Positions 1 to 64,000 of a DNA stretch of 64,000 nucleotides are shown one piece after another (position 1 is the first letter of the stretch; each line of letters opens with the position of its first letter). The notes below the pieces were generated by a model. The model was not told where the DNA came from. It did no database searches and saw nothing but the letters and a program-made list of their open reading frames with translations. The position numbers were made by a program, and so were the translations under genes. The stretch is taken from positions 672,001 through 736,000 of the forward strand of contig CAWDTA010000002.1 of assembly GCA_963805085.1 (NCBI GenBank). Reading direction: 5' to 3'. This stretch comes from an uncultured Veillonellaceae bacterium. Its GTDB lineage: Bacteria > Bacillota > Negativicutes > JARBTT01.

Positions 1-27
1 TTCATAACCGCTACTTGTTTTTTCATT
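1..27 (-). CDS. possible 5' end of the next ars-operon gene (truncated by window edge)
   Basis: ATG AAA AAA CAA GTA GCG GTT ATG AA is open to the edge just downstream of the arsA stop; identity cannot be determined. Confidence 0.3.
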
Positions 28-70
28 GTATATAACTTTGTATATAACTTTAATCTGTAGTTTTAATAAT

Positions 71-1807
71 CTAAATAGAAAGAAGTTTCTCTCCTTTAAT
101 TTCACGATCCTGCCAAGCGATCAACGCAAAGTTACCATTCGTATGTGCATCTACTTTATTGATCCATGCAATCTCATTGCTAGCCTTAGCTGAAAGCAGT
201 TGATTGCTAGTTCCCGTATAATAAAGCGATGCATTAATTACCCACCATTTTGTCGCGATGTTTGCACGTTTTAAATCTTCCTCAAGGCGCATTGCTTCAT
301 ATATAGGTGTAGGTTCAGCAAGCGCTACAATGATAACTTCCGTTTCTTCACGATTCCGGAGCCGTGGCAACAATTTTTTTATTTCTTCTGGAATATCCCC
401 TTGGGTCCGTTCAATTTCCTTATGATAACTTTGTGTAGAATCTAAAAGCAAAAGTGTATGCCCTGTCGGTGCAGTATCAATAACAACAACTTGATCTTCT
501 GCTTTTTCTACAATCTTTGCAAAAGCACGAAAAACTGCAATCTCCTGTGTGCATGGCGAACGTAAATCTTCCTCAACATAAGCCACATCTTCATCTGACA
601 TGACTTCTCTTGCTTTCGCGAGCACTTCGTCCTGATATTTTTTCAGTTCTACCTGTTCATCAATCTGGCTCATGGTAATACCACAGCTCTCATTAATAAC
701 AAATTTTAGATGTGCTGCAGGATCAGTAGTTGCAAGATGTACTTTTTTACCTTTTGCCGACAACTTCATAGCAATCGCTGCAGCTATTGTCGTTTTTCCG
801 ACCCCACCTTTCCCCATGGTAAAAATAACTTTTTTATTAGATCTATCTAAATCATCAATTACATCTTTAAGCTGTAGAATATTTTTTGCCTTGATCTTAT
901 CGTTGCTGACAATAATATTATCTTGCGTAAGGAATGCACGCACATTAGTAAGGCCTGTGATATTATAGGCACGAAGTGGAATGAAATAGCTTGTCATCGT
1001 TTGTAAGCATTGCGGAACTTCATCAAGAGCTTTTCTTTGCTGGTGATACAAAGCTTCTGAAATAACATCATCATAAGAGGTTAGTACCCCATTGATGATC
1101 ATAGCCTGATTGTCAATTCCAAGCCCAGCAAGTTCTTTTGATGCTCTTGCCGCTTCTTTTAATGGCGCAGCTTCAGGCCGCGATACAAGAATTAGTGTTG
1201 TTAAATCAGCATCCGCTAGAGTTTCTACCGCTTTTTTATAAATTTCTTTTTTACTTTCTAACCCAGAAAGCTGTCCAAGACAAGATGCTCCATGTGTATT
1301 TTTGCTAATAAAATTACTCCAAGCTGATGGGAGCTGTAACATACGCAAGGTATGCCCGGTTGGTGCCGTATCAAATATAATATGATCATATTCTACTTGT
1401 GTTGTTTCATCTGTAATAAAATTAGAAAACTCATTAAATGCGGCAATTTCAACTGTACAGGATCCAGAAAGCTGTTCTTCCATATTCTTTATTACCACTT
1501 CCGGCAGCTTTCCTTTATATGGTGCAATAACACTTTCTTTATATTCTTCCGCTGCTTGAATAGGATCAAGATTAGCTACAATGAGATTCGCTACACCTTC
1601 GATTGCCACGGCCTTATTCGTCAATTTCATAGCAAATACATCTTGCAGATTGGAGGCTGGATCTGTACTAACAAGTAATACACGTTTACCACGATCGGCA
1701 AGTGCTACAGCCGTTGCACAAGCAGTAGAAGTCTTACCCACCCCGCCTTTACCAGTATAAAAAAGATATTTTGTCAAAGAGAGCTGCTGCGGATTAAAAG
1801 GTTTCAT
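71..1807 (-). CDS. arsA: arsenite efflux ATPase ArsA
   Basis: Two P-loops (GKGGVGKT x2), two DTAPTGHT signatures, metalloid-site Cys (GSCT, ASCL, SPCT); start moved to ATG 1807, which overlaps the arsD stop (ATGA). Confidence 0.95.
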   Translation of the reverse strand: MKPFNPQQLSLTKYLFYTGKGGVGKTSTACATAVALADRGKRVLLVSTDPASNLQDVFAMKLTNKAVAIEGVANLIVANLDPIQAAEEYKESVIAPYKGKLPEVVIKNMEEQLSGSCTVEIAAFNEFSNFITDETTQVEYDHIIFDTAPTGHTLRMLQLPSAWSNFISKNTHGASCLGQLSGLESKKEIYKKAVETLADADLTTLILVSRPEAAPLKEAARASKELAGLGIDNQAMIINGVLTSYDDVISEALYHQQRKALDEVPQCLQTMTSYFIPLRAYNITGLTNVRAFLTQDNIIVSNDKIKAKNILQLKDVIDDLDRSNKKVIFTMGKGGVGKTTIAAAIAMKLSAKGKKVHLATTDPAAHLKFVINESCGITMSQIDEQVELKKYQDEVLAKAREVMSDEDVAYVEEDLRSPCTQEIAVFRAFAKIVEKAEDQVVVIDTAPTGHTLLLLDSTQSYHKEIERTQGDIPEEIKKLLPRLRNREETEVIIVALAEPTPIYEAMRLEEDLKRANIATKWWVINASLYYTGTSNQLLSAKASNEIAWINKVDAHTNGNFALIAWQDREIKGEKLLSI

Positions 1808-2190
1808 TCGCAGCAACCTCCTTTGCACTGACATTTACTGAATTTTTTTAATTTTACTTTTGTCTCTTGTTTTAGAAGCAACTCATTCGGCAACTCTAAT
1901 AGATTTATAAACTCCTCGTTTGTTGGATATCTCCCTGATATTATAATTGTGCCATCTAAAACAACGATAGGTAATTGATCAACTCCATTTATATTAATAA
2001 AGTCATTTACGATTTTGTTATTTACAAATTCCATTGGTGCACTCGTAAGGTTAAATCGTTCAACTAATATTTCATTCTTCTTCAACGTATTAAGAACCGC
2101 AGAAATACGAAGTAGTTCTGGGTCAACTCCTACGCCACAAATTCCTGTCGAACAGCACATTGCAGGTTCAAATATTTGCATTTTTTTCAC
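1804..2190 (-). CDS. arsD: arsenic metallochaperone ArsD
   Basis: EPAMCCSTGICG motif, GRYPT, Cys-rich C-terminus; GTG start at 2190 preceded by GGGGATG. Confidence 0.93.
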   Translation of the reverse strand: MKKMQIFEPAMCCSTGICGVGVDPELLRISAVLNTLKKNEILVERFNLTSAPMEFVNNKIVNDFININGVDQLPIVVLDGTIIISGRYPTNEEFINLLELPNELLLKQETKVKLKKFSKCQCKGGCCE

Positions 2191-2266
2191 AATAAACATC
2201 CCCATTCTAAAATATTAAATTTTTCCATCAATCTAAAAATCCTTATTATATAACACTTTTGCAAAA

Positions 2267-2306
2267 TTTAGATCATATATAGATTTTGTTCTATATATGA
2301 TCTAAA
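2267..2306. promoter_or_regulatory. perfect 17-bp inverted repeat, probable ArsR operator upstream of arsD
   Basis: TTTAGATCATATATAGA-ttttgt-TCTATATATGATCTAAA; core ATAGA-N6-TCTAT recurs at 2705-2720 upstream of arsR. Confidence 0.65.
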
Positions 2307-2382
2307 ATTTTTTTATCAATTCTATCCTAGTATTAAACGGGAAACTAACATTTATAACGATACTACACTTTTTATTAAAAAA

Positions 2383-2691
2383 TTACTCACTTTTATGACA
2401 AATACAATCTTCTTTGTTGTTTACAATTTGAGCAAATTCCTGATAAAATTTTTGCAAAGTCTCTTTGTTCAGCGAATAATACATCCATTTTCCTTCACGA
2501 CGTACCAACACAATTCCAGCATTGCTTAACACTTTCATATCATGCGAAAGCGTGGGCTGAGTAATATGAAATTTTTCTAATATCTTGCAGGCGCACAATT
2601 CCCCACAAGAAAGCATATCAACAATACGAAGCCGCTTAGGATCAGCAAGTGCTTTTAAAATTATAGAGTTTTTAACATACTTAGTGTCCAT
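2383..2691 (-). CDS. arsR: ArsR/SmtB family As(III)-responsive repressor
   Basis: KALADPKRLRI, ELCACKI alpha3 Cys site, QPTLSHDMKVL HTH; heads arsD-arsA. Confidence 0.92.
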   Translation of the reverse strand: MDTKYVKNSIILKALADPKRLRIVDMLSCGELCACKILEKFHITQPTLSHDMKVLSNAGIVLVRREGKWMYYSLNKETLQKFYQEFAQIVNNKEDCICHKSE

Positions 2692-2704
2692 TGAATCTCC
2701 TCAT

Positions 2705-2759
2705 ATAGAATTTTTTCTATCTATTTTGTATTATATGCTATTGTATAGAAAAGTGTCAA
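2705..2759 (-). promoter_or_regulatory. sigma-A promoter of arsR with overlapping ArsR-type boxes
   Basis: TTGACA (2759-2754)-18-TATAAT (2735-2730); ATAGA-N6-TCTAT at 2705-2720 and ATAGA-N6-TCAAT overlapping the -35. Confidence 0.65.
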
Positions 2760-2787
2760 TTCATTAAAAAATAATTTTTTGCATACG

Positions 2788-2818
2788 AAAAAAGCACCCA
2801 CAAATGTGAGTGCCTTTC
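2788..2818 (-). terminator. rrn operon terminator
   Basis: GCACTCACA-ttt-GTGGGTGC hairpin followed by a T run on the minus strand just after 5S. Confidence 0.7.
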
Positions 2819-2824
2819 ATCTTA

Positions 2825-2940
2825 ACCAGCAACTACCTACTTTCCCAGGGCGTTTCCACCCAAGTATCATTGGCCTCTAAGCGCTTAACTACTGTGTTCG
2901 GTATGGGAACAGGTGGAACCACTTAGGTATCGTCACTGGA
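2825..2940 (-). rRNA. rrf: 5S rRNA
   Basis: Reverse complement contains CCACCTGTTCCCATACCGAACACAG and GAAAGTAGGTAGTTGCTGG; follows 23S. Confidence 0.95.
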
Positions 2941-3050
2941 TCTTTCAGAGATATTCTCTGAAAACTAAACAGAAGTTTTATTATTGTATTCTTTGCATTT
3001 TAGTTATCTTTTATTTATCTAGACATGCTTGCATGTCTGGCTTTTTTTTA

Positions 3051-5983
<2,933 letters not shown>

Positions 5984-5995
5984 ATCGTACTCTTC

Positions 5996-6118
5996 GAACA
6001 CGTCTATAAACGCACATTTGCTTCGTTGCTCCTCGGTAAAATCACTCGACGTAATTTTCATTACGACTCGCGCTTTTCCCTGCGGTGCGCCTTGCAACTG
6101 TACATTTCTAGTCTGTTC
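5996..6118 (-). repeat. structured repeat (copy 1 of 3) in the 16S-23S spacer
   Basis: TGC-AAGGCGCA...GAGTCGTA-loop-TACGTCGAG...GCAACGAA-GCA long hairpin; same motif order at 44543-44663 and 47937-48116. Confidence 0.7.
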
Positions 6119-6461
6119 TAGTTTTGTACTAAAATCAAATAGCCATTAAGTTATACTTAAATGCTTAATTTAATCTTTTTGAATCCTAAAATGCTCGTTA
6201 ATTTACTCTCACTTCTGAGAGGTACTTTAAAACTTAAAATACATTTTATTTTCTTCTGTGTAGTTTTCAAAGAACATAAGCAGAGAACAAAAAGCTTCTG
6301 CTTTTTCGTGAATCGCTTAGTTCCGCACGTTAGTAAGGAACCTCTACTTTTCACTTTTTTTGAGTTCATACTTTCGTATTCCCTCAAAACTAAACAATGT
6401 AAATGAATTAATTAGATGTGTCGACCTCGGATTACGAAAGTACATTTAAACTTTCATATCT

Positions 6462-8024
<1,563 letters not shown>

Positions 8025-8234
8025 ATTTATTAGAAAGCCTAAAAGGCTCTTTAAATTCTTTGTTTCTTTATAATAAAGAAATTGACTCGCGATTCAAGAA
8101 CCGCGACGCAGCATCTCTGCTGCTAGTACTGACAGTTCACGAAGAACTGTGCAGTGCACATCTGGCATTAATTTTTTCTACATTGTTTAGTTTTCAGAGA
8201 ACACTTGCTAACGTCTTGCGTTGTCAGCTCATTT

Positions 8235-8363
8235 ATATTAACACAACGTTCAAGTTGTTGTCAACACATTTTTTAAATTCTTTTTTAAGAAGAGTTTCAT
8301 TTGTCGTCCGCATATCTCGTTGGCGACTTGTATTATATTACACTGTTTGTTTTCTTATGTCAA
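8235..8363 (-). promoter_or_regulatory. tandem rrn promoters P1/P2
   Basis: TTGACA-17-TAATAT (8363-8335) and TTGACA-18-TAATAT (8264-8235) upstream of 16S. Confidence 0.65.
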
Positions 8364-8495
8364 TAGTTTTTTTTAAGTTATTTAAGTACGCACTTTTAAA
8401 AACTCAGAAAGGATTGTTTCTAATTCTTTTATTAGAAACAATCCTTTTTGTTTATCATCTTCTAATTACTGCAAATGATGATTCAATTTTTACGC

Positions 8496-9512
8496 TTATA
8501 GATTTTCCGCTTTGATGAATTCAGCTAATTTAAATACGCTATTCATCACTTCTTGATAGTTTTCTGGTGTCAAAGATTGTGGACCATCTGACAATGCTTT
8601 GGATGGATCTGGATGCACTTCAATCATTAATCCGTCTGCACCAGCTGCTACAGCTGCCATCGCCATAGGTTTTACCATTCTCCATTTACCTGTACCATGA
8701 CTTGGATCGACAATGATCGGCAAATGACTCAAATGTTTCATTGCTGCAACCGCACTTAAATCCAATGTATTACGCGTATATTCTTCATAAGTCCTGATTC
8801 CACGTTCGCATAATACAACATTATGATTGCCTTCGCTAAGGATATATTCAGCAGCATGTAACCATTCATTAATTGTCGCAGCAAGACCACGTTTTAATAA
8901 GACTGGTTTATTTCCACGACCAGCTTCTTTCAATAAGCTGAAATTCTGCATGTTACGAGCCCCAATTTGAAGCATATCCGCATATTTAGAAACTGTTTCT
9001 ACCGCTTCCACTTCTGTTACTTCCGTTACGATTTTAAGTCCTGTCAATTCTCTAGCTTCTGCTAAAAATTTCAAACCTTCTGTTTCAAGACCTTGGAAAG
9101 CATACGGAGATGTACGCGGCTTATAGGCACCACCTCTTAAGAATTGCGCTCCACCAGCTTTTACAATTTTCGCTGATTCTAAAAGCTGTTCTCTATTTTC
9201 TACCGCGCATGGTCCTGCCATTACAACAAAATTACCGCCGCCAATTTTTACGCCATCAACATCAACAATACTCGGTGTTGGATGGAATTCTTTACTTACT
9301 AATTTATAGCTTTTCGAAATAGCAACGCTTTTTTCAACGCCATTCATGGCATCGATTGCAAGTGTTGCCATGATATTTTTATCGCCAATTACACCAATGA
9401 TAGTTTTCGACTCCCCTTCAACAATATGCGTTTGTAAACCAACGCTTTGTACTCTTTCAATAACCTCTTTAATTTCTTTTGCCGTTGCATCTGTGTTCAT
9501 AATAATTACCAT
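8496..9512 (-). CDS. aroF: 3-deoxy-7-phosphoheptulonate (DAHP) synthase, type I-beta with N-terminal regulatory domain
   Basis: [47 protein letters not shown]. Confidence 0.93.
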
Positions 9513-9546
9513 TTTATTTTACCACCTTTTATTATTATTATCTATT

Positions 9547-10422
9547 TTATAATCTAGGTTTATAATCAATTTTTATTACATTAAAGGAACCTAGATTCTT
9601 TAGCCATAAAATTTTTTGCGCGACCGCCTTAATGGCTGCTTTTACATTAACTTTATCGATTGAGTCTTCCAAGTCCAAAAAGAAAATATATTTTCCCAGT
9701 CCAGTGCGCGCCGGCCTAGATTCTATTCGCGTCAAATTAACATCACGTTTAGCAAATTCCAATAATACTTCACATAAGCTACCAGCCTTCGTACCATTTA
9801 TTTGGCAAATAATCGAGGTCTTGTCTTTTCCATTGACACTTGTTTCTTTCGGCTTGGTAAGAATTAAGAAACGCGTGCAATTTGTATTATTATCTTGAAT
9901 TTCCGTAGCTATCGTTGTGAGCGAATATAATGTACCGGCCCTATGACAGCCAATGACAGCATATCCTTTATGCTTCCCTTCAGCAACGATTTTAGCCGCC
10001 CGTGCCGTACTAGAAACAGGTCTAATTTCTGCCTGAGGATAATGCTCCTTTATAAAGCTGCGGCATTGCGCCAAGGGCTGTGGATGTGAAATAATCGTCG
10101 TAATTTCATCATCAGTGTTTTTGACCATCAGCTGGTTGTGTACTGCCCAGATAATCTCGCGCTCTATCTGCAGATCTACATCATGGGCTAATGTATCTAA
10201 TGTAATATTGATAGAACCTTCTATTGAATTTTCCACTGGCACCACGCAGCGGTCAATCTTCCCTTGCTCCACCGCACAAATCGCATCATAAATACTTGTA
10301 TAGGGTATCAGCTTCCATTCCTTGCCGGTATTATCTTGTTCGCCGTTTAAATAAAGTGCTACTTCTTCACTATGCGTACCTTTAGGACCAAGAAACCCTA
10401 AAGTTTCAACTACTTTTGTCAC
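9547..10422 (-). CDS. pheA: prephenate dehydratase
   Basis: LGPKGTHSE, PVENSIEGS, SHPQPLAQC, TRF, ACT-domain NLTRIESRP; start moved to GTG 10422 behind GGAGG and the T-box terminator. Confidence 0.92.
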   Translation of the reverse strand: MTKVVETLGFLGPKGTHSEEVALYLNGEQDNTGKEWKLIPYTSIYDAICAVEQGKIDRCVVPVENSIEGSINITLDTLAHDVDLQIEREIIWAVHNQLMVKNTDDEITTIISHPQPLAQCRSFIKEHYPQAEIRPVSSTARAAKIVAEGKHKGYAVIGCHRAGTLYSLTTIATEIQDNNTNCTRFLILTKPKETSVNGKDKTSIICQINGTKAGSLCEVLLEFAKRDVNLTRIESRPARTGLGKYIFFLDLEDSIDKVNVKAAIKAVAQKILWLKNLGSFNVIKIDYKPRL

Positions 10423-10449
10423 GTTTACACTACCTCCCTCCTTGAAAAT

Positions 10450-10712
10450 AAAATAAACCCTCATCCTAATAAAAGGACGAGGGTTTTACTCGCGGTACCA
10501 CCTTAATTATTTGCTAGAAGCAAATATCTCAAAAGTACGGGCTCTTAGCCGATACTTACCTTTATGATAACGGAAAGGTTCCGACACCACCTACCTAAAA
10601 TTCAGTGGGTAACTCCAAGGTGAACTTCAACACATTTTCTTATATCAGGCTTCCAGCACAACCCGACTCTCTGTAATAATAGAATATGCTTACTTTTCCT
10701 CTTCATCGTCTT
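10450..10712 (-). ncRNA. T-box riboswitch, Phe specifier
   Basis: AGTA/AGAGA/GCTG stem I motifs, specifier GAAG-TTC-ACC (UUC at 10624-10622), T-box AAGGTGGTACCGCG (10504-10491), terminator AAACCCTCGTCCT..AGGATGAGGGTTT. Confidence 0.92.
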
Positions 10713-10841
10713 TATTAAGAATTAAATTACTAACAGTATAACAGATACCGCTAATCGATGCAACAATATTTTTTATATTGTGTACACCTGTGTTTTCTGT
10801 AAACACTTTTGTCTGTTATCAGCGTTTTCCCTTACACGACA

Positions 10842-12341
10842 TCAATCTTTATCGACCCAACGCATAACATGAGAAACTGCATTTTGCCAGCCACTATAAT
10901 AGTCTTCTCGTTCTATTTCTGATATCTGTGGTTTAAAACAGGCATCTTCCTGCCATTTGCTTTTCAATTCCTCGATATCTTTCCAGACACCAACCGCCAG
11001 GCCAGCAAGATAGGCAGCCCCGAGTGCAGTGGTCTCCCTGATCCGCGATCTTTTGATCGGGACCCCCAAAATATCTGCTTGAAATTGCACTAACAAGTTA
11101 TTATTACTTGCCCCGCCGTCAACTTTCAAATCTTGAATCTGCATTTTGGTATCCGATTCAATCGCTTCGACAACATCACGTACTTGATACGCCATCGCTG
11201 CCAATGCCGCCCTAACAATATGTGATTTTGTCGTATCGTTTTTTAACCCGATAATCATACCACTTGTCTGCATATCCCAATACGGTGCACTAAGCCCACG
11301 AAAGGCTGGGACGAAATAAACACCGCCGGTATCGCCGACCTTTTTAGCCAACCATTCAGACTCTGCTAAGGTATCTAAGATACCAAGACCGCTTTTCAGC
11401 CATTGAATCGCTGCACCTGCAACAAAAACACTGCCCTCAAGTGCATACGTGATTTTCCCATTAATCCCCCAGGCAATTGTAGTAATCAAGCCATTATTAG
11501 AATTACAGAATTTATGTCCCGTATTCATAAGGAAAAATGACCCTTCACCATATGTGTTTTTCGCCATACCGGGCTCAAAACAACCTTGCCCAAACAAATC
11601 TGCCTGTTGATTGCCGGCATCACCAGCAATGGGTGTCTTCATTCCAAAAATAGACGGATCTGTATAGCCATAAATTTCACTGGAAGAGCAAACTTTTGGT
11701 AACATACACTGCGGAATGTTTAAATACTGCAATAAATCTTCATCCCACTTTAATTCACGCAGATTATAAAGCAGTGTTCGTGATGCATTAGAATAATCTG
11801 TCGCAAAAATTTTTCCACCACTCAGTTTCCACATAATCCATGTATCAATTGTTCCAAAAAGCAACTGCCCTGCTTCGGCTTTTTCTTTCGCACCTGCCAC
11901 ATGATCTAAAATCCAACGTATTTTACTGCCGGAAAAATATGAATTGATAATCAGCGAAGTCTTCTGCCGAAATTCCTCTTCTAAGCCCAGCTTGCGTAAA
12001 TTACGACAAATATCTTCCGTCTGCCGCGACTGCCAGCTAATCGCGTTATAAATTGGTCTACCAGTCGTTTTATCCCATACCACGGTTGTCTCACGCTGAT
12101 TTGTTATGCCAATAGCTGCGATATCTTCTTTCTTCAGTCCCGATTTTTCTATCGCTTCTTGTGCCACAAGAAGCTGTGTGCTCCAAATTTCCTCAGCATC
12201 CTGTTCCACCCACCCCGGTTTTGGATGAAATGATAAAATCCCCTTTTTTGCCACTGATACAATATTTGAATCGTTATCAAAAATGACCGCCCTATTTCTG
12301 ATTGTGCCCGCGTCCAAAGCCAATACATACCCTTTTTTCAT
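10842..12341 (-). CDS. glycerol kinase paralog with degenerate catalytic/ATP motifs (putative pseudokinase)
   Basis: Full-length FGGY fold, ITNQRET and DGG retained; DAGTIRNR, GNQQADL and TYGEG replace [15 protein letters not shown] and TYGTG of the neighbouring GlpK. Confidence 0.85.
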   Translation of the reverse strand: MKKGYVLALDAGTIRNRAVIFDNDSNIVSVAKKGILSFHPKPGWVEQDAEEIWSTQLLVAQEAIEKSGLKKEDIAAIGITNQRETTVVWDKTTGRPIYNAISWQSRQTEDICRNLRKLGLEEEFRQKTSLIINSYFSGSKIRWILDHVAGAKEKAEAGQLLFGTIDTWIMWKLSGGKIFATDYSNASRTLLYNLRELKWDEDLLQYLNIPQCMLPKVCSSSEIYGYTDPSIFGMKTPIAGDAGNQQADLFGQGCFEPGMAKNTYGEGSFFLMNTGHKFCNSNNGLITTIAWGINGKITYALEGSVFVAGAAIQWLKSGLGILDTLAESEWLAKKVGDTGGVYFVPAFRGLSAPYWDMQTSGMIIGLKNDTTKSHIVRAALAAMAYQVRDVVEAIESDTKMQIQDLKVDGGASNNNLLVQFQADILGVPIKRSRIRETTALGAAYLAGLAVGVWKDIEELKSKWQEDACFKPQISEIEREDYYSGWQNAVSHVMRWVDKD

Positions 12342-12539
12342 GCCAAATTCTCCTTCGTCATGACTGCAAAATTCTCTACTTCTCTTTGAGTTTTTGGGGT
12401 ACCAAAAATAAGATGAATTTTTGTTTCATCTTATTTTATCGTATTTATAGTCTTATGGAATATTATAACATGCTTTTATCAATAATATCAAAATAATTTA
12501 TATTCCTGTTTGCAGTTAGAACTTAAGATATTTATGGCC

Positions 12540-13754
12540 TTAAGCATGATAAGCTGCACTCAGCACCTCAATCGGATGAATTGCCTTAACGTCTGTCCCA
12601 TGCTCTATCTGTAGGCGACAAGTGCCACAGTCGGAAATAACCTTACTTGCAGAAGATTCCTTAATGCGGCGGAAAAGTTCTTTTCCCACCTGCATTGATA
12701 TCTCGTATTTGTCTTCTTTAAATCCATAGTTGCCTGAAATACCACAACAACCTGCGTCCGCATTTTCAACAACTACATTGGGAACAAGCGATAACAATTC
12801 TAATGCTGGCGTCCCGATGCCTTGGACTCGTAGATGACATGGTGCATGATAGATATAGTTGCCACCTTGCCCACTAAACTCCTGGTCAAAACGATTTTTT
12901 TCATGTAAATCCAGCAAAAATTCACAAGCATCATACACAAATTTTGCGTTTTCATGTAAGTCTGGCAAATCAAATAGCTCCGCATATTCTTGTTTGAGCA
13001 TCAAGGAACAACTTGTGCAGCAAGTAAGAATTGGATAACCTTGATCAGTCCATTTACGAATCAATGCCGTGTTTTTACGCGCATTTGCCTCTGCTTCATC
13101 TAAATATCCAGTTACCACCAGTGGCGACCCACAGCAAACAAAATTCTCATCGACAATAACTTCATAATGATTCTGTTGCATGACTTTTACAAAAGCAATG
13201 CCTACATCTGGATCATTTTCATTGATAAAACAGCCTGGGAAAAATACGACTTTATCTGGATAGGAGGTTTGCTTGATTGAGCGAAACTGCTCTAAAAATG
13301 ATTTGCTTGCGTATTGAGGCATAGGACGCTTGGAGGCAATGCCTATCATTTTAAACATACCTGTTTTACGTCCAATATTCGCACCTAAGTTTGCAAAAAA
13401 ACTACCAAATGGCAACTTACGCGCCAAGTTTATCATCTGTTCCCCATGTGCCAAGATATGATCTCTTAGTGGATGTGGATGACTTCTATAGTACTCGCCA
13501 CGCTGCAACATATTTAATGTTGAAACAGCCACCCCAGATGGACAGGAAATATCACAATTCTTGCAATTTGAGCAATATTCAAGTGACGCTTCTGCATCTG
13601 GCTCAGCGAAATTCAGGCGACTTTGCGCCGGTCCAACAAGTTTAGGACCGCGAAACTTGCTTGTTGCAGCTGTCACAGGGCAAGTTGTAATACAAGATGT
13701 ACAAGCTGTGCAGTAATCTGCTGTTCCTTTAGGATTTTCCTCTAATGTTCCCAT
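12540..13754 (-). CDS. glpC: anaerobic glycerol-3-phosphate dehydrogenase subunit C
   Basis: Two CxxCxxCxxxCP 4Fe-4S motifs plus two CCG domains; follows glpAB. Confidence 0.9.
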   Translation of the reverse strand: MGTLEENPKGTADYCTACTSCITTCPVTAATSKFRGPKLVGPAQSRLNFAEPDAEASLEYCSNCKNCDISCPSGVAVSTLNMLQRGEYYRSHPHPLRDHILAHGEQMINLARKLPFGSFFANLGANIGRKTGMFKMIGIASKRPMPQYASKSFLEQFRSIKQTSYPDKVVFFPGCFINENDPDVGIAFVKVMQQNHYEVIVDENFVCCGSPLVVTGYLDEAEANARKNTALIRKWTDQGYPILTCCTSCSLMLKQEYAELFDLPDLHENAKFVYDACEFLLDLHEKNRFDQEFSGQGGNYIYHAPCHLRVQGIGTPALELLSLVPNVVVENADAGCCGISGNYGFKEDKYEISMQVGKELFRRIKESSASKVISDCGTCRLQIEHGTDVKAIHPIEVLSAAYHA

Positions 13755-13765
13755 ATTAACCCCTC

Positions 13766-15013
13766 CTACAATGACATAGCTGCCTGATAAGCAGATACCA
13801 ATGCCACACCATTTCCTGATTGTTCAAAACAAAAATCATAACCACTCAAGTTACGTCCAACGACAAAAACGTTTTTAAGGAAGCAATTTCCTTCCACATC
13901 AAGCGGACGCATCTGCTGATCTGTATGAATACCAACCTGAGCAAACGGTTGTTTTTGATTAGAAAAAAGTTTTTCATTTGCCCACGCTTCAGCTTTTCCC
14001 TCAAATTGTACTGGAATATTGAAAATCGTTTCCTTTATCTCAGGAAAATTCTCCATCTGTAGTCCACCACCATAAAAACCACCAGTTGCTAAAATAAAAT
14101 GATCTGCTTGATAAGTGCGTTCTCTTGCGGCAGCTTGGGTAGTGATAGCTGTGCAGGTATGATTCCGTACAGTAGAATGCGTCACCTTAGCATTTTCCAC
14201 CATCGTTACCTTGTGCTTCTTTAAATAATTTAAAAGCAAATTGCGAAGCCTTAACCCATTGGCTGATGGCGGTAGTCCTGTAGTCTCCATAACATCACAC
14301 TGTAAATCTTTTTTCATGGCTTCCCAAATACTATAATCGTGCTTTAATCCTAAAACCTGTGGCAAAATGACCACACTATTTGCCTTAACAACCGAGTGCA
14401 GTTGCTGCAAACATATTTCATAACCATGCGGTGTGCTAAGCCACCGGGCAACATCAAGGGCCGTTATATCTCTGCCATCTTCTATGTCTGTATCAATCAT
14501 CACCGTAGTATACTTTTTCTTATTTCCTAGGCTATGTTGAAGATTTTCTTCCATTATATTTATATAATGATCTTTTAAGCCGTTAAACCCAACAAGTACA
14601 ATCTCTTGTTTCTCTAAGCAAAGATCTCCTAGCATCGTTTTTGGTACAAGGCAAGATGGCTTCATCGTGCCTAAAGCGGTCACTGCCCATTGATGTTTGT
14701 CTATGCTACCACTGTATGGATACTTTTCTTCTTCACATAACTCCATAAAAAATGTGACTGCATCTTCCAGTGTTTTTGTACCTATTCTTTTATAAGGATG
14801 CTCTGCTGGCAATTCCTTTATCCCTTCAGCTGGCGTAGTACAAACGGCATCATTAGTTGGTCTTGCCATAATATCAATCAAACCACTATTTAAAGGGAAG
14901 GACCCCGAACCATAGGTGAGCAGCGTTACTTTTTTGCCGCGTTTGGCACTGACAGCAGCTGCCATCAATCCGGCAAAGCCACCGCCAATTACGATTACAT
15001 CAGACTTTATCAT
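13766..15013 (-). CDS. glpB: anaerobic glycerol-3-phosphate dehydrogenase subunit B
   Basis: GGGFAG FAD motif, LPPSANGLRL, LATGGFYGGGL, SGNGVA. Confidence 0.9.
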   Translation of the reverse strand: MIKSDVIVIGGGFAGLMAAAVSAKRGKKVTLLTYGSGSFPLNSGLIDIMARPTNDAVCTTPAEGIKELPAEHPYKRIGTKTLEDAVTFFMELCEEEKYPYSGSIDKHQWAVTALGTMKPSCLVPKTMLGDLCLEKQEIVLVGFNGLKDHYINIMEENLQHSLGNKKKYTTVMIDTDIEDGRDITALDVARWLSTPHGYEICLQQLHSVVKANSVVILPQVLGLKHDYSIWEAMKKDLQCDVMETTGLPPSANGLRLRNLLLNYLKKHKVTMVENAKVTHSTVRNHTCTAITTQAAARERTYQADHFILATGGFYGGGLQMENFPEIKETIFNIPVQFEGKAEAWANEKLFSNQKQPFAQVGIHTDQQMRPLDVEGNCFLKNVFVVGRNLSGYDFCFEQSGNGVALVSAYQAAMSL

Positions 15014-16617
15014 TCCGGACTCCCCCCATTCACATTTAATCCAACGCCATATATGCCGCGTGCCATTTCAGTTTCACGCAATGCATTGCCCCAAAGCACT
15101 GGGCGAATGCCTTTCCAACGAGCCTGCAAAAACTCTTGTAGTTGCTTTAACGATTCTTGCTTATCGGCAGCGACATCAGAACGTGACAGAACCCCAACAC
15201 TACGGAGTGAACAGAAATTCCCCTGACAGGTTCCCATGCCCATGCGCGTTTTCCGACGGATATCACTCACGGTAAAACTCGTACCTTCTTTTACAACTTC
15301 TTCGATTTCTGCCAATGTTACATTTTCACATTCACAGATTAATTGACGCTCTTCTGGATTCTTCTCTAGTCTCTCTACGACACGCTGAAAACGCTCTGCA
15401 CCTAAACGGGTAGCCGCTAGCTCCGTTCCGTATGCCGGGAAATATTTGCGTGCTTTCGTCTTTACCTCTTCTGTTACCTCTTGCACCAAAGGTTCTTCAG
15501 CCGTCCGACATGGCATAGTCACGTGAAGTCTTTGACAAACAATATCAGTTATCTTTTCTGCCATAAGCCTATAGGTTGTAAACTTACCACCGGTAATCGT
15601 CATAAAACCATGTAGGCCATCTTCAGCATGATCTAAAATCACAAAACCACGCGAAGCGCCGCGGCCTTTTCCTCCAGACGCACTGTACAATGGTCTTGAT
15701 CCTGCAAAGGCTCTTAAAACACGATATTTACGAAGATTTTCAAAGGTTTTCTCACCAATTTTTAGCAAGCTTTCTATTTCAGTAAAGGAAGAGCTTGTAT
15801 CTTCGGGATCTTTCACTGACATCGAGGTTGTTCCTAAAATCGTAATTGAACCATGTGGTACAAAAATATCGCCATCGGACGGTACATGCAAACGATTTAC
15901 AATCCGGCTTGAAATCCTCTGATTAAAGGCAATCAATGTCCCCTTATCCGGTTGCACATTTACGTCAAGTCCTGCAAGCGCTGCAATTTGTCCAGACCAT
16001 GGACCAGCCGCATTGATCACAAATTCGCAGGCAACAAAATAGGTTTGTTTTGTAAAATAATTGCGAACATCTACCCCGATTACTTTGCCATTTTCCGAAA
16101 CAATCCGAATAACCTCCGTATAGGTTTTAACACGTCCACCATAACGTGCTGCTGAATCTATATTTTGCCAAGCCATACGAAAACCGTCGATTGCCGCATC
16201 AGGAACTCTATAAGCTGATATGATCTGATGAGATAGATTTGGTTCCAATTGCCAAGCTTCCTCTGCTGTAATCGGAATAGCCGATATGCCACTTTTTTTG
16301 CAACCTTCTATCCATTTCCCCTCAAACTCTGCATCATCTTCCGGCAAACGAATAAACAATCCTTCAGTTGCTTCTACGCAAGATTTTCCGATTTTACGTA
16401 AAATAAGATTTTCTTCTATGCACTCTCTAGCAGCTTCTTGATCCTTTACTGCATAACGAGCTCCACTATGAAGCAAACCATGATAACGAGAACTTGTCCC
16501 ATTTACCATGTCCAGCTTTTCTAAAAGCAGTACATCAACGCCGCGCATAGCTAGATCGCGTAGTATTCCAACACCAGTTGCTCCACCGCCAATAACGACC
16601 ACTGTTGCTTTTTCCAT
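15010..16617 (-). CDS. glpA: anaerobic glycerol-3-phosphate dehydrogenase subunit A
   Basis: GGGATG, GTSSRYHGLLHSGARY, GGKFTTYR, C-terminal CECE..GTCQGNFC. Confidence 0.92.
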   Translation of the reverse strand: MEKATVVVIGGGATGVGILRDLAMRGVDVLLLEKLDMVNGTSSRYHGLLHSGARYAVKDQEAARECIEENLILRKIGKSCVEATEGLFIRLPEDDAEFEGKWIEGCKKSGISAIPITAEEAWQLEPNLSHQIISAYRVPDAAIDGFRMAWQNIDSAARYGGRVKTYTEVIRIVSENGKVIGVDVRNYFTKQTYFVACEFVINAAGPWSGQIAALAGLDVNVQPDKGTLIAFNQRISSRIVNRLHVPSDGDIFVPHGSITILGTTSMSVKDPEDTSSSFTEIESLLKIGEKTFENLRKYRVLRAFAGSRPLYSASGGKGRGASRGFVILDHAEDGLHGFMTITGGKFTTYRLMAEKITDIVCQRLHVTMPCRTAEEPLVQEVTEEVKTKARKYFPAYGTELAATRLGAERFQRVVERLEKNPEERQLICECENVTLAEIEEVVKEGTSFTVSDIRRKTRMGMGTCQGNFCSLRSVGVLSRSDVAADKQESLKQLQEFLQARWKGIRPVLWGNALRETEMARGIYGVGLNVNGGSPE

Positions 16618-16737
16618 GTTTTTGTCCCCTTTACCGACATTCTCGATTCTATTGTGTAATAGGAAAGGACTCTCTTATAAACTCAATATAAGAGAATCCT
16701 CCCTGCCCATTATTCTAATAATAATTTGTAATCAAAA

Positions 16738-18255
<1,518 letters not shown>

Positions 18256-18329
18256 TTATCATATTGATTTATTGATAAAACTATATTTTTTAAAATATTT
18301 TATGAATTCCAATAAAATAAAATTTGTTT

Positions 18330-19070
18330 TTAAATGATAGCACAAATCTTAGCTAGAACAACCGCTGCAACAGCACCAGCCATAGGGGCAACAACAGGTA
18401 CCCAAGAATAACTCCAATCAGAACTTCCTTTGCCTGCAATCGGTAAAATCGCATGAGCGATACGAGGGCCAAGGTCACGAGCAGGGTTTACAGCATATCC
18501 AGTAGGACCACAGAAGGATAAACCAACTGCCCACACTGCGAGTCCAGCCATATACGTGCCCATTCCAGGTGTGAAACCTGTAGGACCAGAAACAAATTTA
18601 CTGCCAAAAGATATGAAAATAAAGAACAAGAATGTACTAGCGATAAACTCGCAAAGTGCATTGGCACCATAACTACGAATCGCCGGAATCGTGGAGAAAA
18701 CCCCTAATTTAGTAGTTTTATCTTCAGTAACTTTCCAATGTGGCAAATATGCAAGCCACACTAAAGCAGCACCAACGATTCCACCGAGAAGTTGTGCAAT
18801 CATAATATTGATTGCAACTGGTACAGAATAAACGCCCATTAACAATTTAAAAAAAGTAACCGCAGTATTTAAATCACCAGTATTACCAACAGCAAGTCCA
18901 CAACTAACTCCCATGACAACCGCCATCGCCCAACCTGTATAAACAACGATTGCTCCACCGCCAAGACCTTTTGATTCCTTTAATGATACATTGGCTACAA
19001 CGCCACAACCAAAAGCGATTAATACCGCAGTTCCTATAAATTCACCTAAAAAAACATTATCCATTTTCAT
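18330..19070 (-). CDS. glpF: glycerol uptake facilitator (aquaglyceroporin)
   Basis: GEFIGT, second loop NPARDLGPR, first loop variant DLNTAVT; directly upstream of glpK. Confidence 0.88.
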   Translation of the reverse strand: MKMDNVFLGEFIGTAVLIAFGCGVVANVSLKESKGLGGGAIVVYTGWAMAVVMGVSCGLAVGNTGDLNTAVTFFKLLMGVYSVPVAINIMIAQLLGGIVGAALVWLAYLPHWKVTEDKTTKLGVFSTIPAIRSYGANALCEFIASTFLFFIFISFGSKFVSGPTGFTPGMGTYMAGLAVWAVGLSFCGPTGYAVNPARDLGPRIAHAILPIAGKGSSDWSYSWVPVVAPMAGAVAAVVLAKICAII

Positions 19071-19323
19071 TGCTCCTCATATTAAATTTGCCGAATTCTC
19101 CAATATAGCGCAATACTCGTTTAGATAGTTTGCAATATTCAGAATATTACAAACTATATCTATGGTTACTTCTCCCCCTCCTTCGCTCTAATCCTTAGAT
19201 TTTTTTGTTTTAGCATCACTTATGCAACTTTAATACTTTTTATTGTAGTTATCGCTTATAAAATACGTTTTCTCGTTTCACGATCGCATACGATACTAAA
19301 TTTCATCTCTGACTCATACATTA

Positions 19324-19361
19324 TCACAATATTTCGTACCGGTCAATACGTAATATTGTGA
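19324..19361. promoter_or_regulatory. 15-bp inverted repeat, candidate operator in the glpF/xre divergent region
   Basis: TCACAATATTTCGTA-ccggtcaa-TACGTAATATTGTGA (1 mismatch); spacer holds a minus-strand TTGACC. Confidence 0.5.
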
Positions 19362-19613
19362 ATATTCTCTGTATAAAAATATTTTTTCGTGTTTTTTGTT
19401 ATTTGACTGCTTAAATATACATATTATGCTATACTATAAGTAATTTACTTATCTAATTGTCACCGGGAAAAAATGTAATCATAAGTCCAATAAACTATGA
19501 TTGCATTTTTACTTTATTTAAGTTGCAGATTTCTCTTGAAATCTATTGAAAACTCTGTATAATTTCGTATTAAGGATATACAGTTACTTACAAACAAGGA
19601 GGTGTACGCTATT

Positions 19614-19940
19614 TTGACACGAGAAGACTATATTAAATCTCTGATAAAATCCCACGGTTATAATTTGAAAGAATTTTCAACGCAAATTCACATGCCATAT
19701 ACCACTTTACTATCTATATTAAACGGGTCTATTGGCGGTGCAGCTGTTGATAATGTGTTGAAAATCTGCCACGCACTGCATATAAAAATAGAAGATTTGA
19801 ACCAACTAGAAACTGAGGCTGAGGTTCTGCCTAAAGAACACGGCGTTGAACCAGACCTAGACACGTATCTGCTAAAACTCATTAACGAACTTTCCCCCGA
19901 AAAAAAGATTGCGCTTAAAATCCTTTTAACGAATATGTAA
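19614..19940 (+). CDS. XRE-family HTH transcriptional regulator
   Basis: MPYTTLLSIL..VDNVLKICHALHI HTH; TTG 19614 follows AAGGAGG; TTGAAA-16-TATAAT at 19536-19563. Confidence 0.8.
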   Translation: MTREDYIKSLIKSHGYNLKEFSTQIHMPYTTLLSILNGSIGGAAVDNVLKICHALHIKIEDLNQLETEAEVLPKEHGVEPDLDTYLLKLINELSPEKKIALKILLTNM

Positions 19941-20219
19941 TCGGTAAATAAATATGAAATGAAACCACCAAGGTTGAATTAGTATAAAAACTAGCCCAAC
20001 CATTTTTTTATTTCTAGCGGTATTATTTCCATCATATTCCTTTTAATGTGATTTTATCAGCCTTTTCATTATCAAAGTCGCACTAGATAGTCTCGAATTT
20101 CTTTGCAATTTTGTGACAAATCTTTCTTGGTATAAAATATAAGAAAGATTTGCTTTCGTACCCACAATACGATATTCTATCAATAAATAATAAATTAAAT
20201 TATAGATAGGTGGCTGTAA

Positions 20220-21776
20220 ATGAGCGTATTAAATGTCGAAAATGTCTCCCATGATTTCGGGGGAAGAACGATTCTTGAAGATGCTTCCTTCCGATTATTA
20301 AAAGGAGAGCATGTTGGTCTGATCGGTGCAAACGGTGAAGGTAAATCAACATTTCTCAACATCATCACAGGACAATTGCAACCTGACCAAGGAAAAGTAA
20401 CCTGGTCAAATCGTGTAAATGTCGGCTATTTAGACCAACATTCCGTTCTAAAAAAAGGCATGACCATTCGTGAAGTCCTTCGGACTGCGTTTGATGAAAT
20501 GTATAAATTAGAAGCTGAAATGATTGAAATTTACGATAAAATGGGCGATGCGGCTCCTGATGTACTCGATAAAATGATGGTTGATGTTGGTGAAATTCAA
20601 GATATTCTTGATCATAATAGTTTTTATATGATTGATGCGAAAATCGAAGAAATCTCCAATGGCCTTGGTTTACGTGATATCGGACTAGACAAAGAAGTTA
20701 CTGACCTTAGCGGTGGTCAACGTACCAAAGTGCTATTAACCAAACTATTATTACAAAATCCTACGATTCTTATCTTAGATGAACCGACAAATTATTTAGA
20801 CGTGGAACATATTCAATGGTTAACCAACTACTTGAAAAATTACGAAAATGCCTTTATTCTCGTATCGCATGATATTTCCTTCTTAAATGATGTCATCAAC
20901 GTGATTTACCATGTTGAAAATGCTACACTGACTCGTTATACTGGCGACTACAATCAGTTCCAAAGCATGCATGAAATGCGTAAAAAGCAAGAAAATGCTG
21001 CTTTTGACCGCCAACAGCAAGAAATCGATCGTTTAGAAGATTTCATCGCTCGTAACAAGGCTCGTGTTGCCACTCGTGGGATGGCAAATAGCCGTCAAAA
21101 ACGTTTAGATAAAATGGAAATCCTCGAAAAACCGAAAGAAAAACCAAAGCCACACTTTAAATTCAACGAAGCAAGAACCCCTAGTCGTTTCATAATCGAA
21201 GCAAAACAACTTGTGCTTGGCTATGACGAACCACTTACTAAACCAGTAGATATCGTTTTAGAACGTGGGCAAAAAATCGCGATTCGCGGTGTAAATGGTC
21301 TTGGTAAAACAACGCTATTAAAAACATTACTCGGTAAAATACCAGCCATTTCTGGCAAGGTTGAGCTTGGTGAATTCTTAGAACCTGGATACTTTGAACA
21401 AGAATCTAGTCGTGATAACGACAATACTGCCCTTGAAGAACTCTGGGCAGAATATCCCGGTATGAGCAATTATGAAGTACGTGCTGCTCTAGCCAATTGC
21501 GGTTTAACCAATGAACATATCACCAGTAAAATGATGGTGCTAAGCGGTGGGGAAGCGGCTAAAGTTCGCCTTTGTAAAGTAATGCAAAATAAGATCAACC
21601 TACTCGTACTAGATGAACCGACAAATCACTTAGATGTTGAAGCAAAAGAAGAGTTAAAATCTGCTTTAATCAACTTTAAAGGTACCATCCTCCTCGTATC
21701 TCATGAACCACAATTCTATGAAGACTGGGTAACCGATGTATGGAACGTCGAAGGCTGGACAACCAAAATCGTATAA
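20220..21776 (+). CDS. ABC-F family ATPase
   Basis: Two ABC domains (GANGEGKST, LSGGQ, LDEPTNYLD; GVNGLGKT, LSGGE, LDEPTNHLD), no TM segments. Confidence 0.92.
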   Translation: MSVLNVENVSHDFGGRTILEDASFRLLKGEHVGLIGANGEGKSTFLNIITGQLQPDQGKVTWSNRVNVGYLDQHSVLKKGMTIREVLRTAFDEMYKLEAEMIEIYDKMGDAAPDVLDKMMVDVGEIQDILDHNSFYMIDAKIEEISNGLGLRDIGLDKEVTDLSGGQRTKVLLTKLLLQNPTILILDEPTNYLDVEHIQWLTNYLKNYENAFILVSHDISFLNDVINVIYHVENATLTRYTGDYNQFQSMHEMRKKQENAAFDRQQQEIDRLEDFIARNKARVATRGMANSRQKRLDKMEILEKPKEKPKPHFKFNEARTPSRFIIEAKQLVLGYDEPLTKPVDIVLERGQKIAIRGVNGLGKTTLLKTLLGKIPAISGKVELGEFLEPGYFEQESSRDNDNTALEELWAEYPGMSNYEVRAALANCGLTNEHITSKMMVLSGGEAAKVRLCKVMQNKINLLVLDEPTNHLDVEAKEELKSALINFKGTILLVSHEPQFYEDWVTDVWNVEGWTTKIV

Positions 21777-21812
21777 AAAATTGAGACACCCTTTAGGTGT
21801 CTCAATTTTTTT
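21775..21812. terminator. bidirectional terminator
   Basis: AAAAAATTGAGACACC-cttta-GGTGTCTCAATTTTTT between convergent genes. Confidence 0.85.
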
Positions 21813-21815
21813 ATT

Positions 21816-22742
21816 TTAAATTTCTTCAACCGTAATTTTATGGAATAGATCATCTACTATGCTTTTCGTAACAAAACCACTTTCTTTTTCCAATGCATTT
21901 GCCGTCCCACACGCTGACGCCAATTTAATTGCATTGATGATAGAATCATTTTTTTGCGTAGCAATTGCCATTCCTGCTACATAAGCATCACCTGATCCTA
22001 CAGGATTTACTGCTTTCACCTTTGGTATATTCACTTTATATATTTTATCTTTATAGCCAATGATAGAGCCATCTGCCCCTAATGATATTGCAACAATTTG
22101 GATGCCAAGATTAATAAAATTCTTTATTTCATCAATTGCATCGTTGATATTCTTAATTTTTCGTCCAGTAACTGCTTCAACTTCATCTTTATTCGGTTTT
22201 ATAAAATACGGTTTTGCTTGAATCCCATTTTTTAAAAGTTCACCACTGGCATCTAAAAATACTTTTTTCTCATAATCATTCGCAATTCCCGTCAAAAGCT
22301 CATAAAAATCATTTGGCATATTTTTAGGAGCACTTCCGGAAATAACAACGATTTCAACCTCATGAATAAGTTCATTGTATTTGTCAATAAAATACTGCTG
22401 ATCAAATGCACCGACTTCAGGCCCTGGTTCTAAGATTTCTGTTTGTATTCCATCGTCCGAAATTAAAGCCAAACAAGACCGTGTTTCTCCTTGGATTTTT
22501 ACAAAGTCTTGGTTTATTCTGTATTCTTTTAATTTTTCTTCAATAAACGCTCCCGTTTTACCGCCAATAAATCCTGTTACAATACATTTTTCATCTAAAA
22601 TGGTCATGACATTTGCTACATGAATTCCCTTTCCTCCAGGTGTATTTTCAACTTGCCTCGCTCTTATCACTTTACCTTTCGAGATGTCGGCGATTTCATA
22701 ACGTTTATCCATAGAAGCATTTAAATTTACCACTAGAATCAT
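21816..22742 (-). CDS. lacC: PfkB-family hexose-phosphate kinase, probable tagatose-6-phosphate kinase
   Basis: NLNASMD, GGKGIHVA, IKPNKDE, VGSGDA; last gene of the galactitol/tagatose operon. Confidence 0.8.
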   Translation of the reverse strand: MILVVNLNASMDKRYEIADISKGKVIRARQVENTPGGKGIHVANVMTILDEKCIVTGFIGGKTGAFIEEKLKEYRINQDFVKIQGETRSCLALISDDGIQTEILEPGPEVGAFDQQYFIDKYNELIHEVEIVVISGSAPKNMPNDFYELLTGIANDYEKKVFLDASGELLKNGIQAKPYFIKPNKDEVEAVTGRKIKNINDAIDEIKNFINLGIQIVAISLGADGSIIGYKDKIYKVNIPKVKAVNPVGSGDAYVAGMAIATQKNDSIINAIKLASACGTANALEKESGFVTKSIVDDLFHKITVEEI

Positions 22743-22773
22743 TTACGTATCCTCCTATTATGTCTAAAACTAT

Positions 22774-23643
<870 letters not shown>

Positions 23644-23729
23644 CTAAATTTTAAAGAACAAAGGCTCTCCTCTGCTAGGTTAGTGGATTGTCACTTAGCC
23701 TATTGGGTGAGCCTTTAGTTTCTGCTATT

Positions 23730-24770
23730 TTAAAAAACGTACATTACTTTTAAAGATTTTTCATCCTTACTTAACATTGTTTCAAATGCTTGATACCCAT
23801 CGTCTAGTTTAAATTTATGCGTTATAATGTCATCCACTCTGATTTTCCCAGAATCTAGATACTCAACGGCTGCTGTCCATTCCGCACCAGGAAATGGTGA
23901 AGAATAGCTCATCCAGGAACCAGTTACATTCAGTTCACCACGTAAAATCAATTCGAAATTTTTTGCTTCAATGTTTACATCTTTGTGCGCTGTACCAACG
24001 TAAACAATCGTTCCTAATTTATTCACTAGCGTTAGCACTTCATTTTGAATAAAGTTAATACCAGCGGTTTCAAAAACATAATCCACTTTTCCATGCTCAG
24101 AAAAATATTCTTTTACGTTCGTGTTTAGTGAATTAATTGTTTCATAGGCACCCAATCTTTTAGCTAAGTTTAATTTGTAATCATCAATGTCTACGACATA
24201 TATTTTTTCTATACCCTTTGCTAATAAACATTGCATGACCAAGATCCCAATCGTGCCACAGCCATAAACAATTGCTTTTTTACCGCCTTGAATAGTTGCT
24301 CTTTCCACTCCATGAATGGCAACAGTGATTGGTTCTATACATGCAGCTTGCTCATAGCTTACTTTTTCTGATATTTTTACAACATTTTTACTTGGAACAA
24401 CAACGTATTCTGCCATTGCGCCATTTTCTCGGGACCCAATAAAGGAATAATGCGTACACATTGCCGGTTTACCTTTTTGGCAATTTTCACACTTTTCACA
24501 AGGAATCAACGGTGCGGCCGTCACTCTATCCCCAACCTTACAGCTAGTTACATTTTCTCCGACTTGAGCAATATCTCCAGAAAACTCATGTCCAATAACA
24601 ATAGGATAATTATGCACACCACCATCTTTTGCTCTTGGTACATCAGAACCGCAAATACCACATGCTCTTACTTTAATCAACACTTTATCGGCTGTTACCT
24701 CAGGTTTTGGAATATCTTGATAAACAAGTTTCTTTATTCCTTCTACAACCAGTGCTTTCATTGTTGCCAT
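23730..24770 (-). CDS. gatD: galactitol-1-phosphate 5-dehydrogenase (Zn-dependent)
   Basis: CGICGSD, GHEFSG, CxxCxxC Zn site, GSWMSYSSPFPGAEW. Confidence 0.85.
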   Translation of the reverse strand: MATMKALVVEGIKKLVYQDIPKPEVTADKVLIKVRACGICGSDVPRAKDGGVHNYPIVIGHEFSGDIAQVGENVTSCKVGDRVTAAPLIPCEKCENCQKGKPAMCTHYSFIGSRENGAMAEYVVVPSKNVVKISEKVSYEQAACIEPITVAIHGVERATIQGGKKAIVYGCGTIGILVMQCLLAKGIEKIYVVDIDDYKLNLAKRLGAYETINSLNTNVKEYFSEHGKVDYVFETAGINFIQNEVLTLVNKLGTIVYVGTAHKDVNIEAKNFELILRGELNVTGSWMSYSSPFPGAEWTAAVEYLDSGKIRVDDIITHKFKLDDGYQAFETMLSKDEKSLKVMYVF

Positions 24771-26153
24771 TTATTCAGCCATCTCCTTTTGCCCTTCCCT
24801 CGATTCAGCAACTATCCTATTTTGTCCTTTTTTATACCAAAAATAGGTGAATATCACACAAGCAATATAGAAGCCACCAACGCAAATGAGACCAGTTGCA
24901 TTTGTTGTATTAAATACTTGCGTTAAGATATAAGTGATTGGGCTTCCACCTTGGTCAAGAGACGCAATTTTCGCACTCGCATCCGTCAATTGTCCTGCAT
25001 TTTTTGCTAATATTGTATGCAATCCAATCGTTTGGTTTGATATCCAAATCGTTAAGCTCATTACCACCGAACCCGTGATGATTGTTCTAAACAAGTTCCC
25101 ACCATGAACACCAACTGCCATTGCAACAAAGAAGCCAATGGTTGCTAAATCACCAAAAGGAAGAATTTGATTTCCTGGAATAATTGCTGCTAAAAATATA
25201 GTAATTGGAATAAACAGTAACGAGGCTGTTACTACTACTGGATCTCCAAGTAACAATGCACAATCAAGACCAATGTAGAATTTACTATTTTTGAAGCGTT
25301 TTTGTAACATTGCTTTCGCTGCTTCTGAAACAGGAAGTAACCCACCCATAATATGTTTTACTACCTGCGGCATAAGAATGATAACAGATGCCATTTGAAT
25401 TCCTAATGTTAAAATTCCACGTATATCGTACCCTGCAAGCACACCAATCATAACTCCCATAATTGCACCCATAATTGCAGGGTCACCGATAACCCCGAAA
25501 CGTTTTTCAATTTGTCCTGGATTAATATTAATATCCTTAATAACCGGAATTTTATCTATTAGACAATTGATTGGTACTGAAATTGGGGCAAGATAACCAG
25601 TCGTACCATGCGGTAATGCGATGCCTTCTAATCCAAAATACTCTTCTGCAACTGGTGCAAACCAATCCCCTAGCTTATAAGCAAATGCCGCATGTATGAT
25701 AACTCCGACGATACCAAGTGTGTAACTACCGGTTGCAATATGAACCAATGCACCTGTAAAAGCAAAATGCCAGATATTCCAAATATCAAGATTAACGACC
25801 CTAGTCATTCTTAATGCCAGCATTACTAGGTTAACTGCAATTGCAATTGGAATTGCAACCAATGCGATATCACTTGCCCATGTCATAGGTGAAGAACCAG
25901 GCCAACCAATATCAATGATATTCATACTAATGCCAAAATTTTCTGACATGGCAACTGCAGCCTTTGCCAAATTATTTAGCATCAAACTAATAACTAAACC
26001 AATACCAACAAAACCAATACCAATTGAAATACCAGATTTTAATGATTTACCAATTGATTGTCCTAGGCATAACGCCACAATAAAAATAACAATCGGCAAC
26101 ATAACTGCTGGGCCTAAATCTACAAAATACTGTACAAAAGATAATACTCCCAT
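24771..26153 (-). CDS. gatC: PTS galactitol EIIC
   Basis: IDIGWP, NLDIWNIWHFAF, IGLDCA, LPFGDLA; hydrophobic. Confidence 0.9.
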   Translation of the reverse strand: MGVLSFVQYFVDLGPAVMLPIVIFIVALCLGQSIGKSLKSGISIGIGFVGIGLVISLMLNNLAKAAVAMSENFGISMNIIDIGWPGSSPMTWASDIALVAIPIAIAVNLVMLALRMTRVVNLDIWNIWHFAFTGALVHIATGSYTLGIVGVIIHAAFAYKLGDWFAPVAEEYFGLEGIALPHGTTGYLAPISVPINCLIDKIPVIKDININPGQIEKRFGVIGDPAIMGAIMGVMIGVLAGYDIRGILTLGIQMASVIILMPQVVKHIMGGLLPVSEAAKAMLQKRFKNSKFYIGLDCALLLGDPVVVTASLLFIPITIFLAAIIPGNQILPFGDLATIGFFVAMAVGVHGGNLFRTIITGSVVMSLTIWISNQTIGLHTILAKNAGQLTDASAKIASLDQGGSPITYILTQVFNTTNATGLICVGGFYIACVIFTYFWYKKGQNRIVAESREGQKEMAE

Positions 26154-26194
26154 TATAAATACACCCTCCCATAAGCTTTATTAATATTTAAAAA

Positions 26195-26470
26195 TTATTT
26201 CAAATATCCTAATATTTTCTTTTCGGTTTCTTCTTTGTTAATACCCGTTAAAAAAGCCATACCATTTACATAAGGCAAACCATAGTCTCTTTTGATTCTC
26301 ATCGTAGTTACAATTAAATCGATGCCTTGTAAACTACTTTCAATTTCAGACATACGAATTTGTAAGATTTCCACATCAACCCCATTGGCTTTACAAAGCT
26401 CTTTGATACCATTTGCCGCAACGGTCGATGTTGCTACGGCTCCACCACAAGCTACAATTACTTTTTTCAT
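26195..26470 (-). CDS. gatB: PTS galactitol EIIB
   Basis: VACGGAVATST phospho-Cys loop. Confidence 0.9.
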   Translation of the reverse strand: MKKVIVACGGAVATSTVAANGIKELCKANGVDVEILQIRMSEIESSLQGIDLIVTTMRIKRDYGLPYVNGMAFLTGINKEETEKKILGYLK

Positions 26471-26487
26471 TTTTTCTCCTCCTCAAA

Positions 26488-26967
26488 TTAGTTTTTCAAT
26501 TTACTTACAAGCATGTTTCTAACTTCTTCTTTATCTCTGGAATTTAGTAATAGTTCTATACAACTCGCTTCTTGAAACATCGCAAATAATTTTTGCAACA
26601 TATCTAAATGCTGATTACTATCTTTTAATGCCAACATAAACACTAAATTGACCTCCACAGTCTCATCACAATTTTCCATGCTATGAAATACGATAGGATT
26701 CGCTAACTGTACTACAGCAATCCCATTTTCTAATACATTGTCCACTGGACTTGCATGCGGTATTGCAATCCCATTTTCCACCAACGCAATACCTGTGGGG
26801 AACCGCTCTTCTCTTTTTAATACGCTATCTATATAAGCTTTCTTGATATAGCCTTTTTCTAATAAAAATTTACCTGTTTTTTCAATTGCCGCTTTTGCAT
26901 CCTTGGCGTCTATTTTAAGTCCAATTAAATCCGTTGTAATTAACTGTTCCATATTCATAAAATTCAC
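26488..26967 (-). CDS. gatA: PTS galactitol EIIA
   Basis: RE..FPTG..IAIPHA. Confidence 0.87.
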   Translation of the reverse strand: MNFMNMEQLITTDLIGLKIDAKDAKAAIEKTGKFLLEKGYIKKAYIDSVLKREERFPTGIALVENGIAIPHASPVDNVLENGIAVVQLANPIVFHSMENCDETVEVNLVFMLALKDSNQHLDMLQKLFAMFQEASCIELLLNSRDKEEVRNMLVSKLKN

Positions 26968-28904
26968 CTTCTACTAAAACTTTTGATAAAATTCTGATAA
27001 GATTTATCTTTAATCAGAGCTTTAACCCCATTTTCTTTTACTAAATATTCAAACAATTTTAAGAAAACATTTTCCCATAGATTAAACTTTTCTTTTACGA
27101 TATTGATTAGAAAGATAACTTGCACATGGTGGTCATCCCACACAATCGGCTTCTCTAGAATCAAAATCGCAATTGAAGAAGTATCCATATCGTTATACAT
27201 TGGATGCGGTATCGCTACCAAATTACCAATCTCAGTTGACGATGCTTCTTCCCTTTCAAGCACTGATATCTTTGTTTTCTCACTCATATATCCTTTTTCT
27301 ATCATTTTCGTTGTTAAAAATTCTAAAACTTCTTGTTTATTCTTCAAGGCTTTATCTTTATAGAAACAATCTTCACGAAAAAACTCTTCGTAAGCTAGTT
27401 CACTATCCATGACTTGACCAAAAATACGACTTTCAATGGTATCCATTTCATTTTTATTTAATAAATGAGTTACATGAATGATTTTTTCAGACTGCATATG
27501 TTGAATTGGTATCGTTGTTAAAATCATATCAACACTAGCTACTGTGCTTTCATCAATTTCATAACCAGGCATTGTTTTAATGACTTTAATCCGATTCTTA
27601 AAATGTTCCTCTATCTTTGTTTTAATTAAAATCGCAGTTCCAATCCCTGTTGCACACACAATAATTGCTCGTTTAAAATTGACGTCATTTTTTATACCTT
27701 TGCGGCTTAAAGCAGCTCCGAAATGAATTGCAATATAGCCAATTTCATTTTCATCAACATCAACAGCTTCGATTTTTTCAATTACACGACTTGCAATAAC
27801 CGCAATTTGAAAGGCTAATGGATATTCATTTTTGATAACTTCTAAAACCTCATTGCGAATATTCATATTAAATTTGATTCTTGTAAGCGCGATTTTAAGG
27901 TGGAGAGTAAGCCCTTTGATTAAATTTTTGTCATTGGAAAAGTCAATTTTAGCGACTTCATTTACCTTCATCATGATTTGCTTCATCATATCTTCGATAT
28001 TATCCGCTACCTGATCTTGATTTACATCTAAATACTTTTTACTTGCAATCAAATGTTGCGCAATATAATAGATTTCACTCATTGCAACATCAATGCTTAA
28101 CTTCATATAAATTTGATCAATGATATCCCTTGCAACCTGAAATTCTATCGTTTTTTCAATTTTTTTCGTTTGACTAATGGTATAAACAATTTGATTTTCA
28201 TGATTTGCTCGTTTGATAGCAATTGCTATATGAATCAACAAATTTTTAATTGCCATATCGGTTAACTTTATTGCTCGTTTTGCAGTTACCGTAAGAATAA
28301 TTTCCTCAATTTTATATAAGTCAACTTTGTCAAATAAATTTTGATAAAATTCATTTGTATAAACATCTTCTTTTGGATTACGATTAAATATATATTCAGA
28401 AATACAATATCTAATTTGCGCTTCATTGCCAGCAATCTGCATACCTCTCGTTTTATAGCTGACAATTTTAAGTGAGTATTTTACTATTTTTTTCTCAACT
28501 TCTTTGAGACTCAGTTTCAACGTTGATAAACTGATAAACATCTCATCTGCCAAATCCATTTGCGTAATTTGTTTATTTTGCAATGCATTGAATAATAATT
28601 TTTTGATGATGTAATATACCCGTGCTTCAGCTGATACCAAGCTATTTCTTTCTGGTGATTGATTTGCTAATCCTAGTCCTTCAAAAACCTCTCTATTGAT
28701 AATTTCTAGAATATATCCAGTTCTAGTTGCTGAATTGATCATAGCCCCTTTATCTTTCAAATAACTATTGAGACTTTTAATATCACTACGGATAGTCCTT
28801 GAAGATACCCCGACTAGTTTCGACAACTCCTCACCAGTAATTCCTTTATCATGCTTTAGCAACAACTTAAATATTTTAAAAACGCGCTCATTTGGTATAT
28901 TCAT
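26964..28904 (-). CDS. PRD-domain transcriptional activator (MtlR/LicR type, with EIIB and EIIA domains)
   Basis: HTH VSSRTIRSDI, two PRDs, CATGIGT EIIB-like motif, VAIPHP EIIA-like motif. Confidence 0.88.
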   Translation of the reverse strand: MNIPNERVFKIFKLLLKHDKGITGEELSKLVGVSSRTIRSDIKSLNSYLKDKGAMINSATRTGYILEIINREVFEGLGLANQSPERNSLVSAEARVYYIIKKLLFNALQNKQITQMDLADEMFISLSTLKLSLKEVEKKIVKYSLKIVSYKTRGMQIAGNEAQIRYCISEYIFNRNPKEDVYTNEFYQNLFDKVDLYKIEEIILTVTAKRAIKLTDMAIKNLLIHIAIAIKRANHENQIVYTISQTKKIEKTIEFQVARDIIDQIYMKLSIDVAMSEIYYIAQHLIASKKYLDVNQDQVADNIEDMMKQIMMKVNEVAKIDFSNDKNLIKGLTLHLKIALTRIKFNMNIRNEVLEVIKNEYPLAFQIAVIASRVIEKIEAVDVDENEIGYIAIHFGAALSRKGIKNDVNFKRAIIVCATGIGTAILIKTKIEEHFKNRIKVIKTMPGYEIDESTVASVDMILTTIPIQHMQSEKIIHVTHLLNKNEMDTIESRIFGQVMDSELAYEEFFREDCFYKDKALKNKQEVLEFLTTKMIEKGYMSEKTKISVLEREEASSTEIGNLVAIPHPMYNDMDTSSIAILILEKPIVWDDHHVQVIFLINIVKEKFNLWENVFLKLFEYLVKENGVKALIKDKSYQNFIKSFSRR

Positions 28905-29144
28905 TACATCACCCCTTCGGCCTGATTTAAGCTTAACAATAATCTTATCTATAGCATAGTTCGTCTATTTCCTGCTATCAAGGAAATAGGCAAACTATTA
29001 TATTAATATCTTTACGACTGAAAGTTGGATAGCGGAAATTTATCATATCATTTTTATCGTAACAAATACCATAACTAGTTCTTCCAATCTCAATGCTAAA
29101 TTTATTTTCTGTCTTCTCCCTTCAGATTCGCCCATGCTGGGTGC

Positions 29145-29202
29145 ACAGAAAAAAGAGAGTCATTAAAAGCCCTCTAACTTTTAATGACTCTCTTTTTTCT
29201 GT
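29145..29202. terminator. long perfect hairpin terminator downstream of the MFS gene
   Basis: ACAGAAAAAAGAGAGTCATTAAAAG / CTTTTAATGACTCTCTTTTTTCTGT. Confidence 0.8.
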
Positions 29203-29213
29203 TATTTTTATAA

Positions 29214-30464
29214 TTACTGTTTTTCTGCCACGCCTAGCTCATATACTAACTCTATGTCTTTTTTGTCGCTTTTCAACGTAAAAATACTAATTATTGTAAT
29301 AATTAGCACGACTATTCCTAGAAATAAATATGTATTTTGGAAACCAAGTATAGCATACATTCCCCCAGCAATCGAAGAAAAAAGCACAACTGCTCCTTGT
29401 TTCGCTAAATTGAATCCCAGTAAATAAACCGTAGCCGATAAGCGCACATCGAAAACCCCCGTGATATATTTCATAACCGAAACCAACATGAGTGGCATTT
29501 CAAATGCAGCGATTAAGCGTATAACAGATAGCATGACTGGTGTAGTAAAAATAGCGCTACCGATAATACGAACGAATGTTAATATCCCAAACAACAACAG
29601 CCCCTTTTTAGCTCCAATTTTATTCACTAACGCCGGAGCGAATATCATTAAAATAGCCTCTAGAGCAGTCTGCCCTGCGCATAATTTACTAAATACATCA
29701 ATGCCTGTCATTTTATCATCAAAAAAAGTTACATAATAGTTCGGAAACTGCTGATCGAACACATCATAAATAGAAGCTGTACCGACAATAATAAACGCAA
29801 AATACCAAAAATCTTTCATTTTTAGAATAGCTAAAACATCTTTCTTACTTATCTCTATTACCGCGGCTTTCTCTTTTTCTGGTACCTGTTCTTGTTTTAC
29901 ACGAGCTGTATACAAAAGCACACATAGTAATACTGCTGAACCTGAACCAAACCAGAAAATATTATCGGGGTTCTGCACATAAAGGATACCACCAACAAAC
30001 GTAGCCGTTGCGCCCGCAATCGAGCCAAAAAGTCTAACATGCCCATATTCGAAGCCATTTTTCCTACTTACTTTTTCGATATAGGATTCAACGACACCTA
30101 CCCCACCAAAAAAACATAGGCTTAAGTAGCAACTACCTAAAAGAGCGCCTGCCATTACATTAAATTGCAATAATTTTATAAAAATAAAATTAAAAAACGG
30201 CCCCATAAACAGCAAGGCAATTGCAATTAAAGCAAACAAATTTTTGCGATACCGCAACTTATCTTGAATATAACCAAAAAAAGGATGGTAGCAAAGCGCC
30301 ATCAATGACATAGCTGAGAAAACAATACCAGACTGCGCTTCATCCAAATGTGCAATATCCTTTAACCATAACGGTAGAAATGCTAAAACTACCGCCCAAA
30401 TCATGAAATAAAAATAAAATAATCCACCAAAATTCATAAAATCCCTGTTCAGTATTTTATTCAT
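29214..30464 (-). CDS. MFS oligosaccharide:H+ symporter (LacY/RafB family)
   Basis: FLPLWL, GYIQDKL, FEYGHVRLFGS, YDVFDQQF, KYIT..FDVRLSAT. Confidence 0.87.
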   Translation of the reverse strand: MNKILNRDFMNFGGLFYFYFMIWAVVLAFLPLWLKDIAHLDEAQSGIVFSAMSLMALCYHPFFGYIQDKLRYRKNLFALIAIALLFMGPFFNFIFIKLLQFNVMAGALLGSCYLSLCFFGGVGVVESYIEKVSRKNGFEYGHVRLFGSIAGATATFVGGILYVQNPDNIFWFGSGSAVLLCVLLYTARVKQEQVPEKEKAAVIEISKKDVLAILKMKDFWYFAFIIVGTASIYDVFDQQFPNYYVTFFDDKMTGIDVFSKLCAGQTALEAILMIFAPALVNKIGAKKGLLLFGILTFVRIIGSAIFTTPVMLSVIRLIAAFEMPLMLVSVMKYITGVFDVRLSATVYLLGFNLAKQGAVVLFSSIAGGMYAILGFQNTYLFLGIVVLIITIISIFTLKSDKKDIELVYELGVAEKQ

Positions 30465-30477
30465 CTGTTTTATCCTC

Positions 30478-31464
30478 CTATTTTATCTGATTCATTACTT
30501 TGTTTTCAGCATCCCGCTCCGGTACTCCAAAATCTGGGGTTCCATCTTGATTCCAATGAATCACCTGCACTCTTGTGTGTCGGTTAGGATCATATAATGG
30601 ATCTCCTTCAATTTTCGTATAATTTCTAGCATGATATACTAACAAATCATCTTTGCCATCCTCTGATACGGTAAAACTATTATGGCCTGGCCCATATTGA
30701 TGATTTTCGTAAGAAGTTTTGAATATCGGCTGTAACGATTTTTTCCAAGTTTGTTGATTTAATAAATCATCGTTCTCATCTGCCGTCAGCATTCCAATGC
30801 AATAGTTTTCATCAGTAGCACTAGCTGAATAAGTCAAAAATATTCTGCCATTTTTCTTCAGAATTGCCGGTCCTTCATTCACGAAAAAAATCTGCGTTTC
30901 CCAATCTAGTTCCGGTTGCGTTAACATAACTGTTTCACCTGATAATGTCCATGGATCCTGCATCTTTGAAATATAAATATTCGAATGGGACTTTTCATTC
31001 ACTTTTTTATCTTCCTGTGCCCAGACATAATAAAGCTCTTCTTTATGTTCAAAAACAGTTGCATCCAATGCAAAAGATTCCCACCCAGCCTTCAACTGGC
31101 CTTTTTCCTGCCAACATGGTGTACATGGATCAGCTGATTGATTTTCAATTACATACATTCTGTGATTAAATGTATCTCCGGTGACTTCTTTATTGGGCGC
31201 AGCCGCAAAATAAATGTACCATTTATTACAAACGAAATGTATCTCCGGTGCCCATACCAACTCACTCATTTCACCTTTCTTATGCTTCTCCCAAACAACG
31301 ACCCCATCTGCATTTCCAAGTTCCTGTATACTTTTTGCCCTACGAATTTCTATCCTATCGTATTCTGGAACAGATGCTGTAAAATAATAATATCCATCTG
31401 TATGCTTATAAATAAAAGGATCTGCTCGCTGAGGTACAACCGGATTTTTATATACATTCTTCAT
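30478..31464 (-). CDS. GH43 glycoside hydrolase, probable alpha-L-arabinofuranosidase (cytoplasmic)
   Basis: QRADP, WAPE, FALDAT, VNEGP, GPGHNSF; no signal peptide. Confidence 0.85.
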   Translation of the reverse strand: MKNVYKNPVVPQRADPFIYKHTDGYYYFTASVPEYDRIEIRRAKSIQELGNADGVVVWEKHKKGEMSELVWAPEIHFVCNKWYIYFAAAPNKEVTGDTFNHRMYVIENQSADPCTPCWQEKGQLKAGWESFALDATVFEHKEELYYVWAQEDKKVNEKSHSNIYISKMQDPWTLSGETVMLTQPELDWETQIFFVNEGPAILKKNGRIFLTYSASATDENYCIGMLTADENDDLLNQQTWKKSLQPIFKTSYENHQYGPGHNSFTVSEDGKDDLLVYHARNYTKIEGDPLYDPNRHTRVQVIHWNQDGTPDFGVPERDAENKVMNQIK

Positions 31465-31944
31465 TTAAACCTTCTCCTTACACATCTTGAATTTATAATG
31501 TTTTTAATATATTGAATTTTCTGTTTAATATAGCTACATTCTTTTTAAATTTTTTTCACTATCTTCGCCTATGAGTTTACCCTTCATATATTTCTCAAAA
31601 ATTATTTTTAAATTTTTATTTTTTATTTTTACATCGAAACTCCCCTTCCTACTAAAATCGCCTTACAATTGCACAAAACATCATACAACTTTATACTTAA
31701 TAAGATACAACTTCTTACTTTTCCTGTCAACATAAATAACTTAATAGTTTATATTTTTATAAATTATATATTTTACCTATAAAATTTATTCAATAAATTT
31801 TCAATAGAATTTTTCCACTTATATTATTTAATTATCATCAATCACTTTTTTACCTATATTTTTCATTTTTTTGCACATCTTTATCTATTATGACTATTTT
31901 TCTTTTGATCTACTGGCTTTTTATGTTTATTTTCATTATTTTAT

Positions 31945-31992
31945 ATGAATTTATATATAATTAAGTTTTATATTAACTATATATAAATTCAT
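31945..31992. promoter_or_regulatory. AT-rich inverted repeat, candidate operator between GH43 and its regulator
   Basis: ATGAATTTATATATA..TATATATAAATTCAT perfect 15-bp arms. Confidence 0.4.
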
Positions 31993-32121
31993 TTCACGAT
32001 AGCATATTACAAAATTTATTTTGATCAGGCATCTATAAATTCAACTAAAAACTATTCCGCACTAGAAAATTTTGCGAAAAAATGTTATTATTTTATCAAA
32101 CTCTTAACTAAATGTAAAAGG

Positions 32122-33072
32122 ATGTACACTATGCGCGAATTTTTTACCAAAGAAGAAACGGTTGCTTTCGGCAAAGCACTCAGCTCCGATTTACGAGTAG
32201 AAATGCTGCAATATATTTATAAAAATCGAGGAACAAGCCTCAATGATCTAGCCGAAGCACTCCATGTAAGCCGTGCTGGCATTACACAACATATGAAAAT
32301 ATTAACTGAGACTGATTTAGTTGAAGTTCGGCAAGTAAACGGACAACGCGATGCTCGTAAAGCCTGTTTCCTCAAAGAAAATCGCTTTGTTATTAGCCTT
32401 GGGCGTCACTTTGATTCCGGAAATATGTATACTGCCGAAATCCCGATTGGACAGTATACCAACTATCAGGTAACGCCAACCTGTGGCATTGCAACAACTA
32501 CTGAATTAATAGGCAATGTTGATTCCCCTCGTTACTTCGATGATCCACTTCGTTTCAATGCAAGTATTCTTTGGTTCAGTTCTGGCTATATCGAATACCG
32601 CCTACCAAATTACTTGCAAGAAAAGCATTTGCCCATCGAAATCCAAATTTCTTTTGAAATCTCTTCAGAAGCTCCTGGTATCGCAGAAAATTGGCCAAGT
32701 GACATTTCTTTCTTTTTTAACGATATTTTGCTAGGTTCATGGACTAGCCCAGGCGATTTCGGTGCTGTACGTGGACTATATACACCTGAATGGTGGACGC
32801 CTAATTGGAACCAGTATGGGCTACTTAAACTTCTCTCAATAAACGCGCAAGGCACTTTTATTGACGGGTTGATGATTTCTCCTGTTACAATTGATGCACT
32901 AAATTTGAATGAGAAAAGCAACTTTAAATTTAGGATTTCAGCCCCTGCCGATGCCAAAAATGCGGGGGGATTTACTCTCTTTGGGCATAACTTTGGCAAT
33001 TACAACCAAGATATTAAACTACATGTCATTTATGATACAGATAAGAATGATTTCACCAAAAGTAAGCTATAA
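32122..33072 (+). CDS. ArsR-type HTH regulator with long C-terminal domain, typical of sugar-hydrolase loci
   Basis: KALSSDLRVEML HTH; PTCG, SSEAPG, WPSDISF, WTSPGDFG, QYGLLK; divergent from GH43-MFS. Confidence 0.8.
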   Translation: MYTMREFFTKEETVAFGKALSSDLRVEMLQYIYKNRGTSLNDLAEALHVSRAGITQHMKILTETDLVEVRQVNGQRDARKACFLKENRFVISLGRHFDSGNMYTAEIPIGQYTNYQVTPTCGIATTTELIGNVDSPRYFDDPLRFNASILWFSSGYIEYRLPNYLQEKHLPIEIQISFEISSEAPGIAENWPSDISFFFNDILLGSWTSPGDFGAVRGLYTPEWWTPNWNQYGLLKLLSINAQGTFIDGLMISPVTIDALNLNEKSNFKFRISAPADAKNAGGFTLFGHNFGNYNQDIKLHVIYDTDKNDFTKSKL

Positions 33073-33078
33073 TAGAGA

Positions 33079-33129
33079 AAAAAATAGAACTACTTTCTAG
33101 GATTACACCTAAAAAGTAGTTCTATTTTT
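33079..33129. terminator. terminator hairpin between convergent regulator and gabT
   Basis: AAAAATAGAACTACTTT..AAAGTAGTTCTATTTTT; second hairpin AAAACAGCA..TGCTGTTTT at ~33186-33218. Confidence 0.75.
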
Positions 33130-33227
33130 GCTCTATCCACCTTGAATAAGACATTCTTCCTTCGGTAATAAAGGTCTGCAGAATGAAAACAGCAAGCATT
33201 TTCATTGCCTGCTGTTTTCTTCTGCCT

Positions 33228-34550
33228 TTATTTAGCTTCTGCTGTCGCCCGTACTATACTTTGTTCTAAAATCGTAAGCCCACGATCCAATTGTTCATCG
33301 GTAACAACGAGTGGGATTAATAAACGTATCACATTGCCAAATACCCCCGCACTGATTAAAATCACACCTTGTTCTAGGCATAAACGAATAACTCTTGCAG
33401 TTAATTCTTTTGCTGGTGCTTTGGATTTTTTATCCTTAACCATTTCAATCCCGACCATAGCGCCGAGACCTCTAACATCACCGATGGTTTCACAGCTTTC
33501 TTGTAGCGTTTTGAACCGACTCATTATTCTTTCGCCAATCACTTGTGCACGATGGCAAAGATCATTTTCTTCAATAAATTTCATTGTTTCGATCCCAGCC
33601 ACACAAGCCAATGGATTCCCACCGTAAGTTCCACCGATACTACCTGCACCTGGTGCATCCATATATTCTGCTTTCCCTGTTACTGCACTCAATGGTACCC
33701 CAGCCGCAATTGATTTTGCCGTTGTCATAAGGTCAGGTTCAACGCCCCAATTTTCAATCGCAAACATCTTACCACTTCTAGCAAAACCCGATTGTACTTC
33801 ATCAGCGATAAATAAGATATCATTCTTTTCACAAATTGTTTTCAAGCCTGGTAAAAATTCTTTTGGTGGAACAATAAATCCACCTTCTCCTTGGATTGGT
33901 TCAATAATCATTGCCGCAATATGATCGGCATCCATTTCAGTTGTAAAGAAACGTTCAATTCTTTCTAGGCAGGCCATACCACAACCTGGATACATCGATT
34001 TATAAGGGCAACGATAGCAATACGCGGATGGAACTTTATATACATCAGGAGCAAATGGACCAAAACCATATTTATATGGTTTTACTTTGCTCGTTAAACT
34101 CATTGTCATCAAGGATCTACCATGGAAGGCACATTCAAACGACATGATGCCTGTCTTCTTCGTTGCGTGACGCGCAATTTTCACTGCATTTTCTACAGCT
34201 TCTGCCCCACTATTGACGAACATTGTCTTTTTCTTTGATTCCCCTGGCATGATTTCATTCATTTTTTCTGCTAGTTCTACATATGGTTCGTACATGGCAA
34301 CGGAGAAAAAGGAATGTAATAATTTATCTGCTTGCTTTTGAATAGCTTTCACAACAGGTTTAGGACAATGACCGACATTCAAAACGCCTACCCCAGCATA
34401 AAAATCTAAATACTCTTTACCTTCTACATCGGTGATAACTGCTCCGCTGGCTTTTTCAACAAAAATCTCAGTGGAATGCGCAATCCCACTTGCTACAGCT
34501 GCCTGTTTCCGTTTTAATAATTTTTCTGTCCGAGTTTCTGTTCCACTCAT
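33228..34550 (-). CDS. gabT: 4-aminobutyrate aminotransferase (class III PLP)
   Basis: NSGAEAVENAVK, FHGRS, EPIQGEGG, DEVQSGFARSG, TAKSIAAG; exact omega-amino substrate inferred. Confidence 0.85.
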   Translation of the reverse strand: MSGTETRTEKLLKRKQAAVASGIAHSTEIFVEKASGAVITDVEGKEYLDFYAGVGVLNVGHCPKPVVKAIQKQADKLLHSFFSVAMYEPYVELAEKMNEIMPGESKKKTMFVNSGAEAVENAVKIARHATKKTGIMSFECAFHGRSLMTMSLTSKVKPYKYGFGPFAPDVYKVPSAYCYRCPYKSMYPGCGMACLERIERFFTTEMDADHIAAMIIEPIQGEGGFIVPPKEFLPGLKTICEKNDILFIADEVQSGFARSGKMFAIENWGVEPDLMTTAKSIAAGVPLSAVTGKAEYMDAPGAGSIGGTYGGNPLACVAGIETMKFIEENDLCHRAQVIGERIMSRFKTLQESCETIGDVRGLGAMVGIEMVKDKKSKAPAKELTARVIRLCLEQGVILISAGVFGNVIRLLIPLVVTDEQLDRGLTILEQSIVRATAEAK

Positions 34551-34587
34551 TTGTGAACGCCTCCTAAAATATATCTGATTCTCTAAT

Positions 34588-34641
34588 AAAAATAAAACCG
34601 CCGAAGTATCCTTTTGGGGATATTACTTCGGCGTCATTGCC
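34588..34641 (-). promoter_or_regulatory. leader terminator overlapped by an ANTAR-like hexaloop hairpin (gabT)
   Basis: GGC-AATGAC-GCC overlaps the 5' arm of CGCCGAAGTA..TACTTCGGCG-GTTTTATTTTT. Confidence 0.6.
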
Positions 34642-34802
34642 AATTAGCTTCATAAAATTTTTAGCAACTTTGTGTTTATTTGATTATGACCTCATAATAT
34701 CAGATATACTAGGCTGGGTCTATGTGCATATTGCCGTTATGTTTCATTGTTTTTAGGAACTATTCACAGTCGAAGATTCAGATCCCCGTTTATCTCCTAG
34801 CC

Positions 34803-35495
34803 TTATCCAAGCGATCTTGCTAGAAAAAATGCTACTGCTGAAGCTATACTCCCAATAACGGTAGTTTGAATAGCACTTTTCCAGGGTTTGTTTCCCATAA
34901 ATCTCCCCTTTAGATAGCCAAAGATAAATAAAGCGGAGACTGTGCAGTAGACAGACCAGGTTAGTCCATCCGTAATATTTGCAAACACCATATAAGGAAA
35001 CAGCGGCACAAAGCCACCAACAGCGTAAGCCGCAGAGATTGTCAGAGCGCTATATAATGCACGGCGCGGCTCAGGCCTTTCTAAGCCCAGCTCAAATTTC
35101 ATCATAAAATCAACCATAGCAGTAGGATTTTGCTCCAGTGACTTAATTAAAGGGAAGCTTGCTTCCTTTGAAACACCATAAGCAGCAAAGATATCCGCGA
35201 TTTCCTGTTTTTCATCTTCTAGCCGAAACTCTGTTTCCTGCCGTTCTCTCTGTAATTCACTGTCATAATGTTCGTTTTCACCGCGAGCCGCAAGATAACC
35301 GCCAAGCCCCATGGAAATAGAGCCAGCTACAATTTCCGCAAGTCCTGCAGTAACAACAAGCCCAGTGGATGAAGCGGCACCTGATATCCCGGCTGCAAGC
35401 GCAAAAGGCACAGTCAGCCCATCTGACATGCCGAGTACTATATCCTTAATAAAATCAGACGAAGTAAAATGATGTTCTCCATGCACTTCTGCCAA
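34803..35495 (-). CDS. VIT1/CCC1 family iron/manganese transporter
   Basis: DIVLGMSDGLTVPFALAAG, GLAEIVAGSISMGLGGYL, FMMKFELGLE. Confidence 0.9.
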   Translation of the reverse strand: MAEVHGEHHFTSSDFIKDIVLGMSDGLTVPFALAAGISGAASSTGLVVTAGLAEIVAGSISMGLGGYLAARGENEHYDSELQRERQETEFRLEDEKQEIADIFAAYGVSKEASFPLIKSLEQNPTAMVDFMMKFELGLERPEPRRALYSALTISAAYAVGGFVPLFPYMVFANITDGLTWSVYCTVSALFIFGYLKGRFMGNKPWKSAIQTTVIGSIASAVAFFLARSLG

Positions 35496-35585
35496 GATAA
35501 TTCTCCCCTATCTAAAATATTCATTAGAAATTTTTATTTCGTAAAAATATAGAAAACTCCTGCAAAATTATCCATAAAAACAAAC

Positions 35586-35663
35586 AAAACAATAAAGAGG
35601 AATCCTAATTACTTCTACCAATTAGGATTCCTCTTTATTGTTTTTATTGAAAAATTTTATTTT
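35586..35663. repeat. 25-bp perfect hairpin plus tail; diverged copy of the pucR terminator at 41617-41695
   Basis: AAAGAGGAATCCTAATT..AATTAGGATTCCTCTTT-ATTGTTTTTATTGAAAAATTTTATTTT. Confidence 0.7.
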
Positions 35664-35953
35664 TTTACATACTGCTGCTTTATATGATGAGTATATTATA
35701 AAAAAATATTATGATGATTGCCCTATTTAGTTACTGAAATAATGTAGCTATTTAAGACTTTATTTTTGTGGTAAAAAACAAGTCTGACGTTCCCTTTTTA
35801 ACAGCATGATCGTAATAAAAGAGACTATCAAGGTGGCGAAAAATTAAAAAAATACAATAAAAAACATGATCCTTGTGATAAAAAATCATGTTTTAGCCTA
35901 CTTTTGCTTGCAATCCCCAAGAAATGTAATATAATAAAAAATAAGGTGGAAAT

Positions 35954-36050
35954 AAAAAAAGTCGCCGTGTCCCGAGAGTGTTGACGCACTCTCAGGCACG
36001 AGCAGGTGGTACGAGCACCTACACGTAACAGCTAGCTGTCTACGACGACA
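35954..36050 (-). ncRNA. putative ~95-nt antisense RNA
   Basis: Minus-strand TTGTAA (36083-36078)-17-TATAAT (36060-36055); ends in GC-rich hairpin CGTGCCTGAGAGTG..CACTCTCGGGACACG followed by T7. Confidence 0.65.
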
Positions 36051-36165
36051 ATTTATTATACCGTGCTTTTCCCTTGATTACAAGGGAGATAGTCCGTTCG
36101 CTTGGTATAATACGATTGAAGTTTTGGCAGAGGCTTAGCGTCTGCATGCAATCAAGATGAAGTAT

Positions 36166-36206
36166 AGCGCATGTGTAGGTTGGAAAACCCACGCATGCGC
36201 TTTTTT
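36166..36206 (+). terminator. attenuator terminator in a long structured leader
   Basis: AGCGCATGTGT..ACGCATGCGCT-TTTTT; its 5' arm is complementary to 36017-36026; sense promoter TTGCAA-16-TATAAT at 35908-35935. Confidence 0.7.
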
Positions 36207-36298
36207 AATTTCCCCTGAAACAAACTGTATGTTGGTTTTTTCTATCTGCATCAGCGGATAGAAGAAACCACGTGCAGAATGATGAAGGGGGAAATAAA

Positions 36299-36454
36299 TT
36301 GGTAACAGTACAAGGTAGTAAAAAGCTATGGGCAAGGTATCGCACCAGCGTGTGGCGAGGAAGCCTCCTCGCCACAACCAAGGGGAGAGGTTCGTTCTAT
36401 TTACAAGGGACAAGATATGTTTTTTGGGAAAACAGAGGTTCTATAAATGTATAG
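36299..36454 (+). CDS. possible 51-aa basic small protein
   Basis: TTG start after AAGGGGG (sequestered in a hairpin); stop overlaps the next ATG; contains a perfect 11-bp hairpin, so it may be noncoding. Confidence 0.3.
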   Translation: MVTVQGSKKLWARYRTSVWRGSLLATTKGRGSFYLQGTRYVFWENRGSINV

Positions 36455-36770
36455 AATCTTTAGAACACCAAAAGCCACGATTATTGCTCAGGAAGTAGAG
36501 AACACTGATTTTACAGTTAAATTGCTTACAGATTTAGATTGCAAAGAATATGTGATGATCAAATGGCAAGATACAGTTAATATATATAATTTTTCGCTAG
36601 TTGGTCAGGTCATTGAAATAGCTGACGAAATTTCATTAGAAGAGTTTAGAGAAATTACCTATGCGAAAATATATAAGGAATCATTAGAGCAGGAAATCAA
36701 ACCTAACAGTATGGATTCTCTAAAGTTCGGTTGGAAAAATTTTCTAGAAACAGACACAACTGGCAGCTAA
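36447..36770 (+). CDS. hypothetical acidic protein (107 aa)
   Basis: ATG preceded by AGAGGT; plausible composition; followed by a terminator; no recognisable motif. Confidence 0.6.
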   Translation: MYRIFRTPKATIIAQEVENTDFTVKLLTDLDCKEYVMIKWQDTVNIYNFSLVGQVIEIADEISLEEFREITYAKIYKESLEQEIKPNSMDSLKFGWKNFLETDTTGS

Positions 36771-36792
36771 TACCTGCCAGTTGTGTTTTTTT
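36753..36792 (+). terminator. Rho-independent terminator
   Basis: GACACAACTGGCAG-ctaatac-CTGCCAGTTGTGTT-TTTTT overlapping the stop codon. Confidence 0.8.
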
Positions 36793-36826
36793 ATGGACAA
36801 ATGAGAGACTTCATAAAATTTTGTGC

Positions 36827-36852
36827 AAAACAAGGGACAGGGGTTATGTTTC
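36827..36852. repeat. REP-like end of RAYT-like element 1 (downstream)
   Basis: AAAACA-AGGGACAGGGGTTA-TGTTTC; inverted partner at 37655-37681. Confidence 0.6.
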
Positions 36853-37613
36853 AAGCTTTCCAAATCCATGTTGACGACAGTCTCGTTATTCGCGCTATCT
36901 GGCGTATATTGGCACCATCAACTTCTTTCAGGGCTCTCAATATGTGATCTTGTTTTTCCCTCATTTCATTACAAATTTTTATCGCATCAATGCCGAATTG
37001 ATGTCTGACCATTTGTCGAAGATGGACATCACTCACATTTACTTTAACTTCCGGAATTTCCATACAGACATCGCTGTTCGTTTCCCGTAAAAACTGTACA
37101 AATCGTCCAATCGCTTCATCAGGTTTGTCAGAAAACATGTTTAAGGCATATTCCTTGTCAACGATTTGTGCGCCCTCTATATATTCACTATAACTACTCC
37201 ATTTATAAGCCTCTATATCGCTTGCGATTTTTGCCTTTATCGGGTTCTGGTGAATATAGCGCAGAACTTTCAAAAAATAGCTGTCTGTTTCTATAGCTTC
37301 GCTTTTAAATCTCTCTTAAAATAAATGACCGCATCGTTCATGCTTACGATTATACCATATAACGTAGCTTGAACTAACTCGTTGTATCATCATACTAATA
37401 GACTCTTGGGTTTCTTGTACCAAGATGTGTATATGGTTATCCATTAAACAATAGGCAAAAATTCGACATTGGCTGATTTCTTTGTATTTTGTGAGGTCTT
37501 CGATTAATTTCAGTCGATCTTCATCATCTTCAAAAAATGCTTTGCCGATTGATCCCGCGTAATATAATATGATATATTCCACTGTTACTTTTTTCTCTTG
37601 CTTTTCTTGCCAA
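36851..37613 (-). pseudogene. HUH/Y1 REP-associated tyrosine transposase (RAYT-like, IS200/IS605 superfamily), disrupted
   Basis: TTG GCA AGA AAA..YHIILRGINRQ, YCLMDNHIH (HUH), GHLF*ERFKS, RYIHQNP; +1 frameshift in the T6 run at ~37532-37537 and a TAA at 37316-37318. Confidence 0.88.
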
Positions 37614-37654
37614 TTTCCTCACCTCTGAGAAAGTTATATCATTTCGCTTATGCC

Positions 37655-37681
37655 GAAACAATGTCCCTGTCCCCATGTTTT
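37655..37681. repeat. REP-like end of RAYT-like element 1 (upstream)
   Basis: Reverse complement AAAACA-TGGGGACAGGGACAT-TGTTTC. Confidence 0.6.
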
Positions 37682-38066
37682 ACGCTTAAAAAGCTAAGTT
37701 ATCAATAAAACCGACAACTCAGCAAAAGACGAATCGCAAGGAAGGTTTAAAACTTCCTGAGATTAAACAATGAGCATTTCTTTATACTAGTTAGGATTCG
37801 TCTAAATTACTTTTGGTGAAAAGTTTTATTTTATAACTCAGCTAGTTTGGTTTAATCAAACTGATGCTAGACAAAAAGACCCGGTACATTGTCTTTAGAT
37901 AAGTGTTTTCTGCAATCTATAAGTGAATATATTTCTCTTTATCTAAATCTCTTTTATAATGTAGTTTATTTTTAGACTCATGTCGCTCAATGCTTTATTA
38001 ATCCTATATTAAGGCAATTTTTACATGTTATACATTTTTTTATATTAATTATATTTTTTATGAAAA

Positions 38067-38095
38067 TTGACACAATATTCCACAAAGGATATAAT
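38067..38095 (+). promoter_or_regulatory. consensus sigma-A promoter of the glycosyltransferase
   Basis: TTGACA-17-TATAAT. Confidence 0.8.
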
Positions 38096-38158
38096 TTAGT
38101 TGTAGTATATGAGCACATAATATTTCATAACTAAAATATTAAAAAGGTGGTTTTGTAT

Positions 38159-39478
38159 ATGGCATTACAAGAGTGTAAAAAATATAGGATATTAATTGCT
38201 CCAGAAGTAGAAGATTTAGCAGAAACACATCGAATGACAAGTTTTGCTAAGGCTTTTAAAAAGTTAGGGCATGAAGTCATAGTATTAGGAAGAGGAAGGT
38301 ATGATTATCTTTTTGCTGATGAAGGCTTTCAAAGAGTGTACATTGATTATGATGAAGAATGGATGGATGATGAAAAATTTAGAAAGATGCACACTCTTGA
38401 TAAATATGGATGGGATTTTCTTACAGAAAGTGAATTAAAGAAGTTTGTACAGCTAGAGGTGGAGCTCTTAACGGAGTTGAAGCCGGCAGTGGTTATCACT
38501 GGTTTTAGACCTACCATGAGCATATCAACTAAATTAGTAGGACTTCCTCTGGTTTGGGTTCTATCCGCCGTTTGTTCAGACATGTATTATGAGAATGGGT
38601 TAGCAACGCCATTAATGCTAACAAATGAAAAGACTTCTGAGTTAAAAAATTTTCCTCAAAAACATGAAAGGTTTATTACAAATAAAGTTGACTATTTGCC
38701 ATATAAGTTTTCTTCATGGAATAAGGTGATGAAAGAAATGAAGTTAGATAACTTTAGCAGTGCTGTTAACATTGTTAGAGGAGACTTTAACTTGATGTCA
38801 GATGCACCTGAGCTTTTTCCAGAATTTCAAAATATACCACCTTATTATGGTTTTTGTGGACCAATTTTGATGGAACATAATATAGACATGCCTGACTCAA
38901 TAAAAAAATACAAAAAAGTATCTGGACGACCTATAATATTTTTTGCAATGGGCTCATCAGGTGATCCTGAAATATTTAAGTCTATTATTGCTGGATTTAA
39001 AGATCAACCTTATGATGTATTTGCTGCATTAACAAATATTATTAGTAAAGAGGAGATACCATATATTCCTCCAAATGTGGTAGTTGAGAAATTTTATCCT
39101 GCGTTTGAAGTGACCGTGATGGCTGATGTGGCTGTAATACATGGAGGCCAAGGTACAGTCTATACAACCACAATGGCCGGTACACCTTTTGTTGGAATTC
39201 CTATGTTTACTGAACAGCAGTATAATCTTGAAAATCTTGCTAGGAAAGGCTGTGGCATTGTATTATCAAGATATAATCTTAGTTCAGAGATTTTAAATAA
39301 ATCAATTAATCAAATACTTAATAACAAAGAATTTAAAAATAATAGTTCAAAAGTTCAAAATGAAATCATCAAGTATAAAATAGATGAAAATTTCTATTCA
39401 CCGATGATAGGAGCTAAGCAAGTTATCAAATTTTTAAATAATAAAGTAGATTCTTATTTTAAAGTAAATGCACTATAA
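38159..39478 (+). CDS. GT-B glycosyltransferase, GT1/MGT-like
   Basis: LAETHR N-terminal motif, FAMGSSG, IHGGQGT..GTPFVGIPMFTEQ sugar-nucleotide motif; ATG 38159 preferred to GTG 38147. Confidence 0.85.
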   Translation: MALQECKKYRILIAPEVEDLAETHRMTSFAKAFKKLGHEVIVLGRGRYDYLFADEGFQRVYIDYDEEWMDDEKFRKMHTLDKYGWDFLTESELKKFVQLEVELLTELKPAVVITGFRPTMSISTKLVGLPLVWVLSAVCSDMYYENGLATPLMLTNEKTSELKNFPQKHERFITNKVDYLPYKFSSWNKVMKEMKLDNFSSAVNIVRGDFNLMSDAPELFPEFQNIPPYYGFCGPILMEHNIDMPDSIKKYKKVSGRPIIFFAMGSSGDPEIFKSIIAGFKDQPYDVFAALTNIISKEEIPYIPPNVVVEKFYPAFEVTVMADVAVIHGGQGTVYTTTMAGTPFVGIPMFTEQQYNLENLARKGCGIVLSRYNLSSEILNKSINQILNNKEFKNNSSKVQNEIIKYKIDENFYSPMIGAKQVIKFLNNKVDSYFKVNAL

Positions 39479-39625
39479 TTTTTCTGTTTTTCACAAATTA
39501 ATTTATGAATATATATAGTGTCATATACTATCTGTTTTCATTAATTTGTAAACTGAGACTAAGCCACCCTTCATTATATTTACAGATTGTTACTGCAATA
39601 CTTTAAAATATATATTCTGTGTTTG

Positions 39626-39915
39626 TCAAATGAGTTGGCGTAAAAATTTTAAAAAATCATTTTGGTCACTCTTTTTTATTTTCCAACGGAAGGCATGATA
39701 CATAACAATTGCTTCCATAGTATGAACAACCTGCGATGAAGACGTTGCACCAGCGATAATATTAGCAATATGCTGATTTAATGGTCGAGAAAAGTAGAGA
39801 GGTAAATGCAATATTCAATTAAAATTGTGAATTGTTGAATCATCTATTAAAATAAATGTACGAGGCATAGACTCACTTCTTTGTTTAGATTTGTGTGGTA
39901 ACTTATTCTATATCA
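39626..39915 (-). mobile_element. transposase N-terminal remnant, IS701-like
   Basis: ATG at ~39868 reads MPRTFILIDDSTIHNFN*ILHLPLYFSRPLNQHIANII, recalled resemblance to clostridial IS701-type N-termini; AGACTCAC..GTGAGTCT repeat around the start. Confidence 0.4.
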
Positions 39916-40062
39916 TAGTTGTGAGTCTTTTGTCTCTATTTATTTTTACTGGAATTAAATGAAATAAAATTTAATTGTTTATAATTGTAAAAAACAAAGC
40001 AACTAAAATGGTATAATTAAACTAAAATTAATTAATTTGAAAAATCGCGGAGGAATTTTAAA

Positions 40063-40926
40063 ATGATTAAATTAATTGCATCTGATATGGATGGAACGTT
40101 ACTAGGAACAAATCAAAAAATATCAAAGGAAAATATAGAAGCTATAAAAGCAGCACAAGAAAAAGGAATTGACTTTGCTATTGTAACTGGCAGAGCATAC
40201 GCAGATGTTAAACCTTTCTTAGATGAGTATGGTTTGAAATGTCAATGTGTTGTACTAAATGGCGGGGAATACAGGGATATTGCAGGAAAAATAGTTGTAG
40301 GGAGTTATATTAATAAAAGAATAGCAACTGAAATTTTAAATATAATAGCAAAGTATGATATAATTGTTGAAATATATACGGATGATGGATATTATACAAT
40401 AAATACAAAGGAAGAAACAGTAAAAGGGATGATAAAAAGAGCAAAAATTTTTTGCCCAGATCTTACAGATTTTGATGAAATTTATCAAGAAGCTATTAAT
40501 CATCCTCAGTTTGTTAAGATGCAGTACATAACAAATTTGAATGAGTTCTTAAAAAGTGATTTGAATATAGGCAAATTTGTTTTTTTTGCAGAGTCGATTG
40601 ATGAAATCAATGCAATCAAGCAAGCCTTAAATGTATTGCACGGACTCGCTATATCTTCAAGTCTTCCTACGAATATTGAAGTGAATGATGTTAGTGTTAC
40701 CAAAGGACGTATATTAGTTAAAGTTGCTGAAAAAATGGGGATAAGCAAAGAAGAAGTAGCCGTTTTAGGTGATAGTTCTAATGATTATTCTATGTTCGTA
40801 GAGTTTCCAAATTCATTTGCTATGGAAAATGCAATACCCGAAATAAAAAAGGTTGCAAAATACATAACTACTAGCAATGCCGAACATGGTGTAGCAAAGG
40901 CAATCTATCGTATATTGGATCTTTAA
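40063..40926 (+). CDS. Cof-type HAD IIB hydrolase
   Basis: SDMDGTLL, VTGR, NGG, TKG, GDSSNDYSM, AMENA. Confidence 0.92.
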   Translation: MIKLIASDMDGTLLGTNQKISKENIEAIKAAQEKGIDFAIVTGRAYADVKPFLDEYGLKCQCVVLNGGEYRDIAGKIVVGSYINKRIATEILNIIAKYDIIVEIYTDDGYYTINTKEETVKGMIKRAKIFCPDLTDFDEIYQEAINHPQFVKMQYITNLNEFLKSDLNIGKFVFFAESIDEINAIKQALNVLHGLAISSSLPTNIEVNDVSVTKGRILVKVAEKMGISKEEVAVLGDSSNDYSMFVEFPNSFAMENAIPEIKKVAKYITTSNAEHGVAKAIYRILDL

Positions 40927-40965
40927 TAGATAGGATAGAACGTATGCCAATTAGAGTTTGCGCAA

Positions 40966-41593
40966 TGGGACAAGGGGACAGGTTTGCTGTCCCACTGATA
41001 AAAGAGAATAAAGAATCAATAGACCAAGTGATAAAACGAATTAGTAGTAGCTATGTATATTGGTATAATCAAAAATATCAACGGTGTGGGCATTTGTTTC
41101 AAGAGCGATATAAGAGTGAAGTTGTCGAGACAGATGCATATTTTCTTATGGTTTTGAGATACATTCATCAGAATCCGGTAAAAGCAGGAATTACCAAAAA
41201 TGTAGGTAGATATTTGTGGAGTAGTTATCATAATTATGTCGGTATACCAGGTATTACAGATATAGAGTTTGCGTTAGAAAATTTTTCGAGTGACAAAGCA
41301 GCGGCGACAAAATTATTTATAGAGTATACAAATGAAAACAATGCAGATGAATGTTTGGGTTGTAGAGAAAAAGTGATTGTATCCGATCAGAAAATAATGA
41401 AATATTTAAGTGAAATGGGAATAACAACGATTAGTCAATTGCAACGATTAAATAAAGAGCAACGGGATAATGTAATCCGAAAGATAAAAGAAAAGGATGG
41501 CATTACGATAAGGCAATTAGCAAGGATAACTGGAATTTCTAAAAGTGTAATTGATAGATTGTAGTGGGACAACAAACCTGTCCCTTTGTCCCA
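40966..41593 (+). mobile_element. 5'-truncated RAYT-like transposase bounded by 31-bp inverted REP-like repeats
   Basis: TGGGACAAGGGGACAGGTTTGCTGTCCCACT / AGTGGGACAACAAACCTGTCCCTTTGTCCCA; interior LIKE..YVYWYN..GHLFQERYKS..RYIHQNP but no HUH motif. Confidence 0.85.
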
Positions 41594-41616
41594 ATTTCAC
41601 CCCAACTAAATCAACA

Positions 41617-41695
41617 AAAGACGAATACTAATTGCTTTAAGCCCTACTAGCAATTAGTATTCGTCTTTATTTCTTTTATCGAAAAATTTTATTTT
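41617..41695 (-). terminator. terminator of the aldehyde dehydrogenase-pucR unit (repeat partner of 35586-35663)
   Basis: AAAGACGAATACTAATTGCT..AGCAATTAGTATTCGTCTTT 20-bp hairpin just downstream of the pucR stop. Confidence 0.75.
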
Positions 41696-41714
41696 ATCAC
41701 TTAATCGTTTTTAT

Positions 41715-42950
41715 CTACTCATGCATTAAAAAACCAAACTTCATTTGTTTCCCGACGATCACACCCAATTGCAATGTCAACCGATCATAGGGATTGGTTA
41801 GTTTTTTTCCGGTGATTTCTTCAACTTTCTTTAACCGATAATCGAGGGTATTGCGGTGTAAAAATAGGCGTTTTGCGGTTCTGACGACATTGCCATTTTC
41901 CTCAAAATACACAAATAAGCTGAGAACCAGATCCATTTTATATTTACGATCATATTCATTGAGCGGTTCGATAACCTCTTCATAATATTCTTTTAATTGT
42001 TCATTCGGTATTTCAAATAATAATTTATAAATTCCTAACTGCTCATACTCGTAAACAGACTTTACCGTTGCCGTAGACTCTGCTAACCACAACGCTTTAT
42101 TGCCTTGCATATAGCTACGCCTAACATCGCGCAAAGTTTTTGCTGTCCCGCCCAAGCTTGCCACAATGCCATATCTAGGAAATCTCGCATTTAATTTTTC
42201 AATAATTTCTGATACAAATACAAAATTACTTTGCTGTTTTGTCGTCTTAGCATCTGTTGGTAACAATAAAACTACTTTATCCATCCATAACGTTACCAGC
42301 AATTTTTTTCCTTGCATAACTAAAATATCACGAACAAGCTGCTCTAATTGCGTTTTTAAGGCAACGATAGCAAATTCGTCTTTGATCTCTTCTTCTTGAA
42401 CGTAATTTTCTAAATTTGCTGGGCTAAAAATTACGACTTGCTGTGGTTTTGATAAATCATAGCCATAGACCCCAGCACGCTCTACTAGATTTGGAGCATC
42501 CTCAACTGGTTGTAATAATAATTGTTCAAAAAAATGATAAATCAAATGTTTTTCCGTTTGCTTCAATACGATATAACTACAAATATCTTGCGTAACTTCA
42601 ACAAGTTTTACTTCCCACGGCAATTCAAATACAGGAAAATTTGCCGCATCGGCAATCTGGATAACTTCATCAGGAATTTTCTTGATATACGGTCCTACAT
42701 TGATGATAATCCCCGCAATATTTTTATGAATTAAGCCTTGCACAAGCGTTGTTAAACCGCGCATATCACCATTTAAAGCAATGCCTGTAATAATGAGCAA
42801 TTCTCCACCCTGTACCCACGGAAGCACATCGGGCAAATCAATAAAATGTACCCATCTTACTTGATGATACAGACCATCTTTTCCCCCTACAATCTTTAAC
42901 TTTGCTAATGAATGTAGATTGATAATTTCACGGCAACTAACCATATGCAA
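41715..42950 (-). CDS. PucR/CdaR-family transcriptional regulator
   Basis: N-terminal VRWVH..WVQGGELLIITG domain, C-terminal LFLHRNTLDYRLKK HTH. Confidence 0.9.
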   Translation of the reverse strand: MHMVSCREIINLHSLAKLKIVGGKDGLYHQVRWVHFIDLPDVLPWVQGGELLIITGIALNGDMRGLTTLVQGLIHKNIAGIIINVGPYIKKIPDEVIQIADAANFPVFELPWEVKLVEVTQDICSYIVLKQTEKHLIYHFFEQLLLQPVEDAPNLVERAGVYGYDLSKPQQVVIFSPANLENYVQEEEIKDEFAIVALKTQLEQLVRDILVMQGKKLLVTLWMDKVVLLLPTDAKTTKQQSNFVFVSEIIEKLNARFPRYGIVASLGGTAKTLRDVRRSYMQGNKALWLAESTATVKSVYEYEQLGIYKLLFEIPNEQLKEYYEEVIEPLNEYDRKYKMDLVLSLFVYFEENGNVVRTAKRLFLHRNTLDYRLKKVEEITGKKLTNPYDRLTLQLGVIVGKQMKFGFLMHE

Positions 42951-42971
42951 GACTCCTTTTAAGACTGATTC

Positions 42972-44390
42972 CTACAAATTGAAAACAATTAATTTCTCTT
43001 CAGTCATTTCTTTTACTGCGTAGGCAGGCCCTTCACGACCAATCCCACTTTCTTTTACGCCACCATAAGGCATGTTATCCATCCGGAATGTTGCACCATC
43101 ATTGATAATCACACCGCCAACTTCCAATTTTTCCACGCAAAGATGTACAATATCAAGCGCATTGGTAAATACCCCTGCTTGCAGTCCATAAATGGAATCA
43201 TTGACCTGGGCGATAGCGCCCTCAATATCATTATAAGGGATAATCGAGAATACTGGTGCAAAAATTTCTTTGCAGATCACTTTCATCTCAGATTTTGTAT
43301 TGGTTAAAATTGTTGGTCTCAGCCAAACTCCCTCACGTGTGCCACCTGTCAAAATTTTTGCGCCTGCATTGACAGCTTCATCAACCCATTCTTGGGCACG
43401 AATTGCTTCTCTTTCACTAATCATTGGGCCTACATCTGTTTTTAAATCTGCAGGATCACCAAAAATCATTTTTTCGGTAAACGCGACTGCTTGCCCGCAA
43501 AACTCTTCATAAATATCCTGATGTACATAGACTCTTTGACAAGAAATACAAACTTGACCAGCGTTAACGAACGCATATTTTGCACAAAGTTCGGCAACTT
43601 TTTGTACATCAGCGTCTTTATGCACGATATTCGCCGAATTGGAACCAAGCTCTAAGGCTACCCGGCGAAAGCCAGCTGCTTTCAATAGACCTTTGCCGAC
43701 CGCCGGGCTGCCAGTAAAGCTATATAAACGAATCCGTTGTTCTTCAGTTAACAATGCCCCTAAACTAGAACCTGAACCTGTAAGCAGGTTCAAATACCCT
43801 GCTGGTAAACCTGCTTCGCTAAAGATCTCGCAAAGTAGTACCGCGGATATTGGTGTGGTAGTTGCTGGTTTATAAATAACAGCATTTCCCGCAGCCAAGG
43901 CTGGTCCGAGTTTATGGCAAGCTAAATTCAATGGGAAATTAAATGGGGTAATCGCACAGACAATGCCAAGTGGCACACGCTTTGTATAGGCCAAACGATT
44001 TTCACAGTTCGGTGCGCCTTGAATCGGTACCATTTCTCCGGTCATGCTTTTCGCTTCTTCTGCCGACAGAATCAACGTTTGTTTCGCTCTTGATACCTCC
44101 GCCATCGCATCTTTCATCGGTTTGCCTACTTCAATGCAAAGTGCTGTAGCAACTTCCGCTTGTCTCTCCATTAAAAGATTACTTGCCTTCATCAGTATTT
44201 CATAACGGCGATATGGGGCAATTTTTTCTGCTTTTAAGGCTTTTTCAGCTGCATCCACAGCTGCTGTTACCTCTTGCTTTTCGGCAATGGAAATCGTCGC
44301 CGCTACCTTGCCAGTTGCTTTATTAAACACTTCACATGTTTTTTCTGTTTCTAGCCATTTTCCATCAATAAATAAACCATATTTCTTCAT
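42972..44390 (-). CDS. NAD(P)-dependent aldehyde dehydrogenase, probable succinate-semialdehyde dehydrogenase
   Basis: ITPFNFP, FTGS, ELGSNS, catalytic GQVCIS, EIFAP, PYGGVKESG; substrate inferred from gabT/PucR context. Confidence 0.85.
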   Translation of the reverse strand: MKKYGLFIDGKWLETEKTCEVFNKATGKVAATISIAEKQEVTAAVDAAEKALKAEKIAPYRRYEILMKASNLLMERQAEVATALCIEVGKPMKDAMAEVSRAKQTLILSAEEAKSMTGEMVPIQGAPNCENRLAYTKRVPLGIVCAITPFNFPLNLACHKLGPALAAGNAVIYKPATTTPISAVLLCEIFSEAGLPAGYLNLLTGSGSSLGALLTEEQRIRLYSFTGSPAVGKGLLKAAGFRRVALELGSNSANIVHKDADVQKVAELCAKYAFVNAGQVCISCQRVYVHQDIYEEFCGQAVAFTEKMIFGDPADLKTDVGPMISEREAIRAQEWVDEAVNAGAKILTGGTREGVWLRPTILTNTKSEMKVICKEIFAPVFSIIPYNDIEGAIAQVNDSIYGLQAGVFTNALDIVHLCVEKLEVGGVIINDGATFRMDNMPYGGVKESGIGREGPAYAVKEMTEEKLIVFNL

Positions 44391-44450
44391 TACACTATCT
44401 CCTTTTTACAATAAATATATGCTCGCTTGATTTTTGCTTTTGGGGATAAT

Positions 44451-44493
44451 AAAAAAGATCGCAGTCATCCTTAACTTACGATCTACCTTGATC
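44451..44493 (-). promoter_or_regulatory. leader terminator overlapped by an ANTAR-like hexaloop hairpin (aldehyde dehydrogenase)
   Basis: GATC-AAGGTA-GATC overlaps AGATCGTAAGTTA..TGACTGCGATCT-TTTTT. Confidence 0.55.
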
Positions 44494-44542
44494 TTTTTTC
44501 TTTATAAAAGTGTGTTCCAAAAACACACAACAATAAAATTCA

Positions 44543-44663
44543 AGAGACTGTTACAAGATGCCCAAATGCTAGGCAGGGCGAGAACACGAGGGCGTACGAT
44601 GTAGTACGTTGAGCGAGTGCTCGCAGGATGAGCAACGCAGATGGGTATTTTGTAACAGTCTCT
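44543..44663 (+). repeat. structured repeat (copy 2 of 3), MITE-like
   Basis: 22-bp terminal stem AGAGACTGTTACAAGATGCCCA / TGGGTATTTTGTAACAGTCTCT with two G-U pairs; inner GCGTA..TACGTTGAG and GCAACGCAGATG. Confidence 0.7.
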
Positions 44664-44835
44664 ATTATAGCTTTAGAATACCAGTATCTATGGGTAGAGT
44701 CAATAAACTTCCTTCGGCATATTTCACAATAAATATAACCTATTTTAGGATTTTTTTATATTTCATCACAATCATTTTATTTGCTAAGCAGTACGCACAG
44801 GATTGTCTCAGCCAACTGCGTTTATGGTCTACTAC

Positions 44836-44864
44836 TTGACACAAGGTAGTCTTTTTGTGATAAT
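44836..44864 (+). promoter_or_regulatory. sigma-A promoter
   Basis: TTGACA-17-GATAAT with an extended TG. Confidence 0.6.
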
Positions 44865-44954
44865 GGCAAGAATACTAGCCGCTATATAAACATACACATT
44901 ACATACTATAATGAAACAAACTTATCTTGATATTTCCAGAGGAGGCAAGCAAAA

Positions 44955-46559
44955 TTGAAAAAATTTTTCGCGTTACTGGTATGTATCAGCGCTTTCGCTT
45001 TAGCATTTTTTCTCTTGTCACCACCAGCGAAAACAAATGGAACAATCCATGTCATTGCCGAAGCAACAACCAATCAAAAAATGATTGATGATACAAAAAA
45101 AACTACTACTTTTTTCAAACAATTTCTAGCCGAGGACATGCATATCGAACTGACACGTGATGTTAAAATAGTGATTTGCCCAACCAAGGAAAGCTACAAT
45201 ACAGTTTTACAGCGAGACATTCATTTGTCCAAAGATAGCGCACTCCGGCAAGCTAAGCTATCGGCTGGAATATCCAATGATAAGTTTCATACCATTGCCT
45301 TGAATGGTACAGCCGAAAAAATGAAGACACCGCAAAATAGCACCTCAGCTATTGCACATGAGTTGTTCCACCAAGTACAGGCTCAATTATCTAATAATAA
45401 GGATGATAAAGCTCTCTATTGGCTAAAAGAAGGTACCGCTGACTTTATCGGTGCCGCCATCGCAGAAAAAAATGGCTATCAAAGTAGGGAGCAATGGAAA
45501 TTAGATACGATAAATACGTTGCGAACTGCTGCTAGCTACACTTCGGCCTCGGATATTTTACATATTGACCTTGAAGAATGGACCAACCTAATGGAACAAA
45601 ATCAATTTCCCTATCAAATATCTGACTTAATGGTTTGTTATTTAGTATCAGAACAGCCAAACGATAAAGCTTACGCTTCAATTGCCGAATATTTCCGACT
45701 TGTCGATCGACTGGGTGATGGCGATAAAGCTTTTGAACAGGCCTTCGGGCTATCAATCAACCAATTTCTCCTTAACTTTCAGCACTGGTTCCTCACTACC
45801 ATGAGCCAACCCGCCCAAATAGAAATCGTTCGTCAACCAGAGATCGCTCCAGATGTAGCTGCCGACGTTGAGCATGGCGCAGCTTTGACCCGTCAATTTT
45901 TTCAAAACAAATGGAATTCCGATTTGAAGGCTTCTCAACGAATCGTGTTAACTGGCAATAAAGATACCTATACCTCCACTATCGCAAAAGAATTTAATTT
46001 TTCTACAGAAGATGCCGCGCAAAAATCTCAGAGCAGTGTCTGGTGGGGCAATAATAGCACCACGGTAGTTGATATGAGCTCCCTTTCTACGAAACACCAA
46101 ATCATCTTTGCCACTGCTACGATTATGGTGAAACGCTACCAGTTACAGGTCACTTCTCAAAAAAGCTTATCAACACTCAGTTGGTTAACGAATGGTAGTG
46201 CCGATGTCATTGCAGCTCATACAGTTGAGCTGGCTGGCATATATACCCTAGAAAACTATAAAACTTCTTGGCGGAATAGCCTGCGTAACTCAGCAGTAAT
46301 CCCTAATCTAGCTGAGTTACAAACTGAACAAGACTGGACAAATGCCAATACAAAGTATGGCTTCAACACTGTCTCCCATCTATCGGCTTTGGCAGTTGCT
46401 TCTTTGATTGAAAAATATGGTTTTGAATCAATTCATGCTTGGCTCGAAGCGACGAAAGAGTACGGTGATGCAGAAAAAGCCTTCCAATCTGTTTACGGAA
46501 TATCCCCAGCCCAATTTGCCGTCGATTACAAAAAATCTTTAACCAGACAACTAAAATGA
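44955..46559 (+). CDS. secreted protein with tandem zinc-metallopeptidase-like (HExxH) domains
   Basis: Signal peptide; AHELFHQVQ plus WLKEGTADF in domain 1; degenerate repeat WLTNGSADV..AFQSVYG in domain 2. Confidence 0.75.
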   Translation: MKKFFALLVCISAFALAFFLLSPPAKTNGTIHVIAEATTNQKMIDDTKKTTTFFKQFLAEDMHIELTRDVKIVICPTKESYNTVLQRDIHLSKDSALRQAKLSAGISNDKFHTIALNGTAEKMKTPQNSTSAIAHELFHQVQAQLSNNKDDKALYWLKEGTADFIGAAIAEKNGYQSREQWKLDTINTLRTAASYTSASDILHIDLEEWTNLMEQNQFPYQISDLMVCYLVSEQPNDKAYASIAEYFRLVDRLGDGDKAFEQAFGLSINQFLLNFQHWFLTTMSQPAQIEIVRQPEIAPDVAADVEHGAALTRQFFQNKWNSDLKASQRIVLTGNKDTYTSTIAKEFNFSTEDAAQKSQSSVWWGNNSTTVVDMSSLSTKHQIIFATATIMVKRYQLQVTSQKSLSTLSWLTNGSADVIAAHTVELAGIYTLENYKTSWRNSLRNSAVIPNLAELQTEQDWTNANTKYGFNTVSHLSALAVASLIEKYGFESIHAWLEATKEYGDAEKAFQSVYGISPAQFAVDYKKSLTRQLK

Positions 46560-46579
46560 ATTTCTCAGTCGATCCTATT

Positions 46580-46611
46580 TGCCAGCGTTTAGCGAACGCT
46601 GGCATTTTTTA
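46580..46611 (+). terminator. Rho-independent terminator
   Basis: TGCCAGCGTT-tagcg-AACGCTGGCA-TTTTTT. Confidence 0.8.
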
Positions 46612-46693
46612 TTTCAAAGTATATTTACAAAGTATAGTTTCATACTATGGATAGAGCTGTATCGCTTGATTACATGTTGTGAAAGGAGAAGCT

Positions 46694-47920
46694 ATGCTTT
46701 CTAAAAAATCATTATCTATGATCCTTCTATTTACTTTCTTCATTGGAACCGGCACCTATTTTACCTTTGGCGAAAATTTGATAGGGCCAACGCCGCACTA
46801 TATCACGCAGACCATAACTGCCGATTCTAAAACAACACGTACGATTGCTTGGCAAACAACACCATCCGAGATAGATCAGTTTTTAGAATATAAAAAATTG
46901 AATACATCGCAAACCACACTACTCGTGGCAAACTCACAAAAATTGACGACAAACGCAGAGGACATGACGCTTCACTGCGTTACGCTTACTGGATTAACAC
47001 CTGGTACGAGCTATGCGTATCGTGTTGGTAGCCATAATAACTGGTCTGATTGGCAAGAGCTTACTACGGAAGGGCTCAATACAACAAGTTTTAAGGCCAT
47101 CATTTTTGGTGATTCACAAAGTTCTGACTATGCCGTTTGGAAACAAACCGCACAAACTGCTTGGTCTAAAAATAAAGATGCCTCCTTTTTTATTAATATG
47201 GGAGATTTGGTTGATATCGGCTCACACTATGACCAATGGAAATCTTGGTTCGATGGCGCAAAGGGTATGATTGATACGATTCCTGTCGCACCACTCAGTG
47301 GCAATCACGAAAATTACTTGCCAGGTGGCACCTTTTCACCAGCGTTTCTATACCTTGAATTATTTAACCTGCCCATGAATGGTCCTGATGATCTAAAAGG
47401 ACAAGCCTATTCCTTTGATTATGGTGATGTCCACTTTGTCGTTTTAGATAGCCAAGCGGAAGAACTTGATAAGTTTCAACCAGACTTACTCATGAAACAA
47501 AAAACTTGGTTGGAGCAAAATCTAAAAGCCACCGCAAAACCTTGGAAACTTCTCCTGATTCATCGAGGTTTATTTAGCCATCCGGACGTTGCCAATTTAA
47601 ACGAACTCGGTAAAGCTTTTGTTCCTATTTTAGATCAATATCATGTCGACCTTGTTTTCACAGCGCATATTCATACGTATGGCAGAACCACCCCACTCCT
47701 CAATGGCAATGTCGCCGAAAAAGGTACTATTTATATCTCAACCGGTCGGTCTGGTGATAAAACGTGGTCAGATTCTAAACAAAAACCAACCGAAATCGTT
47801 TATGATAATGCGCTGGATATGCCAAATTATTTAACATTAGAAACAACTGGCAATACACTCAAAGTTACCAATATAAAGCAAGATGGCACCTTAATTGATC
47901 AATTTGTACTGAAAAAATAA
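46694..47920 (+). CDS. secreted purple-acid-phosphatase-like metallophosphoesterase with FN3-like N-domain
   Basis: GLTPGTSYAYRVG, FGDSQ, GDLVD, GNHE, AHIH; ATG 46694 after AAGGAGA. Confidence 0.85.
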   Translation: MLSKKSLSMILLFTFFIGTGTYFTFGENLIGPTPHYITQTITADSKTTRTIAWQTTPSEIDQFLEYKKLNTSQTTLLVANSQKLTTNAEDMTLHCVTLTGLTPGTSYAYRVGSHNNWSDWQELTTEGLNTTSFKAIIFGDSQSSDYAVWKQTAQTAWSKNKDASFFINMGDLVDIGSHYDQWKSWFDGAKGMIDTIPVAPLSGNHENYLPGGTFSPAFLYLELFNLPMNGPDDLKGQAYSFDYGDVHFVVLDSQAEELDKFQPDLLMKQKTWLEQNLKATAKPWKLLLIHRGLFSHPDVANLNELGKAFVPILDQYHVDLVFTAHIHTYGRTTPLLNGNVAEKGTIYISTGRSGDKTWSDSKQKPTEIVYDNALDMPNYLTLETTGNTLKVTNIKQDGTLIDQFVLKK

Positions 47921-47936
47921 AAATGTTCGTTCCACT

Positions 47937-48116
47937 TGTAAACTAGTACGAAGATAGGTCGCCGGTTGGTGAGAAGTGCTTAGATGCAAGGCGCAGTAAG
48001 AGCCTGTGAAGGAGTCGTACTTGTGTACGTTGACGAGCAGCACCTTACTGCAACGCCGCAGATGAGTGCTTATCGCCGACCCGCGATCTATCTGTCCATA
48101 GTTTGTCTACAACCTC
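47937..48116 (+). repeat. structured repeat (copy 3 of 3), MITE-like
   Basis: AGATAGGTCGC/GCGATCTATCT and GGTTGGTGA/TCGCCGACC stems; core GATGCAAGGCGCA..GAGTCGTA..TACGTTGA..GCAACGCCGCAGATG; right end TTTGTCTACAACCTC. Confidence 0.7.
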
Positions 48117-48279
48117 CGACATTACAAGTGTAACTTTGTAATGTCTTTTGTGTTTTTGCAAAGTATTTTGAATTCATTTTGCAAACAAAAGGAGACTTTA
48201 TAAAGTGAATCGAAGTGATACCCTTATAAAAAAATCAAAATCTATTGATTGGCTAACATTAAGGAGTGATCTGGATATT

Positions 48280-49218
48280 ATGAAAAAAAATAAAGTGGCT
48301 ATCATTGGTGCAGGCGCAGTAGGTTCATCTATTGCTTTTGACCTGATTATCCAAGGTATTTGTGATGAAATTTTAATCATTGATATTAATGAAAAAAAAG
48401 CCTTTAGCGAAGCCTTGGATTTAAACCATTGCATGGCTTATTCTAAACATACAACTAAAATAAAAGCGAGTAACTATACGGAATGCGGCGATGCTGATCT
48501 TATCATTATTACTGCCGCCGCCCCTTATATTCAAGGGCAATCACGCTTGGATATGCTTGCTACTGCAAAGAAAATTGTAAAATCGATCATAGAGCCGATC
48601 ATGGCAAGCGGATTCGCTGGGCATTTCGTCGTCATCACAAATCCTGTCGATATCATTTCTTACTACATATACAAATTATCTGGTCTGCCTAAGAATAAAG
48701 TAATTGGAACTGGTACTGCACTTGACTCCGCTAGACTTAGAAGTATCTTAGCTAACTTAATCGGCGTCGAATCAAATAGTGTTCAGGCATACACAATCGG
48801 TGAACATGGTGATTCACAAATGATCCCTTGGAGTACTGTCAATATTGCTGGCAAAACCTTTGCCGATATTTTAATAGATAATAAAGATCGACTTGGCACA
48901 ATAGACCTCAACCAAATTCTAGAGGAAACAAGACGTGCTGGGTTTGAAATTGCTGCCGGTAAAGGTACGACGAATTATGGAATTGCCGCAACCACCGTTG
49001 ATATTGTGAAGGCCATTCTAAATGATGAAAACAAAATTATTCCTGTTTCCGCGTTACTTGAAGGTGAATACAATCAAACCGATGTTTATGTTGGCGTTCC
49101 AGCTATCGTAAATGGTAAAGGCGTTTCGGAAATTGTTGAACTTCACTTAACCGCAGAAGAAGCCGAAAAATTTGATCAATCCGTGACCATTATCAAGAAT
49201 TATATTGCACAGCTATAA
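48280..49218 (+). CDS. ldh: L-lactate/malate dehydrogenase family enzyme
   Basis: GAGAVG, TNPVD, GTALDSARLR, GEHGDS, GTTNYGIA; ATG 48280 after AAGGAG; atypical substrate loop. Confidence 0.8.
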   Translation: MKKNKVAIIGAGAVGSSIAFDLIIQGICDEILIIDINEKKAFSEALDLNHCMAYSKHTTKIKASNYTECGDADLIIITAAAPYIQGQSRLDMLATAKKIVKSIIEPIMASGFAGHFVVITNPVDIISYYIYKLSGLPKNKVIGTGTALDSARLRSILANLIGVESNSVQAYTIGEHGDSQMIPWSTVNIAGKTFADILIDNKDRLGTIDLNQILEETRRAGFEIAAGKGTTNYGIAATTVDIVKAILNDENKIIPVSALLEGEYNQTDVYVGVPAIVNGKGVSEIVELHLTAEEAEKFDQSVTIIKNYIAQL

Positions 49219-49238
49219 GCTCTAACGACGAAAGCTTC

Positions 49239-49269
49239 AAATAAAAAAATCGGGTGGCTATCCTTTTTT
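49239..49269. repeat. orphan half-terminator, direct repeat of 59409-59437
   Basis: AATCGGGTGGCTATC is identical at 49248-49262 and 59420-59434. Confidence 0.7.
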
Positions 49270-49351
49270 CATTTTGTTACGCCATAAGTGTAGACAAAAT
49301 TTGAGCATCTGCACTTATTTTTTAAAGTATAAAGTTTATTGGTCTAACTAA

Positions 49352-51331
49352 TCAAACTTTAAATTTCTTAATTGCATCTTGCAAATCAATTGCCATTTTT
49401 GATACATACTGGCTAGACGATGCTATTTCTTCCATTGCCGCCGATTGTTCTTCTGTAGCTGCCGAAATTGTTTGGGTTTGTTCTGCTGTATTTTTACTTT
49501 CGTGATTCATATTTTGTGCCGCATTAACTACACTTTGCGTACCACTTGTCAATTGTTCACTAGCCGCTGAAATTTCATGAATCTGATCTGATATTGCTTT
49601 AATCATTTTCAAAATCTCCCTAAAGCTTTGACCTGCTAGATTAACCACTTTTGCACCTATATCGACTTCTTTTTTACTTTCTTTCATAAAGGAAACAGCG
49701 CTATCGGTTTTAGCTTGTACTTCACTAATCAAGCCAGTAATTTGTTTTGCCGCTCCACTTGATTGTTCCGCAAGTTTACGAACTTCTTCAGCAACAACAG
49801 CAAATCCTCGTCCGGCTTCGCCAGCTCTAGCCGCTTCAATTGCAGCATTTAGCGCTAATAAATTCGTTTGCGCCGCGATGCTAACGATTACCTCAATAAT
49901 TTGTCCAATCTGACTTGATTTTTCTTCTAATATAGCAATGACAGTTACTGTATCATTGGTTTTTTGTTCAATAACACCCATTTGGGTAACAACTTTTTCT
50001 ACTGCTTTTTCACCATTACTGGCTGAAACTGCTGTCTTTGCAGTCGAGGTTGCCACCACCATAGTATTTTCTGCAACTTGATTAATTCCTTTTGCCATTT
50101 CAGCTACAATATTACTAGTGCCATTTGCCAATTCAAGTTGATTTTCAGCACCACTAGCCACTTCAATAATTGAACCAGCTACTTGATTTGACGCTTGTGC
50201 CGCTTGTTCTGCACTCGCCGTAAGTTGCTGCGTCGAAGCAACAACCTGTTCAGATGTTACATTTACTTTGGCAATTAATTGCCGAAGCTGATATACCATT
50301 TTATTAAAACTGCTTGCTAATTTCGCGACTTCATCACTGCCAGTTACTATCGCTTGAATTGTCAAATCTCCGCCAGATACAATATTGGCTTGATCAGCTA
50401 ACATTTCTATCCGCCTTGTTATTCGTTTTGCAATAAAATTAGTTGCAATAAAAATTACTATTATCGCAAAAAATGCCGCCAATCCAAATAACCATTTTAA
50501 TTTTACAAGAGGTGCGTACACAATCGCTTGTGGCACACCAATCGCCAAAATCCATCCCGTCGTCGGTACTTTTTGATAAGCTATAATTTGATTTTCATTA
50601 TTATAACAAACATTCATTAATCCTTGATCTTTAATCCGTGCCGTCTTGAAGAGGTCTGCTAAAACGTTTAGCTTTTGATCCTCAAGAATATTTTTCGACA
50701 TCAAATCAGCATCAGGATGTGCCAAGATTACACCTTTGGCGTCAATAAGAAAAGCATAGCCCACTCCATGAAAATTAATATTGCTAACATTATCCAGCAA
50801 TGTTTGAAGTAATATATCTTCAGCAAGAACTCCACGCACTTGTTCCGTTGAACTTTTTAATGGCACCGCCACCGATACCGCCATTTTATTGGTACCTTCA
50901 TCCAAATATGGATCAGTAATGATAAGCTTTTCCTTCTCATGTGCCTCTTTATACCAAAGGCGAGAACGCGGATCAAAATCGGGCCCCGCAATCCAGCCAC
51001 TACCATCAACCATTTTTCCATCAGAAGAACCGAAGTACATTGTAAGTAGCTCTTTATCAAAAAAATTATATCCTGCCACCATCGGCGTTGTTATTTCTCC
51101 ATCGCCAACTGTAGTTTGTATAGTGCCGGCTACGATTTCCAGCATATCTACTTTTCCGATTAACCAGCCATTAATAGTATTCACATGCGAGCTAACCGTA
51201 GCATTCATTTCTTGCTTAATCCCTTCCGACACTTGTTTTTCAGAAAATAAATAACCAATAATGGAAAACACTAAAATGATTGTTACCATTAATAACGAAA
51301 AGATTAACGTTAATTTATTCTTTAAGTTCAA
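49352..51331 (-). CDS. methyl-accepting chemotaxis protein (dCache-HAMP-MCP)
   Basis: Two TMs, [14 protein letters not shown] Cache motifs, [35 protein letters not shown]. Confidence 0.93.
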
Positions 51332-51668
51332 AATCGTCTCCTCCTAAATTTTCACTACATGAAAAACTAAATAACCTCTAGCTTTTTAGCTATTTATTAA
51401 AAAATTATGAATATTTTTCTCATTTTATAAATGATATTAATAGTCACGATTTCATAGGTTTATACTTATACAGTATCGTTGCTTTTTTATCAATAACATA
51501 CTATAATTATGTAATATATGTGGTATTTATAATTGATTTCACTGTAGTAATTCGTGCAGAATCATCATTGCATCGCTTATAGTCTTAATTTTCATACACA
51601 TAAAGACATTCTTAACTGCAAACCCTAATTCGGAAGTTACTAACTACTACTAAGAAGGAAGTTGTACT

Positions 51669-52478
51669 ATGGACGATATCAAAAATAATATCATTAATGA
51701 ACTGACCAAAATTGGATTGACTAAATACGAAGCTATGGTATATATAGCTTTATTAAAAACCCCCCGGATTACTGCTTATGAACTCAGTAAACGTTCCAAT
51801 GTCCCACAATCCAAAGTATACGCTACTGTCAAAGATCTTGTTCGTAAACGCATAATTACATTGTCCGATCAGCTATCTCCCAGCAAATATATCGCTATTC
51901 CCCTAGAAGATTTTTTAGAAAACTATAAAAAAGAAACCGCATCCCGTATAGAATACATAAAAGAAAATACTAAACATATAAATGATAGTACGGAATATGA
52001 TTATTTTCTGCACTTTTATGGTACAGATGAAATAAACACTAAAGTCAAAGATATGATCATTAACAGCAAAAAGAGTATTTATTTAGACATTTGGGCAGAG
52101 GATTATGAGGCGTTATATAATGATTTGCTTTCAGCGCATAATAGAGGTGTCAAGATAGTTTCTGTTATTTATGGAAAAGTCAACAATGAATTAGGCACTG
52201 TATACTATCATGAAATGGCGGGTATGAGGGAAGATGCTAATGAAAACGGCAAGTGGCTATCGTTAGTCATTGATTACTCTCAATGTTTATTCAGTATCCT
52301 AAAAATTAAAGATAGCTGCGCTGTCTGGACACAAAATGAGTCTTTTATGCTTGTTACCGAATGTTTTATAACGCATGATATACTTATTGCAGAAATATAC
52401 TCTAAATTTAGGCCTCTGCTAGATAAAGAATTCGGCTATAATTTGGCAAATATAAGAAAAAACTTATATATAGGATAA
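51669..52478 (+). CDS. TrmB-family transcriptional regulator
   Basis: GLTKYEAMVYIALL..TAYELSKRSNVPQSKVY winged HTH. Confidence 0.85.
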   Translation: MDDIKNNIINELTKIGLTKYEAMVYIALLKTPRITAYELSKRSNVPQSKVYATVKDLVRKRIITLSDQLSPSKYIAIPLEDFLENYKKETASRIEYIKENTKHINDSTEYDYFLHFYGTDEINTKVKDMIINSKKSIYLDIWAEDYEALYNDLLSAHNRGVKIVSVIYGKVNNELGTVYYHEMAGMREDANENGKWLSLVIDYSQCLFSILKIKDSCAVWTQNESFMLVTECFITHDILIAEIYSKFRPLLDKEFGYNLANIRKNLYIG

Positions 52479-52578
52479 GTCTAATTTATCTACTTCTTAT
52501 TTACATAATCTTAGACCTCCTTAAACCTCCTTAAACCTCCATTGTGCTAAACAATGGAGGTTTAAGATATTCACTACA

Positions 52579-53517
52579 CTATTGCGTTATAATTGTTCCG
52601 GCATTCCCAAGCAATGCATTCTTTGCACTTTCTAAGGAGGCAATTATTGCTTTTTTACTAGGATTTGCAGTAACGAACTTAACAGCTGCTCGTATTTTAG
52701 GAAGCATGCTCCCAGTACCAAATTGCCCTTCCTTAATATATTTTTCTGCATCATTTACCGTTATGACATCTAAATTTTTTTGATTGGGCTTTCCAAAATT
52801 TATGGCAACCTTTTCTACTGCTGTCAAAATGACTAGTATATCTGCATCTAATTCATCTGCCAACCTTGCAGAGGCTAAATCCTTATCGATTACTGCCGCT
52901 ACACCTTCAAGGCTATTATCTTCTTTTTCAATTACAGGTATTCCACCGCCACCAGTAGATATAACAACTTGACCAGCATTTACCAACCTTTTGATGGTAT
53001 CAATTTCAACAATTTTTTTAGGATCTGGAGATGCCACAACTCTTCTGTATCCCCTCCCCGAATCTTCCATCATGACATATCCTCGCTCTTGACTCAAGTT
53101 TTCTGCTTCATCTTTTTTATAGTAAGGACCAATTGGTTTTGTCGGGTTTTGAAAGCCACTGTCATTTTTATCAACAACAGTTTGTGTAATAAGAGTTACC
53201 ACCGATTTATTTATATTCTTTTTCTTCAATTCTTCTCCTAGTGCTTGCTGAATATGATAGCCAATCATTCCTTGGCTCATTGCACCACAAACATCAAAGG
53301 GCATGGATGGTGTTACTTGCTTCGCACATTCATTTTGCACAACCAGTCTTCCTACTTGAGGACCATTCCCATGGACTATAACAATTTGATTACCACTTTC
53401 AATCATATTTGCCAAATGTACGGCTGTGCTTCTGATTGTTTTTAATTGACATTCTGCTGTTGCTGGTTGTCCTTCTGCTTGTAAGGCGTTTCCACCTAAT
53501 GCTATTATTGCTCTCAT
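52579..53517 (-). CDS. arcC: carbamate kinase
   Basis: ALGGNAL, HGNGPQVG, PTKPIGP, AVIDKD, GSMLPK. Confidence 0.95.
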   Translation of the reverse strand: MRAIIALGGNALQAEGQPATAECQLKTIRSTAVHLANMIESGNQIVIVHGNGPQVGRLVVQNECAKQVTPSMPFDVCGAMSQGMIGYHIQQALGEELKKKNINKSVVTLITQTVVDKNDSGFQNPTKPIGPYYKKDEAENLSQERGYVMMEDSGRGYRRVVASPDPKKIVEIDTIKRLVNAGQVVISTGGGGIPVIEKEDNSLEGVAAVIDKDLASARLADELDADILVILTAVEKVAINFGKPNQKNLDVITVNDAEKYIKEGQFGTGSMLPKIRAAVKFVTANPSKKAIIASLESAKNALLGNAGTIITQ

Positions 53518-53591
53518 AATGATTCTCCCTTCTTTTTCTTAGTAAAATTCGTCCAAAATATTGTTCGTTAAACATTTACAATCGATCTGAA

Positions 53592-55013
53592 TTACCCTAA
53601 ATTACCTGTAGCCATCATTACTAAAGCACTGATCCCAGCTACAACAAATACAATTGCTAATAATTTTTCAAAGGTCGAAAATACCTTTTGACCTTTTTCC
53701 TTTTTAGCCTTAACAAAAACTACTATGCCCGCTGCATAAAGAATCGTAACCATCAAAACATAGCTAAGCCCTGCCGCATAAACAAGCCATGCCGCATAAA
53801 CGCTAGATATTACCGCACAAATAAGATCATTACTTTTTCCTTGTGGATTAATGTCATATGTTTCTCCGGTATACGCCAATTTCCAGCCATATAGTCCGCT
53901 AAACAAATACGGAATCAATATAGCAGAACTCGCAATTGAATATAAAGCCTGATATGTACTACTTGAAAATAAAGTTATAATAAGTGAAATCTGAACTAAT
54001 ATGTTCGTGAATGTCAATGAAATTACGGGTGCGCCATTACTGTTTTCCTTTGCAAATACTTTGGGGAATATACCATCTTTTGCAGCTACATAAGGAACTT
54101 CGGCCGATAAAAGCGACCATCCCAATAGTGCTCCAAACAGCGAAACGACTAGACCAGCGTTTATAATAACAGCCCCCCACTTGCCAACAAGAAATTCAAG
54201 AACGTACGCCATAGAAGGAGTCTCTTGTTGCGCTAAATCTATTTGATTCATTACCCCCAAAGACAGTACTGATATTAAAACATATATTGCAAGCGTTCCG
54301 ATTAAGCCCACAACTGTAGCTATTCCTACGTCTCTTTGAGTTTTAGCTCTTCCAGAAAAAACAACAGCGCCTTCAATTCCGATAAACACCCATAAAGTTA
54401 CTAACATCGTGCTTTTTACTTGATCAACTACACTGCCTAATTCTGGATTTGATTTGCCCCAAAAATCCAGCGAAAATATATCAACATTAAAAAATACAAT
54501 ACATGCAATGATAAAAAGAAATATAGGGACAAGTTTAGCAACCGTTGTTAGAACATTGATAAATGCTGCTTGTTTGACGCCTCGTGATATTAAAGCTTGA
54601 AGCCCCCATATAAGAATTGACGCGCAAATGATTGATATTAAATTATTTCCTTTACCAAAAACCGGGAAGAAATATCCTAATGCGCCGAATAACATCACTG
54701 CATAAGATACATTGCCAAGCAATCCACTCAGCCAATAGCCCCAAGCCGAATTAAATCCGATATAATCTCCAAATCCGGCTTTTGCATAACTATAAATTCC
54801 GCCACTTAATTCTGGTTTTCTCGCCGAAAGAGTTTGATATACCAACGCAAGAGCTATCATGCCAATTCCTGTAATTAGCCAACCGATAAGAATGGCACCA
54901 ACACCTGCTCCTTTAGCCATATCTGTCGGTAACGCAAAAGCGCCACCGCCGATCATCGAACCAACAACCAATCCACCAAGTGAAAGCACTCCTAATTTAC
55001 CATCTTTTTCCAA
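53592..55013 (-). CDS. arcD: arginine/ornithine antiporter
   Basis: [27 protein letters not shown]; about 12 TMs. Confidence 0.92.
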
Positions 55014-55092
55014 GGGAAGTCATCCCCCTTCTATTTTTATTGCGATATTGTCACGCTTATATAAGAGTGACAATATCGCCTAAATAGTTACA

Positions 55093-56094
55093 TTATTCTC
55101 CTAATGTTGCAACCATAATAGCTTTAATTGTGTGCATTCTATTCTCTGCTTCATCAAAAACTACTGAATGTTTACCTTCAAAGACTTCATCCGAAACTTC
55201 CATTTCTTTCAGGCCAAATTTTTCATAAATTTCTTTACCAACTTTAGTTTTTAGATTATGGAAAGCAGGCAAACAATGTTCAAATATCACCTTTTCATTC
55301 CCTGTTAATCTAATCATCTCACTGTTTATTTGATATTCTTTTAGTAATTTTATCCTTTGTTCCCATACTTCGTTTGGTTCGCCCATTGATACCCAAACAT
55401 CTGTATAAAGGACATCTGCGTTTTTAACGCCTTCGGCAACGTTATCAGTTATGGTAATTTTAGCACCGGTGTCTCTTGCTACTTCGCGACATTTATTCAA
55501 TAAATCTTCGGTTGGAAATAGTTCTTTGGGTGATACAATTCTAAAGTCCATGCCCATCTTTGTGGCTCCGATCATAAGTGCATTGGCAACATTATTCCGT
55601 CCATCACCAATGTAGGCAAACACCATCTCGTTATACGGTTTATTTAGATGTTCTTGTGCTGTTAAAAAATCAGCTAATACTTGAGTAGGATGATCAGCAT
55701 CTGTAAGACCATTCCATACAGGGACACCAGAATATTTCGCCAAGTCATCAACAATGGATTGATCAAAACCTCTGTATTCAATACCATCATACATTCTACC
55801 AAGAACTCTTGCCGTGTCAGCAATTGATTCTTTTTTCCCCATCTGGCTTCCCGTTGATCCTAAATACGTAACATGAGCACCTTGGTCAAGAGCTGCCACT
55901 TCAAAAGAACACCTTGTTCTTGTAGAATCTTTTTCAAAAAGCAGCACAATATTTTTCCCTTTAAGTTTTTTTTGTTCAGTTCCCATATATTTAGCTCGTT
56001 TTAAGTCTCTTGCTAAATCAAGCATGTATTGTATTTCTTTTGGTGAAAAATCCATTAGTGTTAAAAATTCTCTATTTCTTAAGTTAAAACCCAC
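55093..56094 (-). CDS. arcB: catabolic ornithine carbamoyltransferase
   Basis: DSTRTR, HPTQ, DVWVSMG, HCLP, ENRMHT; hairpin at ~55043-55079 downstream. Confidence 0.95.
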
Positions 56095-56130
56095 TTTAAT
56101 CTCTCCTTTATTTTCTATTAATGATATAAT

Positions 56131-57432
56131 TTAAAGATTTTCCCGGTAAAGAGGCATACTCATACATCTTGGACCGCCTCTTCCTCTTGACAATTCTGAC
56201 GATGGAATAACATGAAGTTTTACGCCATAACTTTCTAAAATTTGATTTGTAATATGGTTTCTTGCATATACTACAACCTCACCTGGTGCAATTGCTAAGG
56301 TATTAGCACCGTCATTCCATTGCTCTCTTGCTCCGTGAATCTTATCACCATTACCGCATCTTATAAGAGTGACTTTCCTATCTAAATGTTTTTCTAAGAT
56401 ATCTTCTAATTTCATATCTTGCTTTTCAATTTTTATTTTTAGCCCATTTCGAATATCTTCATGTTTGGTCATCTCATAAACTGTTAACGGCCCTTCGATT
56501 TCAGAATGAATAGTAAACTTATCATAATCAACCATTGTAAACACAGTATCCAAATGCATAAAAGCTCTTGATGATGGGATATGAAAAGCTAATACCGTTT
56601 CAAATTCAGAATTGCTTTCAAATAATTTTCTACATACTTTTTCTACCGAAGCTGAATCAGTTCTTTGAGAAATGCCTATAGCTAAAACCTTATTATTTAA
56701 AATTAATTCATCTCCGCCTTCTATAGATGTTTTTTCTTCTCTATTAAACCATAGGGGAATATCAGCATTTTTAAATCTTGGGTGATTTTTAAATATATAT
56801 TTTGCAAAGATAGTTTCCCTATTTCTAGTTTGAGTCCGCATATGATTAAGAGTAATCCCATTTCCAATAGTCGCAAATGGATCTCTGGTAAAATATAGGT
56901 TTGGCATTGGATCACAAATAAATGGATAAGAATTATTTACTTGATCATTAAGAGAAGAACGGTTAAAATTCGTTAATTCTTCTCGCCTTACTCCAGCCAT
57001 CATTTTATCAATCATGTCCTTCTCTGAAAAGCTATAAAAGTATTCAGTCAAAGCCGCTTTTAAGCTTTTACTTTCAATAAAAGCCTCATCAATAAACCGA
57101 CTTACAAACTCATTTTTTACACTTGCATCTGCAATTGCTTCGGATGCAAGTTTTTCTAAGTAAAGAACTTCGACTCCATTATTTTTTAAAACACCTGCAA
57201 AAAAATCGTGTTCTTTTCTCGCTACCTCTAAATATGGAATATCATCAAATAATAATCTCTCTAAAAGTTCAGGCGTTAAATTTTCTACTTCTTCTCCTGG
57301 CCTGTGTAGTAAAACCGTTTTTAGTTTCCCAATTTCAGACGTGACATTTAGACATTTACTCTTCAACCCGCTTAATTTTTCACAAGATTCAGATGATTCA
57401 TTTAATTCATATTTCAAGACAGTGTTTTTCAT
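56131..57432 (-). CDS. arcA: arginine deiminase
   Basis: [35 protein letters not shown]. Confidence 0.96.
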
Positions 57433-57706
57433 ATTTCACCCTTCCTATCTCTTATAAAGTTTTAAACTATTGTGCAATTTATAATCTATACAATCAGAAA
57501 AGTAAATCACATAAAGAACTGGAAAATTGTTGCTCCAAAGTAAGTTCGTAGCTTTATATCCTATAACAGAATAACTAAACCTACTTCTTCTTTCCGAAAA
57601 ATTTGATTGATTCAGCATGCTAAGTGATAAAGTATATTGCATTCAAAAAAACAATATATTAAATACAATATAATATAATAACCCCCCGAGTGGTTACTAT
57701 ATTATA

Positions 57707-57735
57707 AATATAAAAAAATTATTGATTTTTGTCAA
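57707..57735 (-). promoter_or_regulatory. candidate arc operon promoter
   Basis: TTGACA (57735-57730)-17-TATATT (57712-57707). Confidence 0.45.
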
Positions 57736-58063
57736 ATATCATATTTTTATGTTTTAATCATTTAGGTTCAAAAAAGAATAAATATTTAACGATTAAAAGA
57801 TATTATGCAAAATCCAAATATCATAAATACTTTAAATTGTTGACTTTATTGCAAAATATTACAAATAAAAAAAATAATTATTCATTTTAAAAATTTTTTT
57901 ATTTTTTATAGACAAATACAACAATTTGTTACATTTCGACTTAATTCGACCAATATATTTAGAAAATAGATATTTAAACCAAAACTGACACCATATGAAA
58001 TATGATGTCAGTTTGCATAATTTTATAATATTGAGTTATAGAGCTCTTATACTTAGTATTTCT

Positions 58064-58615
58064 TTAATAACAGTTTATAATATCTTTATAATTTCCAATA
58101 TCATCTATCGAAATAGTTTTAAAGTTATCACTTAAAGTATCTTCACTCAAAGATTTATTATCTAATAAAATTCTAAATTTAGTAATAACTTGCTTGACTA
58201 TATCCGCTGATGTAATTACTACAAAAATAGTATTAGCACCAGCAATAGTGCCAATTATCTCTGGCCATTTTACATAATCAATGAAAAAAGCAACTGCTTC
58301 AGCCGTACCAGCTAATGTTTTAATTACAACAATGTTTCCGCTAAAATCAACAGATATAATAGAATCCTGAAAAATTCTCAACCGAGTTTGAGCATAAGCA
58401 GCATTTTGACCTACTGGAAGCGAGTATCGGTACCGTCCATTGCCGATTGGCAGTTTAAGTAACATTAATCTTCTAATATCTCTTGACACTGTGGCTTGAG
58501 TTACTTCAACACCTTCTTGTTTTAATGCTTCTGCCAATTCTTCCTGAGTATCAATAACCTGCTGTTCGATAATTCGTTTAATTTTCTCAAGTCGTAAATT
58601 TTTCACAAAATCCAC
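58064..58615 (-). CDS. argR: ArgR/AhrC-family regulator with atypical effector site
   Basis: TQEEL, TQATVSRDI DNA-binding helix; GTIAGANT instead of GTIAGDDT; terminator hairpin at ~57982-58014. Confidence 0.85.
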   Translation of the reverse strand: MDFVKNLRLEKIKRIIEQQVIDTQEELAEALKQEGVEVTQATVSRDIRRLMLLKLPIGNGRYRYSLPVGQNAAYAQTRLRIFQDSIISVDFSGNIVVIKTLAGTAEAVAFFIDYVKWPEIIGTIAGANTIFVVITSADIVKQVITKFRILLDNKSLSEDTLSDNFKTISIDDIGNYKDIINCY

Positions 58616-59412
58616 TCCTTATTTCATTTATTCATAATGACTAGCAAGAGCCCTTAACACCAATTTAAATTCAAAATCTAATCCACCAGCTTTTAAAATC
58701 ATAGTTTTATATTAATTTACTACTATATTCAATTTCCGAATATAAGGCATTATGGAAGTATGTTACTAAATTTACTTTCATGATATAACTAAAACAGTTA
58801 ATTAGTCAACCAAGTATATTTCTGTAATGTTTCTTGACGCTTTGTCACTGATTAATATACTACTGCCCATAATATCTAACTTTACATCCAAAAATTTTCC
58901 TGTTGAATAGTTTTAGTAGGAAAACTTCTCAGTATAAATATGAATAAAATGCATATTTATAAACAAGTATGTCAATCAATCTGTTTATAATTGAATCTTT
59001 AAAACCTAGCAATAAATGTTAGAAATTAAGGAGATAGTATTTGTTATCGACGAGAAATTCACTCTAAAATGAGAGCATCGTTTGAATTGACTGCAAATAT
59101 TTAGTTACTGATATTGTCAAATGGAGCAGGACTAAAAAGCGTAGAAAAGCTTATATTGCAAAAAAAAATTAACATTATAGTTCTCATGCGATTGTGAACA
59201 TAACTTATCCCTTGATTGTTAATTTTAGTTCAAAAAATATAAAAATTTTTTTTAGAATTAATAGAAATGTCAGACAATAAACCTAAATGAATTCTACGCA
59301 AGACATAGTGTACATTTTTTATCAAAACAAAAAAATGGTAGGATGCCAGTTAACCGTGGCTTATATTTGAATATTTATACACGTACAGCAATGAAATTTT
59401 CTATATAAAAAT

Positions 59413-59468
59413 AAAAAATAATCGGGTGGCTATCTTTATAAAAAAGGATAACCACCCGATTATTTTAT
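59413..59468. terminator. bidirectional-type terminator downstream of yitT
   Basis: ATAATCGGGTGGCTATCTTT..AAGGATAACCACCCGATTAT flanked by A/T runs. Confidence 0.8.
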
Positions 59469-59483
59469 TTATTTCATCCACAA

Positions 59484-60380
59484 TTAGTGAATTGCTTTCT
59501 TTTTAAATCGTCCACCCATAATATCGTGAACCTCGTTGATAGTTACGAACGCTGCATCGTCTTTTTCCATAACAATCGCTTTCATTTTCTCTACTTCCAA
59601 ACGCGTAATCACGCAATATAAAACTTTCTTTGATTCCCCTGAGTAACCACCTTCACCATGAAGAATTGTCACTCCACGACCAAGTCTTGCCATTAATGCA
59701 TCAGCAATTTCTTCCGGTTCACTGCTGACAATCATTATTGCTTTCGATTCATCAATACCAGCAATTACAGTATCCATCATCTTGGAAATGATAAAATAAG
59801 CAACGAGCGAATACATCGCCTTATCCCACGTGAAGACTAACCCCGCACTACTTAAAATAAATAAATTGATAAACATGACGATTTCGCCAACGGAGAATCC
59901 ACTTCGTTTATCAAAAATAATGGCCACAATCTCTGTACCATCCAGCGACCCACCACTACGAATAATCAACCCAACACCTAGTCCAACCAAGATCCCCCCA
60001 AAAATAGTTGCCAAGAACAAATCATGCGTCAGTACTTCTACCGGATGAAATTGATTGGTCCAAAAAGCCAAGGAACAAATAGCAAACGTTGTCGATATCG
60101 CAAACGTTTTACCAATCTGCTTATAACCTAAATACAAAAAAGGAAGATTCAATAGTACTATAAATAAGCCAATGGATTGCCCTGTCAAATAACTTGCCAT
60201 AATAGAAACGCCGACAACGCCACCATCAATAATATTATTAGGCACTAGAAACATCTCTAACCCAACTGCTGTAATAATGGAGCCAATAAACATAAAGAGA
60301 TATTTTCTGATATACTCCCATGTTTTCTTTTTCTTTGGTTTTGGATTACTAGGTTGAAACTTAGGCTTATCATCTACCAT
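59484..60380 (-). CDS. yitT: YitT/DUF161 family membrane protein
   Basis: PNNIIDGG, LNLPFL, GGSLDGTE, LGRGVT..GGYS; ATG 60380 after GGAG. Confidence 0.85.
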   Translation of the reverse strand: MVDDKPKFQPSNPKPKKKKTWEYIRKYLFMFIGSIITAVGLEMFLVPNNIIDGGVVGVSIMASYLTGQSIGLFIVLLNLPFLYLGYKQIGKTFAISTTFAICSLAFWTNQFHPVEVLTHDLFLATIFGGILVGLGVGLIIRSGGSLDGTEIVAIIFDKRSGFSVGEIVMFINLFILSSAGLVFTWDKAMYSLVAYFIISKMMDTVIAGIDESKAIMIVSSEPEEIADALMARLGRGVTILHGEGGYSGESKKVLYCVITRLEVEKMKAIVMEKDDAAFVTINEVHDIMGGRFKKKAIH

Positions 60381-60678
60381 AGATTCACACTCCAATCTTT
60401 AATGTAAAAAATTTTTTCTACACGAAATGCTAGGATATCATTTACAAAGACATTTAGTTAGATAACCTATATTTTCTTTCTATACATATATTATACACAT
60501 ATTATACAACCCATGGCAAATTGAGCTTAAATAAAAATGATGTAATACTCTAATTTTAGCATTCTTTGTATAATAAAGTATTTTCGTGAAAAAGATAATA
60601 TTGTTTATCCTAAATTGATATTTTTATTATAAATTTAAGACAAAACTTCCTGGAATAAATTTCATTTATAAATTTATG

Positions 60679-60735
60679 TGACCGATTGTGATTATTTGCA
60701 TGATTTTCGTGATTGACTTTGACTGTTTGTGATGG
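60679..60735 (+). promoter_or_regulatory. FruR (DeoR-type) operator: ~10-bp direct repeats overlapping the promoter
   Basis: TGA-starting units at 60679, 60689, 60701, 60710, 60720, 60730 resembling TGAWWGWTTT fru-operator repeats. Confidence 0.7.
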
Positions 60736-60755
60736 TACTCTAGTCATGAGAGGAC

Positions 60756-61511
60756 GTGATTACTATATTAACAGAAGAACGTTATGCAACTATATTGAAA
60801 ATACTAGACGAAAAAAAAGTCGCAACCGTCCTTGACCTAACCAAATTACTCAATTCTTCTGAATCAACGGTTAGACGTGATTTAACCGTGCTTCATAATA
60901 ACGGAAAGTTATATAAAGTCTACGGTGGAGCAACTTCCATCGATAATAATTACAGCACCCGCGAAGAAGATATTGTCACAAAAAAAGATCTTCATACCGA
61001 AGACAAATTGGCCATTGCTCGCTGTGCTGCAAACTTAATTGAACGCAATGATTTTGTCTATATCGACGCCGGAACTACCACCGATTTAATGATTGATTTA
61101 CTTACGGAAGTAAATGCGAATTATGTTACCAATGGCATTAACCATGCGAGTAAATTAGCTGCTCGTGGCTTCAATACTTTTATATTAAGTGGCAGGATTA
61201 AAAGCGCTACAGCAGCTGTCATCGGCACTGAAGCAATGGATAGTTTAAACCGCTACAATTTCACCAAAGGTTTTTTTGGCGTAAATGGGATAAGTACCAA
61301 GTCCGGTTTTAGTACACCGGATGCAGCAGAAGGTTCGATAAAAGCAGAAGCGTTATCCCGGTGTAAAAAAGCGTATGTACTCTCGGACACTTCAAAATTC
61401 AATAAAATTTCACCGATTACCTTTGCTAATATTTCATGCGCGACTATCATTACCAATCAATTACTTGATAAAAAATATCGTGATTATACAACTATTATAG
61501 AGGTGGAATAA
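60756..61511 (+). CDS. fruR: DeoR-family fructose repressor
   Basis: SESTVRRDL, YGGA, IDAGTT; upstream of fruK-fruA. Confidence 0.9.
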   Translation: MITILTEERYATILKILDEKKVATVLDLTKLLNSSESTVRRDLTVLHNNGKLYKVYGGATSIDNNYSTREEDIVTKKDLHTEDKLAIARCAANLIERNDFVYIDAGTTTDLMIDLLTEVNANYVTNGINHASKLAARGFNTFILSGRIKSATAAVIGTEAMDSLNRYNFTKGFFGVNGISTKSGFSTPDAAEGSIKAEALSRCKKAYVLSDTSKFNKISPITFANISCATIITNQLLDKKYRDYTTIIEVE

Positions 61512-61515
61512 AAAT

Positions 61516-62421
61516 ATGATTTATACAGTTACTTTTAACCCATCATTAGATTATATCGTAAAACTAGATACGTTTAAAACAGGTGAGGTTAACCGTACAA
61601 AAACAGAAATACTCTACTGCGGCGGTAAAGGGATTAACGTTTCGATCGTCTTAAAAAATCTTGGTTTTACGAGTAAGGCTCTTGGCTTTATTGCCGGCTT
61701 TATCGGTAAAGAGATTGAAAACCGCTTAAACATACTTGGCTGTGAAAGTAATTTCATTGAACTGACAAATGGTCTTTCGCGTATCAATGTAAAAATAAAA
61801 GCTGAAGAAGAAAGTGAAATTAACGGTCAAGGACCATTAATCGACGAAGCTGCTTTAACTACATTATTTACACAATTAGATACACTAACTGCTGGCGATA
61901 CACTTGTACTAGCTGGTAGCATTCCGAATACTTTACCGAGCGATATTTACGAAAAAATCATGGCTCATTTAATGGATAAAGACATTCATATCATCGTTGA
62001 TGCAACCTGCTCTTTATTATTAAATGTTTTAAAATACAAACCATTCTTAATTAAACCTAACAACCACGAATTGGGTGAAATGTTTGGTGTTACATTAAAG
62101 AGCGATGATGAAATCATCACCTATGCTAAAAAGCTTCAAGACCTTGGTGCACAAAATGTTCTTATATCCATGGCTGGTGCTGGAGCAATTCTCCTAACTA
62201 GCAATAAAGATGTTTATAAAAGCCAAGCTCCTCGAGGTACAGTCATAAATTCTGTTGGCGCAGGTGATTCTATGGTAGCAGGCTTCTTAGCGGGTTATCT
62301 AGAAAGTGGCGATTTACAAAAAGCTTTTAAAATGGGCGTAGCCACTGGTAGCGCTAGTGCTTTTTCCGAAGAACTAGCAACAAAAGCCGAAGTTGAAAAA
62401 CTTTTAAATTCTTTATTATAA
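61516..62421 (+). CDS. fruK: 1-phosphofructokinase
   Basis: TFNPSLD, GGKGINVS, IKPNNHEL, NSVGAGDS. Confidence 0.92.
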   Translation: MIYTVTFNPSLDYIVKLDTFKTGEVNRTKTEILYCGGKGINVSIVLKNLGFTSKALGFIAGFIGKEIENRLNILGCESNFIELTNGLSRINVKIKAEEESEINGQGPLIDEAALTTLFTQLDTLTAGDTLVLAGSIPNTLPSDIYEKIMAHLMDKDIHIIVDATCSLLLNVLKYKPFLIKPNNHELGEMFGVTLKSDDEIITYAKKLQDLGAQNVLISMAGAGAILLTSNKDVYKSQAPRGTVINSVGAGDSMVAGFLAGYLESGDLQKAFKMGVATGSASAFSEELATKAEVEKLLNSLL

Positions 62422-62433
62422 GGGGGATATATT

Positions 62434-64000
62434 ATGCGTATTACTGATTTATTAAAAGCTAATGGGATTGCTTTAAATGCACAAGTAACATCAAAATCTG
62501 AAGCAATAGATACATTAGTTGACCTAATGGTAACTACAGGAAATATCTCGGACAAAGAAGAGTATAAAAAGGCTGTACTCGCACGCGAAGCAAGTAGCAC
62601 AACTGGTATTGGTGAAGCAATTGCAATTCCGCATGCGAAAAGTGCAGCGGTTAAATCCGCAGGTCTTGCTGCTATGATAGTTAAAGATGGTGTTGATTAC
62701 GAATCTTTAGATGGCCAACCAGCAAAACTGTTTTTCCTAATCGCCGCTCCTGATACTTCTGCTGATTTACATGTGGAAGTCTTAAGTCGTCTAGCTACCA
62801 TTCTTATGGATAGCAACTTTAAAAATGGTTTAATCAATGCCACGAGCACTGCTGAATTCTTAAAATTAATTGATGAAACAGAAACAAAAAAATTCCCCGA
62901 TGAAGCGCAAGCACCCGCTACTACTGCAGCAAAATCTGGTTATCAAGTACTTGCTGTTACTGCTTGTCCAACAGGCATTGCTCATACTTTTATGGCAGCA
63001 GAAAAACTGGAACAAACAGCAAAAGAAATGGGTATCTCAATTAAAGTCGAAACAAACGGCTCCGGCGGTGCAAAAAATGTGCTGACAGCCGCAGAAATTA
63101 GAAATGCTGATTGCATCATCATCGCTGCTGATAAAAATGTGGAACTGGCTCGTTTCAACGGCAAGCCAGTTATCCAAACGAAAGTCGCCGATGGGATTCA
63201 TAAAGCCAAAGAATTATTAACAAGAGCTACAACGTCTGAAGTTCCTATTTACCAAAGTGGCTCAAAAGCATCCGTGACTGAAGACGATGCCAATGAAAGT
63301 GTCGGTCGTACAATCTATAAACATTTAATGAATGGTGTTTCACATATGCTTCCATTTGTTATTGGTGGCGGGATCTTAATTGCGCTTGCTTTCTTATTTG
63401 ATGATTATACAATCGATCCTTCAAAATTTGGTTCTAATACGCCAACTGCCGCTTTCTTGATGAAGATTGGCGGCACAGCGTTTGGCTTCATGCTTCCTGT
63501 ACTTGCTGGCTTTATCGCAATGAGTATTGGTGATCGCCCTGCACTTGCTGTCGGCTTTGTTGGTGGCGCCCTTGCTAATATGGGTGGTTCTGGTTTCTTG
63601 GGTGCGTTAATCGCTGGTTTCGTTGCCGGTTATATCGTACTAGGCCTGAGAAAAATATTCTCCGGTCTACCTCAGTCCTTAGAAGGCCTCAAACCTGTTC
63701 TCCTCTATCCTTTCTTCGGTGTTCTTCTTATTGGTGCTATTATCATATTGGTTATTAATCCACCAGTAGGTGCTATCAATGCTTGGATGGCAGCTAGTTT
63801 AAACTCCTTAGGATCTGGCAGTAAAATTTTCCTTGGTATTTTACTAGGTGGTATGATGGCTGTCGATATGGGTGGCCCAGTGAATAAAGCCGCTTATGTA
63901 TTCGGTACAGCATCGCTCGCAAATGGTCAATATGAAATCATGGCAGCCGTTATGGCTGGTGGTATGGTTCCACCTCTTGCAATCGCACTTTGCACGACCT
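62434..64000 (+). CDS. fruA: PTS fructose EIIABC (3' truncated by window edge; absent from the ORF track)
   Basis: ATG CGT ATT after GGGGG; STTGIGEAIAIPHAK (EIIA), ACPTGIAHTFMA (EIIB), HLMNGVSHMLPF and DMGGPVNK (EIIC). Confidence 0.93.
   Translation, partial: MRITDLLKANGIALNAQVTSKSEAIDTLVDLMVTTGNISDKEEYKKAVLAREASSTTGIGEAIAIPHAKSAAVKSAGLAAMIVKDGVDYESLDGQPAKLFFLIAAPDTSADLHVEVLSRLATILMDSNFKNGLINATSTAEFLKLIDETETKKFPDEAQAPATTAAKSGYQVLAVTACPTGIAHTFMAAEKLEQTAKEMGISIKVETNGSGGAKNVLTAAEIRNADCIIIAADKNVELARFNGKPVIQTKVADGIHKAKELLTRATTSEVPIYQSGSKASVTEDDANESVGRTIYKHLMNGVSHMLPFVIGGGILIALAFLFDDYTIDPSKFGSNTPTAAFLMKIGGTAFGFMLPVLAGFIAMSIGDRPALAVGFVGGALANMGGSGFLGALIAGFVAGYIVLGLRKIFSGLPQSLEGLKPVLLYPFFGVLLIGAIIILVINPPVGAINAWMAASLNSLGSGSKIFLGILLGGMMAVDMGGPVNKAAYVFGTASLANGQYEIMAAVMAGGMVPPLAIALCTT

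Follow-up and report, generated by a model that had tools for sequence, protein, structure and literature searches.

A multicopy chromosomal gene cassette with a predicted antisense RNA attenuator and copy-specific hypervariable loops

The window analysed here is a stretch of 64,000 nucleotides from an uncultured Veillonellaceae bacterium (GCA_963805085.1, contig CAWDTA010000002.1, positions 672,001 to 736,000). In it, two small open reading frames follow what looks like the copy-control leader of a plasmid. The question is whether such control has been put to work on a chromosome, and for what. Transcription attenuation driven by antisense RNA belongs to textbook knowledge and is known almost only from Gram-positive plasmid copy control and a few single loci. 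The preliminary description had read the region as an attenuator of this kind in front of orphan genes, and every feature that it listed is present in the sequence where it was placed, including the hairpin GAGAGTG-TTGACG-CACTCTC at 35974-35993. The observation is real and, from the single sequence, not significant by itself, since promoter-like sites in this AT-rich stretch occur at chance level (6 found, 5.8 expected from shuffles) and the attenuator and the antisense terminator both escaped a simple terminator scan. Significance comes from relatives, in which both promoters persist as kept hexamers with variable spacers and the helices covary. This comparative evidence favours the antisense gene, the terminator and the segment that pairs with it, and the original reading as a whole is partly supported.

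The region belongs to a multicopy family of gene cassettes of ~0.9 kb, of which it is one copy. The view of a single orphan locus must be given up, as the family crosses genera; the homologous-leader search suggested at the outset retrieved related leaders with varying downstream cargo. Fifteen copies lie in the organism's own genome (matches to model R1), and 102 further matching stretches lie in named genomes of Sporomusa, Pelosinus, Propionispira, Massilibacillus, Desulfosporosinus and others; 10 of the 40 relatives examined carry the cassette. Family statistics refer to 136-137 distinct copies, with some features parsed in 129 or 135, and own-genome figures to 13 aligned copies, 14 in the loop comparison or 15 by model R1. 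The 15 own-genome copies are dispersed, their flanks are unrelated and the similarity of the repeat stops at ~36790. The window cassette sits on a contig of 2.1 Mb and is chromosomal. Searched in distant mode, a collection of 72,556 plasmids and a phage collection contained no match to the cassette, and the ORF listings of the loci examined held no rep gene (regular expressions and inspection by eye, with Pfam scans in part), in agreement with the initial claim of control without a replicon. Against Rfam 15 the leader had no match on either strand at E<=1, which covers ctRNA families and RF01809. ARAGORN found no tRNA or tmRNA despite the cloverleaf described below. Literature searches found no description of the cassette family, which is apparently undescribed so far. 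The sister genome G001 offered no contiguous empty site because its contigs break at the repeat.

Comparison across the family supports a minus-strand RNA gene (35950..36083) with a predicted four-helix cloverleaf fold, and so backs the convergent promoter and antisense RNA first put forward from the window. The promoter, TTGTAA-17-TATAAT at 36083-36055, keeps its -10 TATAAT in 137 of 137 copies and its -35 as TTGTnn in about 125 of 136; the spacer measures 17 nt in 111 of 136 and comes in 81 distinct sequences. The predicted RNA is ~100 nt long, runs from about 36048 to 35950, ends in GGCGAC and U7, and folds at -45.1 kcal/mol (z -4.3). Its cloverleaf body occupies 35961..36049 of the minus strand and consists of P1 (35961-35969 with 36041-36049), P2 (35971-35980 with 35987-35996), P3 (36004-36008 with 36016-36020) and P4 (36028-36031 with 36036-36039). 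The distance from the -10 to P1 is 5-7 nt, and a U-tract follows P1. Read as minus-strand RNA, 97.2% of 3670 cells of the family alignment form standard pairs. Eight pairs change on both sides, which none of 500 shuffles reached; seven of the ten P2 pairs covary; and sliding the partners lowers cloverleaf pairing to 29-49%. The two strands are far from equivalent. Reading the minus strand gives 273 G·U cells and reading the plus strand 56 (115 and 5 in P2 alone), and with model R1 the minus strand reaches about 120 bits where the opposite strand gets 27-34.

Two hairpin loops on the cloverleaf, and only two, are hypervariable: the P2 loop, or first address loop (35981..35986), and the P3 loop, or second address loop (36009..36015). 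Pairwise diversity among own-genome copies is 0.52 for the P2 loop and 0.53 for the P3 loop, compared with 0.00-0.03 in adjacent leader segments and 0.20 at third codon positions of ORF107. Among 135 copies there are 58 distinct P2 loops and 97 distinct P3 loops. Both loops are identical in none of 286 within-genome copy pairs, and the 14 copies of the own genome, not collapsed, carry 14 distinct loop pairs. Loops so variable and apparently unique to each copy are the strongest indirect support for loop-loop recognition, and we infer that the contact is made by kissing loops. In the model proposed below, the antisense RNA would also govern termination. The U-turn proposed for the sense P2 loop holds in the window copy, which begins UUGA; as a family feature it fails, with a YUNR start in 54 of 137 members. 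Complementarity between P2 and P3 loops is at the level of permuted controls. The stretch GGUGGUAC was considered as a T-box or riboswitch element and rejected; it is the variable P3 loop.

A constant scaffold with two programmable loops, present in many copies per genome, also recalls bridge or guide RNAs, and the cloverleaf might then be a trans-acting guide whose loops address other nucleic-acid targets for an effector. This has hardly any probability in our estimation, as no protein is constantly associated with the RNA, the cargo varies, and the 640 nt downstream, read in both orientations, match the loops no more often than permuted controls do, with no other complementary cis site found there.

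The sense strand carries its own promoter, TTGCAA-16-TATAAT at 35908..35935. TATAAT is found in 102 of 129 family members and TTGCAA in 91 of 129, with 96 distinct spacers; transcription would start near 35942-35944. A sense-only helix joins UAUUAUAC (36054-36061) to GUAUAAUA (36105-36112) and encloses the hairpin CCCUUG-AUUA-CAAGGG (36071-36086). In the alignment, A-to-G changes in the 3' strand of this helix in distant genomes give U·G pairs that exist on the sense strand only. Downstream lies a box kept across genera, GAGGCUUAGCGUCUGCAUGC (36131..36150), which forms a small hairpin in the predicted fold. Beyond the attenuator, a long hairpin (CUGUAUGUUGGUUUUUUCUAUCU..GGAUAGAAGAAACCACGUGCAG, 36225..36277) has a variable loop and compensatory stem changes in an alignment of 20 ORF107-type copies.

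Such a leader could be taken for a ligand- or protein-sensing attenuator, akin to a riboswitch, with the minus-strand promoter boxes as by-products of leader conservation. The sense RNA is long, highly conserved and strongly folded (-109 kcal/mol for the full leader, z -7.6), its specific helix has sense-strand G·U pairs, and the box at 36131-36150 falls outside what antisense control explains. Yet the best-supported helices favour the minus strand, the -35 and -10 boxes are kept at fixed spacing while the spacer sequence is free, Rfam holds no match, and a sensor has no need of two copy-specific loops. We regard a sensing leader as highly improbable.

The leader opens with AGGTGGAAATAAAAAAA (35944..35960), which is complementary to the attenuator tail (36196-36212). 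The minimum free energy (MFE) fold of the full leader pairs these two segments, RNAalifold retains the helix, and compensatory changes are seen in lineages L036-39/L075, L042/L046, L045, L044 and L134. End segments covarying in the fashion of terminal inverted repeats, in 15 dispersed copies with unrelated flanks, raise the prospect that a small mobile element uses the conserved hairpins and the inverted repeat (35944-35960, 36196-36212) as its DNA signals, with the RNA features incidental. Candidate movers would be the nearby IS200-like/RayT-like Y1 transposases: Y1_Tnp genes lie within about 0.5 kb of three own-genome copies and within about 2 kb of a fourth, among 24 Y1_Tnp matches in the genome. 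This account is improbable. The excess of G·U pairs on one strand is a signature of RNA rather than DNA, and the two promoters are kept as hexamers with free spacers. Different cargo follows a leader that stays constant, and the conserved unit would accordingly be regulatory. Non-autonomous IS200/IS605 elements (PATE/REP-like) make a poor model, since a RayT-like gene lies within 1.5 kb of only 7 of 154 loci, no consistent Y1 transposase association, and the cassette, unlike those elements, holds promoters, an RNA gene and ORFs. Mobility would be compatible with antisense attenuation as an addition to it.

The attenuator is a putative intrinsic terminator at 36166..36206 of the plus strand, formed by a hairpin (36166-36201; alone -23.8 kcal/mol, z -5.1) and a U-run to 36206. 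A strict pattern recovers its motif in 45 of 49 copies, and almost every copy of the larger set has it, in accord with the leader terminator originally described. Its stem base covaries (GCGC/GCGC, ACGC/GCGU, CGCUUG/CAAGYG). Comparison of copies gives, at the level of sequence, both an attenuator hairpin and hypervariable loops specific to each copy. The 5' arm, which contains AUGUGUAGGU (36171-36180), is invariant while the 3' arm opposite UGU is free to vary, and this implies a constraint on the 5' arm beyond the terminator stem.

A candidate for that second partner is the antiterminator, or pre-emptor, ACCTACACGT (36017..36026), which lies inside the antisense-covered region and can form 10 bp, one of them G·U, with ATGTGTAGGT (36171-36180). 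When the sense RNA is cut at 36184, the MFE structure forms this 10-bp helix, so that the upstream segment pairs with the terminator 5' arm in the predicted nascent transcript, much as first suggested. The alternative between antiterminator and terminator is a prediction from folding. The pairing allows no covariation test because both segments are invariant, and the antiterminator segment is near-invariant within a family collected with an anchor of which it is part. U36026 is replaced by C in three copies, one of which has a compensating G. The full leader forms the terminator at equilibrium even without the antisense RNA, and the attenuation model therefore relies on co-transcriptional kinetics.

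We propose, with rather better than even confidence, that pIP501/pT181-style antisense attenuation has been reused here as a chromosomal, multicopy and mutually independent gene lock, probably toxin-antitoxin-like. A near-consensus sigma-A promoter would start the sense leader, which is structured and about 265 nt long, and the convergent promoter inside this leader would yield the cloverleaf RNA of ~100 nt (P1 closing P4, P3 and P2, followed by the U-tract). The antisense RNA would meet the nascent leader through the complementary P2 and P3 loops and then pair across 35950-36048. This would cover ACCUACACGU (36017-36026) and prevent its pairing with the terminator 5' arm (36171-36180); the terminator would form and transcription would end at ~36206, ahead of uORF51 and ORF107. 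Where the cognate antisense RNA is scarce, the antiterminator would form first and the cargo would be transcribed. Because both loops differ in each copy, each antisense RNA should gate its own cassette only. A lock acting by attenuation alone would be incapable of classic post-segregational killing and would thus offer no plain selective reason for private loops.

The antisense RNA may be real and yet act post-transcriptionally, as in an ordinary type I toxin-antitoxin system, through RNase III/J cleavage or leader stability and processing. The leader terminator would then be a constitutive partial stop or be controlled by another factor. Such a scheme shares the evidence for the antisense RNA (covariation, G·U asymmetry, promoter); the terminator is the equilibrium structure with or without antisense RNA, and the antiterminator pairing lacks covariation support. 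SymE of E. coli is reportedly under post-transcriptional control by SymR, according to Kawano et al. in 2007. We nevertheless judge post-transcriptional action unlikely. Pairing with the antisense RNA would be confined to the far 5' end of the leader, 250 nt upstream of the first Shine-Dalgarno sequence (SD) and with the terminator in between; the covered region holds the exact segment that pairs with the terminator 5' arm; and that arm is kept beyond the need of its own stem.

What the lock would control differs between loci: the cargo may be uORF51/ORF107, SymE-type toxins, DUF6809 or other small proteins, among them cargo of 61-70 aa in Sporomusa. In the window, uORF51 (36299..36454, plus strand; 51 aa, TTG start, SD AGGGGG at 36286-36291) is by its sequence an upstream ORF coupled to the next one and superimposed on conserved RNA hairpins. 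One such hairpin, GUGGCGAGGA-AGCC-UCCUCGCCAC, lies within it at 36352-36375, and the ORF ends in a stop that overlaps the start of ORF107 (AUGUAUAG). The frame is open in 12 of 13 own-genome copies; in Pelosinus it is open but uses another frame over part of its length. A 34-aa ORF across the terminator (36157-36261) was discarded as spurious because other genomes do not preserve its reading frame.

The cargo protein ORF107 (36447..36770, plus strand) is full length (105-110 aa) in 8 of the 13 own-genome copies and shortened in the other five (95, 91, 74 and 48 aa, with two at 95-91). Its divergence by codon position (0.21/0.15/0.20) has little bias. An exhaustive profile search among 1.84 billion proteins returned 7 representative clusters only, and a word-based search returned close hypothetical proteins only. 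The AF2 model (pLDDT 67.5, pTM 0.39) has five strands and a helix and no significant fold match: the best Foldseek hit in the PDB had E 0.29, a wide VIA-align search gave a best Z of 4.5, which is not significant, and the ESM Atlas gave no usable match. Neither uORF51 nor ORF107 matched Pfam, PHROG, PADLOC or NCBIfam. In relatives, the SymE_toxin domain scored 43.5 and 33.8 bits (cut-off 29) and the DUF6809 cargo is genuine (116.7 bits). The SymE cargo of relatives fits the guess of a toxin module. For the cargo in general we infer a function that is toxin-like or regulatory. A further possibility, which we find more doubtful than convincing, is that Sporomusaceae and some Desulfitobacteriia hold a natural library of portable RNA locks, in which two loops of 6-7 nt on one invariant cloverleaf antisense/attenuator scaffold would form a combinatorial address. 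At least a dozen cassettes per cell would be gated independently, no two with the same small toxin or regulator (the range takes in SymE, DUF6809, ORF107 and others), and the loops would be under diversifying selection against cross-repression.

The predicted cis-antisense RNA would arise from inside the leader, as in pIP501 RNAIII/RNAII, pAMbeta1 and pT181 RNAI. In pIP501, two simultaneous loop-loop contacts are required and loop mutations create new incompatibility groups (PMC4485353). The likeness to inc18/pT181 control appears to extend to (i) the antisense promoter and terminator within the sense leader; (ii) recognition loops that differ between co-existing cassette copies. A segment complementary to the leader terminator lies upstream in the antisense-covered region, and folding predicts that antiterminator and terminator would exclude each other. 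The cassette is unlike those systems in being chromosomal, with small non-Rep cargo that includes toxins and no plasmid match; in its antisense RNA, a closed four-helix cloverleaf without homology to described ctRNAs in Rfam; and in its 15 co-resident copies with private loops.

SymR covers the ribosome-binding site and start codon of symE and blocks translation. As in the SymR/SymE pair (RF01809; PF08845), the leader in relatives would drive SymE_toxin-domain proteins and the antisense RNA would overlap the 5' part of the mRNA. Unlike SymR, this RNA would pair 250-400 nt upstream, separated from the ORFs by a terminator, and the window ORFs have no SymE domain by Pfam and no RF01809 match. 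The predicted antisense RNA is fully complementary to the leader (35950-36048), as in type I toxin-antitoxin systems, and the coding region is not overlapped. Several sense/antisense paralogues per genome also occur with Ibs/Sib and Ldr/Rdl of E. coli, pairs that Han et al. in 2010 reportedly found to be kept private by variable recognition segments. Those pairs encode tiny hydrophobic toxins, overlap fully and have translation or stability as their target; the cassette, in contrast, has a separate terminator-bearing leader, an invariant scaffold with a pair of short loops, and cargo of non-membrane type. Anti-Q, acting on prgQ of pCF10, is a cis-antisense RNA that makes the sense transcript terminate early. 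RnaG does the same for icsA of Shigella (PMC2879508). Each is a single locus and sits on a virulence or conjugative plasmid; unlike the cassette, neither is multicopy or has hypervariable loops. Sets of antisense/attenuator pairs engineered from pT181 were made independent by altered recognition loops (PMC3753616). Those sets are man-made and few, whereas at least 58 P2-loop and 97 P3-loop natural variants appear to share one scaffold here.

If the proposed lock is correct, attenuation by antisense RNA has been recruited as a general modular device of chromosomes before toxin-type and other small proteins, and type I-like toxin-antitoxin biology gains a new mode of control. The library of portable locks, if real, would contain the first chromosomal toxin-type system under antisense-driven termination. 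The family would also be a natural experiment on the evolution of RNA-RNA specificity, with more than 130 scaffold-identical variants that differ essentially in two loops, and its recognition would annotate an abundant RNA gene so far unrecognised in acetogens (Sporomusa) and in Pelosinus and Desulfosporosinus, organisms that serve research on bioremediation and electrosynthesis. Synthetic biology has found it hard to assemble antisense attenuators into large sets without interference (PMC3753616), and the family may, if the proposal holds, supply dozens of orthogonal ones for the design of RNA circuits.

Several conserved parts of the leader are superfluous to the model: the long hairpin beyond the attenuator, the box at 36131-36150, and the helix between the 5' end of the leader and the attenuator tail. 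The left margin of the repeat holds an A/T-rich hairpin (35864..35894), ACATGAT..ATCATGT, which stands between an A-run and a T-run. This version is common to 8 of the 13 aligned own-genome copies, and the other 5 have a G+C-rich hairpin with a T-run at the same position; the element may possibly be an insulator or a back-stop terminator. The right edge is formed by the cassette terminator, a bidirectional hairpin with a T-run (36752..36795, plus strand). An Rfam scan of 18 related loci at E<=0.1 returned no family for the leader and unrelated matches only; in that scan, sub-threshold BsrG matches lay upstream of three cassettes.

All the elements of the preliminary description, which had proposed an antisense-controlled transcription attenuator, were found when the sequence of 35400-37400 was read. 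They are a sense promoter, TTGCAA-16-TATAAT (35908-35935, + strand); a convergent promoter, TTGTAA-17-TATAAT (36083-36055, - strand); the hairpin GAGAGTG-TTGACG-CACTCTC; a putative antiterminator, ACCTACACGT (36017-36026), which is the complement of ATGTGTAGGT (36171-36180) in the 5' arm of the attenuator; and the attenuator itself, a terminator hairpin at 36166-36201 with a U-run to 36206 (-23.8 kcal/mol, z -5.1 on folding). The minus-strand RNA 36050-35945 is predicted to adopt a closed four-helix fold followed by U7 (-45.1 kcal/mol, z -4.3), and for the entire sense leader the value is -109 kcal/mol (z -7.6). Taken alone, this single-sequence evidence for control elements is weak, since promoter-like sites in the window region occur at chance level (6 found, 5.8 expected) and a simple terminator scan picked up neither the attenuator nor the antisense terminator.

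The 511-nt leader has matches at 20 places in the window's own genome, and BLASTN of the surroundings identified 13 or more nearly complete copies of a unit of ~0.9 kb (~35880-36790), here termed the cassette. These copies show 84.6-96.6% identity and have unrelated flanks; with a covariance model of the antisense RNA the count is 15. The unit is self-contained and comprises, in order, an upstream hairpin, the sense promoter, the leader with antisense gene and attenuator, a long hairpin (36225-36277), a Shine-Dalgarno sequence with a 51-codon upstream ORF, ORF107 and a terminator (36752-36788). The non-coding leader is more conserved than the ORFs, and 36016-36060 shows no differences among all 13 aligned copies.

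Comparison of 137 distinct 5' domains, drawn from 154 loci, indicates that the minus strand probably makes a folded RNA. Three lines agree on this. (i) The minus-strand TATAAT is present in 137/137 domains and the -35 is TTGTnn in ~125/136; the spacer is 17 nt in 111/136 but has 81 different sequences, and helix P1 starts 5-7 nt after the -10. Hexamers kept around a free spacer have the look of a working promoter. (ii) In 136 aligned minus-strand RNAs, the cloverleaf (helices P1/P4/P3/P2) has standard pairs in 97.2% of 3670 cells, falling to 29-49% when partner columns are slid by 1-3; double-sided changes occur at eight pairs, of which P2 contains seven, and 0/500 shuffles reached any of the five measures used. 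(iii) Read on the plus strand, the same helices pair in 91.3% of cells, and minus-strand G·U cells outnumber plus-strand ones by 273 to 56 (115 to 5 in P2). In 47 of 49 copies the central part of P1 reads C·A in the sense strand, which corresponds to G·U in the antisense strand.

The confinement of the G·U excess to one strand also argues against a purely DNA-level mobile element, which we consider very improbable. The loose overall link to RayT-like genes (7/154 loci) speaks against it as well, although 3 of the 8 own-genome loci fetched have such a gene. The genome has 24 Y1_Tnp matches, several within ~0.5 kb of cassette copies (for example at C2:553861, C2:248640 and C2:709244, on one of its contigs). 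No empty site could be located in a sister genome because contigs break at the cassette repeat. Two IS200-like (Y1_Tnp) transposase relics with a C-terminal HTH lie in the window: one (36851-37582, -) is disrupted by a stop lying between 37273 and 37316, the other (40944-41564, +) lacks its N-terminus. A further repeat of ~160 bp (37679-37837), upstream of the disrupted transposase gene, is 93% identical to C2:550930-551088; it also matches C4:12862-12948 at 90% identity, and this second match sits ~100 bp from a different cassette copy.

The sense promoter shows the same kind of conservation as its minus-strand counterpart (TATAAT in 102/129 and TTGCAA in 91/129, with 96 distinct spacers), and a helix specific to the sense RNA (36054-36061 with 36105-36112) contains sense-strand G·U pairs. 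Beside the minus-strand evidence, these features make both RNAs appear real. Under a strict pattern, 45 of 49 copies contain the attenuator motif CGCATGTGTAGG..CCT..CATGCG followed by TTTTTAATTTCC; nearly the whole larger set has it too, and it is placed 220-350 nt from the start of the transcript. Its stem base covaries. The 5' arm AUGUGUAGG is invariant while the 3'-arm bases opposite UGU vary freely, which suggests that the arm is constrained by something besides its own stem; the obvious candidate partner is the upstream invariant ACCUACACGU. When the sense RNA is cut at 36184, with the 3' arm absent, the minimum free energy fold pairs 36017-36026 with 36171-36180 and P3 is melted. The predicted fold of the complete leader has the terminator instead. 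As both partners are invariant, the pairing offers no covariation test; the sole variable pair, the terminal U-A, is compensated in one of three cases. The best-supported reading, and probably the correct one, is countertranscript attenuation in the style of pIP501/pT181. The main rival is that the same antisense RNA acts post-transcriptionally, which seems unlikely. The first ~15 nt of the leader are complementary to the U-run and tail of the attenuator, with covariation in several lineages; this could reflect pairing between the two ends of the read-through or terminated RNA, or a common origin of the two terminators.

Over the domain, column entropy stays close to zero outside the P2 and P3 loops (35981-35986 and 36009-36015, the address loops) and, to a lesser degree, the P4 loop. 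Among own-genome copies, pairwise diversity is 0.52-0.53 in the P2 and P3 loops, 0.00-0.03 in adjacent leader segments, 0.20 at ORF107 third codon positions and 0.62-0.66 in the unrelated flanks. Even against its nearest relative, at 96.6% identity over 874 nt, the window copy differs at five of six P2-loop positions. Between them, 135 copies have 58 different P2 loops and 97 different P3 loops. No within-genome pair shares both loops (0/286), a count in which identical 5' domains of other genomes had been collapsed beforehand, so that any identical copies there would be hidden; the window's genome was scanned whole, and 14/14 copies have distinct combinations. Across the 135-copy set the two loops show no mutual complementarity and no enriched second site downstream, which would leave the complement on the opposite transcript as the sole guaranteed partner of each.

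In plasmid antisense systems, as passages of PMC4485353 describe, specificity operates through loop-loop kissing, new incompatibility groups arise from loop mutations, and pIP501 needs two loop pairs simultaneously. The hypervariable, copy-specific loops of the cassette match the pattern described there. To account for private loops it would suffice that duplicated copies escape cross-repression, since a higher dose of antisense RNA would shut down every copy; another possible explanation is that selfish toxin modules compete with one another. Post-segregational killing, however, is beyond a lock that works by attenuation alone.

The cargo differs between cassettes. Typing by regular expression and ORF listing, with Pfam scans on part of the ORFs and with downstream DNA too short at 21 loci, assigned 21/137 copies to the uORF plus ORF107 type, 38/137 to a ~100-aa Y-x-Q-G-F-x-D type and 14/137 to a SymE_toxin type (43.5 and 33.8 bits, cut-off 29). 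The Y-x-Q-G-F-x-D type matches DUF6809 weakly (E 2e-3, below cut-off), and one cassette carries a genuine DUF6809 (116.7 bits). A conserved 55-90-aa partner without a Pfam family often comes after the SymE-type protein; at loci L014, L049 and L114 this partner reads ..GRLVTSPDGSEWI..L....L.YYQ.R..CYGFIPD and overlaps the end of the SymE-like ORF. Sporomusa cassettes carry a 61-70-aa helical protein, those of Desulfosporosinus a 55-aa protein, and a few cassettes lie upstream of ordinary regulators. No replication gene was seen in the ORF listings or by regular expression.

ORF107 (36447-36770, +) is an orphan. It has no family match, 12 close hypothetical relatives and 7 representative clusters among 1.84 billion proteins, and its modest predicted model (pLDDT 67.5) has no fold match. 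Truncation in 5 of 13 own-genome copies and divergence with little codon-position bias indicate that it is weakly constrained or partly decaying. The 51-codon ORF (36299-36454, +) is open in 12 of these 13 copies, lies over a conserved hairpin (36352-36375) and is open, with a shifted frame, in Pelosinus; it is read as a putative coupled upstream ORF, not a conserved protein. At C2:798856-799347 the two ORFs are fused in frame (163 aa), and decayed C-terminal pieces of ORF107 that lack leaders are clustered on contig C5 (C5:21385-54320).

Three related genomes have a BsrG-like type I toxin gene (L114:1082-1314, L014:897-1136, L057:1723-1960) that precedes the cassette by ~115 nt on the same strand, with the cassette antisense RNA pointing toward the 3' end of the toxin gene. 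The Rfam BsrG scores (43.8, 42.5 and 27.2 bits) are all below the gathering score of 55, the peptide is MTVYEALTFAVAFATLMVLVINQKK, and a peptide-motif search located such a gene in only 3 of 81 loci.

The cassette occurs in 10 of 40 same-class relatives, mostly in several copies each. An exact 29-base pattern matched 102 stretches in the species collection, in Sporomusa (six species), Pelosinus, Propionispira, Propionispora, Anaerospora, Massilibacillus and Desulfosporosinus, and also in a Desulfitobacterium MAG and further Bacillota. No model matches under strict filters came from 150 other genomes sampled evenly across the phylum. The spread is thus patchy and reaches Desulfitobacteriia. Presence in Sporomusaceae (Negativicutes) and in Desulfosporosinus/Desulfitobacterium, against none in the sampled genomes, suggests horizontal spread between distant spore-forming anaerobes. 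Plasmid and phage collections held nothing similar, Rfam 15 has no family for the leader and related loci, and no published description was found in the literature searched. The mechanism class is already known; what appears to be new is its chromosomal, multicopy, cargo-swapping form with a cloverleaf antisense RNA and copy-specific loops.

Between a VIT-family gene and the window cassette lies a perfect 20-bp A/T-rich hairpin resembling a bidirectional terminator (35592-35638), to which a 52-nt stretch at ~41644-41695 is related; 35596-35670 (-) has a sub-threshold Rfam match to the Enterococcus sRNA RefA9 (34.4 bits, gathering 49, E 0.0098). Near cassettes in related genomes, each within 1.5 kb, are Rfam matches to a group II intron domain, two CRISPR repeats and a fluoride riboswitch (L054:1936-2085, L061:973-1069, L078:768-830).
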